The notes: generated by a model not told the origin, from the letters alone. A DNA stretch of 64,000 bases from a virus (IMGVR_UViG_3300016665_000824:64001-128000); one strand, 5' to 3'. Counted from the first letter of the stretch, positions 1 through 64,000 are shown. Numbers and translations: made by a program.

Positions 1-686
1 TGTTCCCCTTCAAACCAAATCATCGGTTTGATCCTACAAATTTACAGTTTGAAGGATGGTTTACTGGGTGTAATTGGTACGAATTGAGAAAGGGCGAGTA
101 CATCACCGCAGAAGAGGAAGTTCTTGACGGCATTGCCTATCAAGGACAGGAAGTAGCGATCATCACAAAGAATGCTTACGAGGCAGAAGTTTTGAACGCC
201 AAGAATATGATGATTGTTGACGTGGATCTTGAGGGTGATCAGGCGATCGTGCAGAATGCTCAGTTCGCTCTTGACGTACTTCGATCTTTTATTAGCAACA
301 CAAAAAATTGGGATCTAGGCTTTAGGGTTTACAAAACTGCGGCAGGTTTGAGATATATCTGCACGACCCATGAATTTGAAGCGACAGATCCTCTTAGCGA
401 CAAGATTATGCGTAATTTACTCGCTGATGATCGCTACCGAGCTTTGTGTAAATTCCAAGATACCTATCGCGCTCGATTAACTCCAAAACCTTGGCGAGCT
501 TCTGACATTGCGTGGCGTAATCGCGGAGTGTGGGATGTTTCAGGCGAATGGGTGGAATATTTCAGGGTGTGTGACTCGCTTAGCCTCTACGGAAATACTA
601 ATATCCTTCCCCAGTTCGCCAAGGCGATCGAATACCATGATCGAATCACAAATGTCTTTGCCGATCCAAAACTAATCCTCGCGTAG
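1..686 (+). CDS. hypothetical protein, probably 5-prime partial (frame stays open to window start; TTG at 84 is the in-window start)
   Basis: No stop codon in this frame between nt 3 and 84; long ORF; no recognisable motif. Confidence 0.45.
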   Translation, partial: FPFKPNHRFDPTNLQFEGWFTGCNWYELRKGEYITAEEEVLDGIAYQGQEVAIITKNAYEAEVLNAKNMMIVDVDLEGDQAIVQNAQFALDVLRSFISNTKNWDLGFRVYKTAAGLRYICTTHEFEATDPLSDKIMRNLLADDRYRALCKFQDTYRARLTPKPWRASDIAWRNRGVWDVSGEWVEYFRVCDSLSLYGNTNILPQFAKAIEYHDRITNVFADPKLILA

Positions 687-1109
687 ATACTCTTCCAGAA
701 TAATCCCGATCTCTACCTCATCCTCTTTGGATACACCCAAGAACTTACGCACGGGTAAACCCTCTAGTCCTAATTGATGCTTCCGCATATAGTCCACATT
801 AGTACCCACAACCACGCGATCTTTAGTTGCCGCATAGTTAATCGAAGCTCGACCTCGACCTGACGCTTGGAGGATTTTATCGATATACCCCTTAGCCTTC
901 TTTAGTCGCCTTGTATAGGGCGTATTAGCCTTCCAAGGGTTTCCGTCGGGGTCAACCTCTTTCTCGAATCTCTGGTCTGTACTCAATAGAAGTTGCTGTC
1001 CGATCTCATTCATTACTGGAGTGAGGTCGGATGTTTTTTTGATCAACTTTCGGAGTTGCTCTTGGATGGCTTTGTCATTATAAGTGAGCGAGATGATTGG
1101 ATCAGCCAT
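672..1109 (-). CDS. phage virion morphogenesis protein (Mu gpG-like)
   Basis: 145 aa; ILQASGRGRASINY segment typical of Mu G-like family; directly downstream of Mu F-like gene with 8-nt overlap. Confidence 0.5.
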   Translation of the reverse strand: MADPIISLTYNDKAIQEQLRKLIKKTSDLTPVMNEIGQQLLLSTDQRFEKEVDPDGNPWKANTPYTRRLKKAKGYIDKILQASGRGRASINYAATKDRVVVGTNVDYMRKHQLGLEGLPVRKFLGVSKEDEVEIGIILEEYLRED

Positions 1110-1812
1110 TGACTTTCGCCTTGATTTGCTTCTTGACTTGAGTTCTCAGGTCTGGGGATAGTCGCTTCAGTCCCTGATTCAATATTTGCTGAGTTGTCTT
1201 CGCGTCTGTACCGCGACGAAAGTTGACACCCATGATCGTGTCGGGATCTGGTGGGTTTTCCAAGATTTCAATACCATTTCGCTCGCAGTAAGCGCGAGAC
1301 ACAGCGATCGCAGTACACTTGCAATTCCAATCACATGGAAATCCTATTCGCCTCCAGAAAGGAGAGGCTGCGGGAATCCCTTTATTGTGTAAAGCCTTAT
1401 GTGCTGGACGAGGCACTACCGAGTCGCGATGTCTCCATACCCATATATCGAGTTTCGCCATCACTTCAGGACTCCGCATCACCTTCTCCCTACCCTGCCA
1501 ATAAGACTTGTTGATATTCGTATCAAAAATCAACTTAATCTTCTGACCATTCGGCTGATATCCTGCGCGACCGATACGACGGTTAAAGCTACGAGTAAAT
1601 TGCTCGAAGGACGTGCCATCTTCAAGGGCTTTACCGATTAACCACTTAGTTGCTTCAAGTAAATCTGCTCGCATTAATCCAGATACCATAAAAGCGTGGT
1701 CGTGGATACGGGCATCTAAACCTTTGTAGTCGGATATAGGTAGAGCTAACCGATCGCGTAAGGCTGCGATCGCATCAACAGGTTTTAACTTCAAATACTC
1801 AGGGGTTGCCAC
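1102..1812 (-). CDS. phage head morphogenesis protein, Mu F / SPP1 gp7 family
   Basis: 236 aa; C-terminal PCDWNCKC resembles the conserved HPNCRC-type motif of the Mu F family; stop/start overlaps neighbours. Confidence 0.6.
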   Translation of the reverse strand: MATPEYLKLKPVDAIAALRDRLALPISDYKGLDARIHDHAFMVSGLMRADLLEATKWLIGKALEDGTSFEQFTRSFNRRIGRAGYQPNGQKIKLIFDTNINKSYWQGREKVMRSPEVMAKLDIWVWRHRDSVVPRPAHKALHNKGIPAASPFWRRIGFPCDWNCKCTAIAVSRAYCERNGIEILENPPDPDTIMGVNFRRGTDAKTTQQILNQGLKRLSPDLRTQVKKQIKAKVNG

Positions 1813-4394
1813 TAGCTCACCCTCCGAAACTTGTCGCGGGTTTCCCAGTAGGCTGCGAGGTAGACTTCCGATGTGGCGATCGCGTCGTTATTGAGTTGAC
1901 TGTCAATGAAGTCGCGTCCCTCCTTCTGCTTTTTCTGGATTTGCTCTTGTTGATAGGCGATCGCTTTTTGTAGTTTTGAGATCTGCTTCTCAGGGGTTAG
2001 TGTTCCAAATCCAGTTATATCTATCCCCATATTGGTTAGTGCTGTTTGAGATGCAGCTAGCGGCTTCTTCCCTGACTGAATTCGAGCAAGGGTCGCCTCT
2101 AAGGTCTTAGTGGTTGCCTCCATCTTGCTGATGTTGTTTTGAAGCGTTTTCAAGTCTATAGGCGGAGTAGCAGTCTTTGATTCAGTACTTGCAGCAGTAT
2201 CCACTGATTTATTTTTACGCGATCGTTTTTGGGTTGCGGTAGTACTGGTTGCAGTACTTACTGATTTACTGCTAGGCGATCGCGTAGAACTTTTTGAAAG
2301 GGGTGGCGCGGCGGAAGACTTAGCTCCGTAGTTTTCGGGATATCGGGCTTTGTTTTCTTGCACCAGTGATTCGTAGTAATCGGCGAATCCGTCTGCCGCT
2401 TCTTTTGCCTGTTCAAGGGAAAAGAAGCGGGTTTTATCTCTGTTCCTACCGCTAAACATATCGGCTAAATCTTCAGGTTCGTGCTCTTCGGTATAAACCA
2501 TCCACCCATCATCTTCTTTTTGGATGGAAATAAAGAGTGATGCGTCTTTGTCTGAAGCCTTTTTTCTTGCGTTGGAGCTGTATCTGTCAGCAGAGTCTGG
2601 ATCTTTAACCCACTCTCCAGCAATAACCTTGTCCAGCTTTTTATTGTATGTTTCTCGTGCTTTCTGTCTTCTCTCTGCGGCTTTCTGTTTTTTGGCAAAC
2701 TCTGCCAGTGTTTTTTCGGCGCTAGATACTAAACTGTTGGACTGACTTGAAGTCAAGTTGTCGGGTTTGCTGCTAGGCGATCGCTCTTGAGGGGTTTCGG
2801 GTTCTGCTTTAGGTGGTTTCGGAGCAACATACTTTTTACCAATCATCGCCTCATGCAGCAGCATTAATTCCTTGGCTTCAGAAGTATCAACACCTAGTGT
2901 CTCGATATCCCTAGCAATGACGGAGGCAAGCTTAGACTTTTGTTCTGGGGTAGCCTTGTCCGCAAACACCTCCTGATCCGACTGAGGAAACTTCTTGGTG
3001 TTTCTCAGCTCGTAAGCCGCATTTATGTTTGCTATCCCATCAACAGCCTTGGAAATCCTAACAGCTTCTTCCTGTGCTATTTCTTTCTTGCTTTTAGGTT
3101 TGACTGGAACATTCGCCTCCTGAGCGATCGCCGCTACTGGCTGGATAACTTCTTCAGTTTTTGGTTTTACCGCCCTGCTGCGACTCTTCTTAGGCTCGCC
3201 CTCTACGGGGTTTTTGGTTGATCTTTCTGTGTTAGGAGTCTCGTCTACCTGAGTTTTTGGAGGCTTAGCCGCTTTCTCTGTCGATCGAGACTTCGCCCGT
3301 GGGTTCTTGATGTTCTCGGCGATCGCCTCTTGAATCTTGTCTTGATTACGAGTAAACCGCATCTCGCCTACACGAATAACTCCTTTCCCATCCCTAAGAT
3401 CGATAGAGTATTGATTTGCACTCTCGGCAAGAGGAGTTCCTTTTTTCTTGTCAATGGCTCCACGAAACTGGATAGAGTCCTCAAGTCCATGTTCTTTAAG
3501 CTTGTCGTATAGTCGCTGCAAATCGACAGACTGTTTTTCGCGAGCAACCTTGTTTACAATACCGTTTCCTGCGCGAGCCTTTACGTCGTCGATACGGACA
3601 TATCCCTCATCATCAGCTAACTCAAGGTTCTGCTTCTTCCTCTCGATCTCTTCTGGGAGGAGTTGCTTACGTTTCAGTTCCGCAGCTAGAGCTAGTTCAT
3701 ACCCCCTCTTTTGGGCGGGGTAATTAACCGAAACTAGCTCCTTCAGGGCTTGAATCTTGGGTTGCTCAGCTTCGTATGCGGACTGGGCTTCTGGAGTTCT
3801 AACCTCTTGAGTCTTCTGCGGTTTTGTTACAGGAGTAGACTCAACCTGTTCAACTATGGGTTCAACCTCTTTAATATCTGTGTTTGCGGGTGGAGTTGAC
3901 TTGTTTGCGATCGCCGCACCAACACCCAATCCAACAGTCGCAGCCGCACCAACACCTACCGCAACATTTCTTGAAGTATTAGAGGGCGGAAGAGTTGGTC
4001 TCTGCCTAACGGGTTCCTGATAAGGTTCACTAGAACGCCCTGCGTTCACCACTGCGCCAGTCAAGGCTAGTCCGCCAACAGCTAATCCCGCACCGATCGC
4101 CGCTTTACTAAGAAAGCCCATCTCAGATTTTGGTGGTTCCTGCGATCGCGCCAATGCTCGCTCTAATTTTGATGGTGGTAGTACATTTACGCCCTGTCCT
4201 TGTGGAGCTTTCCGATAATAAAAACCACCCCTAACACGTCTATCCTGAACGCAAACATAACCTGCCCGTGGAGCGCAAGCATCGTAGCGCAACTTAACTT
4301 CTAGAGCCGCATCAATATACTCTTGAGGCATTACATCAAGAGTAATTTCGTCTAGATACAGACCAGCAAGGTAGTTCTTATCGAGATCTGGCAT
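1812..4394 (-). CDS. large (860 aa) membrane-anchored, low-complexity/coiled-coil protein of unknown function
   Basis: Two Gly/Ala-rich hydrophobic segments near N-terminus, long Lys/Glu/Ser/Thr-rich region; immediately upstream of Mu F-like gene. Confidence 0.55.
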   Translation of the reverse strand: MPDLDKNYLAGLYLDEITLDVMPQEYIDAALEVKLRYDACAPRAGYVCVQDRRVRGGFYYRKAPQGQGVNVLPPSKLERALARSQEPPKSEMGFLSKAAIGAGLAVGGLALTGAVVNAGRSSEPYQEPVRQRPTLPPSNTSRNVAVGVGAAATVGLGVGAAIANKSTPPANTDIKEVEPIVEQVESTPVTKPQKTQEVRTPEAQSAYEAEQPKIQALKELVSVNYPAQKRGYELALAAELKRKQLLPEEIERKKQNLELADDEGYVRIDDVKARAGNGIVNKVAREKQSVDLQRLYDKLKEHGLEDSIQFRGAIDKKKGTPLAESANQYSIDLRDGKGVIRVGEMRFTRNQDKIQEAIAENIKNPRAKSRSTEKAAKPPKTQVDETPNTERSTKNPVEGEPKKSRSRAVKPKTEEVIQPVAAIAQEANVPVKPKSKKEIAQEEAVRISKAVDGIANINAAYELRNTKKFPQSDQEVFADKATPEQKSKLASVIARDIETLGVDTSEAKELMLLHEAMIGKKYVAPKPPKAEPETPQERSPSSKPDNLTSSQSNSLVSSAEKTLAEFAKKQKAAERRQKARETYNKKLDKVIAGEWVKDPDSADRYSSNARKKASDKDASLFISIQKEDDGWMVYTEEHEPEDLADMFSGRNRDKTRFFSLEQAKEAADGFADYYESLVQENKARYPENYGAKSSAAPPLSKSSTRSPSSKSVSTATSTTATQKRSRKNKSVDTAASTESKTATPPIDLKTLQNNISKMEATTKTLEATLARIQSGKKPLAASQTALTNMGIDITGFGTLTPEKQISKLQKAIAYQQEQIQKKQKEGRDFIDSQLNNDAIATSEVYLAAYWETRDKFRRVS

Positions 4395-4953
4395 AATGTC
4401 TTTTCACTTCTAGATAGGCGGCTTGGTACTCAAGGGGTTTGGTTGAGTCAACTCGTTTAGATTTTGCGAGTGGTTTCTTATAGTTCGGAGCCTTGTCTTG
4501 ACCACCACAAGCGCATTGAGCTTTAGTCAACCCTTTCTTCTTGCAGTCCGAACATCCGCATTTATCGTTCATACCCATAGAATCCACCTTGTATTTATTA
4601 CTGCCGTTAGCAGGAAGGCTCTTTGACCACAAATCTTTCCTTGCCCAATGATTGGGACTAAACACGTCGTTTGCTGTGGACTGCCCTGATTTGTTTTTAA
4701 TCCCCGCCGATCGCGCTAAGTAGCTCTTCTTCGCCTCGGCGCTGTAGTTGTTCTGATATCCAGTTGCGCCATAGTGGACAACCTTGATGCGATCGCCTTT
4801 TTTCACGAGTACAGCCCGTTTCTTGCCTGGTCGCCATGACTTGATGGGTTTGTTAAAAGCGGGAAAGGTATGCCCAGCATAGTTAATACCGCCACCTTCC
4901 TTCTTGAGGCAGCGCTTGCCTGCCGAGATATATCCTTTGCCGCATTGAGCCAT
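4378..4953 (-). CDS. basic Cys-rich hypothetical protein
   Basis: 191 aa ORF, Lys-rich with CGCSDC and CACGG cysteine clusters; 17-nt overlap with downstream gene. Confidence 0.4.
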   Translation of the reverse strand: MAQCGKGYISAGKRCLKKEGGGINYAGHTFPAFNKPIKSWRPGKKRAVLVKKGDRIKVVHYGATGYQNNYSAEAKKSYLARSAGIKNKSGQSTANDVFSPNHWARKDLWSKSLPANGSNKYKVDSMGMNDKCGCSDCKKKGLTKAQCACGGQDKAPNYKKPLAKSKRVDSTKPLEYQAAYLEVKRHYARSR

Positions 4954-5039
4954 GATTTAGATCTGAATACGTTGTCCGATAATAAGCGATCGCCAATTCA
5001 GCTTCATTTAAAATCTCCGAAGGCGCGATCGCTAAGATT

Positions 5040-6593
5040 TTGGCATTTAGTTGTGCGATCGCTATGGCAAAATTTACAACAGGAGATCAGGCTTCAACTG
5101 CTGCTCTGTCGCGAGTTGACACTCTTCTCCAAACTATAAATACCGACGCAGACTATGCGCTTTGGCGGGAATGGATTTATGACAGGGCGATCGCCAAACT
5201 AGCACTAGGCTTAACTGGCGGAGGTGGAAGCTCCACTTCAATTCTTGCGGGTTTCAAGGCGATCGCTAATGGCACTGGCTACAGTATTGGCGATTTGATA
5301 TTTTTGCGGCAAACAGGAACTAACCAAACCGAATATTACAACGGTACTACAGGTTTAGTTATTACACCTGCCCCACCTAGCAGCGATCTTGGCTCTATTA
5401 TCTCTTCTAGTAATGTTGCTGTTACATCACTTCCTCCATTGCCGTCTGGCGCAAATACCATTGGCGCTATATCAAATGCTAGTTTTGGTATTAGTGGTAG
5501 CTTGCCAGCATTTGCTAGCACACCCACAGTAAATATTGGTACTACTGGCGCGATCGCCACTGATAGCACCTTACAGCAAGTAAGGGACGCGATCAAAGCA
5601 CAGATCGATATCGCCTCAACAATTTGGACAGATAACACAGATACTTTTTATGTACGACGAGATCTGGTAAACGAAGGAACGGGAGTAATCACTGTATCTT
5701 TTACTTTGCCAGACGGTACGGCGGCTACACCTAGCGCTGGACTTAGACCTCTAGCAACCGTAGATAAAGATGTTCTTAGTGATTATTACGATGTATTGAT
5801 TGCGGGTACTGGCTATGCGATCGGGGATTTATTAGCAAGGGTTGCGATCATTGATGCAAACGGTGCTTCTCCAACATCAACATTTATCTGGCTGAATTTG
5901 ACGGCAGGGACAATCCTCGGAACAGCACCTAGTTCTGCAAATATTGAAAGAGCGAACGAAACTATCGGTGCTAGGCAAAGCGGTACATGGAATATCACCA
6001 ATATTAGTGGTACGGTATCACTACCTACGGGAGCCAGTACATCGGCTAATCAGGCTACAGCGATCTCAAGCCTTGGCAGCATTGACGGAAAACTCCCTGC
6101 GAGTTTAGGGGTAAAAACTGCTGCTAATTCACTTGCTGTAACGCTTTCAACGGATGGAATCGCGAGTGGAATTGACACAAAAATTGGCGAAGTCCAAACA
6201 ACTCCAACTGCTAATACTGTTTTGGCGAGATTAAAAAATATTGCTGATGCGTTGGTGTTTGGGGCAAAATCACCAGCTAATAGTATTTCAGTTACCCAAG
6301 CTTTCGCCGCAACATCTACCCTAGCGAATGTGGCTAGTAGTGCGACATCAGTTAGCTTGTTAGCTGCCAACAATAACCGCAAAACAGCAATCATTCTAAA
6401 TGATTCGACTTCAGATTTATACGTTACTCTCAACGCAAGCGCCGCCAGTACGACGAATTATTCATTATTTTTAGCCGCTAAAGTTGGTAACACGCCATCA
6501 TTTTTAGCTATAAATGGTGATGATTATTCGGGCGAAATTCGTGGAATTTGGAGTAGTGCTAATGGTTTCGCAAGAATTACGGAGGTCGTGTAA
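5040..6593 (+). CDS. tail fibre-like protein (Ser/Thr/Ala/Gly-rich); ATG at 5064 is an alternative start
   Basis: 517 aa low-complexity S/T/A/G/N-rich composition typical of fibre/receptor-binding proteins; stop overlaps next start (TAATG). Confidence 0.5.
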   Translation: MAFSCAIAMAKFTTGDQASTAALSRVDTLLQTINTDADYALWREWIYDRAIAKLALGLTGGGGSSTSILAGFKAIANGTGYSIGDLIFLRQTGTNQTEYYNGTTGLVITPAPPSSDLGSIISSSNVAVTSLPPLPSGANTIGAISNASFGISGSLPAFASTPTVNIGTTGAIATDSTLQQVRDAIKAQIDIASTIWTDNTDTFYVRRDLVNEGTGVITVSFTLPDGTAATPSAGLRPLATVDKDVLSDYYDVLIAGTGYAIGDLLARVAIIDANGASPTSTFIWLNLTAGTILGTAPSSANIERANETIGARQSGTWNITNISGTVSLPTGASTSANQATAISSLGSIDGKLPASLGVKTAANSLAVTLSTDGIASGIDTKIGEVQTTPTANTVLARLKNIADALVFGAKSPANSISVTQAFAATSTLANVASSATSVSLLAANNNRKTAIILNDSTSDLYVTLNASAASTTNYSLFLAAKVGNTPSFLAINGDDYSGEIRGIWSSANGFARITEVV

Positions 6594-7498
6594 TGATTAT
6601 TGTTAATAATTCCACTAGTGCTGCTGGCATTGGGAAAAACTATTTTAAGAATCCCAATTTTCAAGTAATCCAAGGCACTGCATCAGGGACGCTCGCCAAT
6701 TCCACAGCATTACCCACAGCATCACTAGGATACCTAGGTGAGACTGAATGGGGTATTGCGGCGGCGGGTGGCACTCCTGCTTATGCTTTTAGCTCAGCGA
6801 ATGAATCTGTTACCTTTACGGGTGCAGCATCAACTACCGCTATTTATTTGCTTCAAAGACTTGAAAGCAGAGATATTACTACTCTAGCCAACAAACTGGC
6901 GACAATTACTTTTAGTGCTGAGATATCTAATTCGCTGCTTACTTCGGTAATTTGGGAAGTATTTCGCCCTACTACCACTGCTGACACTCATGGCACAATT
7001 GGCACACCTACGCAGACATTGATTGCTAGTGGAACGTTCACCGTAAACTCAACGCTGACAAAGTATAGCGCCACATTTACCCTTCCTGCATTAGCTGCTA
7101 ATGGACTGGAGGTAAGACTAAGAGTAGGGGCGCAAACTTCTGGAACTTGGGTGGTGTCAAGGTTGCAATTAGAAGAAGGTAGTGTTGCTACTAACTTCAT
7201 TTGTGATGATTATTTGACTGAATTGAATCAATGTCAAAGATACTTTAGAAGATTATCAGATTATCTATATGTTTATTTTGGTACTACTGGTGTATTAAAT
7301 AGTGAACGAATGCATTTAAATATGTTTGGTACTACTAGAATTAGAAATTTAATAGCACAAAATTCAATAGGTGGAACTGGAGTTACTATATCAGCAGGAC
7401 TTAATGAAGATTCAACTAGAGCTAATTATATAAATAATGCTGGAGCTGGTTACTATGGTGGCAATCCATTATATACAGTGTCAGCACACATCCCTTAA
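6593..7498 (+). CDS. tail fibre-like protein
   Basis: 301 aa, S/T/A/G-rich, translationally coupled to upstream fibre-like gene. Confidence 0.45.
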
Positions 7499-7515
7499 AA
7501 ATACAAATAAAAACA

Positions 7516-7896
7516 ATGGAATTTACATATAAACTAATACAAAATCAACCAAACTCCATCATAAGACTTGAAGATGGAGCAATTATCCCAGAAGGGCATA
7601 ATGGTGATTGGCAACTTTACGAGGCATGGTTAGCTGAAGGAAATACGCCTGAAGCCGCTGATGCGCTGCCTATTGTAGTGCGGGAAATCGATGCTCGTAA
7701 ACTGCGATTAGCTTTGCTTCAATTAGGGCATCTATCTACCGTCACTAGCGCTATTTCTAGCCTTGGTGAGGCTGCAATCATTGATTGGGAATATGCCACA
7801 ATCATTCGCGAAGATTACCCTTTGGTACTGGCTTTGGCAAGCAATTTAAATTTGGATATTAAAGCAATATTTGATTTAGCGAATTCATTGGTGTAA
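7516..7896 (+). CDS. hypothetical protein (possible tail-fibre assembly/chaperone by position)
   Basis: 126 aa ORF directly downstream of fibre-like genes; positional inference only. Confidence 0.35.
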
Positions 7897-7898
7897 TT

Positions 7899-8444
7899 GT
7901 GGCAGGAGATCTAATCCCAATCTTAAAGAGCTATTTTGATTTTGCGGTGATCGCGCAAATATCGGACAATAGAGGTACGGTTGGGATACCTTCTCAATCA
8001 AATCCCCCCGACAGCAGCATCAGCCAGATCAGCACTGCTGCTGTCGGTAGTGCTGTCGTTGTTACTGCTCTTTTTAAATTGTTTGAAAAATTTGGAACAA
8101 ATGTAATTGATGGGCAAAAAAGCAGGCTTAGCCTTGATTTAAAGGCTAAAGAGCTAGAGCTAGAATTTGAAAAGGCTGAAAAGTTGGCAGCCAGAAAAGA
8201 GGAAGAGCGCAAAACTGAACTAATCGAACAAATACTGAATAACGCACTGTCACACGTTTACAGCACAGCCAAAGAAAACAAAGAAATTTACCATGAATTG
8301 CTTGAAAAATTCCAAAAAAGTAACGAAATTAACGAGAAAGCTTGGAGCAAAATAGAAGAACAAAGCCAAGAAATCCATTTGTTAAACCAAACTTTAAAAG
8401 ATGTTTTAGCGACGCTAAGTTTGAAAGATCGTCAAAAAACCTAA
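7899..8444 (+). CDS. hypothetical protein with hydrophobic segment and Lys/Glu-rich coiled-coil region
   Basis: 181 aa ORF; start 3 nt after upstream stop. Confidence 0.4.
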   Translation: MAGDLIPILKSYFDFAVIAQISDNRGTVGIPSQSNPPDSSISQISTAAVGSAVVVTALFKLFEKFGTNVIDGQKSRLSLDLKAKELELEFEKAEKLAARKEEERKTELIEQILNNALSHVYSTAKENKEIYHELLEKFQKSNEINEKAWSKIEEQSQEIHLLNQTLKDVLATLSLKDRQKT

Positions 8445-8510
8445 AACAAAAGCCCAACTCAAGCTATGGCAAGAATTGGGCGTAGGTTACGGACAGGGGT
8501 GGCTATGGGG

Positions 8511-8930
8511 TCAGGCCATTCCTACTTGATCTTGACCAGATAACGTAGCGATCGCCAACCACTCCGCTAGTCCATCGGCAAATCCTTTGTCACTGTATTC
8601 GTCAAGGCTGTAGATAGAGTCGATGCGATCACGCACCTCTTCTAGCGTCAAACCTTCTTTTTGCCATTGTTTTAGCTTTCGCCCAATCACTTGATTGAAC
8701 TTCTCGATTTGTGGCGCTAGATTTTCTCTCGCCAACTCAGAAATGCGATCGCGCAAATCATTCTCTTCGATTTCGGAGATCTCATCGTCAAACCGTTGCA
8801 GATATTCGGGATTTTCTTGAGCAATGCGAACGCGGAGTAGCTGTATCGCATCATCGAACAGGATGTCGATTTCGTTAGGTGCGATCGCGTCAGTCCTATA
8901 GCCAAGCTTTTCTAATACTTCGAGTTTCAT
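8511..8930 (-). CDS. hypothetical protein
   Basis: 139 aa ORF, 4-nt overlap with upstream gene. Confidence 0.4.
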   Translation of the reverse strand: MKLEVLEKLGYRTDAIAPNEIDILFDDAIQLLRVRIAQENPEYLQRFDDEISEIEENDLRDRISELARENLAPQIEKFNQVIGRKLKQWQKEGLTLEEVRDRIDSIYSLDEYSDKGFADGLAEWLAIATLSGQDQVGMA

Positions 8931-9337
8931 ACCTCTACCGCCTTAACACCATAATCGAAACTGAGAAGCTTGATCAAAAAGCTTGGCAACTCATCTTCAA
9001 GTCTAGTAAATCCAGTCTCTGACTGCCCTTCAAGATACGTGTAAACGTAGTAGGGAGCTTCTTCTTGGAGTAAGAAATAAAATTGATATCCTTGATGATC
9101 GTAAAAAACAATAGCTTCGTCAGGAAGTTCCTTTAAAAACCCATCCTCTTTGAGCAAAGATTTAAAAGCTGCTTTTACTTCGGAGCAAGAGTGAACAAGC
9201 AGGGCTATCAACTTGTTGTTCTCGCCTAGTAGTAGTTCTGTACTCATAGACTGATGGAGTCGCTCAAACTCTTCGGTAGGAGCGTCGGAAAAATTTATTC
9301 TTAGGAGATCCTGAACCTTATCGAAAACTATATACAT
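8927..9337 (-). CDS. hypothetical protein (start moved to internal ATG at 9337)
   Basis: Track ORF 8927..9442 overlaps upstream gene; internal Met (MYIVFDKV) removes most of the overlap. Confidence 0.4.
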   Translation of the reverse strand: MYIVFDKVQDLLRINFSDAPTEEFERLHQSMSTELLLGENNKLIALLVHSCSEVKAAFKSLLKEDGFLKELPDEAIVFYDHQGYQFYFLLQEEAPYYVYTYLEGQSETGFTRLEDELPSFLIKLLSFDYGVKAVEV

Positions 9338-9552
9338 TTTAATCCTAAATCCTTGGTGGCTTTGATAGCGTCCTTTTCTGAGTCGGCGGCGTACAGGCAA
9401 AACTTGTCGGCGATCGCCTGTACCTTCCATAGCCCTGCCCATCCCTGCTCGATCTCAACTGGTTCCTGTGTATTCACAATGTTGGTGGCACGAATCAAGG
9501 TGTTGCTGAGCAGGTGGGAGTTTTGAATATCTTCGAGTGTTAATTTTGCCAT
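9328..9552 (-). CDS. hypothetical small protein
   Basis: 74 aa; ATG immediately follows the stop of the 551-aa gene (TAAATG on minus strand). Confidence 0.4.
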   Translation of the reverse strand: MAKLTLEDIQNSHLLSNTLIRATNIVNTQEPVEIEQGWAGLWKVQAIADKFCLYAADSEKDAIKATKDLGLKCI

Positions 9553-11208
9553 TTATTTGAGTCGTCCCTCAACCCACATCTTAGCAAAGGGAGAGTCCAA
9601 ATCCTTAAACAACCGAGAAGCAATTTCTACAGCCGAAACGGAATCCTGTTTAACACCTTCTTCGGGAGGTGTATCTGCTTGACCCTGATCTGCACCTTGA
9701 TCGCCAAAGTAGTCGCCACCTTGATCGCCGCCATATCCCTGTAGAGCTGCAAGCTCTTGTTGCTGCTTGGCTAATTCTTCATCCTGCTTCAGTTTTTCCC
9801 ACGCTTCCTTATCGAGAGAGACCTCATAGGAGTACTCTGTTCCACCGTAGAGGCTAGCGCGAACTTCATCCTTAGTAATTGCTCCCGACTGGGTTTGCAG
9901 AGCGATAAGCATATTAGTGTGAGCAGTTTGGTTGGCTACTTCATCTTTGCGACTCTCTACATAGAGGGGTTTAAACTTATAAGACCATCCTTCAGGGATC
10001 TTACCCTTCGTAGGGCCATCTTGAGCGAGCCAAATATACTTGTAAAGCATATCCAACTTGCGGTGGCGATAATTCTGCTCTTGATAGGCAGCAACGGTCT
10101 TTGACCAAACCTGATCTTCGGTTTCTCCAGTACCACCTGCCGCTAACCCTTTTGGTCCACGCCCAAAGATCATTGTGTAAGGAATCCCCACCGCAGCAAC
10201 CAAATCTTCTTGAAAGCTCGCTTTCATGTCGGACAAGCCTTGGTAGTTCCGCACTAGATAAGTAAGGTCATCTTCCGAGTCTACCGACACCGCCCCCAGC
10301 TTCCGCATCTGCATCTTCATGGCGCGAAACTGTTCTGAAAGAATGGTTAAAGCTTTTGGCACTCCATTGGTAGTGGCAGCTCCACCAGCAGCTTTTTCTT
10401 GGGCAAGATTTTGTTTGATCAGGTTTTGCAGGTTCTTCATCTTGTGGAGAAGAATCGTGTGATCTTGAATCATCTCCGCCATTGCGTCGGAGACTTTTGT
10501 GTAGCGAGCAATTTCTTTGAGTGCTGAGACGATTAGCGGATCGCCCCATCCACCCGTCGATCGCAACAATCTTGGAGGTAATCGAGAACCATCAAATCGA
10601 ATAATCCGCGATTTGTGAATTAAGTTGAACGAGGTGTAGTTTGAGCCTAACTTATCTATCTTGGATTTCGATTCTTGGGAGTAAAAGACCTGATAAAAGT
10701 CGGGGTCATCAGAGGGTGCATCAAGGTTTGGGAAATACGGGCGGATATCCTGCGGGTCAAGCTCGTAGATACCCTTGATGGTTTTAATTTTTGCCGTGTT
10801 AACTGGCTCGTTTGGGGGTAGCCCATCATCGATATTGACGAGAATAGCTGCGCCGCCATAAATATTCGCTAGCCAGTCAGCCTTATTAAATTTGTATTTC
10901 GCTTCTATCCTTTCTTCGTACTGTTCAAAGGCTGTGGCAATCTTGCGATCAGTGTCCTTAACTAAGCTAATCTCAGTCCATTTTCTTGTTGCCTCGTCAG
11001 GAAACACCGAGACAATTTTCTTTCCTAGCCAGTCCCTAGATAGTTCTTCGAGGGCTTTGTAGCTTAGTCTGCGCCGATCGCCTGTGCTATTCATCCCCAG
11101 ATCATTCTGAGCGAGCAGGTTGTTGTTGTACTCAGCCTCATAGAGCGCATCGATAATGGCTCCGTCTTGTCTCACATAGACTTCGGGATAATCTGTTTCT
11201 TTGGACAT
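9553..11208 (-). CDS. major virion structural protein (portal or major capsid candidate; not resolvable by eye)
   Basis: 551 aa ORF with Gly/Asp/Gln-rich C-terminal tail; preceded by intrinsic terminator and leader inverted repeat; downstream of a coiled-coil scaffold-like gene. Confidence 0.6.
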   Translation of the reverse strand: MSKETDYPEVYVRQDGAIIDALYEAEYNNNLLAQNDLGMNSTGDRRRLSYKALEELSRDWLGKKIVSVFPDEATRKWTEISLVKDTDRKIATAFEQYEERIEAKYKFNKADWLANIYGGAAILVNIDDGLPPNEPVNTAKIKTIKGIYELDPQDIRPYFPNLDAPSDDPDFYQVFYSQESKSKIDKLGSNYTSFNLIHKSRIIRFDGSRLPPRLLRSTGGWGDPLIVSALKEIARYTKVSDAMAEMIQDHTILLHKMKNLQNLIKQNLAQEKAAGGAATTNGVPKALTILSEQFRAMKMQMRKLGAVSVDSEDDLTYLVRNYQGLSDMKASFQEDLVAAVGIPYTMIFGRGPKGLAAGGTGETEDQVWSKTVAAYQEQNYRHRKLDMLYKYIWLAQDGPTKGKIPEGWSYKFKPLYVESRKDEVANQTAHTNMLIALQTQSGAITKDEVRASLYGGTEYSYEVSLDKEAWEKLKQDEELAKQQQELAALQGYGGDQGGDYFGDQGADQGQADTPPEEGVKQDSVSAVEIASRLFKDLDSPFAKMWVEGRLK

Positions 11209-11257
11209 ATTCAGTGGCGATCGCGTATGTCCATCTGACAGGCGATCGCCACTGAAT
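11209..11257. promoter_or_regulatory. perfect 16-bp inverted repeat (ATTCAGTGGCGATCGC / GCGATCGCCACTGAAT, 17-nt spacer) abutting the start codon of the 551-aa gene
   Basis: Read directly: arms 11209-11224 and 11242-11257; start codon at 11206-11208 on minus strand. Confidence 0.55.
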
Positions 11258-11279
11258 CAGGAGTATTTGCTAAAAAAGC

Positions 11280-11309
11280 AAAACAGGACTGCGTTGGCAA
11301 TCCTGTTTT
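11280..11309 (-). terminator. rho-independent terminator-like hairpin for minus-strand transcripts
   Basis: 9-bp stem AAAACAGGA/TCCTGTTTT with 12-nt loop; on the minus strand followed by GCTTTTTTA. Confidence 0.5.
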
Positions 11310-11310
11310 A

Positions 11311-11328
11311 GGTGATTCAGATCGGAAT
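11311..11328. repeat. 18-mer GGTGATTCAGATCGGAAT (copy 1), abutting stop codon of minus-strand gene 11329..12120
   Basis: Exact copy at 21272-21289; one-mismatch copy at 49106-49123. Confidence 0.6.
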
Positions 11329-12120
11329 CTATTCTGGGATGTCTATATCCCCAAGCGCTCTTATCTTCTCTCTAAACTCTATAAATGTCCTTACCACGCC
11401 TATGTAGTCACTAAATCGAGTCTTAAGCTCAGAGACTTCTTTCTGGCTTAGCTGTAGAGACTCAATATAGTTTTGTTCTCGATCCTTGAGGTTCGCGTTC
11501 TCTTCCTTAAGATCCGCAATCTGTCTGCGTAGATCGGCGATCGCTATTAGGATCTGATCAATCTCCTCCTTTGTTATTGCGCTTGGAGGATCTTCAAACT
11601 CCCCATTCTGTAGGGCGATCGCGCCAATCTTCCGAATAGCTTCGCGGTACTGAAGTCTTTCTTTCTGGAGGTCGTAGGCACTTTTCTCGATCTTTGTATA
11701 CTCTGCGTCAGTCACGTATGGAGGGGACTCCACTTCGACACACAGAAAGTTCGTGCCAATTCTTGCTAATCTATACCCAATCTCGGACTTAGCTCGACGG
11801 ATATGATTTATCTGGGATTCCAGCTTTGTATAGAACTCGTCGGTCTCAACGTCGGACGGAGAAAAACCTTCGTCTAGCAAGAGCCTGCCAAGATAATCAA
11901 TCTTTTTAGCGAATAGCTTCTTGGTTTCTACTGCTCGTTCGTAGTCTTCTAGCTGCTCAACATAGGTCTGTGCAAGCGTCTGAATACTCTCGTACTGCGA
12001 TCGCGGAACGAACCACTTGGAAAGGATGTCGTTAATTAGATTCAAATCAATCCTCCAGCTCATCTGCGTCTGGGGGTGCGGGAGTGCTAACCACAGTAAG
12101 CCAATTAGCTTTTTGCTCAA
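11329..12120 (-). CDS. coiled-coil protein (scaffold-like by composition and position)
   Basis: 263 aa, Glu/Lys/Leu/Gln-rich heptad-like stretches; immediately upstream of the major virion gene. Confidence 0.4.
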   Translation of the reverse strand: MSKKLIGLLWLALPHPQTQMSWRIDLNLINDILSKWFVPRSQYESIQTLAQTYVEQLEDYERAVETKKLFAKKIDYLGRLLLDEGFSPSDVETDEFYTKLESQINHIRRAKSEIGYRLARIGTNFLCVEVESPPYVTDAEYTKIEKSAYDLQKERLQYREAIRKIGAIALQNGEFEDPPSAITKEEIDQILIAIADLRRQIADLKEENANLKDREQNYIESLQLSQKEVSELKTRFSDYIGVVRTFIEFREKIRALGDIDIPE

Positions 12121-12736
12121 CTAAAGCCGCTTGATAGTCCTGCTCCTCAAGAGTGGAGAGATCGGGGCGCAACTCGGCTAGTTTTTCGTCAGGAATGGCA
12201 ATCAATTTTTCGGCAGTTTTGACTGCGGCGATTTCTTCGGGAGTTACTTGCTGCCCAGTGAGATCTTCTAGGGTTGGCGCTTCAGGAGTTTTTTCGCCGA
12301 AGCCTTTTTTCTTGCGAGATTTCTTTTCTGGTTGAGGCTCCTCCACTGCGGCTTCCGTATTTTGAGGTAACACCGCATTGATAAATTCAATCAGTTCAGT
12401 TGCACCCAAACTTGCTGGCAAGGTGGGGATTAGCTTTCTGAGATTATTCTCCAATGCTACGCGGGGATTCTTGGCGGGGTCTGGCTCGATTTCAGGGTCT
12501 AGGTTTAGAGAGAACAAGAAAGCCGAGTCGCGATCGCTAGATTGTGTTTCCACCATTAGATCCTGAAAGGCTTTTACGGGATCTTTGGTTGTTAGCGCCG
12601 ACTCATAGGCTTTGGCGGACGAAATTTTTAAAAGCGACCAAATAATCTTGGTGGCAGGATCGATCGCGGCATCGCCAGAAACGAAGGGGTACTCAACGCC
12701 GCGCACGGTGATAGTGTTACTCAACGAATTCTCCAT
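12047..12736 (-). CDS. acidic hypothetical protein
   Basis: 229 aa ORF, Glu/Asp/Pro-rich C-terminus. Confidence 0.4.
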   Translation of the reverse strand: MENSLSNTITVRGVEYPFVSGDAAIDPATKIIWSLLKISSAKAYESALTTKDPVKAFQDLMVETQSSDRDSAFLFSLNLDPEIEPDPAKNPRVALENNLRKLIPTLPASLGATELIEFINAVLPQNTEAAVEEPQPEKKSRKKKGFGEKTPEAPTLEDLTGQQVTPEEIAAVKTAEKLIAIPDEKLAELRPDLSTLEEQDYQAALVEQKANWLTVVSTPAPPDADELED

Positions 12737-13247
12737 AAATATTTAGGTTTGACTGATATCGAAAAATCACGCCGAAGGGGATATCGACTATCCATGCAGG
12801 TGACTGCTCATACTGCGTCCTTATGGGCTGTCTTGGTACAGGGGTAATATCCCGTCCGTCCCATTCGACTCCTAAGAAGTTTTTGCTGGGGATTTTAAAT
12901 CTGTTGTACTTCGCGATCGCGTGAGAGATGAACGCCAGTTCGACAGGAACTTTTTGTTTGTATTCAGTCTCGTTGGCATATCCTTTGATCGCCAAAACCT
13001 CAATCCTTTGCATTCGATAAGCCCTGTTTGGGCTGTCGGGACGCTCAGAATCTTTGCCGTGGTCGCCAATTGAAGCTATGCCGACGGTCTCGCCTTCGAT
13101 CACGTTGTAGTAATCCCCACTAGTGTCTAAGTGCAGCTCACTGATAATGTGTGCGACAAAGTGATTTATCGACTCGGTTATAAGCCCTTTGTAATAGTCT
13201 TCAAAGTTCATCGTGGCGATCGCAAAATATTGCCTTGATATTACCAC
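12717..13247 (-). CDS. hypothetical protein
   Basis: 176 aa ORF in minus-strand structural block. Confidence 0.4.
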   Translation of the reverse strand: MVISRQYFAIATMNFEDYYKGLITESINHFVAHIISELHLDTSGDYYNVIEGETVGIASIGDHGKDSERPDSPNRAYRMQRIEVLAIKGYANETEYKQKVPVELAFISHAIAKYNRFKIPSKNFLGVEWDGRDITPVPRQPIRTQYEQSPAWIVDIPFGVIFRYQSNLNIYGEFVE

Positions 13248-13373
13248 AGAAATGCGTTATGGTTGTTATGCGATCGCCAAGTCTCAATTGGCAGGAAGAA
13301 TGTCACTGGCGACAAACATAAGGATACGCGGCGAGATACTGGCGATCATCTTAAAAGAAATCGTAAAAACCAC

Positions 13374-13805
13374 ATGAAAGAACTTGAAAACAATAAAGAT
13401 CTTGAATCTTTTCTAAAAGAGCTGCGAGAGCAGGCGGTTGCGGGTGACTTTGGTGTGGATGCTCTGCTTAACGAAGTAAGGAAAGCCGCAAAAAAGTGTG
13501 AAGAATTTAGGAATACAGAGTCTAGTCAGCCCAAGGATATTGAGTTTATTCAAGCTCTAATGCGATTTGCCGCTAACCAGCCCAGTCTTGCATTTCTAAC
13601 CCCTTATTTTGGCAAACAAAAATCAGAAGAAGAAGTTCAGGCTATTTTTAAATCGTTGCTGCTTAGGGAGTTAGGAGAACTCAAACTCTCTGCTAATCAC
13701 CACAAAGCCAGTATTCAGTTCTATCAATATGAACTAAAAAGGAACGAGAGATATCGAGCAGACATAGAAGAAGCGATCTCCAGAAATTATCCAAACCTAA
13801 AATAA
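13374..13805 (+). CDS. hypothetical protein (opposite-strand insert in the structural block)
   Basis: In-frame ATG at 13374 inside track ORF 13263..13805; Lys/Glu-rich. Confidence 0.35.
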   Translation: MKELENNKDLESFLKELREQAVAGDFGVDALLNEVRKAAKKCEEFRNTESSQPKDIEFIQALMRFAANQPSLAFLTPYFGKQKSEEEVQAIFKSLLLRELGELKLSANHHKASIQFYQYELKRNERYRADIEEAISRNYPNLK

Positions 13806-14050
13806 TGAACTTGTATATTTCAATTCTGTCGTACCTATCCCTTGGAGTTGCCTATACTCTTCTGAGGTACAAATACCTTGAAGACAACTGTATTAGGGCT
13901 TTGCGAGACAATTTTTCTTATCTGGATTCACGAACTCAAAATCTTCTGCTAAAACAGGTTCTTTTCTCCGTCGTCTTGACTTATCCTCTGTTTATTCTTG
14001 GAGGCATTTGGGACTGGATATGCGATCGCTTTAATCCGCCCGAAGACTAA
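13805..14050 (+). CDS. small membrane protein (two hydrophobic helices)
   Basis: 81 aa; ILSYLSLGVAYTLL and LTYPLFILGGIW hydrophobic segments; start overlaps upstream stop. Confidence 0.4.
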   Translation: MNLYISILSYLSLGVAYTLLRYKYLEDNCIRALRDNFSYLDSRTQNLLLKQVLFSVVLTYPLFILGGIWDWICDRFNPPED

Positions 14051-14781
14051 AACCCATCGGGGAAACAAACTCCCCGATCGCGCAGAATTCCCGCAATATC
14101 ATCCTTAACCCCTTCCCAGTATTCCCGATCAATCTTGCCGACTGCGACAGTCCGAGAAGTGGTCGGGAATTTTTGATCTTTCTCGGCATCTTTAGGATCT
14201 CGCTGGAGGTTAGCAGCTTCCTCAAGAATATCCATGACCATGCCCATGCCAAAACTCTTAAGCACCGTATCGCCAGAGCCTTTGAAATTTAGATGTACTG
14301 CGGCAATGATGCGAGCGTCCAAATTGCCTGTCGAGAGCGGTGCGGAAGGCTTGTCTTTGGACTGTTTGGGTTGACGACTTTGCTTGGCGGGATAGGTCAA
14401 ACCCATCAACAATTGCAGTTGTGATAGACCAGGCATTTCCTGCTCGTAGCCAACGGGTTTAACTGGCTCGGTACAGAAGAAAAAGTTGTGGCGGGACTTA
14501 GTGGTGAGATTGTCGATATTTAGGAGGCAGTCTGGCTGGGTGCGGCGAAATATCAGCGCGATCGCCTCTAAATGTTTGCGCGATCGATATACCAAGAACT
14601 GATGCACCGTAATTTCATCCTTTAATACTGCGTCGGGCGGATATACTGGTACACCCCTGATGAGTTCGAGCATGTCGTCGATAACAGGGATTAACTCGGA
14701 ACGGGTATGAAAAGATGGTTCGCGAATAAATTCCCACGACTCGTCTTCATAGTTAATTTTCTGAGGATAAATTAAGGGCAC
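14047..14781 (-). CDS. hypothetical protein (structural block)
   Basis: 244 aa ORF. Confidence 0.45.
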   Translation of the reverse strand: MPLIYPQKINYEDESWEFIREPSFHTRSELIPVIDDMLELIRGVPVYPPDAVLKDEITVHQFLVYRSRKHLEAIALIFRRTQPDCLLNIDNLTTKSRHNFFFCTEPVKPVGYEQEMPGLSQLQLLMGLTYPAKQSRQPKQSKDKPSAPLSTGNLDARIIAAVHLNFKGSGDTVLKSFGMGMVMDILEEAANLQRDPKDAEKDQKFPTTSRTVAVGKIDREYWEGVKDDIAGILRDRGVCFPDGF

Positions 14782-15508
14782 TTACGGCTAAATTGTTGTT
14801 ATCGAAAGCTAATCTCAAGGTGATGTTCTGCGCGTCGGCATCAAAAGCCTCAATTACGGGCAAAACATCCTTGATGACAACATGGTACGGCACTTCGCTT
14901 TTTATTGCCACAAGATTTAATTCGATGGGGGGTAAGGGCTGATTAGTGTTAACAACAACATCGTCCACCAAAACAACTGCCATTTGAGAGACGATCCGTT
15001 TGCCATAAAAGCTCCTGTTAACTTGAAAAGTACCATCGGGTGCGATCGCCACATCATTCCCATCGGTGTATTTGTCAGCAATCCGTAACGAAATATTGTC
15101 GCAAAGAACTTTGGGCTGGTCGGTTGTATCGAGCTTATAGTTAGCCGTCAATCGCTGAGTTGGTTCTAGCCTGCCCGTACCATCTTGATTGACGTTGGCT
15201 TGAAACAAGTAGCGTTGGCGGTAGTTTTTGTGGACTTTGTAATCTGAGCCAGAGGCGATCGCCACAATCTCCGCGCTATTAACAGTCTCAAATGACAATG
15301 CGACCACAGGCATTTTTACTGGCGTACTTTCCTGTGATCGCATCTTACCGAAAAACATTTTGTCCGAGCAGGCATCTCGAAAGATCTCCTGCTCGGAGAT
15401 GGCGATCGCGCCCAAGGACGGATACGCCGAAACTACTCGGCTTGGCTCCAATACAAGCCAAGCGCGGTAGAACACCATATCGTCGAGACTAGACTCCACG
15501 GGCAGCAC
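14753..15508 (-). CDS. hypothetical protein (structural block)
   Basis: 251 aa ORF. Confidence 0.45.
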   Translation of the reverse strand: MLPVESSLDDMVFYRAWLVLEPSRVVSAYPSLGAIAISEQEIFRDACSDKMFFGKMRSQESTPVKMPVVALSFETVNSAEIVAIASGSDYKVHKNYRQRYLFQANVNQDGTGRLEPTQRLTANYKLDTTDQPKVLCDNISLRIADKYTDGNDVAIAPDGTFQVNRSFYGKRIVSQMAVVLVDDVVVNTNQPLPPIELNLVAIKSEVPYHVVIKDVLPVIEAFDADAQNITLRLAFDNNNLAVSALNLSSEN

Positions 15509-16202
15509 GTAAAGCCTTGATAGACTTGGCGTGTTTAGCAGGTGCTAGGGTAACAACACCACTAGCACTTGCGGCGGTGGGTTGAGCACCGTCGAAGGAC
15601 TGGAAGTCCACGCTGACTTGGAAGTAAGCATCGGCATCACCAGAAACACCAGCATTGATATTGGTGGTAAAGATCTTGCCGTAGTTGGGTACACCGCTCG
15701 CAGCCGTCGCAACGGTCGTACTGGAAATTGTAAAAGATGTGCCAGTCTCGGTAACAGCGATCGTGTGGGCTTGACCAGGAACTACCGAGGTTACGGTAAT
15801 CGTGTAAGGACTAGCGACAGAAGCGGTGCTGGCGTAGAGATAAGGATTGAGGTTGATTAGAGCCAAGACAATTTCGATTACATCAGCAAGGCTGTCGCCA
15901 GACTGAACCGTGTAAGTCAACTCGCGAGTCTTGGGAGATCCAGAACCGTCGGTTGCCGAGACAATAACAGTGTCGCCTGCGGTAGGAGATGTTGCGGCAA
16001 TAGTAAAGGTGGAAACTTGAGCGATCGCGCTAGGGTTGAAAGATAGGTAGTGGTCAACTGTGTTGCGCTTGTTGGAGCCTACAAAGTTGACACTAGTTTG
16101 AGCGGTCAGAGGCAGTGTTGTAGGGGTCGAAGTGGTCGCGGTTTGACCGTAAGTAATCGAAGATACTGCTTGAGCCGAAGCTTCGGGGCTGTAGGAAGGC
16201 AT
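15489..16202 (-). CDS. Ser/Thr-rich virion structural protein candidate
   Basis: 237 aa, T/S/A/V-rich beta-rich composition. Confidence 0.45.
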   Translation of the reverse strand: MPSYSPEASAQAVSSITYGQTATTSTPTTLPLTAQTSVNFVGSNKRNTVDHYLSFNPSAIAQVSTFTIAATSPTAGDTVIVSATDGSGSPKTRELTYTVQSGDSLADVIEIVLALINLNPYLYASTASVASPYTITVTSVVPGQAHTIAVTETGTSFTISSTTVATAASGVPNYGKIFTTNINAGVSGDADAYFQVSVDFQSFDGAQPTAASASGVVTLAPAKHAKSIKALRAARGV

Positions 16203-16351
16203 TGAAAGTAATCCTCATGAGGGAATCCCCCGATACTTTCAGTTAAATAAGAAGGCTGTTTTTTTTTAGAGGAATTAGCGAATGTTATTCCCTATTTACC
16301 CTCGTTCTTGAGGTAGAATTACTTCAATCGATAACAAGCAGGGGTCTTCAC

Positions 16352-16630
16352 TTGGTGATTACGCAACAACTACGGGGGCTAGAAAGCTTCCTGTCGGAAC
16401 TATGCCCGTCACACGGATCTGGAATTGAATTAACTTCGATAGGCGATCGCGTCGTTAAAATTGCGTGTCAATACGAGGGTCACGCAAGAATTATTAGTGA
16501 TCTGCTAAAGCTGCAAAAAAACATAGCCAAGCTCGAAGGGCTTGGCTATGAAAAAGCAATAATTGTCTTTGCCAGCGCGACAAAGAAAGAAGTTATCTTG
16601 ACCGTAGAGACCTGTGACTATCTTCCCTGA
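16352..16630 (+). CDS. hypothetical protein
   Basis: 92 aa ORF. Confidence 0.3.
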   Translation: MVITQQLRGLESFLSELCPSHGSGIELTSIGDRVVKIACQYEGHARIISDLLKLQKNIAKLEGLGYEKAIIVFASATKKEVILTVETCDYLP

Positions 16631-17471
16631 TTGGCTCAAAGCCTAGTGGCGTTGCTAGCAGCTCCGCCACTGAATAGGGATCTCCATTCTCTTTCTTAAG
16701 GACTTCGAGCTTTGCTAGTTGCTTAACAATGCTCCTGATTTGTCCTAGATAAGAGCTTTCAGAGATTTTGTTTATGATCAGTTCTAGCTCCATCCTCACA
16801 AAGTTTTGTCCATCTTCGTTCATCTGATCGACTAGCGATCGCAGAACCCCGTCTTGAGTTATTCCTCTTAACGTCATTTGCTCTCTAACGTACTTACTCA
16901 GCAAGTCAGAGATGGTTGTCTCGGATTCCATGCGGTTTTCTTTTGTAGGTATTGTCTTCGACTCTATAGCCTCGACCTTCTTCCGCGAGTCGGCGGAAGG
17001 CGCTTTACTGGCAACTATTAGCGGGATCTCCTTCCTTATCCACGCATTTTTGGGTAGTTTGCCATCATCATTCGTGTCTAAATAATCAAAAACGTTGTAA
17101 TCCGAATCCACACTTCCCGTCATACAGAAGAGGAGGAATAATTTAGTCCAAGCTTCGTTCACTTTCGAGTCAGAATATCTTTGTTCTATTTCAAATCCGC
17201 GAGCCATCTCAGTAAGCTCCCCCCGCAGCCTTTCCTGAGCGGAAAATCTGTCCTTAGCTGTCAAGTTTGTGCCGTCTAGTTTGAGCAGATAGATAATAAA
17301 CTGCTGCATGTAATTACCAAACTCCGCTTGGCTCATTACCATTACATCTTTACGATAGCGCGAGAACCATCTTGAAAATGCCTTAGATCGAATTTTTGTT
17401 CTAGGGTCGTCCTTCCCCTTCTTGAGACTGCCTTGCTTTTCTTTGTCTTTCACCATAGTTGCCGAAGGCAT
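16593..17471 (-). CDS. hypothetical protein (ATG at 17471; track start 17495 is TTG)
   Basis: Long ORF; internal ATG 24 nt downstream of track start. Confidence 0.45.
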   Translation of the reverse strand: MPSATMVKDKEKQGSLKKGKDDPRTKIRSKAFSRWFSRYRKDVMVMSQAEFGNYMQQFIIYLLKLDGTNLTAKDRFSAQERLRGELTEMARGFEIEQRYSDSKVNEAWTKLFLLFCMTGSVDSDYNVFDYLDTNDDGKLPKNAWIRKEIPLIVASKAPSADSRKKVEAIESKTIPTKENRMESETTISDLLSKYVREQMTLRGITQDGVLRSLVDQMNEDGQNFVRMELELIINKISESSYLGQIRSIVKQLAKLEVLKKENGDPYSVAELLATPLGFEPIREDSHRSLRSR

Positions 17472-17595
17472 AATTTTCCTCTTGTTTTGCCACAAAATTA
17501 AAACATTTTTACGTTATATATGGTATCCTTATGAGGTGTCCATATATTGGATCAAATCCTAGTATAAGGATACACCAAAAAACGGAAAAACGAGT

Positions 17596-18051
17596 ATGTC
17601 TAACTCTAGTTCTGCCACAAAATTGGCGATCGCAAGATTAAAAGGATCTGACCTGCCTATTTTTGTTCCAGTTTCAGTCTCTGAGAAAGTCGCAACCCTA
17701 GTCAGGGAGTGTATTTTACAGTCCGACAGTTTAAAGATATTAAAAGTTACTACTACAGTTTACAACGAGCTTACTAAGCATTTAAAGCAGTACGAAAAGC
17801 CAAAATATACCATTCCTCAGTATCTTTTGATGCTCCTATATACGGTTTCTACTACTTCAGAATTGATCGAAAAACACAACAAGGGTTTAATTTCAGATGA
17901 CGAGTTTATTAACTGTATCAAAAACAACAAAAACGCAAACGGGACTAAAACCTCCCGCAAAATGGGTCGGAAGAAAGCAAGCGTTGATGCCAGCGATCGC
18001 GCAGTACTTCCCCGCGAGGTTCACAAAAGAACCAGTTCCAAGGTTTCTTGA
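17596..18051 (+). CDS. hypothetical protein (3-prime end overlaps methyltransferase start; true end uncertain)
   Basis: 151 aa ORF. Confidence 0.35.
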   Translation: MSNSSSATKLAIARLKGSDLPIFVPVSVSEKVATLVRECILQSDSLKILKVTTTVYNELTKHLKQYEKPKYTIPQYLLMLLYTVSTTSELIEKHNKGLISDDEFINCIKNNKNANGTKTSRKMGRKKASVDASDRAVLPREVHKRTSSKVS

Positions 18052-18814
18052 TTTCAAAAAGGGTGTCGGCAATTTCCACGACCCTTTCGTTGGTACTGGT
18101 AGTGCATTTTTGTATTTTGCGGATGGATTTCGAGGCGATCGCAAGATTTTTATTAGTGACAGTAATCCTGAACTCATTAATATTTGGCTGTGCATTCAAG
18201 CCGATCCTCTAAGGCTTTTAAGATCCTTGCTTGAATACAAGCGCCCTGTATTTAACAGCGCCGAATCGTACTATCACGAAAGGCAGATCTTCAATCAGCA
18301 GTTTAAAGGTTCTTACGACTACGAGCTAGCAGCAAGAATGATCTACTTAATTCAGGCTGGTTTCAATAGCCTATGGAGGGTTAACAGCGACGGTGAAATG
18401 AACACGCCTTTTGGCTCTCAGAAGCAAATTGCCCTTCTTACCGAGAATGATTTGACCGCGCTTTCGGTTCTCCTTCAAAAAGCGACAATCAAACATCAGC
18501 CTTTTGAAGAGTCGCTAAAAGATGTACAACCCAATGATGTCGTCTATCTCGACCCGCCATACATTGAAGTCAAAAAGAATTCCTTCAATAAATACACCAC
18601 AAAAGGTTTTAGCAGAGAGCAGCAGATACTCCTCCGCCAAGAAGCCGATCGCCTGCACGATCTAGGCGCTTATGTATACGCCAGTAATAGCGATACCCCC
18701 TTGAGTCGCGAAATTTGGTCGGGCTGGAAAATCGCAGAACTGACGAGATCGGGCTGCATGAACTCAGATGCAACCAAGCGTCAACGGGTTGGAGAGTTGT
18801 TATTTTATAAATAA
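17897..18814 (+). CDS. dam: DNA N6-adenine methyltransferase, Dam/D12 class
   Basis: KWVGRK near N-terminus, FVGTGS AdoMet-binding-like motif, DPPY catalytic motif. Confidence 0.7.
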   Translation: MTSLLTVSKTTKTQTGLKPPAKWVGRKQALMPAIAQYFPARFTKEPVPRFLDFKKGVGNFHDPFVGTGSAFLYFADGFRGDRKIFISDSNPELINIWLCIQADPLRLLRSLLEYKRPVFNSAESYYHERQIFNQQFKGSYDYELAARMIYLIQAGFNSLWRVNSDGEMNTPFGSQKQIALLTENDLTALSVLLQKATIKHQPFEESLKDVQPNDVVYLDPPYIEVKKNSFNKYTTKGFSREQQILLRQEADRLHDLGAYVYASNSDTPLSREIWSGWKIAELTRSGCMNSDATKRQRVGELLFYK

Positions 18815-18914
18815 AAAAAGCCAGTCGCGGGACTGGCTACAGGTAAAACAACAAAAGACAACTAAGCGGAAATCAACATATACCGAGCATTTGTGGAGAA
18901 CAGCTCAGGCACTT

Positions 18915-19418
18915 ATGGATATTAGCACAGAATTAAAACAAATCACTGTGAGATCGATGCGAGGAGGCAGCTTTTCGTTCGGTCCTCACGATATTCGAGT
19001 CGATCGCGGGTCGATCTTAGGCAATCCCTACGAGATGGCGAAAGATGAATCCAATCGCGATCGCGTATGCCTTGCCTACAAGCACTGGCTATTTGCAAAT
19101 ATTCGGTACTGGCTGGACATGAAAGAAAAAGGCATTGCAAAGGCTCTCTGGTGGCATATCGATCCAAAGAGCATAGCGATCGCCTCGGATTTAAGAATTG
19201 CTCCGTCGTGGAAGCAGTTCACTGTTGCTCAGGTGGAGAGTGAATTTACTCGCCTCTGCTATGAAGCAACCCAGCACGATATCAACCTCATTTGCTGGTG
19301 CTTTCCAAAAGCTTGCCATGCGGATGTACTGCGAGCAGCCTTGATCTGGTACTACGAGGAGCATTACTTAAAGGAGTGCTCACGGATTGAAACGACTATT
19401 AAAGAATTTTTTAGGTAA
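18915..19418 (+). CDS. DUF4326-like protein
   Basis: GNPY...CWCFPKACHADVL pattern; start placed at internal ATG 18915 to avoid overlap with the methyltransferase. Confidence 0.35.
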   Translation: MDISTELKQITVRSMRGGSFSFGPHDIRVDRGSILGNPYEMAKDESNRDRVCLAYKHWLFANIRYWLDMKEKGIAKALWWHIDPKSIAIASDLRIAPSWKQFTVAQVESEFTRLCYEATQHDINLICWCFPKACHADVLRAALIWYYEEHYLKECSRIETTIKEFFR

Positions 19419-19423
19419 ACACT

Positions 19424-19690
19424 ATGAGAAAACAAGTCCACTATGCCGTTCGCGCCGTTAAAGCCTTGATGGATGGCGATGTTGTAACAATCGATGGGAT
19501 GGATTATATCTATCAAGACGGGCAGATACTGATAAGGGCTACTCGCATTGAAGACGGCGTTGAGTCTGAAGTATGGCTGGGAGGAATGTGCTCCGAAATG
19601 AGTCTCGACTACTTTTTGAATTACTGCGCCAACAAAACTTTTGAAGATCAAGTTCTCGATTTTCCCGTAAAAATTCCATCACGGTACTAA
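19424..19690 (+). CDS. hypothetical protein
   Basis: 88 aa ORF. Confidence 0.4.
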   Translation: MRKQVHYAVRAVKALMDGDVVTIDGMDYIYQDGQILIRATRIEDGVESEVWLGGMCSEMSLDYFLNYCANKTFEDQVLDFPVKIPSRY

Positions 19691-19691
19691 T

Positions 19692-19901
19692 ATGAATACA
19701 CAAATTAAGCTCAGGCATTCCGTTGTTTTACCTACACCCCTAAAAGTTGGCGATCGCGTAGAAATCGCAGGTCCATCTCGCCACGTTGGAATTATTACGG
19801 AGATTAAAGATAGTCCATATTCGGGGCTATCCTACAGCGTCAAGTTTGGCAGCAATATCCGTCTTGACCGTATCGCCCCAGAAGCCTTGACAAAGTTATG
19901 A
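19692..19901 (+). CDS. hypothetical protein
   Basis: 69 aa ORF, 4-nt overlap with next gene. Confidence 0.4.
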   Translation: MNTQIKLRHSVVLPTPLKVGDRVEIAGPSRHVGIITEIKDSPYSGLSYSVKFGSNIRLDRIAPEALTKL

Positions 19902-20230
19902 TTAAGAAGCGTCCAGCGATCGGGCGGCTAGTAAGGTTGCCAAGTAAAATCGTCACTGTTGTGGGGTATAAGGATGGGGTTTTTCTAGTCCGCGTCGGCA
20001 CGGGAAAGACTCAGAAAATCACGGAATCGTTTCTTATGGCGCACGGCGTTCTTGTCGAGAAGGAGTGGCGCGAGGAGAAGAAGTCTGCACCCAAACAGGA
20101 ATACGTGAACCGAGAGTTTAAACGCTTCTTTGAGGAGCGAGCCGAAAGGGACTACCAAGAAAAAGTTCTTAAGGGCTTTAAGATTGAGGATGAAGTTATC
20201 GAAGGATTTGAGGCGATCGCGGAGGAATAA
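19898..20230 (+). CDS. hypothetical protein
   Basis: 110 aa; ends in junction repeat GGCGATCGCGGAGGAATAA. Confidence 0.4.
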   Translation: MIKKRPAIGRLVRLPSKIVTVVGYKDGVFLVRVGTGKTQKITESFLMAHGVLVEKEWREEKKSAPKQEYVNREFKRFFEERAERDYQEKVLKGFKIEDEVIEGFEAIAEE

Positions 20231-20233
20231 ATG
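20212..20233 (+). repeat. gene-junction repeat GGCGATCGCGGAGGAATAA + ATG (copy 1)
   Basis: Identical 19-mer at 20419-20437; degenerate third copy at 20682-20703. Confidence 0.7.
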
Positions 20234-20437
20234 GATATCGAAGAACTTGTTGCCGCAGCATCCGTAAGTCGGCATATATATCTTGAGCGCGTCGGCAAAG
20301 GTAGGCTACCAAAAGGATTTCCCTGTGGTGAGCTAATGTGCGTTAATTCGGACGGCAACCGAACTTATTTATTTGATTCGGCGAAAGTCTTAAAGTGGTG
20401 TCGAAAGCAAAATAATCAGGCGATCGCGGAGGAATAA
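20231..20437 (+). CDS. small DNA-binding protein candidate (excisionase/AlpA-like HTH)
   Basis: 68 aa; overall resemblance to excisionase-type HTH proteins; weak. Confidence 0.3.
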   Translation: MDIEELVAAASVSRHIYLERVGKGRLPKGFPCGELMCVNSDGNRTYLFDSAKVLKWCRKQNNQAIAEE

Positions 20438-20439
20438 TG
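20419..20439 (+). repeat. gene-junction repeat GGCGATCGCGGAGGAATAA + ATG (copy 2)
   Basis: Read directly; combines HIP1, GGAGGA, stop TAA and next ATG. Confidence 0.7.
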
Positions 20440-20703
20440 CGAAAAATAGACAAGGACTACAGTTTTACAGAACGAGAGATTCAGGCGTTAATGTTGATAT
20501 GCACTATTGGACGAGAAGACTGGCTCACTAAAGAGGTGAAGGAGATATTGTCGCAATACATAAGCAGAAAGATGTATCACAGGACTGCTTCTCAAGTCTT
20601 TGCTCACAGAAAAAGAGTTCTGGGTTCTTTCCCTAGCAATGCGGGTAAATACTTACTTGAAAGGCGAACTAGCTTTATTGAGCGATCGCGGAGGAGTGAG
20701 TAA
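20437..20703 (+). CDS. hypothetical protein
   Basis: 88 aa; ATG overlaps upstream stop (TAATG). Confidence 0.4.
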   Translation: MRKIDKDYSFTEREIQALMLICTIGREDWLTKEVKEILSQYISRKMYHRTASQVFAHRKRVLGSFPSNAGKYLLERRTSFIERSRRSE

Positions 20704-20710
20704 AAATATA

Positions 20711-20745
20711 AAAAGACGATCCGACGTGAGATCGGATCGTCTTTT
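20711..20745. terminator. bidirectional intrinsic terminator between convergent genes
   Basis: 14-bp perfect stem AAAAGACGATCCGA/TCGGATCGTCTTTT, 7-nt loop; A-run on one side and T-run on the other. Confidence 0.6.
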
Positions 20746-20874
20746 TATATTTTGGTAGGCTGTGAAACAACTAATACAAAAGGGTTTTAGGGTATTGGAA
20801 GGAATTTTGGTAAGGTGTGAATCTCGCTGCTTTTTAATTACGCGAATACACGTAATTCATATTTACCAATACCT

Positions 20875-22632
20875 CTAGCTAGCGATCGCCATTAATTTAG
20901 TCAACCCAGCCTTCCGCAACATCTCTTGCTGGAGCTTGGTTTGAAAATATGGCTTATCCTCAGCACTTGCTACTCGATACAGTTCCAGCCAGTATTTCTC
21001 CCGCTTCTCGCAGTGTATATGCTGAATCTTGGCGATCGCACGGTCAACCACTGCCTTGACATCGCCAGCGATCGCCTCTTGCATTGCGTAAGGTATGTCC
21101 GAAAAGTCATCGTTCAGGAATTTATCCCACAGCGCACAGTGATCGTCATGGGCAAATTCGATCTCTTGAAGCAGGATATACCCCCGCAAATCGGGATGAT
21201 GGACAAAGGCTTTTAGTATCTGCATTTCGGCTAGTTGCAGAGCAGTATAACTGGGTTTTGCGGCAACCTGTGGTGATTCAGATCGGAATACCGATCGCGC
21301 AAGTCGATGTAAATCCTCCTCAATGCGTACGGCAAGGCGAGCATTTCCCTGAGCTAACTTCTGAGCACACTTATGGGTATAGTGGCTACGTCGGGCATCC
21401 ATCGGCAATGGGGCGAGTATTTGCGCGATCGCTTGATTAGCTCGCTGGAAGTCGGCAGAATTGTTAAGGTCTTTGCCCTTAATCTCAAGGTCAATTAACC
21501 AGTCAAGGTATAGCGGCGCTTCGCGGAGCAGCGATAAGTACGCTTCAGAACCATAAGTGGTTAGGTACTCGTCGGCATCTTTTTTGCCCTCAATGGTTAG
21601 TATCCGTAGATTTACCGTACCATCCAGAACTAGCTCTAGGACTTGACTTACGGCTTTTTTAGTTGCCGTAACACCTGCTTTGTCCGAGTCGAAGTTGCAA
21701 ACTATACGCTTCGACTCAGTATGGCGTAAAACCTGTTTAATTTGAGCGGCGCTAAGCGCTGTGCCCATTGAGCCGACTGCATGGGTAATTCCATTTTGGT
21801 GCAGGGAAATCACGTCGAGGTGTCCTTCGACAATTACCGCCTCGTCGTTCTTGGCGATCGCCTCACAAGCTTTGTCTAGTCCAAACAGTAGTTCACCCTT
21901 TTTGAACAACTCGGTTTCGGGCGAGTTGATATACTTTGCGCCGTCGTCCTCACCGCTTAGCGATCGCGCAGAAAATCCAACCACGCGACCACGGATATCG
22001 GCGATCGGGATAATCAGGCGATCGCGAAATCGGTCATAGTAGCCTTCGTTTTCTTTGCGAGGTATCGCCAACCCCAATTCTTCAAGAGTTTGAACGGGGA
22101 TATTTAACTCGGCAAGGTTACTCCACCCCGCAGGCGCGTAACCGAGCTTGAACTTATTGCAGGTATCTCTGGTGATTTTGCGTTTTTCTAAGTAGGCAAG
22201 GGCTTTGGTGTTGAGCTGTTGCTGGTAGTAACGAGTGACTTTAGCTATTTGATCGAAGAGGTATTCCCTGTGCGATCGCTCCTTAACGATTTGCTCGGCA
22301 TGTTCTGGCTCTTCGGTTCTTACTTCAACCCCGTAACGACCAGCCAAATCTAGTACGGCATCTGGGAACGATTTATGACCAATCTCCATCATAAACTTGA
22401 TCGCACCACCCGACGCACCGCAGTTATGGCAGTAATACATGCCTTTGCTGGGGTCTACCGAGAGGGCGCTGGGATTCGTGCCGTTGTGAAATGGGCAAGC
22501 GCCACGAAATGAGTGACCCGACCGCTTAAGTACGACGTTTTCGCTAACGACATCAACGATGTCGGCTTTGTCGTTTACTGCGGCGATCGTATCAGCATGG
22601 ATTCGGAATGATTTAGGTTTGGCGGATTGCAT
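20875..22632 (-). CDS. DNA primase, DnaG-like (CHC2 zinc finger + Toprim)
   Basis: CPFHNGTNPSALSVDPSKGMYYCHNCGASG zinc-binding motif; Toprim-like EGHLDVISL and NFDSDKAG. Confidence 0.75.
   Translation of the reverse strand: MQSAKPKSFRIHADTIAAVNDKADIVDVVSENVVLKRSGHSFRGACPFHNGTNPSALSVDPSKGMYYCHNCGASGGAIKFMMEIGHKSFPDAVLDLAGRYGVEVRTEEPEHAEQIVKERSHREYLFDQIAKVTRYYQQQLNTKALAYLEKRKITRDTCNKFKLGYAPAGWSNLAELNIPVQTLEELGLAIPRKENEGYYDRFRDRLIIPIADIRGRVVGFSARSLSGEDDGAKYINSPETELFKKGELLFGLDKACEAIAKNDEAVIVEGHLDVISLHQNGITHAVGSMGTALSAAQIKQVLRHTESKRIVCNFDSDKAGVTATKKAVSQVLELVLDGTVNLRILTIEGKKDADEYLTTYGSEAYLSLLREAPLYLDWLIDLEIKGKDLNNSADFQRANQAIAQILAPLPMDARRSHYTHKCAQKLAQGNARLAVRIEEDLHRLARSVFRSESPQVAAKPSYTALQLAEMQILKAFVHHPDLRGYILLQEIEFAHDDHCALWDKFLNDDFSDIPYAMQEAIAGDVKAVVDRAIAKIQHIHCEKREKYWLELYRVASAEDKPYFQTKLQQEMLRKAGLTKLMAIAS
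21272..21289. repeat. 18-mer GGTGATTCAGATCGGAAT (copy 2), inside primase coding sequence
   Basis: Encodes VFRSESP in the primase frame. Confidence 0.6.
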
Positions 22633-22861
22633 CTTGATCTTCCCTATCTACGCGAGCTTCTCCCTCTAAAACTTTTTGCAGGTCTAAAACTCTGAAGCCG
22701 ACTGGGTTGCACTGAGTTAACTTGGCTGCGTCATGGATGGCATGACCATACTCTTCGTAAATCTTTCCCTCTTCTACCCCCGCTTCGGCGCAGGCAGGGC
22801 CAGAATAAGGCTCGGAGGTGTAACGACTCGATTTATTGATGATGTACTTAGGCATATTCAC
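22613..22861 (-). CDS. hypothetical protein
   Basis: 82 aa ORF overlapping primase start by 20 nt. Confidence 0.35.
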   Translation of the reverse strand: MNMPKYIINKSSRYTSEPYSGPACAEAGVEEGKIYEEYGHAIHDAAKLTQCNPVGFRVLDLQKVLEGEARVDREDQDAIRQT

Positions 22862-22896
22862 CTCTTGAGAATCTTTTGTACGATCGCTTGTTGTCG

Positions 22897-23199
22897 TTAA
22901 ACAAATAGGAAGGACTGAACTTCATCAGCCTTGGTTGCGACCAACGGCAAGTGCTGACGCAGTATCTTGTACCCTTGCATCTCCCAAGTCAAAGCAATCC
23001 TCTCCGCTAGCTCTAAAGCGTCATAACAAGGATTTAATCGATGAAAAACACCGCTCAGTAATTCGTACCCACACTCAGGGGGGAGTTGCTCAAGATCTTG
23101 GATTAGCTGAGTAATTTTAGTACTTACCGTGATACCACCTTGATTAACAAAAATAGTCGCGTCAAATGTTTTGCTTAGACCTTTCAAATTGATTGTCAT
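22897..23199 (-). CDS. hypothetical protein (start at internal ATG 23199)
   Basis: Track ORF 22897..23283 overlaps upstream gene; internal Met (MTINLKG) removes the overlap. Confidence 0.35.
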   Translation of the reverse strand: MTINLKGLSKTFDATIFVNQGGITVSTKITQLIQDLEQLPPECGYELLSGVFHRLNPCYDALELAERIALTWEMQGYKILRQHLPLVATKADEVQSFLFV

Positions 23200-23209
23200 T
23201 TTGTTCTTC

Positions 23210-23674
23210 CTATATCTTTTGCGCGATCGCTTGCTTATGGATGCGATCGCTATGTGTTTGCACTGCCGCCAATTCCCGCTCAAGCTGATCGAATGTCACT
23301 CCATCCCTCTTGTCGCCGTCAACCACTGGGGTTAGTACGGGGTTGATAACTGGGGAGTAGACACACCAGCAGATAGCGATCATGTCGAACTCGGAAGACA
23401 ATCCTTCAGCCTTAAAGACCTCTACCGAATCAACAACCCAATCGGACTTACGAGAATGTGTAGTCCCATCGTCACGCTGATGGGACTTGAGAGACTCGGT
23501 TACTGTTACTGGGTGGATAGGTCGATCGCCTTTCTTTGGCACGGGTTTTGATGAGTAGCTAAGAACCGTGTAGAGGATGTCGGTAAATAGATTGCAGTGA
23601 GTTAGCTTGCGATCGCTAGCACCCTCAGTTTGTCCCACTTTTGCCTTATAGATAATATATTTACTCACTGTCAT
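23210..23674 (-). CDS. hypothetical protein
   Basis: 154 aa ORF. Confidence 0.4.
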   Translation of the reverse strand: MTVSKYIIYKAKVGQTEGASDRKLTHCNLFTDILYTVLSYSSKPVPKKGDRPIHPVTVTESLKSHQRDDGTTHSRKSDWVVDSVEVFKAEGLSSEFDMIAICWCVYSPVINPVLTPVVDGDKRDGVTFDQLERELAAVQTHSDRIHKQAIAQKI

Positions 23675-23882
23675 TGTCTCCGTATGTTCTGGGGAATTTT
23701 GCTTCGCCTTTGTAGAAGCAGTTGTGTGTCAGGATTGGATCTCTTGTCAGCTCGTAATGAGAGTAATCCCAATCGTATTTCTTAGCCATTTTTATACATC
23801 TTTCTTCGCTTGACGCGCTGTGAGTTGTATAAAACTCCTGTTCTTCGTCGTCGTCATTCTGTGGCAAAATCTCGTTAGCCAT
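23661..23882 (-). CDS. hypothetical small protein (first gene of minus-strand operon)
   Basis: 73 aa; divergent from the HTH gene at 24028. Confidence 0.35.
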   Translation of the reverse strand: MANEILPQNDDDEEQEFYTTHSASSEERCIKMAKKYDWDYSHYELTRDPILTHNCFYKGEAKFPRTYGDNDSE

Positions 23883-24027
23883 TAGACCTCTCAGATAGGT
23901 TTGTTTGGTTAGAGGTGATTGCTTGTTGAGAGCAGGCGATCGCCTCGATAGAAATATTATTGCAGAAGTATTGCCAAAACGTCAACTATTGTTTTACACT
24001 TAGAGCATATTAATTCGGTGTAGCGAT

Positions 24028-24261
24028 ATGACTAGTTCTACTTTTGTTGTTGAAGTACCTGTAGAGGTCGGAGACCTACCCCAAAAAATATGGGAGGCTC
24101 GGAGACTTTGCCGACGCAATCATGTTGATTTGTGTAGGGATGCTGGCATAACCCGACAATATTGGACACAAATTGAGAAGGGGCAACGCAAATCAATCCC
24201 TTTACACACACTAAGAAAAATAGAAAAAGCTTTAGGCGTTGATTTTGGTATTCAGGCTTAG
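24028..24261 (+). CDS. helix-turn-helix transcriptional regulator (XRE-like)
   Basis: 77 aa; segment DAGITRQYWTQIEKGQR resembles an XRE-type HTH. Confidence 0.45.
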   Translation: MTSSTFVVEVPVEVGDLPQKIWEARRLCRRNHVDLCRDAGITRQYWTQIEKGQRKSIPLHTLRKIEKALGVDFGIQA

Positions 24262-24266
24262 AAATT

Positions 24267-24623
24267 ATGAAAAAGTTAGACCCCGATGAAATTATCAACA
24301 TCAGCTTTGGCTGGTGCTACTTACTTAAAAATGGCGATCGCGTCTGGGAGCAGGACGACGAAGCTATCTGGGCGCATGATGGTGAGGGTGAAATTCGGTG
24401 GGATCGTGTCAAGGATATTGAGGCGATCGCTGCTCAAGACCCCACCGCCAGATACTTGCTAGTTGTAGACGGAGCCATGTATTCGCGAATATACGAGCGC
24501 TTTGCAACTGGCTGGGTGCAGATTAGGCAGATGCTCGGATTTGCGGATGACTACAGCGCTGAGCTTTTTCAAGAAGAGTTGGAGCGGATTGTTCGTGAAA
24601 AGACATTGTGTTTTGTTGAATAG
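24267..24623 (+). CDS. hypothetical protein
   Basis: 118 aa ORF 6 nt after HTH gene. Confidence 0.4.
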   Translation: MKKLDPDEIINISFGWCYLLKNGDRVWEQDDEAIWAHDGEGEIRWDRVKDIEAIAAQDPTARYLLVVDGAMYSRIYERFATGWVQIRQMLGFADDYSAELFQEELERIVREKTLCFVE

Positions 24624-24655
24624 GCTGCGATCGCATAAAAATCGAGGAGAAAACC

Positions 24656-25102
24656 ATGAGTTACGACGGGAACATTTACGAGGATGCTATGGAATCAATT
24701 TCACAGTTATCCTCAACGGAAAATCTTTTGTCTTGGGCTAAGAAACTGCGAGAGGCGGCTGAAGTCGAAACGTATCGCAGTCAGTTTTTGATAAATACAG
24801 CGTGGAATCTTGAGGAGTGCGCGTGGATGCCTGAGCTATTACAGCAGCTTGAGGATATGGGGATCAAAAGAAACACAATGTTTGGCGGCGCTCCGACTGG
24901 GAGGGGGCAGACAGGATACTGGACCCATTTAGCCCCCAAGGACTGCGATTTCGATCCTTGTATCTCACCCGTGTTTGGTAAGACTGAGTATGAGTCACTG
25001 AAAGAGGCGATCGCGCTGGAGGTACAAATCCGAGAGTATATGACTGGTTGGAGCAAAATACCCTTTGCTTGTTCTATACCTGCGGAAGTAGGCGATCGCT
25101 AA
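24656..25102 (+). CDS. hypothetical protein
   Basis: 148 aa ORF. Confidence 0.4.
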   Translation: MSYDGNIYEDAMESISQLSSTENLLSWAKKLREAAEVETYRSQFLINTAWNLEECAWMPELLQQLEDMGIKRNTMFGGAPTGRGQTGYWTHLAPKDCDFDPCISPVFGKTEYESLKEAIALEVQIREYMTGWSKIPFACSIPAEVGDR

Positions 25103-25466
25103 TTTTTAATCCGCAACGTAATTTTGTTGTGCTATTGTTGTAATCACCAAAGAAGCAAATGAGAGACCCACCTGCTAAAAATAAGCAAAAAATAAAAGAG
25201 CCAACCGCCAAGTCGCTCTTTCATTCTTTGAAAATGATTGTTTGTTTCACTTCAGTTTCGGTTGTTCCTTCCACCTCGTCGTTTACACGCCTTGGCTGTT
25301 TGTGTTCAACACGACACTAATTTCCTGAATACTCTAACACATGGCGATCGCTTTGTGAAGGGGAATTTACGGAATTGGTGAAAAAACTGGAAGACAAGTG
25401 GTTTCTTGGGAATCTCAAGAACGCTTTGGTTGTTTTTTACACTTTAGTTTCGTAGGAAATTTAGTT

Positions 25467-25997
25467 ATGCTCTCAAGCGAAGAATACATACGCGACAGAC
25501 AAGACTTCGGTTGCTGGGAAGCCCGTATATTTTACTCCCCAGAATTAGATGCCGTTGTTGCGGCAGGTTTTATGGATGGGTTGATCTTCAACAAGGAAGA
25601 ACTCTTCCAGCTAGGCTCATTACTCCTTGATGCCTCAATTAACGTTTCGGGTAAAGACATCTGCCACCTCAATAATCGGACATCGGCGAGAGGTCGTTCT
25701 GACAAGGATTTTTGGCTACAGCGCAAGAATAGATCTGGACTCGTGTATCTAATCAAGGCGATCGGGACTAACTACTACAAAATTGGTAGAACAAAAGATA
25801 TTGAGACTAGATTAGAGACCCTGCAAAAGTCATCTCCATTCGACCTCTCGCTGATTCTTGCCATAGAAACATCAGACTCTTTGGCTCTAGAGAGGTACTT
25901 CCACGATAAGTACAATGATTGTCGAGTTAGGGGTGAGTGGTTTGAGCTAGATGAGTATGCGATCGCTGAATTTATGAGCTACGAGGAGGTCGCGTGA
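25467..25997 (+). CDS. GIY-YIG / T5orf172-like nuclease domain protein
   Basis: GLVYLI...YYKIGRTKDIETRLETL pattern; start placed at internal ATG 25467. Confidence 0.45.
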   Translation: MLSSEEYIRDRQDFGCWEARIFYSPELDAVVAAGFMDGLIFNKEELFQLGSLLLDASINVSGKDICHLNNRTSARGRSDKDFWLQRKNRSGLVYLIKAIGTNYYKIGRTKDIETRLETLQKSSPFDLSLILAIETSDSLALERYFHDKYNDCRVRGEWFELDEYAIAEFMSYEEVA

Positions 25998-27220
25998 TGA
26001 AAGGATACGAACAGACCTGCCCCAAAGTCGAAGCGATCGGGCAAATCAACTTTCACGGCGACGGTGTTTTTACGCCAAACAACTGGTATCACAACATCTG
26101 TCACAAGAACGGTAAACCCTATCTCGAAGCAATAATTCTTCTTGCGGATATTGTTTCTTGGTATTTGCCCATCTACGAAAGAGATGAAGTCACTGGCAAG
26201 ACGATTGGGGTCAGGAAAAAATTCAAGGCAGACAAACTCCAGCGAAACTACGACTCTTTTGCGGACCATTATGGCATGACCAAAGATCAAGCTAGAAATG
26301 CTCTGAAACACCTAGAAAGAGACGGACTCATAGACCTAGAGCTAAGAACAGTCGAAACTTCAGTACAAAAGCTTGGAAATGTTTTGTTTATCGGTGTTTA
26401 CCCAGAAAAAATCAAGGATTACACTTTCACCCTCTCGCCAAAAGAACAGACCCCTGTGCTCACAGAAACCGATAGGGGTATCGACAGAAAAGCAGAGGGG
26501 TCTGCACAGAAACAGACAGCACTCCCCACAGAAGCCCAGACAAATACAGATCAATCTACAGATCTTTCTACTGATCAATCTACTAAAAATATAAGAGCGG
26601 ATGAATTTTTTGCGATCGCTCCTTCGTCGCAAATCCAAGAAAATTCTTTTCCCGCACAAACAGAAAATCCGAGAATTGAAGAAACCCCAACACCCCCTAC
26701 CCCCTCTTCCCCTTCCGCGCCCGAAAATATCGGCAAGGCGATCGCGCCCTCGGTAGCCACCTCAAAACAGGCAGAAGCGTATATGCAGTTTGAGCAGCGC
26801 TTTAGCCAACCAAAACCTCAAAACCGCCACGTACCCAAACTGCTTGTGGAGGCTGGCTATGCAGAATGGCACAACGGCAAACACCCGAACGACTGGCGCA
26901 AATCCTTGATAGATGTTTGCATCCAAAGGAAGAAAAAGCGTGGCGATGAAGCGACTGTAGGTGCAGCCACCGACTTTATTTTTAACGTAATGAAAGACTG
27001 TATTTCCCTCGGATTCTGGGGTAAGTTCCAAGAGCTTGTTGATCAAGCCCTAAAGCTCGAAGCCGTCGAAGCGATCGCCGCACAACAAAAACAAATTGAA
27101 GATCAGCGATTCGAGCAACAGCCAGTTGAATCTAACGCCCCCACAATGACTCTTGAACTTCGCAAGCAATATGCTGCCGAATTGAGACGTAAAGCCAACA
27201 ACATGAGACTAATTGCTTAA
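25994..27220 (+). CDS. hypothetical protein translationally coupled to DnaB (replication initiator / helicase loader is a positional guess)
   Basis: 408 aa; strong GAGGAGG upstream; 8-nt overlap with dnaB-like gene; low-complexity linker in the middle. Confidence 0.35.
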   Translation: MMKGYEQTCPKVEAIGQINFHGDGVFTPNNWYHNICHKNGKPYLEAIILLADIVSWYLPIYERDEVTGKTIGVRKKFKADKLQRNYDSFADHYGMTKDQARNALKHLERDGLIDLELRTVETSVQKLGNVLFIGVYPEKIKDYTFTLSPKEQTPVLTETDRGIDRKAEGSAQKQTALPTEAQTNTDQSTDLSTDQSTKNIRADEFFAIAPSSQIQENSFPAQTENPRIEETPTPPTPSSPSAPENIGKAIAPSVATSKQAEAYMQFEQRFSQPKPQNRHVPKLLVEAGYAEWHNGKHPNDWRKSLIDVCIQRKKKRGDEATVGAATDFIFNVMKDCISLGFWGKFQELVDQALKLEAVEAIAAQQKQIEDQRFEQQPVESNAPTMTLELRKQYAAELRRKANNMRLIA

Positions 27221-28952
27221 AACTATGAAAGACCCACAACAGATCCAAAGACTCAACGCTCAGATCGAACCTAGCAACGTTGAAGCCGAACAAACGATCA
27301 TTGCGGGGGTTTTTGAAGGTGGAAGCCTTCTTAGCCTAGTCGCCGACGCAATCACACCTGAGATGTTTTTTTCGAGCCTTCTAGGGGCATTTTTTAGGGC
27401 ATCGTTGTTTTTGAGAAATAGCGATCGCGACATAAACACCCTAACCTTAGCCGCCGCGCTACAGGAGATGGGTTTTAAAGACTTTTACGGCTTTGACAGT
27501 ATCTCGGCGCTAGTCCACAACACCTATGCCGACATTATGGGCAGCACGTATATTCAAAGTCCAGCCCACTACGAATCTGCCGCCGCCCTAATCCGTGAAG
27601 CCTCCGTAAGGCGAGACCTGATTAAAGCTGGCAGAGCAGCGATCGCCGCAGCCTACGATCAAGAAATATCTGTGCTTGATGCCTGTACTAAAGCTCAAGA
27701 TTTGATTGGGGATGCTATGACATCATCTCAGGTTCGTAGTACCGTGTTTGAGGTTGGTACAACCTACACAAACATGTGTGCGGAACTTCTCGATCCTCAA
27801 ATTGGAGAGTTCAATCCCGTAATCCCCAGTGGTTATGCGGCGTGGGATGAAATGCTTGAAGGTGGTTTTCGGGGTGCTGAACTCGCGGTTATTGGTGGAG
27901 ACTCGGCGATCGGTAAGTCGATGCTCTTGTTTGGTGCGGCATGGAATATGGCGAAATTCCTTTCGGATCAAGGTAGGGTGGGTTATATCGGCTCGATGGA
28001 AATGTCCACTCGTAGCGTTGTGCATCGCTGGATTGCTTCCGAAGCGCAAGTGGCTTTATCTCGGATGCGTCGCCGAGAATTAAGCGAAGCCGATTGCGAA
28101 AGGATTATGAAGGCATCTAGCGCTGGCGAAATGTTGAATAACCTTGTAATTGACGAGGACAACAAGGCTACTATCCCCCAAATGCTTAACCGAGCCAAAG
28201 AATTTGCACGTAAACATGCTAGAAAATATGGCGGTAGCGGCGAGCTTGGCTTTATGGTTATCGACAACATCAAGATCGCCGAAAAAGGTGGTGACGATTT
28301 CAACTTGGTTAACCGATACCTCAAAGATCTCAAGGGGATTGCAAAGGATTACAACATCCCGATAATCTCTTTGTCTCAGCTAACTAGAGAATCCCTGTTA
28401 AAAAGTTCTGACAAACGCCCTACTGTTGAGGGGTTGTATGGCGGCAAAGCGATTGAAGAAAATGCTGACGACATTTTTGGCTTGTATCGAGGTGTTAAGT
28501 ACGACGATTTCTCTATCCCCACAAACCGAGCTGAGATTATTCGTCTGAAAGGTCGAAACTCAGACCAGTCAAAGGAAAATAGAACGATTTTGCTTGGCTT
28601 CAATGGCGCTCTTTCTACTTTTTACGACCTTGGCGAACCAAAACTAGCCCAAAAATCGGAGCAAAAACAAGCGATCGCCACACCAGTCACCGAAGACATT
28701 AACTACTTCGGCGATCTCGAAGATGGATGTCAAGTTGTTCTGGATATTTCCTACTCAACACCTGAAGAAAAATCGGAGATCAGCGATCGTATCAACGCAA
28801 AGCAGCTACCAAAGCCCAATGAAGTCTGTGGAGTAACCCGCCTAAGCGTTTGCGAAACTCCTGAAGTAGGTAAATTTGGGGTTGCCCACCTAATACTGCC
28901 CGACAACTCCGAAATGAAGGTTGCAGTAGACGAATTGCGCCGAGTCAGTTAG
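27213..28952 (+). CDS. dnaB: replicative DNA helicase, DnaB-like
   Basis: Walker A IGGDSAIGKS, Walker B-like FMVIDNIK, RecA-type core with N-terminal helical domain; C-terminal extension. Confidence 0.65.
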   Translation: MLKTMKDPQQIQRLNAQIEPSNVEAEQTIIAGVFEGGSLLSLVADAITPEMFFSSLLGAFFRASLFLRNSDRDINTLTLAAALQEMGFKDFYGFDSISALVHNTYADIMGSTYIQSPAHYESAAALIREASVRRDLIKAGRAAIAAAYDQEISVLDACTKAQDLIGDAMTSSQVRSTVFEVGTTYTNMCAELLDPQIGEFNPVIPSGYAAWDEMLEGGFRGAELAVIGGDSAIGKSMLLFGAAWNMAKFLSDQGRVGYIGSMEMSTRSVVHRWIASEAQVALSRMRRRELSEADCERIMKASSAGEMLNNLVIDEDNKATIPQMLNRAKEFARKHARKYGGSGELGFMVIDNIKIAEKGGDDFNLVNRYLKDLKGIAKDYNIPIISLSQLTRESLLKSSDKRPTVEGLYGGKAIEENADDIFGLYRGVKYDDFSIPTNRAEIIRLKGRNSDQSKENRTILLGFNGALSTFYDLGEPKLAQKSEQKQAIATPVTEDINYFGDLEDGCQVVLDISYSTPEEKSEISDRINAKQLPKPNEVCGVTRLSVCETPEVGKFGVAHLILPDNSEMKVAVDELRRVS

Positions 28953-28977
28953 TAAAAAGCCCACGAGACCCATTCTT

Positions 28978-29559
28978 GTGGGCAAAAACACACAAAATTA
29001 CAACAAAACTATGCAAGAAGAAATCTCACAACAGGAAATCGCTGCGATCGCAGCCGCAAAACTGAAAAGAATGCAGCGATCGCAACAACAAGAGCCGATA
29101 ACGAAGGTCGAGCCAAAAACTCCAAGTCCCGCACCAGCAAAACAGTCAAAATCAGCAACAAACAGCTACTGGAACAAACCTCAAAGCAGCATCGACATCG
29201 TGAAAAACCCCAAGCACGTTGCCGATATTTACACCATGACCCCGTGGATACCCCAGCCACAGGTAGATGATATCTGCGCGATCGCCGAAAGACCCTACGG
29301 CGACTGGATAGACCTCGAAGCGCAGCATATCGAAGGCAAGTGGGATAGGCAAAGATTCATTGAGTCAGCCTATAACTGGCCTTTCCGCGCCAAGATGCGA
29401 TGTGTTGAAATTTCTGAGGACGGACTGATGGCAACAGTATCCGTCTCAGGAGTCCGCAAACGATTACCACTAGTGTGTTTATGGGAGATGAATGAAATAG
29501 TTGACACTATGACTAATAGTGAGTATGATGAATCTTGGTTTCAGGTAAGACAATTATGA
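28978..29559 (+). CDS. hypothetical protein
   Basis: 193 aa ORF; 3-prime end lies in a duplicated junction segment. Confidence 0.4.
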   Translation: MGKNTQNYNKTMQEEISQQEIAAIAAAKLKRMQRSQQQEPITKVEPKTPSPAPAKQSKSATNSYWNKPQSSIDIVKNPKHVADIYTMTPWIPQPQVDDICAIAERPYGDWIDLEAQHIEGKWDRQRFIESAYNWPFRAKMRCVEISEDGLMATVSVSGVRKRLPLVCLWEMNEIVDTMTNSEYDESWFQVRQL

Positions 29560-29560
29560 C
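29501..29560 (+). repeat. ~60-bp junction segment, copy A
   Basis: About 80 percent identical to 29958-30016 by eye; both end in ...TTTCAGGTAA(G/A)ACAAT(T)ATGAC. Confidence 0.6.
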
Positions 29561-29870
29561 AAAGACTTTAATCTGTAGAGAGATTAAGTGCCTGTATTTC
29601 GACGTTTCAGACCCAATGAGTTCTGGTTGTAAATTCTACGAAAGCGCTCGTCAATGTCACCTACTGTCTGGGATGCTTTCTACTGAAAAGACAGCACTGG
29701 CGACTGACTACGAAATAATTGCTGAAGATTTGTATACGGCTGAAGACCTGATCAGGGTTGAAAACGATTTTTACATTAAATGTTCTGAAAAGTATTTACG
29801 CGATTGTGAGCTTCAGGGGCTTACACCTGAACCCGTAAGAGAAAATGTTCGAGCATGGTTTCGTAGATGA
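29556..29870 (+). CDS. Cys-containing hypothetical protein (ATG at 29556; track start 29535 is TTG)
   Basis: ATG overlaps upstream stop; flanked by two copies of a ~60-bp junction segment. Confidence 0.4.
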   Translation: MTKTLICREIKCLYFDVSDPMSSGCKFYESARQCHLLSGMLSTEKTALATDYEIIAEDLYTAEDLIRVENDFYIKCSEKYLRDCELQGLTPEPVRENVRAWFRR

Positions 29871-29957
29871 CTCCAGCAACTAAAGCAAGATTCACAAATA
29901 GGCGATCGCCTTCTCTGCCTCGTTTTTTAACATTTTGTGGCAGTTAAAAGAAAATGT

Positions 29958-30016
29958 TTGACAGTATGCCTAGTAGTGTGTATGATGGTATTTAGTTTCA
30001 GGTAAAACAATATGAC
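29958..30016 (+). repeat. ~60-bp junction segment, copy B (upstream region of gene 30012)
   Basis: See copy A. Confidence 0.6.
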
Positions 30017-30530
30017 GAATAGCTTGGCTGTGACCTACCAATCGCTCCCACAGAAAGAACAGCTTGAGATACTAGCAGGAGTATCACACCTTATGATAAA
30101 GGTAATGGCAGGTAAAATCCCAACAACAGAAGAGATGGACTTGGCTTCAAAAGCCCAGACCCATCCAAGCCTATTTTTAAAATGCTTCTCTGCCGAACTT
30201 ATGGGAGAGGAGTGGAGACCAAAGCTATTGCCTCAAGGCGGAGAAGGGTATATTATTCGCTGGAAATCCGATGAATACGAAGAGGTAGAGACCGACTCCT
30301 ATCCCTTTAAAAAGAGGGTTTACAAAGAAGAGGGCAATGGACTTGAAATCCAAAGCTACGAGCAGGCGATCGCCAATTGTGAATTTCTAAATAAGCAATA
30401 CCCAGAGAGGACTTACTGGCACTTCTGGGTAAACCAAGACATCCTCAACAACGCAGAAAGCGAGGGTCTTCAACTCATAGACACTGTTGCTCAGCATCTC
30501 TTTGAGGCTCTATCACAGGCTCATGGTTAG
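30012..30530 (+). CDS. hypothetical protein
   Basis: 172 aa ORF. Confidence 0.45.
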   Translation: MTNSLAVTYQSLPQKEQLEILAGVSHLMIKVMAGKIPTTEEMDLASKAQTHPSLFLKCFSAELMGEEWRPKLLPQGGEGYIIRWKSDEYEEVETDSYPFKKRVYKEEGNGLEIQSYEQAIANCEFLNKQYPERTYWHFWVNQDILNNAESEGLQLIDTVAQHLFEALSQAHG

Positions 30531-30533
30531 TTT

Positions 30534-30824
30534 ATGACCCCAGAAACTAGAGCGCGATTCAAAGAATGGGCGATCGCCTACTGGAAGAAAAATCCAAAGT
30601 TACTGAAGCCACCCGATGACTTTCTCACGCAAGGACAGCAGTTGGCGATCGCTATCTACCATGCCATTCCCGCCGATGGGAAGTTTATTAAAGCTGATGC
30701 GATCGCTACTAAGCTCAAACGCAAAACCAGACAAATAGAAGAGATTCTGGGGCTAATCAAAGAGCCGTGGCATCTCAAGTCAAGTAAAAACAACAAGGAA
30801 GGAGGATATACGAGAAATGAGTGA
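30534..30824 (+). CDS. hypothetical protein
   Basis: 96 aa ORF. Confidence 0.4.
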   Translation: MTPETRARFKEWAIAYWKKNPKLLKPPDDFLTQGQQLAIAIYHAIPADGKFIKADAIATKLKRKTRQIEEILGLIKEPWHLKSSKNNKEGGYTRNE

Positions 30825-31089
30825 CACAGTTGGTTTGATTTTTGGTAAGGAAGATAGCAGGACAGAGCAGGAAATCTCTGAGCTTGCGGAGGTCGTAAAA
30901 GCGGCTGGAATTAAGAGAAACCCTGCCATGTTTGCAAGATTTATTTACACACTCGACAAGACAAAAACCTGTCACCCGTCGATTGACCGTGAAGCCTTTC
31001 TGCTAACACTTCAAGAAGTATGGGAAGAGAAGGGACTCCAAGGACTTTCTCTCGCTGAAGAAATATATCAAAGAGGTTTTACAAGATGA
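30817..31089 (+). CDS. hypothetical protein
   Basis: 90 aa ORF, overlapping starts/stops. Confidence 0.4.
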   Translation: MSDTVGLIFGKEDSRTEQEISELAEVVKAAGIKRNPAMFARFIYTLDKTKTCHPSIDREAFLLTLQEVWEEKGLQGLSLAEEIYQRGFTR

Positions 31090-31823
31090 TTGAAAGGCAA
31101 GTTAAACTGCTGGTTCTAGACAAAGACGGTACACTCGTTCGCCCCAAATCTGGCAATACCTTCGTCCAGCACCCCGAAGATCAGGAGCTAATCGAAGGAG
31201 TGGCTGAAGCTATTCAGAGGTATGTTGCTGATGGATGGCAGTTGGCGATCGCGTCAAATCAGGGTGGATGCGAAGTGCGATGGTGTCACCCCGCCGAATT
31301 ACCTGTAGGTAGTTACTGCAATGTAGATAACATTGCCATCAAGGTTGAATACCTTCAAGACACTGGTGAGTTTATACTCGTAAATGGGCATCACCCACTA
31401 CCAAAAACTAGGTTTGCGAAGTTCCAATACAAGACTCTCGGCATAGCGATCGCAGAGATGCAGTATGCGATGAAGCTGATCGGCATTCAGTATCATGGTC
31501 TATTCTGTCCAGACATGCAAGGGAATGAATGCTACATGACTTCGGACTTTGCTGCTCCGCCATTACACAAGGTTGATAGATACAAACACTTAATAGGCTC
31601 GTTCCGTAAGCCCAGTGGTGGAATGTTGCTAGCATTAAAGCAGCACTTTGAAACACATCTTGATGATGTTGATCGGCTGCTCATGATCGGCGATCGTCCC
31701 GAAGATTTGGGATCGGCTCAAGCCGCAGGATTCGATTTTGTGTGGGCAGAAGACTGGCGAAATAACGAACTAGACAAAGTTCTGCCCTACAGGAGCGAAG
31801 AATGGATCGCTCTGAACTCCTAA
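31086..31823 (+). CDS. HAD-superfamily phosphatase
   Basis: N-terminal VLDKDGTL (DxDGT motif I) and C-terminal MIGDRPEDLGSAQAAG (motif IV-like). Confidence 0.5.
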   Translation: MIERQVKLLVLDKDGTLVRPKSGNTFVQHPEDQELIEGVAEAIQRYVADGWQLAIASNQGGCEVRWCHPAELPVGSYCNVDNIAIKVEYLQDTGEFILVNGHHPLPKTRFAKFQYKTLGIAIAEMQYAMKLIGIQYHGLFCPDMQGNECYMTSDFAAPPLHKVDRYKHLIGSFRKPSGGMLLALKQHFETHLDDVDRLLMIGDRPEDLGSAQAAGFDFVWAEDWRNNELDKVLPYRSEEWIALNS

Positions 31824-32101
31824 CTCGCATCCAAGTCCAGCGAATGTGGCTAGAGGACATCCGTGGCAAGTCTCTAGCTCCTCAGTTGGAGATTTGGAAG
31901 AACAAATACCTTGCCGCAAATAATCTCACGCATCTGGATGCTCAGGGGCTGGAGCAACTGCTTAAGGCTCTTGAGTCTATGACTAAGGCTACGGTGAGTA
32001 ACGCCGAGGAATTGGATAGTCAGATGCGCGAGAGGATTAAGAGTGGCGACTACTCGATTCGATTTGTTGAAAAGATTGTTGAAGATGATGAATATTTTTA
32101 G
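31802..32101 (+). CDS. hypothetical protein
   Basis: 99 aa; 3-prime end encoded by junction repeat R1. Confidence 0.4.
   Translation: MDRSELLTRIQVQRMWLEDIRGKSLAPQLEIWKNKYLAANNLTHLDAQGLEQLLKALESMTKATVSNAEELDSQMRERIKSGDYSIRFVEKIVEDDEYF
32074..32100 (+). repeat. junction repeat R1 (GATTGTTGAAGATGATGAATATTTTTA), copy a
   Basis: Identical 27-mer at 32619-32645; both followed by a purine-rich RBS-like GGAGG/AGAGG. Confidence 0.75.
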
Positions 32102-32120
32102 GAGGAGGTAAACCCCAACC

Positions 32121-32336
32121 ATGCGAAACGCCTACTTAACACTTTTTGTGATCAACACCCGTTCAGGACTCGCAGTTAATTATTCAATCAATACCGCAGC
32201 CGACCAGAAGGAGGCTAGAGCCGATGCTCTACTACTCATCGATGAGAGATATCGAGGTCAAAATATTCAGGTTCTAGAAACATCTATTATTCCAAACGAA
32301 GTTATCGATCAGGTTTATGAGTCTCGACACGAGTAA
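32121..32336 (+). CDS. hypothetical small protein
   Basis: 71 aa; GGAGGAGG RBS upstream. Confidence 0.4.
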   Translation: MRNAYLTLFVINTRSGLAVNYSINTAADQKEARADALLLIDERYRGQNIQVLETSIIPNEVIDQVYESRHE

Positions 32337-32340
32337 ACTC

Positions 32341-32384
32341 GATCGCCACTTTTTCAGATCTGAATTACCACAAAAGCACAATGA
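32341..32384 (+). repeat. junction repeat R2 (...AGATCTGAATTACCACAAAAGCACAATGA), copy a
   Basis: 29-bp identical core at 32356-32384 and 33097-33125, flanked by near-identical GATCGNCNCTTTTT. Confidence 0.75.
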
Positions 32385-32614
32385 TTTTAGAGGCCTATTA
32401 TGAAACGTGGGTATCTCGCCCCATTCAAAAGAGAGCTAAAGGTCGAGCCACCTATAGTAAGCCGCAGTGGGAGCATACCTCAGACACAGAAGAAGAGGCG
32501 ATCGCTCACAACAAGATGCTTTCGGCTTACTACCCCGACTGGAAGATTGAAATCAGGGCTGTCGAACAAAAACGAGAATACTGGGATGTCAAGACTGCGG
32601 CAGTTCGAGATTAA
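32381..32614 (+). CDS. hypothetical small protein
   Basis: 77 aa; ATG supplied by junction repeat R2; alternative frame 32400..32627 also open. Confidence 0.35.
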   Translation: MILEAYYETWVSRPIQKRAKGRATYSKPQWEHTSDTEEEAIAHNKMLSAYYPDWKIEIRAVEQKREYWDVKTAAVRD

Positions 32615-32618
32615 AGAA

Positions 32619-32645
32619 GATTGTTGAAGATGATGAATATTTTTA
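32619..32645 (+). repeat. junction repeat R1, copy b
   Basis: See copy a. Confidence 0.75.
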
Positions 32646-32655
32646 AGAGGTTAAT

Positions 32656-33147
32656 ATGGCAAGTGTCAAGCATTATTTAAGTTGCCCAGCTAAGCCCTAC
32701 GAAGAAGGGATACCCTTATACTCCGATCGCCTGAGAGAATGGTTTCACGATATCGGTGATGTCTGGGAATACTACGAAGATCAGATCGGAGAAGATGAGG
32801 ATATTGATCTTGAATGGGCGGAAGCCAAGCAATCGCCTCAAGGTATTTGTGAAATGGCTCGTCTTTTCTTAGGTAGACCAGTTTATTTGCCGTGGGCTGA
32901 GATTCCTGAATTTGATCTACCTGATGGTGTTGACGATATCTCGGAAATACTGCCGCCAAGCCACGAGATCAACATAAAACTTGCCGAGTTAAACAAGCTT
33001 ATCGAAGAAACAAAGCTGGTTGTTTGCTACGAGGAGTCTAGCTACCGCCCAGATCCAGAAACCTTGGACTTTAAGTGCGCGATCGTCGCTTTTTTTAGAT
33101 CTGAATTACCACAAAAGCACAATGAAAGCTCGACAGTTCGAGATTAA
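32656..33147 (+). CDS. hypothetical acidic protein
   Basis: 163 aa; C-terminal codons lie in second copy of repeat R2. Confidence 0.4.
   Translation: MASVKHYLSCPAKPYEEGIPLYSDRLREWFHDIGDVWEYYEDQIGEDEDIDLEWAEAKQSPQGICEMARLFLGRPVYLPWAEIPEFDLPDGVDDISEILPPSHEINIKLAELNKLIEETKLVVCYEESSYRPDPETLDFKCAIVAFFRSELPQKHNESSTVRD
33081..33125 (+). repeat. junction repeat R2, copy b
   Basis: See copy a; supplies C-terminal codons of gene 32656..33147 and the ATG of gene 33122..33376. Confidence 0.75.
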
Positions 33148-33376
33148 ATTTAGAAACCATCCAGAGTGCGATCGCCTAGTCGAAGCCACCAGTCATGCCA
33201 AAGCCAAGATGAAGCTCGCCTACGAGTTGGTTGAGGCGGGAGTATTTAATACTTTTGGAGAGGCTTTACTGGCGATCGCCACCTGCCGAGTCTTACAGCC
33301 AATGAAGCGAGGGAAACCCGAAGGGTGGTATCGGGTGAACCCTAAACGAAAAACAACAAGGAACAAAAAGCAGTGA
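33122..33376 (+). CDS. hypothetical small basic protein
   Basis: Internal ATG at 33122 (supplied by R2 copy) inside track ORF 33020..33376. Confidence 0.35.
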   Translation: MKARQFEIKFRNHPECDRLVEATSHAKAKMKLAYELVEAGVFNTFGEALLAIATCRVLQPMKRGKPEGWYRVNPKRKTTRNKKQ

Positions 33377-33939
33377 TTGACAAAACAAGATTAGAAATAG
33401 CGAACAAGGTCTTAGCAGTACTCAGTGAGTCTTATCGTAAGACTGAGTTTGTAGTTAGCGATCGCAACCGACTTTACCTGAACTGGTTCGATTATTACGG
33501 CAAGGCATATAGTCGTCCTTGGGCAACAAGATGTGGCTCGGCGTATCCAAGCTGGAGCGACAAACTGTCTTGCGGCGGCACGATGATGACGGCGATCGCG
33601 CAGTTGGCTTTATGGGTTCGCGGATTGCCTTGCTACCCCATTCAGACTTGGGAGTATTGGTGCGGAGAGACGGTTGGAATGAGAGGTGGGGAGAAAATTC
33701 TTCCACTCTTAAGGGACAGTGGCTGTTATCCCGATGGACTTAGTTGTGCTTTTTGTGGGGCTAGGGATGTCGAGAGGGATTGGTATTGGTTCTCGCCTCA
33801 CCCTAAGCACTCTGGGTTTGGATGCCAGCGCCCAGAATGCCAGCCAATTATAGATCTTAGGAATAGTTTGGACGTAAAACAACAAAATCGCGTCAAAAGA
33901 ATTTTATCCTCGCAACGTATCCCTGCTTCCGTAAAATAG
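33373..33939 (+). CDS. Cys/Trp-rich hypothetical protein (possible metal-binding)
   Basis: 188 aa with 12 Cys and many Trp/Tyr. Confidence 0.4.
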   Translation: MIDKTRLEIANKVLAVLSESYRKTEFVVSDRNRLYLNWFDYYGKAYSRPWATRCGSAYPSWSDKLSCGGTMMTAIAQLALWVRGLPCYPIQTWEYWCGETVGMRGGEKILPLLRDSGCYPDGLSCAFCGARDVERDWYWFSPHPKHSGFGCQRPECQPIIDLRNSLDVKQQNRVKRILSSQRIPASVK

Positions 33940-34086
33940 TTTGATCGGTAACGTAAATTTGTGGCAATATTAACAGAAGCGTTTCAAGAACAATGAACAA
34001 ACTAATTGCCTATCTGGTAAACAAAATCGAATCTGCTTACCACACTGCAAGATTCCTGCTATCTATACTTAAATTGGAGTTTCCCC

Positions 34087-34401
34087 ATGCTAGACCCCAT
34101 AGAGCTACAGGTCAGTATTTTCGAGATGGAGTTCACGCAGGCGATCGCGCACCAATCCCTCCCAGAAGCAAGAAAGGCAGTAGCCGATTATTTGCAGCTA
34201 CTGGAGCACAAGAAGGACTCGACAATCAGGCTGAGACCCCAAGTGACATCCTTGGTTTCTGGGCTGGAGACCCTCTCGATAGATTTACTAATTCAATCAA
34301 CCGAAAGTCGGGAGGAACTCAAGGCGATCGCGGTAAGGATTTGCAGGATGTTGCTGAAACTAAACACGCTGCTCAAGGAAGCGGTGAGCGGGATCTGCTA
34401 A
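34087..34401 (+). CDS. hypothetical protein
   Basis: 104 aa ORF with protein-like composition; overlapping track ORF 33993..34631 looks out-of-frame in its middle. Confidence 0.3.
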   Translation: MLDPIELQVSIFEMEFTQAIAHQSLPEARKAVADYLQLLEHKKDSTIRLRPQVTSLVSGLETLSIDLLIQSTESREELKAIAVRICRMLLKLNTLLKEAVSGIC

Positions 34402-34627
34402 CCCAGCAGGACATTATCCTAGACAAGATGCGTCGGAAGCAATCGGAATTTGAAGACTACTACGTTTTTAGCACTCACGACATAGTGACCCTATGTGAGG
34501 ACAGTCATCTGGACTGGGACTTGGCTTTTGACCAGCTAATAGCTTTAAACAAGAGGAATCTAGTTGCTATAAATCCGACATATTGCGATCGCACAGGCAA
34601 ATTTATCGGATTGTTGTGGGGTTTAAA

Positions 34628-35572
34628 ATGAGTAAAACCGTAGCCACGATGTATTCTGGCTTTGGCGGAGTTGATCAGGGTTTCGTTTTGGCAGGGTATA
34701 CGCCAGTCTTTGCGATCGATAACAATCCTGATGCAGTAGCGGTTTATATCGAGAATTTTGGCAACCACTGTCTAGAGAAGGACGTTTGTGAGTTTGATTA
34801 TTCAAGAGTTAAAGCAGATCACCTCCATGCTTCTCCAAGCTGCAAAGAGTTTAGTAGCGCCAATCACCGTAGTAGCGAAACCGATCTCGATATTCGATGC
34901 GCCCAAGCTACGGTTAAGGCGATCGCACAGATAAACCCTCAAACATTTTCCCTCGAAAATGTAAAGCAGTACGCTAAGTCTAAGTCTTTTGATTTGATTA
35001 GGCGATCGCTACGAGAAATGGGCTACGCCTGCAACGTAACCGTAGTCAACGCGAAGGATTTCGGTGTATCCCAATCACGAGAAAGGCTAATTCTTCGAGC
35101 ATGGGTTAAATCCCGCAAACGCCCTAGACCTTTGGCGTTGTACAAACAGTGTTTAACAATGGGGTGGCATGACGCGATCGCCGATTTAATCCCCACTCTC
35201 AAACCACAACCATTGAATAATTGGCAGCTAGCCTCTCTTGAGGAGCAGGGTATAGACCCCACCAACCTAACTGCACTGGTTAGCAAAGATGGGTCTCGCA
35301 AGAAAAAAGGCTTTAAAAATACTTTTGCCTTGGTAATCCCCTCGTCCAAGCCTTGCCCAACCCTCAAGGCAATGGGGCATAATCAGCACTGTCAGCAGTA
35401 TTCGATTGTGGTTAACGGTGTTGGTTATCGGATTTCTACCGAGGCGATCGCGAGACTAATGAGCTTTCCCGACTCATTCAAATTCTCAGGAGTGAATTAT
35501 AAAGACTGTATGGGTTTAGGTAATGCAGTACCGCCATTATTGGTAAGAGCGATCGCGGAAAGTTTTGCTTAA
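34628..35572 (+). CDS. DNA (cytosine-5)-methyltransferase
   Basis: Motif I-like MYSGFGG, catalytic PSCKEFSSAN (Pro-Cys), ENV motif; start at internal ATG 34628. Confidence 0.65.
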   Translation: MSKTVATMYSGFGGVDQGFVLAGYTPVFAIDNNPDAVAVYIENFGNHCLEKDVCEFDYSRVKADHLHASPSCKEFSSANHRSSETDLDIRCAQATVKAIAQINPQTFSLENVKQYAKSKSFDLIRRSLREMGYACNVTVVNAKDFGVSQSRERLILRAWVKSRKRPRPLALYKQCLTMGWHDAIADLIPTLKPQPLNNWQLASLEEQGIDPTNLTALVSKDGSRKKKGFKNTFALVIPSSKPCPTLKAMGHNQHCQQYSIVVNGVGYRISTEAIARLMSFPDSFKFSGVNYKDCMGLGNAVPPLLVRAIAESFA

Positions 35573-35605
35573 AAATCCATAAAACTACCACAAAATCGAG
35601 TTATC

Positions 35606-35875
35606 ATGAAGGAATCTGATTTAGACAATGCGATCACGCAGGCAGAACAGTTTTTAATTCTCGCAAAAGAGCTAAAAGCTGGCTTTCAAGCTCAGAAGAA
35701 GGTGATCGCCGAGGCAGAAGCCGAGGTGATTCGCGAAAATCTATCTGAGACATACGCGGAAAATAAAATCTTTTTCGCCCGTTACAACAACAAGATGGAG
35801 GGAACGAGACTAATGGGTGCAGTAAAGCATTCCTGTGTTACCCTCTCCCTCTTTTTAGCAAAGCTGAGGAAATAA
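35606..35875 (+). CDS. hypothetical protein
   Basis: 89 aa ORF. Confidence 0.4.
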   Translation: MKESDLDNAITQAEQFLILAKELKAGFQAQKKVIAEAEAEVIRENLSETYAENKIFFARYNNKMEGTRLMGAVKHSCVTLSLFLAKLRK

Positions 35876-36117
35876 TGACCCAGTATATACAGACCGAATT
35901 CTGCCTTGATTTAAGGCAAGGTGATACCGAATCACTGCCTACATGGATGAAAAGCGTAGGCGATCGCCCACCGATTCTCCCTTTAAAACCACTCTCAATT
36001 CAATTGCCACTATTCGATACAACACCCTATGCCTCAACCCAAGCTCCTGCTAAAACCAAAACCGCCAGAGGCGATCGCTATAAGCAAGTTGCTATTTCGA
36101 CCCCGCAACACCTCTAG
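35875..36117 (+). CDS. hypothetical protein
   Basis: 80 aa ORF. Confidence 0.3.
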   Translation: MTQYIQTEFCLDLRQGDTESLPTWMKSVGDRPPILPLKPLSIQLPLFDTTPYASTQAPAKTKTARGDRYKQVAISTPQHL

Positions 36118-36475
36118 CCCCAACCAGTCCCGCAGATTGATGTCTGATGGTCTGGTTGCTCACTATCCCGTACACGCCGAAGCAAGCTTGGTAATTACTG
36201 AATATACCTCCGAGATACTTCAGGAGCACCAGTCTTGCTTGGGTAAGGGTATTGATCACTTCGCGATCGCTATCTACTGGGGTAACAAAATCCGTATTGA
36301 GGCTAAACCCCTTGAGTGATTGCGCTGGCTACAGGATTCTAATTGGCGTACTGCTTTTTGGAAAGAGTTAGGCGATCGGGCGGAGAGCTATAACCCCACC
36401 ACCCATCTCAATATCGGGTACATCTCTGGAGATGGGTTGGGATGCACAAAATTACAGGCGATTTTGGAGGTGTGA

Positions 36476-36982
36476 TTGATACTTGTAGACAGGCAAATAA
36501 GAAGGTTGTGCGAACAAGGAATGGTAACACCTTTCGACCCATCCCTTCTCAACTCTCACTCTATCGATGTCCGAATAGGCGATCGCGCCAAGATTGAAGA
36601 CGGAGAAGATCTTAAGGATATTCACTTGGATTGGTACGACAAGGAGAACCCCTACAAGGTTAGACCCAACCAGTTCTTCCTATCCTGTACCCTAGAACTT
36701 GTTGACATCCCCCCTAATATCGCGGCAGAGTTTCGACTCAAATCTACCAGAGCGAGAGAAGGTTGGGTTCATGCTCTGGCGGTATGGATAGATGGTGGGT
36801 TTAACGGCTCTATTACTCTTGAGTTGGGCAATGCTCGTCAACACAAAAGCCTACCCATATACACGGGTATGAAAATTGGTCAGTTGATATTTCACGAAAC
36901 TGAGACCCCTGACGTTAGCTACGCAGAAGTCGGGAGGTATAACGGCTATACCACGGTGCAGGAGGCTAAGCCAGATGCCTAG
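36476..36982 (+). CDS. dcd: dCTP deaminase (dUTPase-fold)
   Basis: N-terminal ILVDRQIRRL...SIDVRIGD resembles Dcd N-terminus; GGAGG 5 nt upstream of TTG start. Confidence 0.6.
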   Translation: MILVDRQIRRLCEQGMVTPFDPSLLNSHSIDVRIGDRAKIEDGEDLKDIHLDWYDKENPYKVRPNQFFLSCTLELVDIPPNIAAEFRLKSTRAREGWVHALAVWIDGGFNGSITLELGNARQHKSLPIYTGMKIGQLIFHETETPDVSYAEVGRYNGYTTVQEAKPDA

Positions 36983-37367
36983 ACGTAAAAACTACTCTGT
37001 TCCAGAACCACCACCGATCGCAACCGATGAACCCGCAATCATCGACCTAGCAATCGAGGATATTGAAACCTATGGTGGTGAATTTAAGATACTTATTCCC
37101 CACCTGCGCGATCGCCTAGCTATGGGCATAGCTAAACATGGTACTCCCCTCCAGAAATCCAACGGGCGAAACCATAGGGTCGATGGATTTCAAGAGCTTG
37201 AAGACTTTATTGCTTACATGAAGCAAGGTCTTGAGCGAGGGGATGAGGAGATGAGGTGGTTTTATTATCAAGGGCTTATCCTTGCCACCGATTTCGCCAA
37301 GCTCCTAGAGGGCAAGCAATTTAACTACAACGTCAAGAAGAAAACCGTACTAAGACCAAACGAATAG
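36975..37367 (+). CDS. hypothetical protein
   Basis: 130 aa ORF, 8-nt overlap with dcd. Confidence 0.4.
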   Translation: MPRRKNYSVPEPPPIATDEPAIIDLAIEDIETYGGEFKILIPHLRDRLAMGIAKHGTPLQKSNGRNHRVDGFQELEDFIAYMKQGLERGDEEMRWFYYQGLILATDFAKLLEGKQFNYNVKKKTVLRPNE

Positions 37368-37373
37368 GAGCCA

Positions 37374-37706
37374 GTGATGACCACAAAGAAGACAATCCCG
37401 CAAGAGCCAAAGATTGATTTTGCCTTAATTGCAGAGGCGATCGCCTTTAAAACCCACGATGCTATACGAAGCGCCTTGAGATCTACCGATTCTCTATATG
37501 TGGAGAAGGCTTCCGAGGTAGCGATCGGGGACTTGGTGGCAAATATTTCCGATCTAACCGTGGGTGCTAGCTGTCTAGATAGCGTCGGCACGGTACTGGA
37601 GATTCGGGATGGCGAAATCGAAGTTCGCCGCATAGATGGAGTTACTTGGTGTGTGCTCCCTGCGATCGGTACTTATGTTGCGGCAAAAGGGGTTAGTAAT
37701 GGTTGA
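37374..37706 (+). CDS. hypothetical protein
   Basis: 110 aa ORF. Confidence 0.4.
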   Translation: MMTTKKTIPQEPKIDFALIAEAIAFKTHDAIRSALRSTDSLYVEKASEVAIGDLVANISDLTVGASCLDSVGTVLEIRDGEIEVRRIDGVTWCVLPAIGTYVAAKGVSNG

Positions 37707-37911
37707 TTTTTTTGGCGTAGCGATCGGTAAATACTATCGCAATATTAAAACTGGAGACATATACCAAGTAGTTCTTCTTTCATTTTCATCTGAGTTGGGT
37801 ACGGAACTTCTAGTTAGCTATAAGAAACAAGGAGACGCGCTTCCTTGGACTCGTCCCTTAGCTCTTTTTATTATTAAATTTGAGGAGGTCGGAAGTAATG
37901 TTCCAGCCTAA
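37699..37911 (+). CDS. hypothetical small protein (start at internal ATG 37699)
   Basis: ATG overlaps upstream stop. Confidence 0.3.
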   Translation: MVDFFGVAIGKYYRNIKTGDIYQVVLLSFSSELGTELLVSYKKQGDALPWTRPLALFIIKFEEVGSNVPA

Positions 37912-38752
37912 AGTAACGATTATTGCCGACAGCGTAAATCCGTGGGGGACGAGGCTGACCTCCTTTGCTCTTACCTATCCACGGTTTATACATGCAGAAA
38001 TGTTGCGGCACAGAGTCTTTTCTCGCTGTGTATCAAGTTCACGGGCTATTCCGATCGCCAAGATGATCAAAGCTGTCGAAGAAGCCGATCTGTATCCAGT
38101 CTTTTGGGGTGCAGCGCAAAAAGGCATGGCGGCTGACCACGAAATTAAAGAGGAAGATAAATGGTACGCGATCGCTATATGGGACGAACACAGAAAAGCG
38201 ACCATAGAAGCGGTCAAAAAGCTCTCCGACTTGGAACTGCACAAGCAAATTCCGAATAGACTGCTAGAACCATTTGCGCCAGTAACCGAACTGGTCACGG
38301 CAACTGAATATCAAAATTTCTTTGAGCTGCGAGATCACCCTGCGGCTCAGCCAGAAATTCAGGCGATCGCCAAGCTAATGCGTAAAGCATATACGGAAGG
38401 CAAACCCAAAGAGTGCGAGCTAGGTCAATGGCACATCCCGTTCATAGACCCAGAGAAAGACAAGGATTTAGATCCTGAAATTGTACTTAAGGTTGCGGTC
38501 GGTCGGTGCGCCAGAGTGAGCTATCTAACTCATGACGGCATTCGAGATCCACAGGAGGATGTCAGATTGTGCGATCGCCTATGGAATAGCAAGCCAAAGC
38601 ACCTGTCTCCGTTTGAACACGTAGCAAGGGTCGCTCCTTGGAAAACCAAGAACGATAACTTTGATGAATGGGCTAGCCTACGCCATGAGCTAAAGGTTGG
38701 CGCATTAATTTATGAGAATGGAAAAATCAAGGAGGGTCGTCGTGCTAAATAA
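37880..38752 (+). CDS. thyX: flavin-dependent thymidylate synthase ThyX
   Basis: ThyX signature RHRxxxxxxxSxR present as EMLRHRVFSRCVSSSRAIP. Confidence 0.75.
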   Translation: MRRSEVMFQPKVTIIADSVNPWGTRLTSFALTYPRFIHAEMLRHRVFSRCVSSSRAIPIAKMIKAVEEADLYPVFWGAAQKGMAADHEIKEEDKWYAIAIWDEHRKATIEAVKKLSDLELHKQIPNRLLEPFAPVTELVTATEYQNFFELRDHPAAQPEIQAIAKLMRKAYTEGKPKECELGQWHIPFIDPEKDKDLDPEIVLKVAVGRCARVSYLTHDGIRDPQEDVRLCDRLWNSKPKHLSPFEHVARVAPWKTKNDNFDEWASLRHELKVGALIYENGKIKEGRRAK

Positions 38753-39191
38753 CGAACAGATTGAAGCGATCGCCGAATCTCTTTATTGTAAAACCAGTGA
38801 CGGTTTTTGGGAAGACTCACCTCCCGAAAAGAAACAATCAGTCAAGGAGGGAATAGCTTTTATCGCAAACAGAGCGATCGCTATCCAATCAGAGCAAGAC
38901 CGCCGCAGCTTCATCGCCGTCGGGAAGTATATCGGCGTTACATTCACCTCTGAGACCGACGTGGTTTCCGCAGTCTACGACAAGCTCGACGAAATCATGA
39001 CGGTGTTTAGAGAGCATAGTCAAGAGATTGCGATCGCGCAGCAAATTAAAACCTTGAACAATCTACTGGAGAAATATGTCAAGCAACAGGAAGCCTCGCC
39101 TATTTGTACAGGGGCAGTGGGTGAAGAAACGGGAAGATCCTTTTGTGCTGGAGAAGAGTGCGTCGGAGGCTCTGAGGATTCAAACCTCTAG
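38712..39191 (+). CDS. hypothetical protein (boundaries uncertain; overlaps thyX end and next ORF)
   Basis: 159 aa ORF. Confidence 0.35.
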   Translation: MRMEKSRRVVVLNNEQIEAIAESLYCKTSDGFWEDSPPEKKQSVKEGIAFIANRAIAIQSEQDRRSFIAVGKYIGVTFTSETDVVSAVYDKLDEIMTVFREHSQEIAIAQQIKTLNNLLEKYVKQQEASPICTGAVGEETGRSFCAGEECVGGSEDSNL

Positions 39192-39373
39192 GAGAGGTGA
39201 ATCCAACTACGGCGTTGTTATTTCGTCAACAGAAAACAACAAAATTAACACAAAACTACGGATTTTATTTTACCCTCAAGGTAAGATAGAGGAGGTTGCA
39301 AAGAGTCGGCTAGACTTTGCGATCGCCCCTACTGATATCAATAGCGCTAGCCATAAATTTTTGGATACTTACA

Positions 39374-39811
39374 ATGAACGAATTAGAACTGCTTAACCAA
39401 AAGGTCGCAGAAAAAGCTGGCTGGATTGACATTCACGAATGGAGTCCTAACCCTAAATACCCGCGTCCGCGAAAATCTTACAAAGGAACAAACCCTGCCC
39501 ATCCTGAACTAGGGGCTTTTATCCCAAACTATGTCGAGGACTTGACCGCGATCGCAAAGGTATTCACCTCCCTAGGTATTGAATGGACTCTCTCCAGCAT
39601 TGGACACGCAAACACCGTAGACCCAGAAGAGATAATAACTTCTGGACTGTGTGACAGTCCCGCGATCGCACTTTGCCAACTCCTAATAAACATTGATCCC
39701 GAACCGATAAAACCCAAAGTCGAATGCGAAAAGTGTAAGACTGCTCCTAGAGACTTTCAGGCAGAAGCAGCGAAAAACAATTCTGGAGTTATCGAGGTGA
39801 GTTTTGGATGA
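39374..39811 (+). CDS. hypothetical protein (start at internal ATG 39374)
   Basis: Track ORF 39317..39811; internal Met MNELELL. Confidence 0.4.
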   Translation: MNELELLNQKVAEKAGWIDIHEWSPNPKYPRPRKSYKGTNPAHPELGAFIPNYVEDLTAIAKVFTSLGIEWTLSSIGHANTVDPEEIITSGLCDSPAIALCQLLINIDPEPIKPKVECEKCKTAPRDFQAEAAKNNSGVIEVSFG

Positions 39812-40065
39812 TGACTGTCGAGTATTCCATGCCCTGTCCACATTGCGGCGAACCTGCAACCCATAAGATTGGATTCACAAAGAAGACTGGTTATCGAAGA
39901 TTCAGGTGTCCTACATGTGGCAAAAACTTTAGTAACTCTCCCCATCCCAAGGGTAGCCGCCCTCACGGAGAGGAGCCTAAGCCTAAGTCTGTAATTGCAA
40001 TGCGATCGCGTCAAAAGAAAAAACAAGAAGCTCTGCTCGCAAAAGAAAATCATGAAATTAGCTAG
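39808..40065 (+). CDS. zinc-ribbon protein
   Basis: CPHCG...CPTCG pair of CxxC motifs; basic C-terminus. Confidence 0.45.
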   Translation: MMTVEYSMPCPHCGEPATHKIGFTKKTGYRRFRCPTCGKNFSNSPHPKGSRPHGEEPKPKSVIAMRSRQKKKQEALLAKENHEIS

Positions 40066-40339
40066 ACTACAAAAAATATTCGAGGAATTACAGACGGCTC
40101 AAAAGGAGGAGTGCGGGTTTGGGGATACCACTCCTTACTCACTCCTGATTGAGCGGATGCTTCAAGACGAAGATTCTGATTTCTGCCTAATGATTGTCGA
40201 GAGAGCGATCAACATCGGAAGAAAGAAAGAAGGGATCTTTGATCGCCAAAACCCTGAACCTGTTGTGCCAGTGATTGCTCCTGTTAAGAGAGGGCGGAAG
40301 CCCAAGGCTCAAGCAATATATGGAGCGACGGATGGCTAA
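40052..40339 (+). CDS. hypothetical protein (start at internal ATG 40052)
   Basis: Overlaps upstream stop by 14 nt. Confidence 0.35.
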   Translation: MKLARLQKIFEELQTAQKEECGFGDTTPYSLLIERMLQDEDSDFCLMIVERAINIGRKKEGIFDRQNPEPVVPVIAPVKRGRKPKAQAIYGATDG

Positions 40340-40799
40340 GCGATCGCAACCTCAACCACTTCTATCCGACGAAGAATTAAGGGACTATGCGATCGCCAAG
40401 TATATCGGGAACTTGCTTAAAGCGGAGAACGAGTCAATTGTTTTTCGCTTGCAAGGCTCGGTAGTACCCAAAGCACGACCAAGAGTGACTAAAACTGGTC
40501 AGGCATATATACCCCCGAACTATCGAGCATGGAAAGAAGAGGCGATCGCGTGTTTGAGAGGGATTAAGTTTCTCTACCCGCAGCACACTTTCCCGCTCGA
40601 ACAAGCTAACGCCATGTTCACCCTTGACGGCAAGCATAGCCGAGGCAGTGACGGAGACAATATTTCTGGGGCATTAAATGATGCTCTAGTACAGGCAGGG
40701 ATAATGAAGGAAGACAATCTACTCCATATTCCTGAGCAGGCGGTTATTTTGAATTATGACAAGACGCGATCGCCATCCACATTAATTGTTTTGTACTAG
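40332..40799 (+). CDS. rusA: Holliday-junction resolvase RusA-like
   Basis: VVPKARPRVTKTGQAYIPPNYRAWKEEA matches RusA core; start at internal ATG 40332. Confidence 0.6.
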   Translation: MAKRSQPQPLLSDEELRDYAIAKYIGNLLKAENESIVFRLQGSVVPKARPRVTKTGQAYIPPNYRAWKEEAIACLRGIKFLYPQHTFPLEQANAMFTLDGKHSRGSDGDNISGALNDALVQAGIMKEDNLLHIPEQAVILNYDKTRSPSTLIVLY

Positions 40800-40803
40800 A
40801 ACT

Positions 40804-41160
40804 ATGTCTATAAAAGTAAAAATCCTCCCAAAAGATGTTCTATGGCCACCCGAATTAGAGGGCTATGGTTTTGATGTTACTTCTGCCGACGTAGGTATCT
40901 GTGGAAAGAATGCCTATTGCCGTCTTCGGCGCTCTAAAATGAAGGCTGTTGAAGCGCTGTTTAGGGCGATCAAAGGCCAACAGAATTGTTCCGCGATATC
41001 AAGCGTGAATTTTGGCAGCTACTTTAGCGCTTCCTATAACGCGGACGGATCTATAACCTCAAGACCAAGAACAATGATGATCGATGGTGAGGAATACCTT
41101 GAATCATACATAGAAATCAATTACAGCTATCCGATCGCGATCATTGATCCCGTCGATTAA
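40804..41160 (+). CDS. hypothetical protein
   Basis: ATG at 40804 inside track ORF 40786..41160. Confidence 0.4.
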   Translation: MSIKVKILPKDVLWPPELEGYGFDVTSADVGICGKNAYCRLRRSKMKAVEALFRAIKGQQNCSAISSVNFGSYFSASYNADGSITSRPRTMMIDGEEYLESYIEINYSYPIAIIDPVD

Positions 41161-41240
41161 CTGACGTATATTTGTGGTAGTATTATTTTATTAGGCGATC
41201 GCCACAAGAATCGCATTAAACTTTTATCAGGTGAATAAAT

Positions 41241-41597
41241 ATGAGTTATCCCCAAGACAGGGAGACTGCTAATGACTATCAAGAGTATGTCGTGAAGTAT
41301 TCTAAGGGTTATGCTATCTATGGAACCGCAAATGCGTTGCCAGTCTATTCGCTCGGACTTGCTGGAGAAACTGGAGAAGTCTCAGAACTGTTGAAGCGGC
41401 ATTTTAGAGGTGACGATGTTAGCCCTGAAGCCTTTAAGGAAAAACTAACGCTCGAACTGGGTGATGTAATTGCCTATGCAGCGCTAATTGCCCATTCTTT
41501 TGATATCCGCTTGGATGACGTGCTTCAGGCTAATCTGCACAAGGCGGCTAAACGAAACGCCGCAAATACTCAACTAGGATCGGGAAGCGATCGCTAA
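41241..41597 (+). CDS. mazG: MazG-like nucleoside triphosphate pyrophosphohydrolase
   Basis: GLAGETGEVSELLKRHFRGDD and LELGDVIAYAALIA resemble the MazG EExxE/D motifs. Confidence 0.55.
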   Translation: MSYPQDRETANDYQEYVVKYSKGYAIYGTANALPVYSLGLAGETGEVSELLKRHFRGDDVSPEAFKEKLTLELGDVIAYAALIAHSFDIRLDDVLQANLHKAAKRNAANTQLGSGSDR

Positions 41598-41599
41598 CT

Positions 41600-41953
41600 A
41601 TGGCTACACAACTAGTCCACTATGAATATCTCTGTCACGGTAAGGCGTGGAAGATGCTCGCAGTAATTGGTGAACAGTTACTAAGCTACGATCAGCTATC
41701 AAGAAAGTACTTGGAGTTTGAGGGCGATTTCACTGGCGTTGTTACTACACCTGAAAAATGGGATATAGACACAACCTTGGAGGAGTTCACAAGGGCTGGA
41801 GCTATTTGTCAACGAAACACATTACTTGGAGTCAAATATTCACTCCCTCCTGAAGTCCTCGCCCTGAGCACTGACCCTCATTCTTACGAAGCTTGGGCGA
41901 CCGTATTTAGCCGAGCCTCCTTTGACGACTGGAAGACGTTACCCAAAAACTAA
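41600..41953 (+). CDS. hypothetical protein
   Basis: 117 aa ORF. Confidence 0.4.
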   Translation: MATQLVHYEYLCHGKAWKMLAVIGEQLLSYDQLSRKYLEFEGDFTGVVTTPEKWDIDTTLEEFTRAGAICQRNTLLGVKYSLPPEVLALSTDPHSYEAWATVFSRASFDDWKTLPKN

Positions 41954-41959
41954 CTAACT

Positions 41960-42415
41960 ATGAACAAACTTATATTGTCGCCCCTGACGCTGTTGGAGGG
42001 GAGAGCATCTAACACTAAAGACTCTACCCGATTTGATGGCGTGGGGTCATTCCATGAAGCCTATGGCGATCGCGCAGTTCGCCAGATTCACATCCTTGCA
42101 TTTGGCAAGACGGCTGAGCGATTGAAGGATATCGTGATCGGTAGCAAGCTGGAAACCTCTGGTGAATACCGTAGCGAGACAAGAGATCTTGGTAATGGCA
42201 GAAAAGAATATCTGAATATATTCTTGATCAACAAAATCACTAGGGTTGGCAAACCATCTGAGGTTAGCGAAGCCATTGAAGTCGAACAAGAGGCGATCGC
42301 GCCAGTAGTTGAGGCTAAGAAAGTGGCGCAGAAGACAAAGGTTGCTCCTGTTTATACACCACCCGCAGTAACAGACAGTACTGCCGACATAGATCTAGGG
42401 GACATCCCCTTTTAA
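41960..42415 (+). CDS. hypothetical protein
   Basis: 151 aa ORF immediately upstream of ssb. Confidence 0.4.
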   Translation: MNKLILSPLTLLEGRASNTKDSTRFDGVGSFHEAYGDRAVRQIHILAFGKTAERLKDIVIGSKLETSGEYRSETRDLGNGRKEYLNIFLINKITRVGKPSEVSEAIEVEQEAIAPVVEAKKVAQKTKVAPVYTPPAVTDSTADIDLGDIPF

Positions 42416-42429
42416 TTCAGGAGAATATA

Positions 42430-42792
42430 ATGATAAACGAAGCTATTTTTGTTGGCAGAGTAGGCAGAAATCCCGATATCAAATATTTTGAATCGGGCAA
42501 GTGTAACGCGACGTTATCGATCGCTGTTAATCGTAAAGGCAAAGACCTCCCTCCCGACTGGGTGAACCTTGTTGCATGGGAGAAGACCGCCGAAGTCTTT
42601 GCTCAGTACGTTCGTAAGGGCGACCTTATCGAGGTTGAAGCTAATCTAAAATTTGAGACATGGGAAGATCGCCAGACAGGGGAGCCTAGATCTAAAGCCG
42701 TGTTCCAAGTCGAGAGGTTAGGCTTGCTAGGTAAATCAAGAGGCAGTAGCCAGAATGATGCCGACTACGGAGACTATGACGACGACTTCTAG
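42430..42792 (+). CDS. ssb: single-stranded DNA-binding protein
   Basis: OB-fold-like N-terminus (FVGRVGRNPDIKYFESGK), acidic C-terminal tail ending DYDDDF. Confidence 0.7.
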   Translation: MINEAIFVGRVGRNPDIKYFESGKCNATLSIAVNRKGKDLPPDWVNLVAWEKTAEVFAQYVRKGDLIEVEANLKFETWEDRQTGEPRSKAVFQVERLGLLGKSRGSSQNDADYGDYDDDF

Positions 42793-42944
42793 TCCATGCG
42801 ATCGCTGCCGACACAACAGCGATCGCTACTGCAAGATTCTTGATGTGGCGATCGCTGAATATCCTCCCTGCCAGTATTGGTATCACAAAGCCCCTCATAG
42901 CAGGGGTATAGAATTACAACTAACAACAATTGAGGAGTTAATTA

Positions 42945-43256
42945 ATGCACACAAAGCTAAAGCTCTCGCATGATGAGATGGTGGTATTGGCGGCGATCGC
43001 TGATCAGGAATTAATGTTCTCCGAAATAAAAGAAGAAATAGGCGAATCCTGTCAAGAGGTCTTTGGTGGCAGCAACCTAAATGGGATGGTTCTTCTTCAG
43101 GGATTGATTGACAAGGGACATGTACTAAGAACATCTCCATTCAGATCGTCTCTCTTCCGTCCCTACCCACACTATTACTATAAGATCGCACCAGAAACCC
43201 TCTCGCTAAACCATCCGCCATATTCTTATGAAAGCTGGAGAAACTTAAGTGAGTAA
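42945..43256 (+). CDS. hypothetical protein
   Basis: 103 aa ORF. Confidence 0.35.
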   Translation: MHTKLKLSHDEMVVLAAIADQELMFSEIKEEIGESCQEVFGGSNLNGMVLLQGLIDKGHVLRTSPFRSSLFRPYPHYYYKIAPETLSLNHPPYSYESWRNLSE

Positions 43257-43479
43257 AAAGTCTGTCTACTGGCTAGATGAAGAATACTATCTTTATGAAC
43301 TGGAGGAGTGTGACTCTGACGAATATTTCGCCACTCTAGAAATAGACGAAGACTTTCTTCAAAAGTATCGTGACATCAAAAAGGAGTGTCTTGAGATGCA
43401 AAACCAAATTTCAAGAATGATCTGCAAGCAACATCCGCAGGAATGCCCTATCGTGAATTACAAGCCCGAAGATGAATAA
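43249..43479 (+). CDS. hypothetical small acidic protein
   Basis: 76 aa ORF, overlaps neighbours. Confidence 0.35.
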   Translation: MSKKSVYWLDEEYYLYELEECDSDEYFATLEIDEDFLQKYRDIKKECLEMQNQISRMICKQHPQECPIVNYKPEDE

Positions 43480-44668
43480 AATTATTTGGAAAGGCGATCG
43501 CTTTGAATGCAGTAGCCCCGAACTAGAAGGCGCAAAATGGCAAGTCCTAGCTTCTAACCATTTAAAGCTAAGGGATTTCATGGTTTGCTACGATTTGCGT
43601 CTCGACGAGTTTATATGCCACGCTGATCGCAGTATCACAATTCTTAAACTCAAGGAGGATCTGTCTTTTGCGGAGTTTCCGATCGCCGATGAAGGCGCAG
43701 GTTTTAATATTTGCTTTCACTTGGGAGCTTATGCGATCGCGTCAATGAATCTCGGTCAAAAGCTTGAGATCTGCGCGTACTCATTTAAGCCCTTACTGCA
43801 TCCAGTACTGTTTCAAGGTTTGGGTAAATGGTTTCGCGATCGCAGATCTTCTACTATTGATAGGAAATGTCCTTATTTTAGTGGCAGTTACGAGCTTAAG
43901 TGCGCGGTCAATCCTTCGTTGCCTTGTAATGAATGTGCCGAGGCTTCTGCAAGCTTCAGAGAGAATCTATTCGTATGGACTGCCGCCGATTTAGGCGATC
44001 GCATCCCTAGTGGCTTTGATTGGTTTAAAGCCATTGAGGATACCGTTAATCAAGGTCGAGGTTTCGACGAGATGAGACAAGCTTTTTGGGCAGCACAAGA
44101 ATCAATGCGATCGCAGATGGTAGAGATTCCTCGTATGGTCATAGGCGTAGATGAGGGTTCTGGGCAGGATACTACTGCGATCGCAATGGGACTCACTACT
44201 GAAGATGGAACTATTCTTACTGACGGTCTTGAGATCCGAGCAAATATTTCCGAGGCTGAGGCAAAAATAGAGGTAGCGATTACCAAACTTCAAGTCGCGG
44301 CTCATAAACTTCTCGATCAAAGATTGTTGGATGTATGTCAGCACGGACTAAGCGATCACATTACACCTCTACCGCCCAGACTTGAGGAGGAACGTCAACG
44401 GTATACGGAGGAGAGGAAACGGGCGAGGATCTGGTCTCACTTTGAAGGAGTAGTGGTATATCCTCAGCCCCACAGAATGCCAACGCCTCAAGAACTTTAT
44501 GGCTTGTCAACGAATACCGAGGAAGACCTCTCTAGTCGGCTAGGACTATCCCCAGAAGAGATGGCGGAGCATAAGGCTAACGGGACATTGTTTGCTGAAT
44601 TGCATAGGCGATGGCTACTAAAAAGAAACAATAGGCTTGATATTCACGATGAAAATATTCAAGGATAA
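43472..44668 (+). CDS. hypothetical protein (398 aa)
   Basis: Long ORF, Cys-rich N-terminal half; no recognisable motif. Confidence 0.5.
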   Translation: MNKIIWKGDRFECSSPELEGAKWQVLASNHLKLRDFMVCYDLRLDEFICHADRSITILKLKEDLSFAEFPIADEGAGFNICFHLGAYAIASMNLGQKLEICAYSFKPLLHPVLFQGLGKWFRDRRSSTIDRKCPYFSGSYELKCAVNPSLPCNECAEASASFRENLFVWTAADLGDRIPSGFDWFKAIEDTVNQGRGFDEMRQAFWAAQESMRSQMVEIPRMVIGVDEGSGQDTTAIAMGLTTEDGTILTDGLEIRANISEAEAKIEVAITKLQVAAHKLLDQRLLDVCQHGLSDHITPLPPRLEEERQRYTEERKRARIWSHFEGVVVYPQPHRMPTPQELYGLSTNTEEDLSSRLGLSPEEMAEHKANGTLFAELHRRWLLKRNNRLDIHDENIQG

Positions 44669-44797
44669 AGAAACCTTTGGTGAACCTACGTGGATTTGTT
44701 TCCACGACTGTTACATGTACACAGATGCGACATTCTGGGGCTTGATCGCTCAGATGCTGCGTGAGTGGAATGACGGCAAAAATCTTATAGGGTAGAT

Positions 44798-45160
44798 ATG
44801 GGTACTTGGACTGCATTTGTATTTAACGCGGTAATCAAAGATGATTCTGCCGCTAGTAGTTGGTTCTTGATTGAGCTTGATAATAAATTAGAGCAATTTC
44901 GCGATCGCCGAAGCTGTTACTTTCCTGCGGTAAAGCATTACGCCGTATTTAAGCAAGAGCCTACCGAGTGCTACGAAGTTGAGAATACTGTGTCGATTTG
45001 CTGTTCGACTAAAAACTATCACAACAAAATTGAAGGCTTCTTGGATTGGATTAATCCCCATCTTGCGGAATGGCAAAAGCCGACTCAGTGTCTTGGCTAT
45101 AAGCAGGTTATGGAGAACGAAAATCCGCCAGAGTTTATTTTTCGGAGGGTCTATGACTAG
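44798..45160 (+). CDS. hypothetical protein
   Basis: 120 aa ORF. Confidence 0.4.
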   Translation: MGTWTAFVFNAVIKDDSAASSWFLIELDNKLEQFRDRRSCYFPAVKHYAVFKQEPTECYEVENTVSICCSTKNYHNKIEGFLDWINPHLAEWQKPTQCLGYKQVMENENPPEFIFRRVYD

Positions 45161-45386
45161 AGAAGATGCTGAAGAATGCTTAGCTAAAAATCTAAAGGTT
45201 GTAACGCGCTATGGGCTAGGCGAAATTATTTCGATCGCCAAGAAAAGCGACCCAGTACAATGGGCAGAGATAAAACAACTTGACCGCGATCGCCAGTTTG
45301 AAGTACCCAGATGTCTATACCTATCGAGCATCAGCAGATATACTGCTGTTTTGGTTGAGCAAAGTGAAGTAGAAAGTATTTTTTAA
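45153..45386 (+). CDS. hypothetical small protein (start at ATG 45153 after GGAGGG)
   Basis: Internal ATG of track ORF 44979..45386 with RBS. Confidence 0.35.
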   Translation: MTREDAEECLAKNLKVVTRYGLGEIISIAKKSDPVQWAEIKQLDRDRQFEVPRCLYLSSISRYTAVLVEQSEVESIF

Positions 45387-47011
45387 TATCCCGATCGCCA
45401 CACGATATCCATCAGAGTTTCCCTACCAGCGAAAGCAATAACACAAGCGTCACTACAATTAGGCGATCGCCCCAATCTACGAATAGTTTTAGAAGCCTTA
45501 TCCTCAATGCGTAACTTCGCGTTGGGGGTTTCTTCGTAGTAGACGTTACTAAAGTCCGTCATCAGATATTCTTCCTCCTCTAGTGGTGCGATCGCCGATA
45601 TATCGTCATTGCCATCGGCAGCAGCAAAGAATTCACGCAGTTTCCAATACCATTGAGCCTTCCAGTTCATATATAGCTGATCGAAGTCTTGGTTGGCATC
45701 TTCTTCTACCGCATCACCAAAGTTAGCTGCCCATACTTGCGCTCCCCATCCGCGATCGAGCAAGTAAGCTAATGTACCCGAACCAACACCCGTGGCATCT
45801 ATACCCACTTTACAGTTAGGATAGACGCGCAGATATTCTTCCTCAATGATTTGGGCAATACGAATAACGTCTTTGCGATCGCCTACACAGGGGATAACCC
45901 TCGCGATCTTAAGCACATTACCTTGAAACCCACAAATAGCATGGTCATCACTCATGGAGCCGACATCTACACCAAAACTCCAAGGTGTATTGACATTGAT
46001 AATTGTTTCCCACAGATCGGGATTGAGATCGTATCTTGCCCGTGCCGCAACAAAGTAGCTCTTGGGAAGTATAGACGCGCCACCCGATTCCGAGAACAAG
46101 CCCTCAATACGAGTCAGCCAGAAAGGTGAGTTTTCACCCTTCTTGATACGCATCCTTTCAATCCATGCGATCGAGATAGCACCCTTGATTACATCTCTGG
46201 GTAAGTCAGCATCCCATTCGGATTGAGGTTTGATTGGCTCGTCGCGAGAGTTGGGGTCATTAGGCGATCGCTTAATCTTTGCCTCGACCTCTGGTTTAAG
46301 TCGGTGCATCCCATCAAGATGCAGGTCGTAAGCCCATTCAACATTTGGGTGCTGCCATGCACTGCATCTGATATGGCTGAGGTTGCAAGCAGTATAGAAA
46401 GGGGAGTCACATCTGGTTGGGTTGCCAATACGAAGAATCTTATTTTGTTCCCCTGTAAGACAGCTTTCTAGGGAGGTATCTACGGCAGGACTGATACCAC
46501 AGGCTTCATCTTCAATAATAAGCATTCGTTCTGAGTGGATACCCTGCGCTGCCGAATCATTATGGTCACTACTGGAAAAGCCGTATGCCTCAACCCCTTC
46601 TTCGAGGAATACCCGCAGCTCATTTCTCTTGCCGCCGAGCTTCTTCTTGTGTTTGTCGTATAGACGACGGACAACGCCCCAAAGCAACTTAGTAACCTGT
46701 CGGTGAGTTGGTGCGGTAGAGATAACAAGCGATCGCACAGCAAATACCGCCCAGAGGACTAACCACCCACTCAAGTATGTCTTGCCTAAACCGTGGCAGG
46801 CGGCAACATTGGTAACACGCTTGTTCTTGACCGATTCAAGAATGGTGATCTGTTGTCCCGTGATAACAATATCGGGTTCAAGGTATCGAATAAATCCTTC
46901 GGGGTCGTCGGCAAATCGGGTTAAGTCTTCACCGATCGCCACATCCCCCTCATTACCTGATACCAGCTTAATCTGCGTATTACAGCTCGTCTTCAGTCTC
47001 GCAAAGCCCAC
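45383..47011 (-). CDS. terL: terminase large subunit
   Basis: Walker A-like ACHGLGKT, Walker B-like LIIEDEA; 542 aa. Confidence 0.75.
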   Translation of the reverse strand: MGFARLKTSCNTQIKLVSGNEGDVAIGEDLTRFADDPEGFIRYLEPDIVITGQQITILESVKNKRVTNVAACHGLGKTYLSGWLVLWAVFAVRSLVISTAPTHRQVTKLLWGVVRRLYDKHKKKLGGKRNELRVFLEEGVEAYGFSSSDHNDSAAQGIHSERMLIIEDEACGISPAVDTSLESCLTGEQNKILRIGNPTRCDSPFYTACNLSHIRCSAWQHPNVEWAYDLHLDGMHRLKPEVEAKIKRSPNDPNSRDEPIKPQSEWDADLPRDVIKGAISIAWIERMRIKKGENSPFWLTRIEGLFSESGGASILPKSYFVAARARYDLNPDLWETIINVNTPWSFGVDVGSMSDDHAICGFQGNVLKIARVIPCVGDRKDVIRIAQIIEEEYLRVYPNCKVGIDATGVGSGTLAYLLDRGWGAQVWAANFGDAVEEDANQDFDQLYMNWKAQWYWKLREFFAAADGNDDISAIAPLEEEEYLMTDFSNVYYEETPNAKLRIEDKASKTIRRLGRSPNCSDACVIAFAGRETLMDIVWRSGY

Positions 47012-47567
47012 CGCTTAGTACCTCCCTGATAGTTGTTTGCGCTTGATCGGCGATCGCCATAATCGTCTCGGCTTTGGACTGCGGTAGTATTCCCTCGTTA
47101 GCCATTTGCGTCGCTAGTACATCGATTGTTGTCCGAGGTATCGCTGGCATAATCATCTCGATAATCTTGGGAGGGCAGCGCAGGATAACCTCGTTAGTAG
47201 TCTCTACCTCGTCAATGCAATCTAAGACTAATTCATCGGGCTTTTTCTTGTTTGGGACATACCGAGTCCTTTTAGTTCGAGAGGTGGTAGTCCTTGGAGA
47301 CTTGTGGCAGGTTAAATAGTCTTCTACGCAAGCCTTAGCTAAGTTAATAAAGTAATCGGGCTGCGATCGCCTGTAGGCTAGTAGCGCGTCGTCAATTTCT
47401 TCGCTCAGAGTTGGACACTCCTGTCTCAATCTGAGATACGTGTCTTTCGATAGAATACGAGGATCGTTTTTATAAATGGATTCGACCTCACCAGTTATCC
47501 TGATGCGGTCTTTTATCTCCTTTATTAATGCGGGAGTTACCTGCTTGATTACGCCTTTCTTAGCCAT
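46980..47567 (-). CDS. terminase small subunit candidate (positional)
   Basis: 195 aa immediately upstream of and overlapping terL. Confidence 0.3.
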   Translation of the reverse strand: MAKKGVIKQVTPALIKEIKDRIRITGEVESIYKNDPRILSKDTYLRLRQECPTLSEEIDDALLAYRRSQPDYFINLAKACVEDYLTCHKSPRTTTSRTKRTRYVPNKKKPDELVLDCIDEVETTNEVILRCPPKIIEMIMPAIPRTTIDVLATQMANEGILPQSKAETIMAIADQAQTTIREVLSGGLCETEDEL

Positions 47568-47598
47568 TCATCGACGAAAGCATGTCCTAACGCAGATT

Positions 47599-47847
47599 CT
47601 AGCCGATTTTGTGGTAATAGCGATCGCATTCTGCTAATTCTGACTCAATATACTTAAGATCGGACTCAAGATGAGGGGACAGAGGATTTAGATGGGCGTA
47701 TCTCATCTCGGCGGAATATCTTCTATAGAGGATCTTAAGCTCTTCCTTTGTTGGCTCAGGTAGCGATCGCCTAGCTCTGTCCTTGATCATTACATCGGAA
47801 TACTGTTCAAAAGCCAATTTATTCATTACTGATTCTGCTGATCGCAT
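47599..47847 (-). CDS. hypothetical protein
   Basis: 82 aa ORF. Confidence 0.35.
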   Translation of the reverse strand: MRSAESVMNKLAFEQYSDVMIKDRARRSLPEPTKEELKILYRRYSAEMRYAHLNPLSPHLESDLKYIESELAECDRYYHKIG

Positions 47848-48125
47848 AACACCACATTGTCAAAAGAAAATGGGACTAACTCCCCGTTGTCGAAGCGAAT
47901 CCACACCCTCTCACAAGCGATCGCCACTGTCTCTACGGTTGCCTCAAGCCCATACTTGCCATTGCCAGGGTATAGGCATACTACGCGATCGCCTTCTTCG
48001 GGAGTATATCTTCCGAGGCGTTTTAGAACTGTCTTTAGCTTGTGTATCATATTTTGCTTATTACTAACGGCAAGCCTGTTAGGAGATCGCATATTAACGA
48101 CAAACTTCAAGCTATAGACTTTCAA
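47826..48125 (-). CDS. hypothetical protein
   Basis: 99 aa ORF. Confidence 0.35.
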   Translation of the reverse strand: MKVYSLKFVVNMRSPNRLAVSNKQNMIHKLKTVLKRLGRYTPEEGDRVVCLYPGNGKYGLEATVETVAIACERVWIRFDNGELVPFSFDNVVLCDQQNQ

Positions 48126-48465
48126 AAGTTACAGCTTGATTAGCAAACATCCTGATCTGCTGAATCAACATCATTTTGTTTTCAGGGTTCGATTCTGCTT
48201 TGAGTTGATCATGCAGATTTAAAATCCACTCAGTAACCTTGACTGTGGATTCTTTTGCGGGGCTATCAAACAACCCTATGATTTGTGCGATCGCCTCCTT
48301 AGAGATTTCGTCCCACCCCATAGAGTCAATACTGCTAGCCAAAACAAAACTCAGCCTATTAACCGCTTCGTGTTTAGCTTTTCTATCCTCGGTTGTGGGC
48401 GGATGATATTTAAACCAATCACTCAACGGGATACCTAGATATAGTGCTTCCATAATTCTCCTCAA
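48112..48465 (-). CDS. hypothetical protein (first gene of terminase operon)
   Basis: 117 aa ORF. Confidence 0.4.
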   Translation of the reverse strand: MRRIMEALYLGIPLSDWFKYHPPTTEDRKAKHEAVNRLSFVLASSIDSMGWDEISKEAIAQIIGLFDSPAKESTVKVTEWILNLHDQLKAESNPENKMMLIQQIRMFANQAVTFESL

Positions 48466-48485
48466 ATGCTTTATAAAGGTAGGTT

Positions 48486-48580
48486 AAAACCCATCAGTTA
48501 AACCTTCAAGCACTGCCTTCAACAATATACGCGGCGCGTGTATCTCTGGCTTAGCTCTATTGATTTAACTGATGGGTTTT
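48486..48580. promoter_or_regulatory. perfect 17-bp inverted repeat (AAAACCCATCAGTTAAA / TTTAACTGATGGGTTTT) with 61-nt spacer
   Basis: Read directly: arms 48486-48502 and 48564-48580, inside a 657-bp ORF-free region upstream of the terminase operon. Confidence 0.5.
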
Positions 48581-49105
48581 GCAGAGAGTGGATTTTGCCT
48601 TTTTAGGAGCGCCAAGTAATTAGTTTTGGAAGAACAATTACTAACAAACTTTTATGCGATCGCACAACATGGCTTTTTCCTGATTCCTACATAGGCTTTT
48701 ACCCTGTAATGCCATGAATTTATAGGTTCAGCGATCGCATGGTAGACAGATTACTCTGTCCGCACTTTCTCTGGACAAGAAAGTAGTGGGATAATCAACC
48801 GCCAGCACCATATCTGGCATTCGTCACCACGAGGGCTTAAGGTGTGTGTTGCCACAGTTGATTGTTTGCTAGCGTACTGGAAAGGCGATCACTATTGCCT
48901 CATGACCACCTAAAACTCGCTCATATATTAAGGTTAGGCTTCGAGCAAGGCTTAATCTCAGGTCTAGCACCCCCTGTTCGACACCTTACTGCCGCAGGGA
49001 CGGTGCGATCGCCTACCAACTAGGGAAATTTATTCAATAACCACACGGAGAGACCCCGACGTTCATTGATAGTGCGATCGCAACATAATTCTAACACAGT
49101 CTTGT

Positions 49106-49123
49106 GGTGGTTCAGATCGGAAT
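49106..49123. repeat. 18-mer GGTGGTTCAGATCGGAAT (copy 3), overlapping stop codon of minus-strand gene 49123..49605
   Basis: One mismatch relative to copies 1 and 2. Confidence 0.55.
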
Positions 49124-49605
49124 TAGTTGGCTGCTCGACCACCACATCTAGTACCATCTGCGGCAGTCTGCCATGAGTATTGACAGTTTCCAGAGTATCC
49201 AGAAGTGTTTGAGGGTGGATTGTCTAGCAAATAAACAGGCTTTTGCTGACAAGTTAAAGAAGCACTATCAAAGGTTGAATCCGTCGGGCAGGGGGCAGTA
49301 CAAAGAGTCCCATCCCCACGTCTGTCGATAGTTCCTTTTGGGCAAGCACTACCAACCAGAAACCCTTGACTTGGAGAAGTTTTTTGTGATGAGGTTGGGA
49401 TGCTTCTTGATTCGCTAGTCGTATTGATAGAAGTCCCATTGTTGCCCGTACATAGATGGTCCAGATTTACCAGAACCCCTCGGCTGTTGACCATATAACA
49501 CAAGGGCAAGTTGCTGGGTAGCCCCTCAAAAGGATCTTTAGCGATCGCTAGTTGAGGCAAGGCAAAAATAGTAACAAGAGACAACAAGACACCGATCTTT
49601 TTCAA
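49123..49605 (-). CDS. secreted Cys-rich protein
   Basis: N-terminal signal-peptide-like MKKIGVLLSLVTIFALPQLAIA; 10 Cys in the mature part. Confidence 0.5.
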   Translation of the reverse strand: MKKIGVLLSLVTIFALPQLAIAKDPFEGLPSNLPLCYMVNSRGVLVNLDHLCTGNNGTSINTTSESRSIPTSSQKTSPSQGFLVGSACPKGTIDRRGDGTLCTAPCPTDSTFDSASLTCQQKPVYLLDNPPSNTSGYSGNCQYSWQTAADGTRCGGRAAN

Positions 49606-49671
49606 GATTTCTTCCTCTTTTTAGAATATATAAATGATTATTTCACTAAAGCCCGATCATTGGGTAGGCAT

Positions 49672-50331
49672 CTAGCCTCCGTAATAGTCAGCACATAAAT
49701 ACTCAAGCGATCGCCCTATTTTAACCGAGTAATTCTCACCCTCGATACTAGCTTCCTGCATCACCTTTTCTAAAGCCGCTCTCACGATCTCCACAGCGTC
49801 CGTAGGAACACTAAAGATCATTCGAGTGAATTCATCACTGGCTTCGGGAGGAGCTTTCTCCTTGGCGGCTTCGAGCATCTTGGCGAGACTTTCCTTTGTG
49901 TGAGGTGTGGGGAGATAAGCGCGATCGCCTAATTTCTTTTCAACCCTTTTGAGGGAAACACTTAGCTTAACTGGATCTTCTTCGCCGTGAGCCTTGGATG
50001 CGGAGGTGTATAACTCGTATTCTTCATCCTGTAAGCCCGTAATGACATTGCAATAGTAGTATTCCAGCCCCTCTAAGTATCTATGTTCGCCATTTACAAT
50101 CTCGTACTCACCCTCAATATGCGGATGGGGGCGAACAACAAGCGGCTCAATTTGGGTAAACATCTTTAAGCTCTCCCCCAAAGCCTTTTGGTGGTGAGGC
50201 TGCAAAACGTTTGAGTTCCAAGAGTTCGGATGTATCTTTGAGGTCTCAATCTTTACATTCCACTCTTTCTGGATTCGTTGCGCGATCGGTAGCGAATAAT
50301 CAATCTTCTTCGTCATCTTCATCCTCTTCAA
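49672..50331 (-). CDS. ParB-like nuclease domain protein
   Basis: EIVNGEHRY resembles the ParB N-terminal GxxR-type motif; weak. Confidence 0.35.
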   Translation of the reverse strand: MKRMKMTKKIDYSLPIAQRIQKEWNVKIETSKIHPNSWNSNVLQPHHQKALGESLKMFTQIEPLVVRPHPHIEGEYEIVNGEHRYLEGLEYYYCNVITGLQDEEYELYTSASKAHGEEDPVKLSVSLKRVEKKLGDRAYLPTPHTKESLAKMLEAAKEKAPPEASDEFTRMIFSVPTDAVEIVRAALEKVMQEASIEGENYSVKIGRSLEYLCADYYGG

Positions 50332-51481
50332 ATTTCTTGGGCATAATTACCGATGTCAGGAATGATTCCTGCTCTACTCCGTCGCAAGGGCTAACCATTA
50401 CTAGCGGTCGAGTTCCCTCGTATACCTCCAGCTTAATGTGTTTTGATTTTGTGGTATCCAAAATATGCTGCAAGTATTTTATGTTGAACCGAGCAGCAAA
50501 TCCTGACACGCCAACATCGCATGGCAGTGATTCTTCCACCCTGCCAACACCCGCAACTTCAGCAACAAGTATCAACTCATCACCCTTGATAGTGATGTCA
50601 ACCAAGTAGCTAGTAATCTCACCCTCACACAACGAAGCAACGGTCTTCAAGCTGGTAATCAGCTCTTTGCGATCGCACTTTACCGACCCAGACATCTCTT
50701 TGAGCCGTACGTTAACGAGACTCGATCGTACTGGTGGAAATGGTTGAGCAATTAGTGGTGAGATGATGGTTAGCGCGTGGCTATAAAACCAAATATGGTT
50801 ACTGGCTAAACGCACTTCAGTCTCTGCTTGGGTGATGTGCAGAACCTCTTTGAGCGATCGCGCAGGTATTGTCGCATTAATCAGCTTTTCACTCAATTCG
50901 GGGTGGACAAATCTGATACAAGATCCTCGACAGCCATCGGTTGCTGTGAAGGATAGGAATCTCGTCGGGTCATCTTCACCATCAATGATTTCGTCGTACT
51001 CCGCTAGGTTCACACCCGTAAGTGCAGGCTTAGTTTCGTCGTTAGATACGAGCTTTAAGGTAGCCACAATGCCGTCCCGCAGTATATCTGTGGCGATCGC
51101 AAAGGTGTCAGCATCAGTAATCTTGGGGGTGCTTGGGTATGAGTCGGCGCTGATAGTTGGTAGTGAGATTTTACTCTTACCACACTTAATAGTGGCAATA
51201 CCTTCGGATACCTTGATTAAAACCTCTTCACCGTTGAGGGACTTTACCGCGTCGGAGAATCGCTTGGCATTGAGCGCGATCGCGCCCTCTTCTTTGATAC
51301 TATCGGAATCCTCTCTGCGGATTAGCCAAAGCTTTAGGTCGGTAGCTGTGATGGTGAAGAGATCGTTCTTCGCTTCGAGTCGAAAGTTTGTTAAGATTTC
51401 CTGCGGTGGAGACTTAGAAACAGCTTCCTTTACTGCGTCCACCATCGATTTCAACGTTTTGAGAGGGAGTGTTAGTTGCAT
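50300..51481 (-). CDS. dnaN: DNA polymerase III beta subunit-like sliding clamp
   Basis: Matches to DnaN pattern: LFTITATDL, FTATDGCRG, FNIKYLQHILD, MPKKF near C-terminus; acidic tail. Confidence 0.55.
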   Translation of the reverse strand: MQLTLPLKTLKSMVDAVKEAVSKSPPQEILTNFRLEAKNDLFTITATDLKLWLIRREDSDSIKEEGAIALNAKRFSDAVKSLNGEEVLIKVSEGIATIKCGKSKISLPTISADSYPSTPKITDADTFAIATDILRDGIVATLKLVSNDETKPALTGVNLAEYDEIIDGEDDPTRFLSFTATDGCRGSCIRFVHPELSEKLINATIPARSLKEVLHITQAETEVRLASNHIWFYSHALTIISPLIAQPFPPVRSSLVNVRLKEMSGSVKCDRKELITSLKTVASLCEGEITSYLVDITIKGDELILVAEVAGVGRVEESLPCDVGVSGFAARFNIKYLQHILDTTKSKHIKLEVYEGTRPLVMVSPCDGVEQESFLTSVIMPKKFEEDEDDEED

Positions 51482-51506
51482 TTAGTATTATTACCACAAG
51501 ATTGCG

Positions 51507-51740
51507 TTACAAAAAGTTATCAATAACATTCTTCGCTCTGGCGATCGCCGCTCCAGAAGTTGTTTCTCCGCAGTCATGGGTATTGTCGCTGAGAACCCCC
51601 TTAAAGGCGCGATCACATACAAACCAGAAGTAGTGCGGAGGGTATTGAGGTGAAGCCTGCTCCGTAATAACAATGCCTTTCTTTTTGTATTTTTCGACGG
51701 CAACAACGTGGACGGATTTAAACAGGTCTGGCGGTTTCAT
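51507..51740 (-). CDS. hypothetical small protein
   Basis: 77 aa ORF. Confidence 0.3.
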   Translation of the reverse strand: MKPPDLFKSVHVVAVEKYKKKGIVITEQASPQYPPHYFWFVCDRAFKGVLSDNTHDCGETTSGAAIARAKNVIDNFL

Positions 51741-51775
51741 TTTCTGCTCCTAAACTCTTTGGATGATTGTTATCG

Positions 51776-52279
51776 CTATTCAAAAACCGAGTGGCAAACG
51801 AGACATACATAAGCAGCGATCGCGTAGACATACTTATACTCCGATGGGAGGAATGTCGGTTGCAATAGGGCATATCCAAAGACTCCTGTGAAAACAAAGG
51901 CGATCGCTGCCACCATCTTTTTACCGATCAGTTTTGCCCATAGGTTGGCAAGACCTAAAACCAGCAACCAGAAAAGTAGTGACGGACGGAGCAACAGCCA
52001 GTTAACGAAGAATCTAACCGCATGGATGTCATGCCTGCGATGGAATAATCTAGAAACAGGGTGGACTATGCCGTGGTGAACGAAGTTACTTAAGGGTATG
52101 CAGTCTCGAAGTAGTAACTCGCGAGAAAGATTAGCGTAGGTCATGTGATGGGTCTGATTAGATTTTAGGAACGGGAATACAGCACACCTGTCGAACATAA
52201 TGCTACGAAATTTTCGAGACTTCTGCTGCCAATCTTTTGAATGAATGTAGGCTTGATAATCTACTCTTACTTTTGTCAT
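51776..52279 (-). CDS. integral membrane protein
   Basis: 167 aa with several hydrophobic segments (LLLRPSLLFWLLVLGLANLWA, AIAFVFTGVFGYALL). Confidence 0.45.
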   Translation of the reverse strand: MTKVRVDYQAYIHSKDWQQKSRKFRSIMFDRCAVFPFLKSNQTHHMTYANLSRELLLRDCIPLSNFVHHGIVHPVSRLFHRRHDIHAVRFFVNWLLLRPSLLFWLLVLGLANLWAKLIGKKMVAAIAFVFTGVFGYALLQPTFLPSEYKYVYAIAAYVCLVCHSVFE

Positions 52280-53424
52280 TGTTTTTTGAATCTCTTATAA
52301 ACAGTTTCTGTATACTCAGCAATACTGGGGTAGGAGTTTCCACCATAGGTTTGGGGACGAGTGTTGTTAAATAGAGCTGGATCTCCCGAATACCAAATCG
52401 AAGCAGCCTTCCGAATTTGTTCTTCTTCGGATTTCGATGTTGGGGCGACCTGTTTTAGAGCTTCCTCTAACTTGCAGTCAATGATCTTGACCTGCTTAGT
52501 CTTGTCTTTAAGGAATTCCTGTTCGGTTAATGGAGAGCCGAGGCATTGAGTACTCCACGACTTGATGTTTTCAGGCATTATCTGCCCATAACCCAATGCG
52601 CCGCTATCTGCATTGATAGCTTTATGGTCGTGGTTTGATTCTTGACCAGCGATCGCATTACGAAGTCTCTCAACGACAGGTTTGGCTGGAGCCTTGGTCG
52701 GCTCTGTCCCCTGCAATAACCACGAGACAATACCTCTTGGAGGATTAATCAACTCGCCCTTGAACTTAACTCCGACGTGCAGGTGTGGACCGCTAGATGC
52801 TCCCGAATTTCCAGATTTGGCAATCATCGATCCGACGGGATGCCTACCTGAATAGCACTCGTTTAAGTGGAATAACTGGATTTCATATTCGGGTAGCAGA
52901 GGGCTGGTTACATAAGCTGCCACCCCTTCTGGCGGATTGAATGGGCTGAACGGGCAGGCAACATCTACAAAACCGTCATGAAATGCACTTTTAGAGCCTA
53001 ATTTCCCGATCGCGTAAACAGGAGTTCCAACTGGAGTTGCGATGTCAACGCCTTTGTGGTCTTCGCTACATGATGGGCATGGTTTTTCTCTCTTACCAAA
53101 GCCAGAAGTGACTTCATAGCCAAGTATTTTGTCCCCAACTTTAAGTGGCTCGTTAAAGTCCTCATCGGGCTTGAAGTTAACTTCAAGAGATGTCTTTGCG
53201 ACTGTTGGTAGTCCCAGAAACCTGTAAGCCCACTTAACCGAATCGTTTGCTGGCTTGTAGAGGATCGCGATCGCAATTAACGCGATCGCGAATAATTTAC
53301 CGTTTCTCCAGCGAGTCTCCTTTGCTTCGAGCTTCTCGTGGTAAACGATCTGAAACTCTTTGCTGGTTTCCTCCAGTTTCGGTTTTGGTGGTAGAAGGGG
53401 TCTCTTCTGGTGGCTTAAAACCAT
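52276..53424 (-). CDS. bifunctional peptidoglycan hydrolase: M23 peptidase + lytic transglycosylase-like domain, membrane anchored
   Basis: M23 motifs HKGVD and HLHVG; later QESNHD...GALGYGQIMPEN resembles SLT-type motif; N-terminal hydrophobic anchor. Confidence 0.6.
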   Translation of the reverse strand: MVLSHQKRPLLPPKPKLEETSKEFQIVYHEKLEAKETRWRNGKLFAIALIAIAILYKPANDSVKWAYRFLGLPTVAKTSLEVNFKPDEDFNEPLKVGDKILGYEVTSGFGKREKPCPSCSEDHKGVDIATPVGTPVYAIGKLGSKSAFHDGFVDVACPFSPFNPPEGVAAYVTSPLLPEYEIQLFHLNECYSGRHPVGSMIAKSGNSGASSGPHLHVGVKFKGELINPPRGIVSWLLQGTEPTKAPAKPVVERLRNAIAGQESNHDHKAINADSGALGYGQIMPENIKSWSTQCLGSPLTEQEFLKDKTKQVKIIDCKLEEALKQVAPTSKSEEEQIRKAASIWYSGDPALFNNTRPQTYGGNSYPSIAEYTETVYKRFKKQ

Positions 53425-53788
53425 ATCTAATAGGCTCGTCTAGACCTTGATCGAGTTGCACGTAAAGTTGTTTGGTTGAGTTGGTAAGGAATTTAAGATA
53501 AGTAACCGATCCTTTCTTGCCTTCACAAAAATAGTTGGGGAATTCTTTGAGAACCTGTCTTGTTGTTTTACCTTCAAGCTTGAGGGCTTGACTCATTGGT
53601 ACAGGTATTGTCTGAGATGAAGTGGTAAGGCAATCTTCGGTGTTGCCATCGAGTACTTTTGCTAGCTGTGTCTCCGCGATCGGGCGGAGATCTACGAAGG
53701 CGAGATAGCCTTCTTCTGGAAGATTTAAAGAAATAGCGATAAGCGCACCTAGCAGCAATGCGTTTATCGCTATGTCACGTTTTTTCAT
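53297..53788 (-). CDS. membrane-anchored hypothetical protein (start at internal ATG 53788)
   Basis: MKKRDIAINALLLGALIAISL signal-anchor-like N-terminus. Confidence 0.4.
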   Translation of the reverse strand: MKKRDIAINALLLGALIAISLNLPEEGYLAFVDLRPIAETQLAKVLDGNTEDCLTTSSQTIPVPMSQALKLEGKTTRQVLKEFPNYFCEGKKGSVTYLKFLTNSTKQLYVQLDQGLDEPIRYGFKPPEETPSTTKTETGGNQQRVSDRLPREARSKGDSLEKR

Positions 53789-53792
53789 TGGT

Positions 53793-54311
53793 TTAGCGAC
53801 GCTCAGCCCTTGCTTGACGAGGAGAAAATGCCACATCGTCATTTTTTTTAGTGTTCTCGGCAACGATGTCGTTAACCTTTTTTTCTGCGATCACACCAGT
53901 AAACTCTTTAACCGCAGAAACTCCGTTAAAAGCCCATGCGTTAGGCATTCCACCAGCTTCCGAGGTAGTGAGATAACGAGGCGTGGGATTGAAAAAACTA
54001 AGAAGAGCCATAATGCCCATAGGAATAACCACGATCGCTGTGCATCCGTATAGAAGCGCCCATCGTTTGTTGCTCAAAACAGAGTCTATAAATGCTCTAG
54101 CGGAAACGATGATTGCCTGATGCTGATCTTTGTCGATCAAGTAAACTCTTTTACCTGATTCAAGTCCATCAACAAGACCATCACCGTTGATATCGCCACT
54201 AAAAGCCGTCTTACCTGCTTTCCCGTAAACAACAATATCGCATTCTGCTCGTTTCATTGTCATTGGTTTTCCTCCTCCACCGCCCTGTGGCGGCATATTT
54301 CCTGCGTTCAT
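53793..54311 (-). CDS. membrane protein
   Basis: 172 aa; Gly-rich N-terminus, hydrophobic segment LLYGCTAIVVIPMGIMALLSF. Confidence 0.4.
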   Translation of the reverse strand: MNAGNMPPQGGGGGKPMTMKRAECDIVVYGKAGKTAFSGDINGDGLVDGLESGKRVYLIDKDQHQAIIVSARAFIDSVLSNKRWALLYGCTAIVVIPMGIMALLSFFNPTPRYLTTSEAGGMPNAWAFNGVSAVKEFTGVIAEKKVNDIVAENTKKNDDVAFSPRQARAERR

Positions 54312-54314
54312 GTT

Positions 54315-55658
54315 TTAAGCCGTTCTTGGAAACAGCACTAGGTTGTCTTTACCGATCGCGAGGATTCTATCAAGAGCTTCCTCCACCGATTCTTCAGTGA
54401 CTTCCGACTTCTCGGAATCAAACCTGAAGCCGTCCAGATGCTTGAGATCTGGCATTAATGCAATCTTGGGTATACCCATTGTGGTTAGCAATACTGGGCG
54501 ATCGCCTTGCTTCTTAGCCATTGCGATCGCATCTCCAAGCATCCCCGCAAGAGATAATCTTTGCTGCTTATTAGGGAATAGTTTTGCATCGGCAAGAGCT
54601 GCTTCAATGGGCCTATAGCCAACATCATTCTTTTCACCCATGCGACCTAGCGCAAGAACTGAGAAGCAGCCTCGCACTGGGTCGCTGAAGCCAATTTGAG
54701 TACAAAGGTGAGTTTGCGCGACAAGAATAAGGCGAACACACATCTCTCTTCCCATAGCAACTATCTGATTGAGCATTCCAAAAAATTCTGCCTCTCTTTT
54801 TGAGGAAGCAATCATGTCTTGTAGTACCCACCACTCGTCAAGGATTAGATATTGAGGGGCAAAGACTGGGCGCTTCCCGCCTTCTCGTAATATCTTTTGT
54901 ACTGCGCGAATCCTATTCTTCATGATCTTAAAGGCGCGGCTAATCTGCTCGGAAGCAGCATCAAGCTGCTCGTCTTGCGTGTCTTGATCTAAGTAGGTGA
55001 CGATGCCATCTTCGCTTTGAAGCCCTAGCCAGTCCGTTGTCTTTGGATCGACAATACCGAATTTAGAAGCGGGGTTGATCTTCTTTATTCGCTGGATAAG
55101 CGCCTTTAGCAAGGTAGACTTACCCGCGCCAGACTTGGTGGCAATCAGTACATGAAGATCTGTGTGAGCCACCTCGCCGATAATATCTCCAGTAAACACT
55201 CCTTTCGAGTACTCGGTAACAGCTATAGGCTCTTCGTCCGTATAAGGCTCGTCATCAAACTGAGGAGGTCTAACTGCTGCTACTGGTTGAGGGCGAGGCG
55301 CGGATGTGCGCTGAACATTGGTATTGCGAATAATTACTGGGGCAGCAACTTGCTGTTGAGCGTGAGGCAGAGCTACTGGAGTCTCCTCGCCTTTGGGTTG
55401 TTCATCTTCAAGGTTGCTTGCCAAGCCGACACCTGACGCGATCGCCATGCCAAGAAAAGCCAAAGTAGCAATAGGATTATTGTAGGAACTGGGCTGAAGT
55501 ACAGCCTGTTGCCCATGATCGTTAACACTTGAGTCTACCCTCCTGTATTCGTCTGCGGACTTAAATAGGACATCTCTCGGTAATACCGACCATCCAGCAG
55601 CTCCTAGCCATGCTGCACAGCTAATGCCTAATAGTAGGTTTACTGTTGACTTCTTCAT
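54315..55658 (-). CDS. FtsK/SpoIIIE-like membrane-anchored P-loop ATPase
   Basis: Walker A IATKSGAGKST, Walker B YLILDEW; N-terminal hydrophobic segment and Pro/Gln-rich linker. Confidence 0.5.
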   Translation of the reverse strand: MKKSTVNLLLGISCAAWLGAAGWSVLPRDVLFKSADEYRRVDSSVNDHGQQAVLQPSSYNNPIATLAFLGMAIASGVGLASNLEDEQPKGEETPVALPHAQQQVAAPVIIRNTNVQRTSAPRPQPVAAVRPPQFDDEPYTDEEPIAVTEYSKGVFTGDIIGEVAHTDLHVLIATKSGAGKSTLLKALIQRIKKINPASKFGIVDPKTTDWLGLQSEDGIVTYLDQDTQDEQLDAASEQISRAFKIMKNRIRAVQKILREGGKRPVFAPQYLILDEWWVLQDMIASSKREAEFFGMLNQIVAMGREMCVRLILVAQTHLCTQIGFSDPVRGCFSVLALGRMGEKNDVGYRPIEAALADAKLFPNKQQRLSLAGMLGDAIAMAKKQGDRPVLLTTMGIPKIALMPDLKHLDGFRFDSEKSEVTEESVEEALDRILAIGKDNLVLFPRTA

Positions 55659-56389
55659 AGCTTCTTGTTCAGTTTTCCAGCTTGGGCATTGGGGCTGGAC
55701 TCGATTAGGTCTAGCCTTATTCTTTGAAGCTCGTCAAGATTGCTTCTTACTACTTCTGGAGCGGTTTCAACCAGTTCAACTCTTCCCTCGCGAGCCGCCT
55801 CAATAGCTAAAAGATTTGCGTTTGCGAGAATCATCTCCTTGGCATCTCTAGCGCGAGAAGCAGCTTGCTGGCGAGCTAGCCAAGCGTCTCGTTTTCTGTT
55901 TAGATCGCAGTCAATCCCTTTCTCGGATCGAAGGCAGTCTTTATCGTTTTTATCCTTGACCGCTTTGTTTGCGGCTTGGAGATAATCATTCGCTAGAATT
56001 TTTATTGCAGCGTCCGTGTCTTTGTCTAAGGCTGCTTTAGCACCAGCTTTCGCCTCGCTAAAACTAATCTTTTTGCCTTCTAAAGATTTTTGGAGCAACT
56101 CCTCGGATCTTTGGTCAAAGGATTTAGGAACGAAAGGATCTATTCTTTCTGCGGGTTTGGGTTGGCTGTTGACCACTGCCGCGATCGCAATAACAGTAGA
56201 GACAACGCCTAGCCCGATATATATTAAGTTTTTTGGAGTAGCCCAAGCGAGGTTCGACTGAGCGGGTGCTGTAGCTGCGGGTGTCGTGGGAGCAAGTCGG
56301 CTGGGCTGTCTTTCTGTGATTCGAGGGGTAGCGATTGGAGTATCCGCTACTTCCTCAAACTCATCTTGCATTGCGGCAGTGTCAAGCAT
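55655..56389 (-). CDS. membrane protein with coiled-coil region
   Basis: 244 aa; hydrophobic segment LIYIGLGVVSTVIAIAAVV then Ala/Lys/Asp-rich helical region. Confidence 0.4.
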   Translation of the reverse strand: MLDTAAMQDEFEEVADTPIATPRITERQPSRLAPTTPAATAPAQSNLAWATPKNLIYIGLGVVSTVIAIAAVVNSQPKPAERIDPFVPKSFDQRSEELLQKSLEGKKISFSEAKAGAKAALDKDTDAAIKILANDYLQAANKAVKDKNDKDCLRSEKGIDCDLNRKRDAWLARQQAASRARDAKEMILANANLLAIEAAREGRVELVETAPEVVRSNLDELQRIRLDLIESSPNAQAGKLNKKL

Positions 56390-56391
56390 AT

Positions 56392-56754
56392 CTACCTCCC
56401 CGCCGAAGGAAGAAATTGACTGATTGGGCGGTTCGTAGGAAGAAAAGGATTGTCTTCCGAGTTGTTCACGCCAGTAAAAAAATCACCGAGAACTTCTCCG
56501 CTATAGGCGATCGCGTCAGGGAGTTTTTGAATTACGTTGAGCGCAATCTGTTCTCCAACCGCAAAGGCGATCGTTCCTGCGATTTCATTGCCGACTTGAG
56601 TTCCGACTGTGCCAACCTGAGTGCGAACCTGCATTTGTACCTGTTCTGGGGTTAGAAGGGCGGACTGGGGAGCAGTAGCCCTAACATCTTCTACAGGAGT
56701 TACATCTAGCAAGGCTTGCTCTTCTTCGGTTAAATGAGCGTTATCTTTGGACAT
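56392..56754 (-). CDS. hypothetical protein
   Basis: 120 aa ORF. Confidence 0.35.
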   Translation of the reverse strand: MSKDNAHLTEEEQALLDVTPVEDVRATAPQSALLTPEQVQMQVRTQVGTVGTQVGNEIAGTIAFAVGEQIALNVIQKLPDAIAYSGEVLGDFFTGVNNSEDNPFLPTNRPISQFLPSAGR

Positions 56755-57016
56755 CTTCGTATGTACTCTCTAAAAAATCTGAACATTTTTGGTAATTAGA
56801 CAGGGCAGCTTTTTTTGTAAAACCTCTTGCTTTGAGGCTGGTCTCTTTTCCGATTGCGGCTATCTGTCTTGCAGTTTTAAGACCGCAAGGAGATTTGATT
56901 CTTACTCCTCTCTTCTTTAAAAGGCGGTATCCCCAATCCTTAAAAGTCCCAAAAGGTATGCCAATCTGCTCTGCCCACTCGTGAAGGTGGCGTTCTACTT
57001 GGCTTGTTTGCGTCAT
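56741..57016 (-). CDS. hypothetical protein
   Basis: 91 aa ORF. Confidence 0.35.
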   Translation of the reverse strand: MTQTSQVERHLHEWAEQIGIPFGTFKDWGYRLLKKRGVRIKSPCGLKTARQIAAIGKETSLKARGFTKKAALSNYQKCSDFLESTYEDVQR

Positions 57017-57204
57017 AGGTCTTCAAAGTTTTCTGGAACAAGGTCGAACGAATCAAAGTTTGCGAGCTGAGATTCTACCTGTTCTAGTTCCAAGCTAAGA
57101 TTCTGGGCATCTTCTCCTTGACTCTGTAACTCAGAGATAGACCTCTTAAGTTGATACTTTCTATTAAATAATGATCTAATCAACTCGTCTTGGGCGTTTT
57201 GCAT
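57013..57204 (-). CDS. hypothetical small coiled-coil protein
   Basis: 63 aa ORF, first gene of minus-strand operon. Confidence 0.3.
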   Translation of the reverse strand: MQNAQDELIRSLFNRKYQLKRSISELQSQGEDAQNLSLELEQVESQLANFDSFDLVPENFEDL

Positions 57205-57384
57205 AAGCTTTATGGATAAATATTCGTCTGATTAGACTGTCCGATCACCTGTCCAATGGACATCTGATTAGACTGTCCGATCAGAATAAAATTAGTGTAC
57301 TTAAGTTATTCGCACTTGTCAACAAAATAGTAGAAACTCGTTTTGAATGCGCTAATATTGGGCAATTCAACCTATTAAGACCTT

Positions 57385-57648
57385 ATGAGCGTCACTCAGA
57401 CTGCGCGTTTCCCCGATGATTTACATGCTGCATTGAAAGAACACTGCGATCGCACAGGAAATAGCGCCAACGCAGAAATAATCCTCGCAGTGCGAAAACA
57501 TCTGGGTATGCCAACAGTCGAAGATCGTCTCGATAGTCTTGAAGAGGGATTGAGAAAATGTATTGATAGGTTGAATAGGCTAGAGGCTAGCGCGATCGCC
57601 ACTCAGCAATCTTCCGACACCGATATTCGGTCCAGTGCGGATGATTAG
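57385..57648 (+). CDS. ribbon-helix-helix (CopG/Arc-like) DNA-binding protein
   Basis: N-terminal RFPDDLHAALKEHCDRTG...AEIILAVRKHLG pattern typical of RHH proteins. Confidence 0.4.
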   Translation: MSVTQTARFPDDLHAALKEHCDRTGNSANAEIILAVRKHLGMPTVEDRLDSLEEGLRKCIDRLNRLEASAIATQQSSDTDIRSSADD

Positions 57649-57934
57649 TCGGCGTGTACCAATTTTCATATTTGTAAGTACCCTTTGACCTGTTGCAAGG
57701 CGTACAAGCTGGTACGGTATTTGCAAAGTCGTCGCTACCCGAATCATGGCGCGGAATGATATGGTCTAGTCCGTTTGCCTCGTTACCGCAGTAGGCACAT
57801 TTATAGTCAAACTCTTGGAACGTATAATCTCTAATCTTTTGCAAAACATCTTTTTTCCTAATGCAGTCAGATAGGGATATATAGAGCATATTCAATACCC
57901 ATGTTTTGACAATGCTGCCACAAAATTGAAACAA
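57587..57934 (-). CDS. HNH endonuclease
   Basis: CAYCG...DHIIP...N...CTPCNRSKG HNH motif. Confidence 0.65.
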   Translation of the reverse strand: MFQFCGSIVKTWVLNMLYISLSDCIRKKDVLQKIRDYTFQEFDYKCAYCGNEANGLDHIIPRHDSGSDDFANTVPACTPCNRSKGTYKYENWYTPTNHPHWTEYRCRKIAEWRSR

Positions 57935-58005
57935 GTGCGGCGATCGCTACAGATTTGGCGAACCAAATATCGCTATACTGACACAAGAAGATTTTTAAAA
58001 ACTAA

Positions 58006-58212
58006 ATGCTTAAGTACAAACAAGCTGAAGTGGCGATCGCTCCCAACGGTTCGTGCGAAATTCTTTGGGGAAATAACCACCCCACAATGGCTGGAATGAA
58101 GCAAGATGTACATCTGCCTGAAGAGATCAAGGGCCACCTTGTTGCAGTAAATCAGTACGTCAGTCAGTACATTGATATCGTGACGGAGCCAGCAGATGTC
58201 TTGGACTTATAG
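58006..58212 (+). CDS. hypothetical small protein
   Basis: 68 aa ORF. Confidence 0.3.
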   Translation: MLKYKQAEVAIAPNGSCEILWGNNHPTMAGMKQDVHLPEEIKGHLVAVNQYVSQYIDIVTEPADVLDL

Positions 58213-58441
58213 AGTCTGCCGTGATTTTGAACCTAATGGGGAAGAGTTCCTCAGTATTCGCGAATGCTGGGTTAGAGAGGGCGCTTCCCCTCCCTATAAA
58301 GACGAGGACTATACTTCTTGGTCTGCCGAGCCTATTTCTGTGGTCGGAGATAATCTTGAAGAGCTGGCATGGAAGCTAGAGAAGATGGCGATCGCTCTGA
58401 AGAAAAACATTCTTGATATACCACGCGATCGCCCTGAGTAA
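58196..58441 (+). CDS. hypothetical small protein
   Basis: 81 aa ORF. Confidence 0.3.
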   Translation: MSWTYRVCRDFEPNGEEFLSIRECWVREGASPPYKDEDYTSWSAEPISVVGDNLEELAWKLEKMAIALKKNILDIPRDRPE

Positions 58442-58545
58442 ATGCACAAGAAATCCCGAAATCGTGTGCATGTTTATTCAATATACACAAGCAACCCGCC
58501 AAGCCTCTCTACGATGCTGAAACTGGCGGGTTGCTTGTGTTGTGA

Positions 58546-58929
58546 TTATACCTGAGTGGCGAAGTATTTAGAGGCGATCGCGATAAGCCTTAATTGTTCG
58601 CTGGGATAAATCCCTGAAGGTCCAACTGCCTCATATAGTCTCTTTAGCACCTCAGCTTTGCCGTACTCGGAAATCAGTAAAGCCCATCCAAGTACATGTA
58701 GCTGGAACAAAAGCTCTTTCTGGAGCCGTTCCTTATGAGCTGTACTCTTACCCTTAAACGTCGGATGTCGAACCTCTCGTACTCGCAGCTTGTTTTTCGG
58801 GAAGGAAATGTAGAGACTTGAGGTTAGGTATTCATCTATCAGAACGAGAAGTTCTTGGCGATCTTTTTGTAAGAGTTCTGCTTGCATAGACATACTCAAA
58901 AACCTTTGTATTTCTGCCAAGAAGTCCAA
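58546..58929 (-). CDS. hypothetical protein (last gene of 8-gene operon)
   Basis: 127 aa ORF. Confidence 0.4.
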   Translation of the reverse strand: MDFLAEIQRFLSMSMQAELLQKDRQELLVLIDEYLTSSLYISFPKNKLRVREVRHPTFKGKSTAHKERLQKELLFQLHVLGWALLISEYGKAEVLKRLYEAVGPSGIYPSEQLRLIAIASKYFATQV

Positions 58930-59486
58930 AGGTTTTTTACTTCAATACCCTTTTTCTTGGCATATTTCACACAGTTAGCCGTACCACCTCTCGACCCGTC
59001 CCATAGTGCGAGCATTCTGTTAGCCCGATCGCACATCCACTCATTCCTAATCTGCATCGCCGCAGCCGAGTATGGCACATCAGGGCAATGCACGGCGATC
59101 GCCTTGTCGCAGATATACTGCCATTGGTCTTGCTGCGACTGACTCCACTTAAATGAGTGGTTTAAGCAAGGTACTGCGGCGACGAGAGGTATTTCTAATT
59201 CGATCGCTGCTAATGCGATCGCGGTGTCCCATCCCAAAGCCATGCCAGAAATAACAATTACAGGTCTTTCTTGCATCAAGGCATTCTTAGCAAGGGTAGT
59301 AAGTCTGGGCAGGGTTAAGGATTCGTATTGACTCCACGTACTTTGCAGCTTCTGGGGGCGATGTCCTGTGCCAGCAACGACTAATTGCCCGTCGGTAAGA
59401 TCGAGTTTAATGTCGGAGGAGTCTGATTCGCTACCTATAGGAATATTAACTTGGAGCCAGTGATCGGTGATTGATATTGTTTTCAT
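58896..59486 (-). CDS. SLOG-fold protein, DUF1273/YpsA-like
   Basis: VVAGTGHRPQKL near N-terminus resembles the YpsA ITGYKP motif; Rossmann-like alternation. Confidence 0.4.
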   Translation of the reverse strand: MKTISITDHWLQVNIPIGSESDSSDIKLDLTDGQLVVAGTGHRPQKLQSTWSQYESLTLPRLTTLAKNALMQERPVIVISGMALGWDTAIALAAIELEIPLVAAVPCLNHSFKWSQSQQDQWQYICDKAIAVHCPDVPYSAAAMQIRNEWMCDRANRMLALWDGSRGGTANCVKYAKKKGIEVKNLWTSWQKYKGF

Positions 59487-59761
59487 TCTAAAATCCCTGC
59501 GCTTACTAGGTCTGGTTTTAGATCTCTGACGGCTTCGCTCATGGTTTTTACGATTTTATTTCGTTTCACCAAGAGGGATCTAATCTCGCCTGCTTTGGTT
59601 GTTGAGTCGTATAGAGCGAACCTCCCCCCTTGCAAGAGTTCGTCAGCGATCGCTTCAAATTCTGCGGACAAAACCCTGAAGTCCTCAGCTAAAAGCTTTG
59701 CCTCGGCAACAGCTTCTAGAAACTCGTCAAGTCTCTCAAGCCTCCAGTCTTTTTGTGTCAT
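59483..59761 (-). CDS. hypothetical protein
   Basis: 92 aa ORF, 4-nt overlaps both sides. Confidence 0.4.
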   Translation of the reverse strand: MTQKDWRLERLDEFLEAVAEAKLLAEDFRVLSAEFEAIADELLQGGRFALYDSTTKAGEIRSLLVKRNKIVKTMSEAVRDLKPDLVSAGILE

Positions 59762-60132
59762 TGCTTCTTAAAACCTTCAAAAGGGATATAAGGCTCTTGC
59801 TCCATCCACTGCTTAAGGCGATCGCGGGCAAAAGCTTCTCGATATTGCGGTGGAACAAGACTAACTTCCTGTGCTGCTGCTTCGTACTTGTCTAACTCGG
59901 CGATCGCATCATCAGCCGACATTCTCCCAAACAGTACTTCCTGATTAAGTAACGCATACTGAAGTTCGTACATTAATTCAGGATCTGTGGGCGTATATTC
60001 GGGAACAAGCTTGGACAGGTCTTCAATCGCACTGCACCAGTGTTGGTCGCTGGAGCAAGGTGCATCATCGGCTTTGACTCGTGACCATAACAAGTTGACA
60101 AGGATTAATTCGAGTTGTTTAGGATCTGCCAT
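59758..60132 (-). CDS. hypothetical protein
   Basis: 124 aa ORF. Confidence 0.4.
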   Translation of the reverse strand: MADPKQLELILVNLLWSRVKADDAPCSSDQHWCSAIEDLSKLVPEYTPTDPELMYELQYALLNQEVLFGRMSADDAIAELDKYEAAAQEVSLVPPQYREAFARDRLKQWMEQEPYIPFEGFKKQ

Positions 60133-60598
60133 GTGGGTAATACGAAAAACTATTGGGGAATATAGAACCTATTAGCAAGGAAATACCTGTATCGACGTAG
60201 TTGCAAATAGCAAATACTTCTTTCTTATTTAGGTCTAAGAATGGCAAGTCTTCCTTGAGAAACGCCTCAATACGCTTGGTAAAGATTACGCAGTTATCGG
60301 GGCAAAAACGCTCAATATTGCCTGCGTCTACTGCTATATATCTTTTATGGTCGGCAAAGAAGAAGCTTTGGGCGTTATAAGCGCTACCAAAGTCAATAAC
60401 CGTCCAGTGCGTCGGGATTATCTTGGATAAGTAGTAGTAAGTATCGACAAACCCAAGAAAGCTTGGTTCGATATCGACGTATTCTTGGTTGAACACGCGA
60501 TCGCCCTGCTCTTTAGGCAGCAAAGCCAACAGTTTGGCATTGATCGATTCAGCTTCTTGCCAGCGAAGGGCATTGTCATTAGGTATTATCATCGTCAT
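60119..60598 (-). CDS. hypothetical protein (start at internal ATG 60598)
   Basis: VIDFGSAYN segment is loosely Rossmann-like; not assignable. Confidence 0.35.
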   Translation of the reverse strand: MTMIIPNDNALRWQEAESINAKLLALLPKEQGDRVFNQEYVDIEPSFLGFVDTYYYLSKIIPTHWTVIDFGSAYNAQSFFFADHKRYIAVDAGNIERFCPDNCVIFTKRIEAFLKEDLPFLDLNKKEVFAICNYVDTGISLLIGSIFPNSFSYYPHGRS

Positions 60599-60818
60599 AC
60601 TCCTCACGATCGCGTGCTTCTTGTTCTTGGTAGCCACCAAAAGTCAGCAACATCCCACGGATTACGGACAGATTAACTTCATTGGATGAATACTTTTTAG
60701 TCGGGAGGGATTCTTCTAAGTGATCAAGGGTGTCCCGAACCCTGTAAATTAGCCGCAGCCACTCAGGAATTTCTAGAATTATTGCTGACGCGATCGCGTA
60801 AAGGACTATTAGGTTCAT
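60579..60818 (-). CDS. hypothetical small protein
   Basis: 79 aa; start directly follows upstream stop. Confidence 0.3.
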   Translation of the reverse strand: MNLIVLYAIASAIILEIPEWLRLIYRVRDTLDHLEESLPTKKYSSNEVNLSVIRGMLLTFGGYQEQEARDREEYDDDNT

Positions 60819-61238
60819 TTACAGAAGCTCCTTAGAGAAGAAAGTTGTTTCTTTAGCCACGTCGATATCGACAGGATGAAGACCAACCGCCAACGACTCT
60901 AAAGCCTCACTCGCGTTACTAGGATCTACTACCCACGTTTTTGCGTCAACTTCGGGCACTTGAGACCAGTATCTTTGCAACCACTTTAACCAGCCGTTGC
61001 GAGAAAACGGTTTAGGCGGATCGATTGCCGCCAATTTTTCAACAGCTTCTTTTACAAGGATCGCATCCTCTTCTAGGCTTGCTGAGTCAATCCAGAAACC
61101 GCATTTTTTGCAGTAAACAATATAGTTGCCACTGCGCTTTGAGATCTGAATCCCCAAAGAAATGGTCTTGCGAGCAAATCCTTGACTAACTTTTCCGTAG
61201 TTAGGATCGATCGCTTTCCGTCTTTTAGCTTCACCCAT
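60819..61238 (-). CDS. hypothetical protein with CxxC pair
   Basis: 139 aa; YCKKCGF motif. Confidence 0.4.
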   Translation of the reverse strand: MGEAKRRKAIDPNYGKVSQGFARKTISLGIQISKRSGNYIVYCKKCGFWIDSASLEEDAILVKEAVEKLAAIDPPKPFSRNGWLKWLQRYWSQVPEVDAKTWVVDPSNASEALESLAVGLHPVDIDVAKETTFFSKELL

Positions 61239-61488
61239 TAAATTTCTCCCTTGATGTTAATTCGTATAGTCCCATCTCTTCAGTTATCCTAACCAACTCA
61301 CTCAAAGCGTCCATCCTCGCAACCTTCTCCTTGGCTCGCTCAACTTCTTCAAGCATTTCACCATAGGCGAATGGTTCGTATTGCTCAATCGCCTTTGCGA
61401 GGCGATCGCGATCTAATTCATCCAAGGCAGACTTAAATTTGAGATAGGCGATCGCCTCGTTTAGATTGCTTGGTAGTTGGGTTCTCAT
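61231..61488 (-). CDS. hypothetical small helical protein (first gene of operon)
   Basis: 85 aa ORF. Confidence 0.4.
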   Translation of the reverse strand: MRTQLPSNLNEAIAYLKFKSALDELDRDRLAKAIEQYEPFAYGEMLEEVERAKEKVARMDALSELVRITEEMGLYELTSREKFNG

Positions 61489-61591
61489 TGCGATACCACT
61501 TATTTATTATTAAAAAATACATAGAAGAAATGCGGCAATTCATATTAAATGAATTACGCTCAACTCCTGAAAAGTGCAAGATATTTCGTAG

Positions 61592-62683
61592 TTAATTATG
61601 TGTTAAGGGGGTTATCTTGGAGGTTTTAGCACCCTCCTCAGAAAGCCTTGCTAGGTAAGCAGACACCCGCCGTCGCAAACTTTTTTTCGACAGTAAATCA
61701 TACTCTTTTTCAAAGATACAGCAAAGTGATTTGTAAAACAAGTTTTTATACTTGAAATAATGAGTATTCACCCTTTCTGCATCAGCAAAATGTCGAGACA
61801 GATAATAGGAATAGTTTACTTCCGCATTGGAGTCTGTTTGACAAATATGTACTCGTCTCAATCTACTGAGAGACCTGCGATCGCGTACTTCTTCGTCAAT
61901 GGCTCGAATCGCATCAAGGATCTCAAGGTCATCGCTAAATGGTTCGGCGGCTTGATGGATCTCTTTTAAGTAGGAGTCCCATCGCCGAGTTAGCGATCGC
62001 TCCTTGAGATGATTTGATATGGTTCGAGCTGTGACTCCCAATGACTTAGCTATTTCTAGCTGAGAAGCGCCATAAGGTACGAAGTTCTCGTTAGTATAAA
62101 TCCTGTCCTTAGATACTGCCTCAACACCCTCAATCCCCATAGAACATAATTCAGAGGCTTGGAGTTTTAGCAAGTCCTTTGCAGGTACTAACCTGAGTTT
62201 TTTCTTTACTTTGCGCTGCTTGTTTTTTTCTTTTTCTGCCAGTCCAGCAGCAAATTTAGAACGAGCTTGTTTTGCAAGTAATTCGGCGCGAGTACAGTGA
62301 TACTTAACTTGAGTGATCTGAATCGGACTTAGTTCGACTATCGACCCAAGTTTGGCAACATCATGTTGTTTGCAGACCTTGCCAATACTTGTGTATCGCA
62401 CCCATGCTCGACCTTCTGGTAGCCACCGATAATCGATAAGCAATCCAGCTTTGTGAGACTCCCTAATCCATTTTTTGAGTGTGTCGGGTTTTACGCCGCA
62501 ATCACTCGCCAAATGACTGATATTGAATTTAACCCAGCCTTTCCCGCGATCGCTTCTAGATGAAAACTGATCTAGCCCACGCACGACATGCCAAATATTT
62601 ACTGCGCCGATCGCATGATTTTTGATCACGGCGTAGAGAATATTTGTGTAAGTTGTGGCAATTATGGGGTAATATAGTTTCAT
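61592..62683 (-). CDS. HTH domain protein (sigma-70 region-4-like / putative regulator)
   Basis: LEIAKSLGVTARTISNHLK helix-turn-helix; 363 aa. Confidence 0.45.
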   Translation of the reverse strand: MKLYYPIIATTYTNILYAVIKNHAIGAVNIWHVVRGLDQFSSRSDRGKGWVKFNISHLASDCGVKPDTLKKWIRESHKAGLLIDYRWLPEGRAWVRYTSIGKVCKQHDVAKLGSIVELSPIQITQVKYHCTRAELLAKQARSKFAAGLAEKEKNKQRKVKKKLRLVPAKDLLKLQASELCSMGIEGVEAVSKDRIYTNENFVPYGASQLEIAKSLGVTARTISNHLKERSLTRRWDSYLKEIHQAAEPFSDDLEILDAIRAIDEEVRDRRSLSRLRRVHICQTDSNAEVNYSYYLSRHFADAERVNTHYFKYKNLFYKSLCCIFEKEYDLLSKKSLRRRVSAYLARLSEEGAKTSKITPLTHN

Positions 62684-62822
62684 CTGAGCGCTACTATCGC
62701 TTGGGTCTGCATCTCATCAGGTTGATTAAGGAATTGAGCCTCCTTAGCCAACTGGCAGTAAAAACAATATAACACAAAACCCCCGCAAACAACTTATTCT
62801 TGTGGGGGTTTTGTTGTAAAAT

Positions 62823-63533
62823 ATGTTTATGCGATCGCGTATCTCACTACCGATCGCTGACCATCCAACCATACTGGACAGTAAAAATATTATGTCATAC
62901 ATAGACAGCCTGAAAGTAACTGCGAAGAAACATGCAATAATACAGGATATTATTTCTAGGTGCTGGAATTACTGTGTTCAACCACCCAAGAGACTCAATT
63001 CTGAGATACTTAACCATCCTGACATCATCAGCCTTATTGACCATAGCTGGGATAGCAGTATTGTTGGGCTAAACGAGTACCAAAAGCTTGTATTTTCCCT
63101 TGTCAGTGAAGGGGTAAGCGTTAGAAGCGAGTACCCTCTTTGTTTTCACGACATCTTTGTTAGGTTTCTATCGGAGATGTGCCCACTAAGCCAAAGGATT
63201 TCGATAGAGGAGAACTCTATCGACGAGATACACTTAAAATTTCCAGCCAAAAGAGGGATTTATTTTTGCTTGCGTACGGTTATTGGCTTTCGCCTTGACG
63301 GTTTTAAAAACGAAGTTTGGTATGTCGGGAAGTCGGGAAATTTTAGAGAGAGGTGGAAAAGTCACCACAAGTTTGAGGCTTTAAAGGCTATCAAGAACGT
63401 TGCAGTGTGTTGGCTGCCCCTCGAAGATTACTCTGATGAGCAGCTAAGCTACGCAGAAGAAGTATATATTTACATGCTTCAACCCGTATTTAATGGCACT
63501 TCCAAGCCTGAAAGGTGTCTAGTGGTTAACTAA
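62823..63533 (+). CDS. GIY-YIG nuclease domain protein
   Basis: C-terminal RGIYFC...VWYVGKSGNFRERWKSH...E pattern. Confidence 0.4.
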   Translation: MFMRSRISLPIADHPTILDSKNIMSYIDSLKVTAKKHAIIQDIISRCWNYCVQPPKRLNSEILNHPDIISLIDHSWDSSIVGLNEYQKLVFSLVSEGVSVRSEYPLCFHDIFVRFLSEMCPLSQRISIEENSIDEIHLKFPAKRGIYFCLRTVIGFRLDGFKNEVWYVGKSGNFRERWKSHHKFEALKAIKNVAVCWLPLEDYSDEQLSYAEEVYIYMLQPVFNGTSKPERCLVVN

Positions 63534-63548
63534 CAAACAGTCTAATAG

Positions 63549-63590
63549 CCAGACAAAAAAAGATCCGAAACTGGATCTTTTTTTGTCTGG
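63549..63590. terminator. bidirectional intrinsic terminator
   Basis: 18-bp perfect stem CCAGACAAAAAAAGATCC/GGATCTTTTTTTGTCTGG with 6-nt loop between convergent genes. Confidence 0.6.
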
Positions 63591-63638
63591 CTTGGTTTTC
63601 AACAAAAAAGCACCCCGCCTAAACGAGATGCTTTTCAC

Positions 63639-63908
63639 TTACCTTGGCAGATCCCTCACGATCGCCCTAACAATCCCCTCGAACTCTCGTTCTATAAGCA
63701 TGAAAGACTCCTGCCTCGACTCCGCTCGCCTAGCCATAACGGCATCAAATATCTCCGCGTCGCGTTGCTTCAATACTAATGCTGGCTCAGTATTCGGCGA
63801 GAAGCCCCTAACGTAATACGGGAAATAATCAACCCTCCAGTACCGCACTAAGCCATCGTCGGGATTGAGGAAATCTACAGGCGCGATCACCGTGTAAATA
63901 AAGTCCAA
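63639..63908 (-). CDS. hypothetical protein
   Basis: 89 aa ORF. Confidence 0.3.
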   Translation of the reverse strand: MDFIYTVIAPVDFLNPDDGLVRYWRVDYFPYYVRGFSPNTEPALVLKQRDAEIFDAVMARRAESRQESFMLIEREFEGIVRAIVRDLPR

Positions 63909-64000
63909 ATTAATCCCGTCTAGCTCGACCTCCTCCTCGCATTGAGGGCAGATCCATCCCCGTTGAATGGTTGCATTGTCAGGTATTGAGGTGACTGGGG

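Follow-up and report, generated by a model that had tools for sequence, protein, structure and literature searches.

The window, the whole 64-kb stretch of DNA analyzed here, encodes portal, Mu-F, DnaG, DnaB, and beta-clamp proteins and carries 185 HIP1 sites where about 1 is expected. Its source is a cyanobacterial phage or a phage-plasmid-like element. Eight minus-strand ORFs, g1 to g8, span 61488 to 58546 directly downstream of g0, which encodes a 363-aa helix-turn-helix (HTH) protein (Table 1). The same genes are listed by an ORF scan and by a gene call made independently on the source contig, confirming the initial annotation on this point. The block holds 13 HIP1 sites (3.1 per kb), as dense as in the window overall (2.9 per kb), and is therefore not compositionally foreign.

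Table 1. Features of the gene array and its flanks, in window coordinates
Feature	Position	Strand	Description
HNH endonuclease	57587..57934	-	Free-standing; PF01844, E=7e-11
Promoter-like site	57800-57828	+	10/12 match; ahead of p68-p81
p68	58006-58212	+	ORF; in L002, L027, and L037
p81	58196-58441	+	ORF unique to this genome; no homologue in relatives
abiF RNA motif	58485..58540 (core 58495-58531)	+	Extended hairpin; Rfam RF03085
g8	58546..58887	-	113-aa ORFan, ATG start (TTG-extended form to 58929); last gene of leftward array
g7	58896..59486	-	196-aa standalone SLOG protein, YpsA/YoqJ (DUF1273) clade; lineage-specific, low-confidence N-terminal extension of ~34 aa
g6	59483..59761	-	92-aa helical ORFan
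g5	59758..60132	-	124-aa helical ORFan
g4	60119..60592	-	157-aa minimal class-I SAM-methyltransferase-fold protein
g3	60579..60818	-	79-aa ORFan, hydrophobic N terminus; unique to this genome
g2	60819..61238	-	139-aa ORFan, MGEAKRRK N terminus; weakly DUF2839-like
g1	61231..61488	-	85-aa helical protein
g0	61592..62683	-	363-aa lineage-specific DNA-binding protein; two HTH motifs (~54-82, ~205-228)
Inverted repeat I1	62759-62829		30 nt, imperfect; control region shared by g0 and the GIY-YIG-like gene
GIY-YIG-like protein	62823..63533	+	236 aa; divergent from g0; PF01541 sub-threshold
Hairpin	63547..63592	.	Perfect 20 bp, between the convergent GIY-YIG-like gene and an 89-aa ORF; terminator-like both ways

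The genes g0 to g8 run head to tail and are packed like the rest of the genome. The eight ORFs had been described as a co-translated unit chained by overlaps of 4 to 20 nt. Five of the seven junctions within the block do overlap (4, 4, 14, 14, and 8 nt) and one further junction abuts exactly, but the g7/g8 junction is a gap of 2 to 8 nt with ATG starts and becomes a 34-nt overlap only with the TTG start. As a control, 38 of 78 same-strand junctions outside the block overlap or abut, and the gap is at most 10 nt in 51 of the 78. Close start/stop overlaps are normal for this genome, and the chaining of the block is not beyond expectation. The layout suggests co-transcription: leftward transcripts would start upstream of g0, at a promoter-like site at 61606-61578, or at both, and would cover the array as far as the hairpin at 58485-58540. 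A promoter scan did no better than shuffled sequences (9 sites found versus 11.5 expected); cyanophage promoters may differ from those scanned.

Of the two flanking nucleases that had been annotated, the HNH endonuclease is confirmed by its PF01844 match, and the protein is 81 to 88% identical in L002, L027, and L037, three of the related phage loci that we fetched. The GIY-YIG assignment is less firm, with PF01541 scoring only 18.7 bits against a cut-off of 22.6; orthologues 42 to 47% identical occupy the same position in L027 and L037 and are absent from L002. On the other side of the array, p68 and p81, which have no Pfam match, form a small plus-strand unit, transcription of which would continue into the abiF motif.

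Proteins encoded in the array

The HTH assignment of g0 holds, with a PF13730 (HTH_36) match of 27.3 bits against a cut-off of 25 and many generic HTH matches at residues 205 to 228. A search of 5.8 billion proteins yielded only four homologue clusters, each with 72% identity or more; g0 is present in L027, L029, and L037 and absent from L002. It is probably a regulator, and a role as replication initiator is conceivable.

Several small members had been called ORFans, a description that fits the lineage-restricted g2, g3, g5, g6, and g8. The small g1 is an N-terminally truncated remnant of a 154- to 157-aa protein. In tblastn searches, g1 aligns with the L027 and L037 proteins in their C-terminal half only; nothing corresponding to their Cys-rich, zinc-ribbon-like N-terminal domain (CHW..CCECG..CLxC) is present in the 103-nt gap ahead of g1. 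All Pfam matches to g2 are sub-threshold, and its orthologue is found only in L027 to L029 (68% identity), with no match in viral contigs or isolated phages. The CxxC pair reported for the block comes down to one CKKC, in g2; because the orthologue has CKKS instead, this is no conserved metal site. No homologue of g3 occurs in any fetched locus, and g2 and g4 abut directly in L027, relative to which g3 is an insertion between them. Orthologues of g5 are 68 to 76% identical in L002 and L027 to L029, and its N-terminal half also occurs in L033 to L036, with no SLOG gene nearby; isolated phages gave no match. Similarly, g6 has orthologues 66 to 70% identical in L027 to L029 and L037, is absent from L002, and has no significant family match. 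The sole relative of g8 is a 40%-identical stretch in L037, again with no family match.

The loosely Rossmann-like member of the initial annotation is g4, which indeed has a methyltransferase fold. In its Rossmann-like core, strand 1 is followed by a D-x-G-[CS]-[AG] motif-I-like loop and strand 2 by an acidic residue. Core fold and loop are common to g4 and class-I SAM methyltransferases (COMT [6AW7], KsgA, and RlmJ/FtsJ-type small RNA methyltransferases), but g4 has only five strands in its 157 aa, lacks the usual strands 6 and 7, and is only ~10% identical to these enzymes. Pfam gives no methyltransferase match for g4 and sub-threshold matches in only 4 of 45 family members; g4 may bind SAM without catalysis. 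The family is undescribed and seen only in metagenomic phages.

The GTGHRP-type SLOG signature attributed to the block belongs to g7 and is confirmed at three levels. The motifs TGHRP, SGMALGWD (GxD), RN, and DGSxGGTxNC are invariant or nearly so in 38 homologues; the family profile matches YpsA (2NX2) in the PDB with E=3.4e-11; and the AF2 model recovers 2NX2 first (E=1e-10, TM 0.72/0.78), followed by ShosA, DprA, and ThsA-SLOG. Many of the 552 homologues carry PF06908 and are named "phage-like protein YoqJ," g7 matches phrog_289 at 3e-19, and homologues are present in 191 isolated phage genome records. Thus, g7 belongs to the YoqJ/DUF1273 (YpsA-clade) SLOG proteins, a family that phages commonly carry, and is routine as a phage protein; this counts against the proposal of an undescribed system. 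With B. subtilis YpsA and SPbeta prophage YoqJ (PF06908) it shares the fold, a profile-level sequence relationship, the GxD/E motif, and the first-loop T-G-[HY]-[RK]-P motif (PMC6459960; PMC9503650), and like most viral SLOGs it is standalone, with ~160 core residues. It has no gpsB neighbor and is therefore not "YpsA proper," from which its N-terminal extension also sets it apart. Residues needed for the YpsA cell-division phenotype are not conserved even in YoqJ (PMC6459960), so this phenotype is not expected in g7.

Viral SLOGs are mostly YpsA-like and standalone and are predicted to act on ADPr derivatives (PMC9503650). DUF4326 is fused to the g7 homologue P0017 and to the SLOG of phage Mx1, and a DUF4326 protein is encoded at positions 18768-19418 of the window. 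From the published prediction and this SLOG-associated domain elsewhere in the phage, we infer that g7 would bind or cleave a nucleotide or ADP-ribose-derived molecule. A different role, as a DprA-like single-stranded DNA (ssDNA)-binding protein or recombination mediator in a replication/recombination module that neither senses nor processes nucleotide signals, would fit the direct Pfam scan, in which DprA (PF02481, 28.2 bits) outscores YpsA (19.2 bits). Some phage homologues are annotated as "putative ssDNA binding protein," one adjoins a primase/helicase gene, and the beta-clamp and ParB genes belong to the leftward gene run that includes the array. We consider this role unlikely, as both the family profile (46 versus 32 bits) and the fold search (TM 0.72 versus ~0.54) favor YpsA, g7 lacks the extra domains of DprA, most homologues carry PF06908, and the fusion to and co-occurrence with DUF4326 point to ADPr chemistry (PMC9503650).

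Distribution of the array genes among related phages

Comparison of the fetched loci shows a region that is hypervariable between relatives. The flanking genes m244, m447, p68, p87, HNH, and m89 are common to four related phage lineages, while presence/absence matrices give differing subsets of g0 to g8. L027 to L029 retain six of the eight block genes, lacking g3 and g8, and preserve the order g0, g1, g2, g4, g5, g6, g7. L002, with a SLOG protein 90% identical to g7, retains only g5 and g7 of the block, and an unrelated 161-aa ORF replaces the GIY-YIG-like gene and g0 to g4. L037, whose g0 is 86% identical, lacks the SLOG gene as well as g2, g3, g4, and g5; an unrelated 139-aa ORF occupies the g2 position. 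In L023 and L030, g7 is the sole block gene kept. The ordered retention in L027 to L029 fits whole-genome synteny; some functional coupling, for example, of g5, g6, and g7, is compatible with it.

Farther afield, g7 and g4 homologues are each found alone, with unrelated neighbors, in unrelated phages. No neighbor family recurs beyond three to four related loci among 21 representative SLOG loci, and a recurrent SLOG neighbor was not found in five isolate genomes. A PADLOC search gave no significant match for the block proteins, none of which falls in a known defense family. Because each gene is distributed in its own way, both among relatives and more widely, the array is made up of single-gene cassettes gained and lost independently. 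We read the block as a hypervariable array of accessory genes in a cyanobacterial phage and not as a multi-component system, with a probability of roughly 0.75.

The initial annotation had proposed that g1 to g8, with or without g0, are cooperating parts of one undescribed multi-protein defense or counter-defense system. Overlapping or abutting junctions at six of seven positions on one strand, the seven-gene order conserved in L027 to L029, and the presence of a SLOG protein and a nucleotide-cofactor-fold protein in one array are all consistent with such a system. We nevertheless regard it as highly improbable. Even the closest relatives do not conserve the gene set as a unit: one lacks the SLOG gene, and another has only g5 and g7. 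Further, g1 is a truncated remnant and g3 a unique insertion, the SLOG protein and g4 each occur alone elsewhere, PADLOC finds nothing, and overlaps are usual in this genome.

A smaller module, in which g5 and perhaps g6 are helical partners that regulate or target the SLOG protein in this lineage, would account for g5 and g7 being the only block genes kept together in L002 and for the 4-nt overlaps that join the trio in the window and in L027 to L029. This, too, is improbable: g6 is missing from L002 yet present in L037, which has no SLOG gene; the N-terminal domain of g5 occurs in L033 to L036 away from any SLOG gene; and g5 and g6 never adjoin SLOG homologues (35 to 74% identity) in 26 other loci.

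The accessory-array reading places the block among the hyperplastic, moron-rich early-gene regions of large phages, which likewise consist of small genes, mostly ORFans, in tight succession, among which lie homing-endonuclease-like genes of the HNH and GIY-YIG types. The block also differs gene by gene among close relatives and shows no essential difference from that category, which fits it. Such gene-by-gene variable runs of ORFans are typical of large phages. The notion of an accessory defense or counter-defense island in a cyanophage thus survives in part: the region is accessory, hypervariable, and possibly counter-defensive, but it is not a system and has no defense-family match.

An orphan abiF RNA motif at the end of the array

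The hairpin at 58485-58540, 54 nt past p81 and 5 nt past the stop of the opposite-strand g8, had been described as a strong bidirectional terminator. It is a strong hairpin (-37.7 kcal/mol, z=-8.2; about -37 kcal/mol and z of about -8 for either strand), but the minus strand has no U-tract and the plus strand is a bona fide abiF RNA motif. The RF03085 match is full length, scores 46.9 bits against a gathering score of 37, agrees with the consensus at 33 of 37 positions including unpaired ones, and is the only Rfam match above the gathering score in the window. When folded, the plus strand shows the P1, P2, and 3' bulge of abiF. This copy is slightly divergent, with the lowest score of the set and an unusual 10-bp outer stem extension. 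It is an orphan, with no Abi_2 (AbiF) gene within the window, and the motif is absent from the relatives L002, L027, L029, and L037.

An antitoxin role of abiF RNA, exerted in trans by direct binding, has been demonstrated experimentally (PMC12373285; PMC12737573), and RNA-antitoxin mimicry by a phage has a precedent in the pseudo-ToxI of Pectobacterium phage PhiTE (PMC3475682). Sequence and context suggest that the orphan RNA is an antitoxin decoy of the phage. It would form as the 3' end of the plus-strand p68-p81 transcript, bind and silence a host AbiF HEPN RNase during infection, and also stop convergent transcription. The hairpin is the unexpected part of this locus: the phage may use an abiF RNA as a decoy against the bacterial AbiF suicide toxin.

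Copies without AbiF are enriched in viral contigs, at 14 of 16 copies versus 25 of 68 in bulk metagenome contigs (Fisher p=4.7e-4), as scored on short fragments of longer contigs with an AbiF detector, an HMM grown from one seed, that may miss divergent Abi_2. The positive control, L062, shows the motif, then Abi_2 (6.7e-47), then a second motif. Lytic T7-like, T4-like, cyano-, and mycobacteriophages also carry the motif, confirmed at covariance-model scores of 50 to 58 bits, and no Abi gene lies within 2 kb of it. Orphan copies also tend to lie by tRNA genes (7 of 16 versus 1 of 65, p=2e-5). None of the 97 fetched abiF-motif loci looks cyanobacterial.

The hairpin could instead be only a bidirectional terminator or RNA-stabilizing stem, its likeness to abiF being left over from a lost AbiF cassette or due to reuse of a stable hairpin, a reading to which we give somewhat less than an even chance. 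It lies exactly between convergent genes, many orphan copies elsewhere sit at gene ends with U-runs after them, and the host AbiF is putative; the 25 bulk-metagenome orphans might simply be stable terminators or relics. A stem alone would suffice for a terminator, yet the consensus match includes 17 unpaired positions and extends across phages of unrelated taxa, which argues for selection on sequence-specific recognition. The viral enrichment of orphan copies, their clustering with tRNA genes, and the lack of a minus-strand U-tract also weigh against this reading.

The closest known system is the type-III-like toxin-antitoxin pair in which abiF RNA (AbiFr, RF03085) is the antitoxin of AbiF (Abi_2, HEPN). 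The window copy has the same stems, loop, and bulge sequence and differs in its outer stem extension and in its setting: the window has no abiF gene, either after the motif or elsewhere, and the motif lies instead where a small phage transcript would have its 3' end, facing a convergent operon. It occurs once, in contrast to the two copies of C. difficile RCd22. As a putative decoy, the RNA resembles the pseudo-ToxI of PhiTE and the orphan antitoxins of T4-like phages against DarTG, where the phage likewise carries only the antitoxin half (PMC3475682; PMC11257639). The toxin in those cases is ToxN or DarT, whereas here it would be the HEPN protein AbiF, a function proposed from sequence and context only.

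Gene content and conservation of the block

The window comes from a 134-kb contig of metagenomic origin (ENA ERZ27292652 k141_20893). Its gene products include a phage portal, a Mu-F-like protein, DnaG, DnaB, a beta-clamp and ThyX, together with C5 and N6 DNA methylases, an M23/SLT peptidase and a ParB-N protein. No tRNA genes were found in its 64 kb. About one copy of the HIP1 octamer GCGATCGC would be expected, but 185 are present, spread evenly over positions 1-64000. Richness in HIP1 is a hallmark of cyanobacteria, and its excess on this phage genome is a cyanobacterial signature. Because the block carries 13 sites, a density (3.1 per kb) equal to the window average, it is not foreign DNA. 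Searches of isolated phages, in near and distant modes, and of plasmids returned no nucleotide-level relatives of the region. ParA (CbiA) and a small RHH-like gene lie just past the window's right end, and these genes, the ParB-N protein and a resolvase in a relative suggest that the element may persist as a phage-plasmid. Further anti-restriction or homing-type accessory genes lie outside the block (a D12-class methylase, a C5 methylase and a T5orf172/MUG113 protein). Downstream of the block, a 447-aa protein has an orthologue with a weak FtsK/SpoIIIE match; the window's own copy has no Pfam match.

Coordinates of the block genes and of other features discussed in the text
Feature	Sequence	Position	Strand
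g0, HTH protein	window	61592-62683	minus
g1	window	61231-61488	minus
g2	window	60819-61238	minus
g3	window	60579-60818	minus
g4, methyltransferase-fold protein	window	60119-60592	minus
g5	window	59758-60132	minus
g6	window	59483-59761	minus
g7, SLOG protein	window	58896-59486	minus
g8	window	58546-58887	minus
Hairpin	window	58485-58540	
abiF RNA motif	window	58495-58531	plus
Imperfect inverted repeat	window	62759-62829	
447-aa protein	window	54315-55658	minus
ParB-N protein	window	49672-50331	
C5-cytosine methylase	window	34583-35572	plus
PNK3P/HAD protein	window	31086-31823	plus
T5orf172/MUG113 (GIY-YIG-related) protein	window	25398-25997	plus
DUF4326 protein	window	18768-19418	plus
D12-class N6-adenine methylase	window	17897-18814	plus
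ParA (CbiA) and small RHH-like gene	L001	2743-3619	
Resolvase in relative	L027	1177-1749	
Full-length form of g1	L027	7672-8136	
Full-length form of g1	L037	9183-9656	
Orthologue of 447-aa protein	L027	12764-14137	
SLOG gene beside TnpA/TnpB	L030	7867-9566	

The initial annotation described eight minus-strand ORFs, chained by 4-20 nt overlaps downstream of a 363-aa HTH protein, as a candidate multi-gene system. All of these genes exist, and an independent gene call on the source contig is identical. Five junctions overlap by 4 to 14 nt and one abuts; g7 and g8 overlap only if a TTG start is assumed and otherwise leave a short gap. This tight packing is not distinctive within the window: a crude gene call over its whole length gives 78 same-strand junctions beyond the block, of which 38 show overlapping or abutting genes and 51 have a gap of ≤10 nt. 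Phage genomes are rich in tightly packed, rapidly exchanged small genes.

Of the two nucleases proposed to flank the block, the HNH protein is solidly assigned, whereas the GIY-YIG protein shows a sub-threshold motif match only. The reported CxxC pair proved to be a single CKKC in g2, and a zinc site was ruled out, as the motif is lost (CKKS) in an orthologue. The upstream protein g0 matches HTH_36 above threshold, contains a second generic HTH and has homologues in only four clusters, all close. A role as a plasmid-type replication initiator with iterons was considered for g0 because ParA/RHH and ParB are encoded nearby; a repeat search detected no iteron-like family, only a single imperfect inverted repeat. 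This 30-nt repeat is 77% complementary and falls within the control region from which g0 and the GIY-YIG-like gene diverge; it is a possible operator. Compared with two relatives, g1 corresponds to the C-terminal half of a 154- to 157-aa Cys-rich protein, whose Cys-rich N-terminal domain has been deleted in the window genome, and g3 is an insertion unique to this genome. No informative matches to g2, g5, g6 and g8 were obtained in the databases searched. Scans of viral contigs with g0, g2 and g4 returned no close relatives. Single-sequence PDB searches with g7, g4, g0 and g2 gave matches at chance level only; WD40 matches to g7 were rejected as a short 'GQLxxxxTGH' coincidence.

To compare gene sets, relatives were fetched via the SLOG protein, g0, g4 and g5, and all block and flanking proteins were then searched by tblastn against every locus. 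Four related phage lineages share flanking genes (m244, m447, p68, p87, HNH and m89) and carry different subsets of the block. The window has g0 to g8; loci L027-29 have g0, full-length g1, g2, g4, g5, g6 and g7; L037 has g0, full-length g1, an unrelated 139-aa gene, g6 and a 40%-identical g8, and lacks g2, g3, g4, g5 and SLOG; L002 retains g5 and g7 alone, and GIY and g0 to g4 are replaced there by a 161-aa ORF unrelated to them. More distant relatives retain g7 only, next to Bro-N/KilA-N genes in L023-26 (74% SLOG identity) or to IS605 TnpA/TnpB in L030-32 (60% identity). The IS605-type pair beside the SLOG gene of L030 suggests one route by which this gene moves. Five isolate genomes contain SLOG and none of the other block genes; scanning isolate genomes with g7 identified only distant homologues (38-42% identity) in Bacillota, Bacteriovoracia, Patescibacteria and Lachnospiraceae. 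When all ORFs up to 2.5 kb from the SLOG gene were clustered for 21 representative loci, no partner family was shared beyond three to four closely related loci, and a PADLOC and NCBIfam scan of all ten proteins yielded nothing significant.

The components thus neither co-occur nor keep their order beyond close relatives. Block subsets differ among lineages, SLOG partners do not recur and PADLOC matches are non-significant, so the evidence does not support reading the block as a multi-gene system, even though the observations behind that reading are largely real. Lack of conservation as a unit is also the outcome by which the initial annotation said its proposal would be refuted. The block is a mosaic array of accessory genes, and its SLOG protein is of a type known from phages. 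Showing that it is ordinary spares the experimental pursuit of an eight-gene "system".

The SLOG protein and the methyltransferase-fold family

The SLOG signature noted in one member of the block was borne out for g7 by motifs, family profile and predicted fold. The g7 AF2 model (pLDDT 87.8, core >90) has YpsA (2NX2) as its best Foldseek match (E=1.2e-10, TM 0.72/0.78), followed by ShosA, DprA, MCP, ThsA-SLOG and LOG. On its own, g7 scores 19.2 bits against PF06908, under the cut-off of 27.7; a 38-member family profile matches YpsA of B. subtilis (2NX2) at 3.4e-11, with DprA and ShosA ranking behind it. We found 552 homologues, many of which have PF06908 and bear the name 'phage-like protein YoqJ'; the domain is present in most of those with about 50% identity or less. 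The first-loop motif (T40-G41-H42-R43-P44) and the substrate-binding GxD/E motif (G85-W86-D87), as defined previously (PMC6459960), are invariant or nearly so in 38 sequences, as are the segments TGHRP, SGMALGWD, RN and DGSxGGTxNC.

YoqJ is a recognised prophage member of the YpsA clade (PMC6459960). The ypsA-gpsB coupling that marks 'YpsA proper' is absent at g7: its neighbours are the ORFans g6 and g8, and no GpsB/DivIVA match lies beside it, placing g7 in the phage YoqJ-like branch. Among isolated phages, 191 genomes encode homologues, which are annotated as DUF1273, SLOG or 'GTP-binding domain' proteins, and this type of protein is already catalogued. Most SLOG domains of viruses are YpsA-like, and they typically stand alone. 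They occur in 7%, 19% and 31% of small, medium and jumbo phages, respectively, and their predicted role is to sense or cleave immune signals derived from ADP-ribose (PMC9503650). The window also encodes a 216-aa DUF4326 protein (E=1.6e-13), 40 kb from the SLOG gene. DUF4326 has been tied to viral SLOG/Macro/NADAR ADP-ribose-processing contexts (PMC9503650), and is fused to the g7 homologue P0017 and to the SLOG of Myxococcus phage Mx1. A nucleotide or ADP-ribose role is thus predicted for g7. In contrast to Shosta (ShosTA, with a ShosT PRTase) and Thoeris (ThsA, with a SIR2 or TM effector), the partner or effector is missing here: PADLOC ShosA matches g7 at only 16.3 bits (E=1e-3) over 36 residues, and none of the ten proteins has a ShosT, SIR2, TIR or other PADLOC match.

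The member described as loosely Rossmann-like is g4, for which a methyltransferase-like fold is predicted (AF2 pLDDT 94.9, pTM 0.88), albeit with five strands rather than the canonical seven. In a motif-I-like loop, D67 and G69 are invariant in the family; the acidic residue after strand 2, D89, is usual, with Asn in a few members. The segment VIDFGCAYNxQ...YIAVD of the family profile aligns to motifs I-II of 3G5L (E=0.023). No curated methyltransferase family matches g4 itself; 4 of 45 family members hit Methyltransf_31 below threshold (best E=7e-4). The family has no entry in Pfam, PHROG, NCBIfam or PADLOC and no member among 50,697 isolated phage records, yet a word-seeded search gives it 56 clusters, and exhaustive HMMER searching gives 578 representatives at 50% identity. 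Its proteins (P0121-P0327) are about 150-200 aa long with a predicted minimal SAM-methyltransferase fold. Homologues lie amid small unknown genes, with no common neighbours, in a 309-kb T4-like phage, a 77-kb RecT phage and a 91-kb phage. We predict that g4 belongs to an undescribed minimal methyltransferase-fold family, one of two by-products worth attention. The other notable item is an orphan abiF RNA, a putative decoy.

An abiF RNA motif beside the block

The hairpin initially taken for a strong bidirectional terminator contains, on the plus strand, a full-length abiF RNA motif (RF03085), as identified by the Rfam covariance model. This is the sole Rfam match at gathering threshold in the whole window, with 46.9 bits (gathering score 37; window-wide E=1.7e-5) over model positions 1-37 of 37. 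Thirty-three of the 37 positions equal the consensus, including the unpaired AAGCCUCUC-ACGAUGCU-AAA segments, and the four mismatches fall at positions that vary in other instances. Folding of the plus strand recovers P1, P2 and the 3' bulge, enclosed by a 10-bp outer extension.

AbiF has recently been identified as a HEPN toxin regulated by RNA. The abiF RNA is its antitoxin, acting by direct binding, in cis and in trans (PMC12373285); binding and neutralisation are known for RCd22/AbiFCd and PbAbiF (PMC12373285, PMC12737573), and Cas13 is considered to derive from AbiF and its ncRNA (PMC12737573). In AbiF toxin-antitoxin systems the abiF gene (Abi_2, PF07751) lies directly downstream on the same strand, but it is missing from the window. 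No plus-strand ORF exceeds 86 aa within 4.3 kb downstream of the motif, no window ORF of ≥190 aa matches Abi_2, and an AbiF HMM search of the window and L001 gave no match; L062, a viral contig with an AbiF gene, served as the positive control for Abi_2 detection. A hidden AbiF among the block proteins was ruled out, as none has an Abi_2 or HEPN match. The motif is absent from L002, L027, L029 and L037, and together with the unique small gene p81 and g8 it forms a lineage-specific insertion.

Orphan abiF RNAs in phages and a possible decoy function

An exact pattern of the abiF loop sequence was used to scan for other instances. Seventeen viral contigs (L049-L065) contain it, all confirmed by the covariance model at 45-62 bits. 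AbiF is encoded downstream in only two, L062 (Abi_2, 6.7e-47, Pfam; with a second abiF motif after the gene) and L065 (AbiF HMM only); in the others the motif is followed by RtcB, an AAA-ATPase/PDDEXK protein, DUF7841 or small ORFs, and in L051 it lies directly upstream of an RtcB RNA ligase. At least 80 loci (L066-L145) were found in bulk metagenomes, in a sample mix dominated by gut and rumen. Among the matches listed, AbiF is present in 43 of 68 determinable bulk-metagenome instances and undetected in 25, as judged on fragments of longer contigs by an HMM grown from L062 that may miss divergent toxins; 33 of the 43 have it downstream on the same strand. Orphans account for 14 of 16 viral and 25 of 68 bulk-metagenome instances (Fisher p=4.7e-4), and a tRNA gene lies within ≤600 nt of 7 of 16 viral and 1 of 65 metagenome motifs (p=2e-5), again among the matches listed. 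Orphan motifs in viral contigs often sit within or beside tRNA arrays.

Similarly, 68 isolated phage records carry the motif. Of these, 54 are mycobacteriophages of about 110 kb; other carriers include T7-like Aeromonas phages, the T4-like Acj61 and Synechococcus phages S-SZBM1 and S-CREM1. In four inspected isolates (L186-L189) the motif scores 50-58 bits, with no Abi gene within 2 kb. Large ORFs 3' of orphan motifs were considered as divergent AbiF and rejected, being DNA polymerase I, DNA methylase, lipoproteins, PLD-like nuclease and the like by sequence. In the searchable literature, which did not extend to the Cell 2025 AbiF/Cas13 paper, only the S-CREM1 paper describes a phage abiF motif, and it offers no mechanism.

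One reading, to which we give roughly one chance in three, is that orphan abiF RNAs form a widespread, undiscussed class of phage counter-defence. Phages would express the stand-alone antitoxin RNA, often from tRNA arrays or transcript ends, and this RNA would keep host AbiF HEPN RNases, of the Cas13-ancestor family, switched off during infection. The class would span T7-like, T4-like, cyano- and mycobacteriophages and many uncultured phages, with the window copy as one plausible member. A serious rival is that the hairpin is purely a terminator or a relic. The window variant has the lowest score of the set, a search for a HIP1-rich, cyanobacterial AbiF locus found none in the 97 motif loci among the matches listed, and on fragmentary loci the detector may overlook toxins; these points weigh against the decoy. 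On its side, the natural phage-borne antitoxin RNA without its toxin is recurrent in lytic phages and enriched beside phage tRNA genes.

Separately, the window encodes a 245-aa protein with PNK3P (polynucleotide kinase 3'-phosphatase, 1e-8) and HAD matches, a possible nucleic-acid end-healing enzyme that is of interest beside a putative anti-RNase decoy.

If the decoy reading is true, it would offer a simple and testable account of a conserved phage hairpin overlooked in current annotation. RNA-antitoxin mimicry is known from the pseudo-ToxI of phage PhiTE (PMC3475682), and the orphan abiF RNA would be its second example.
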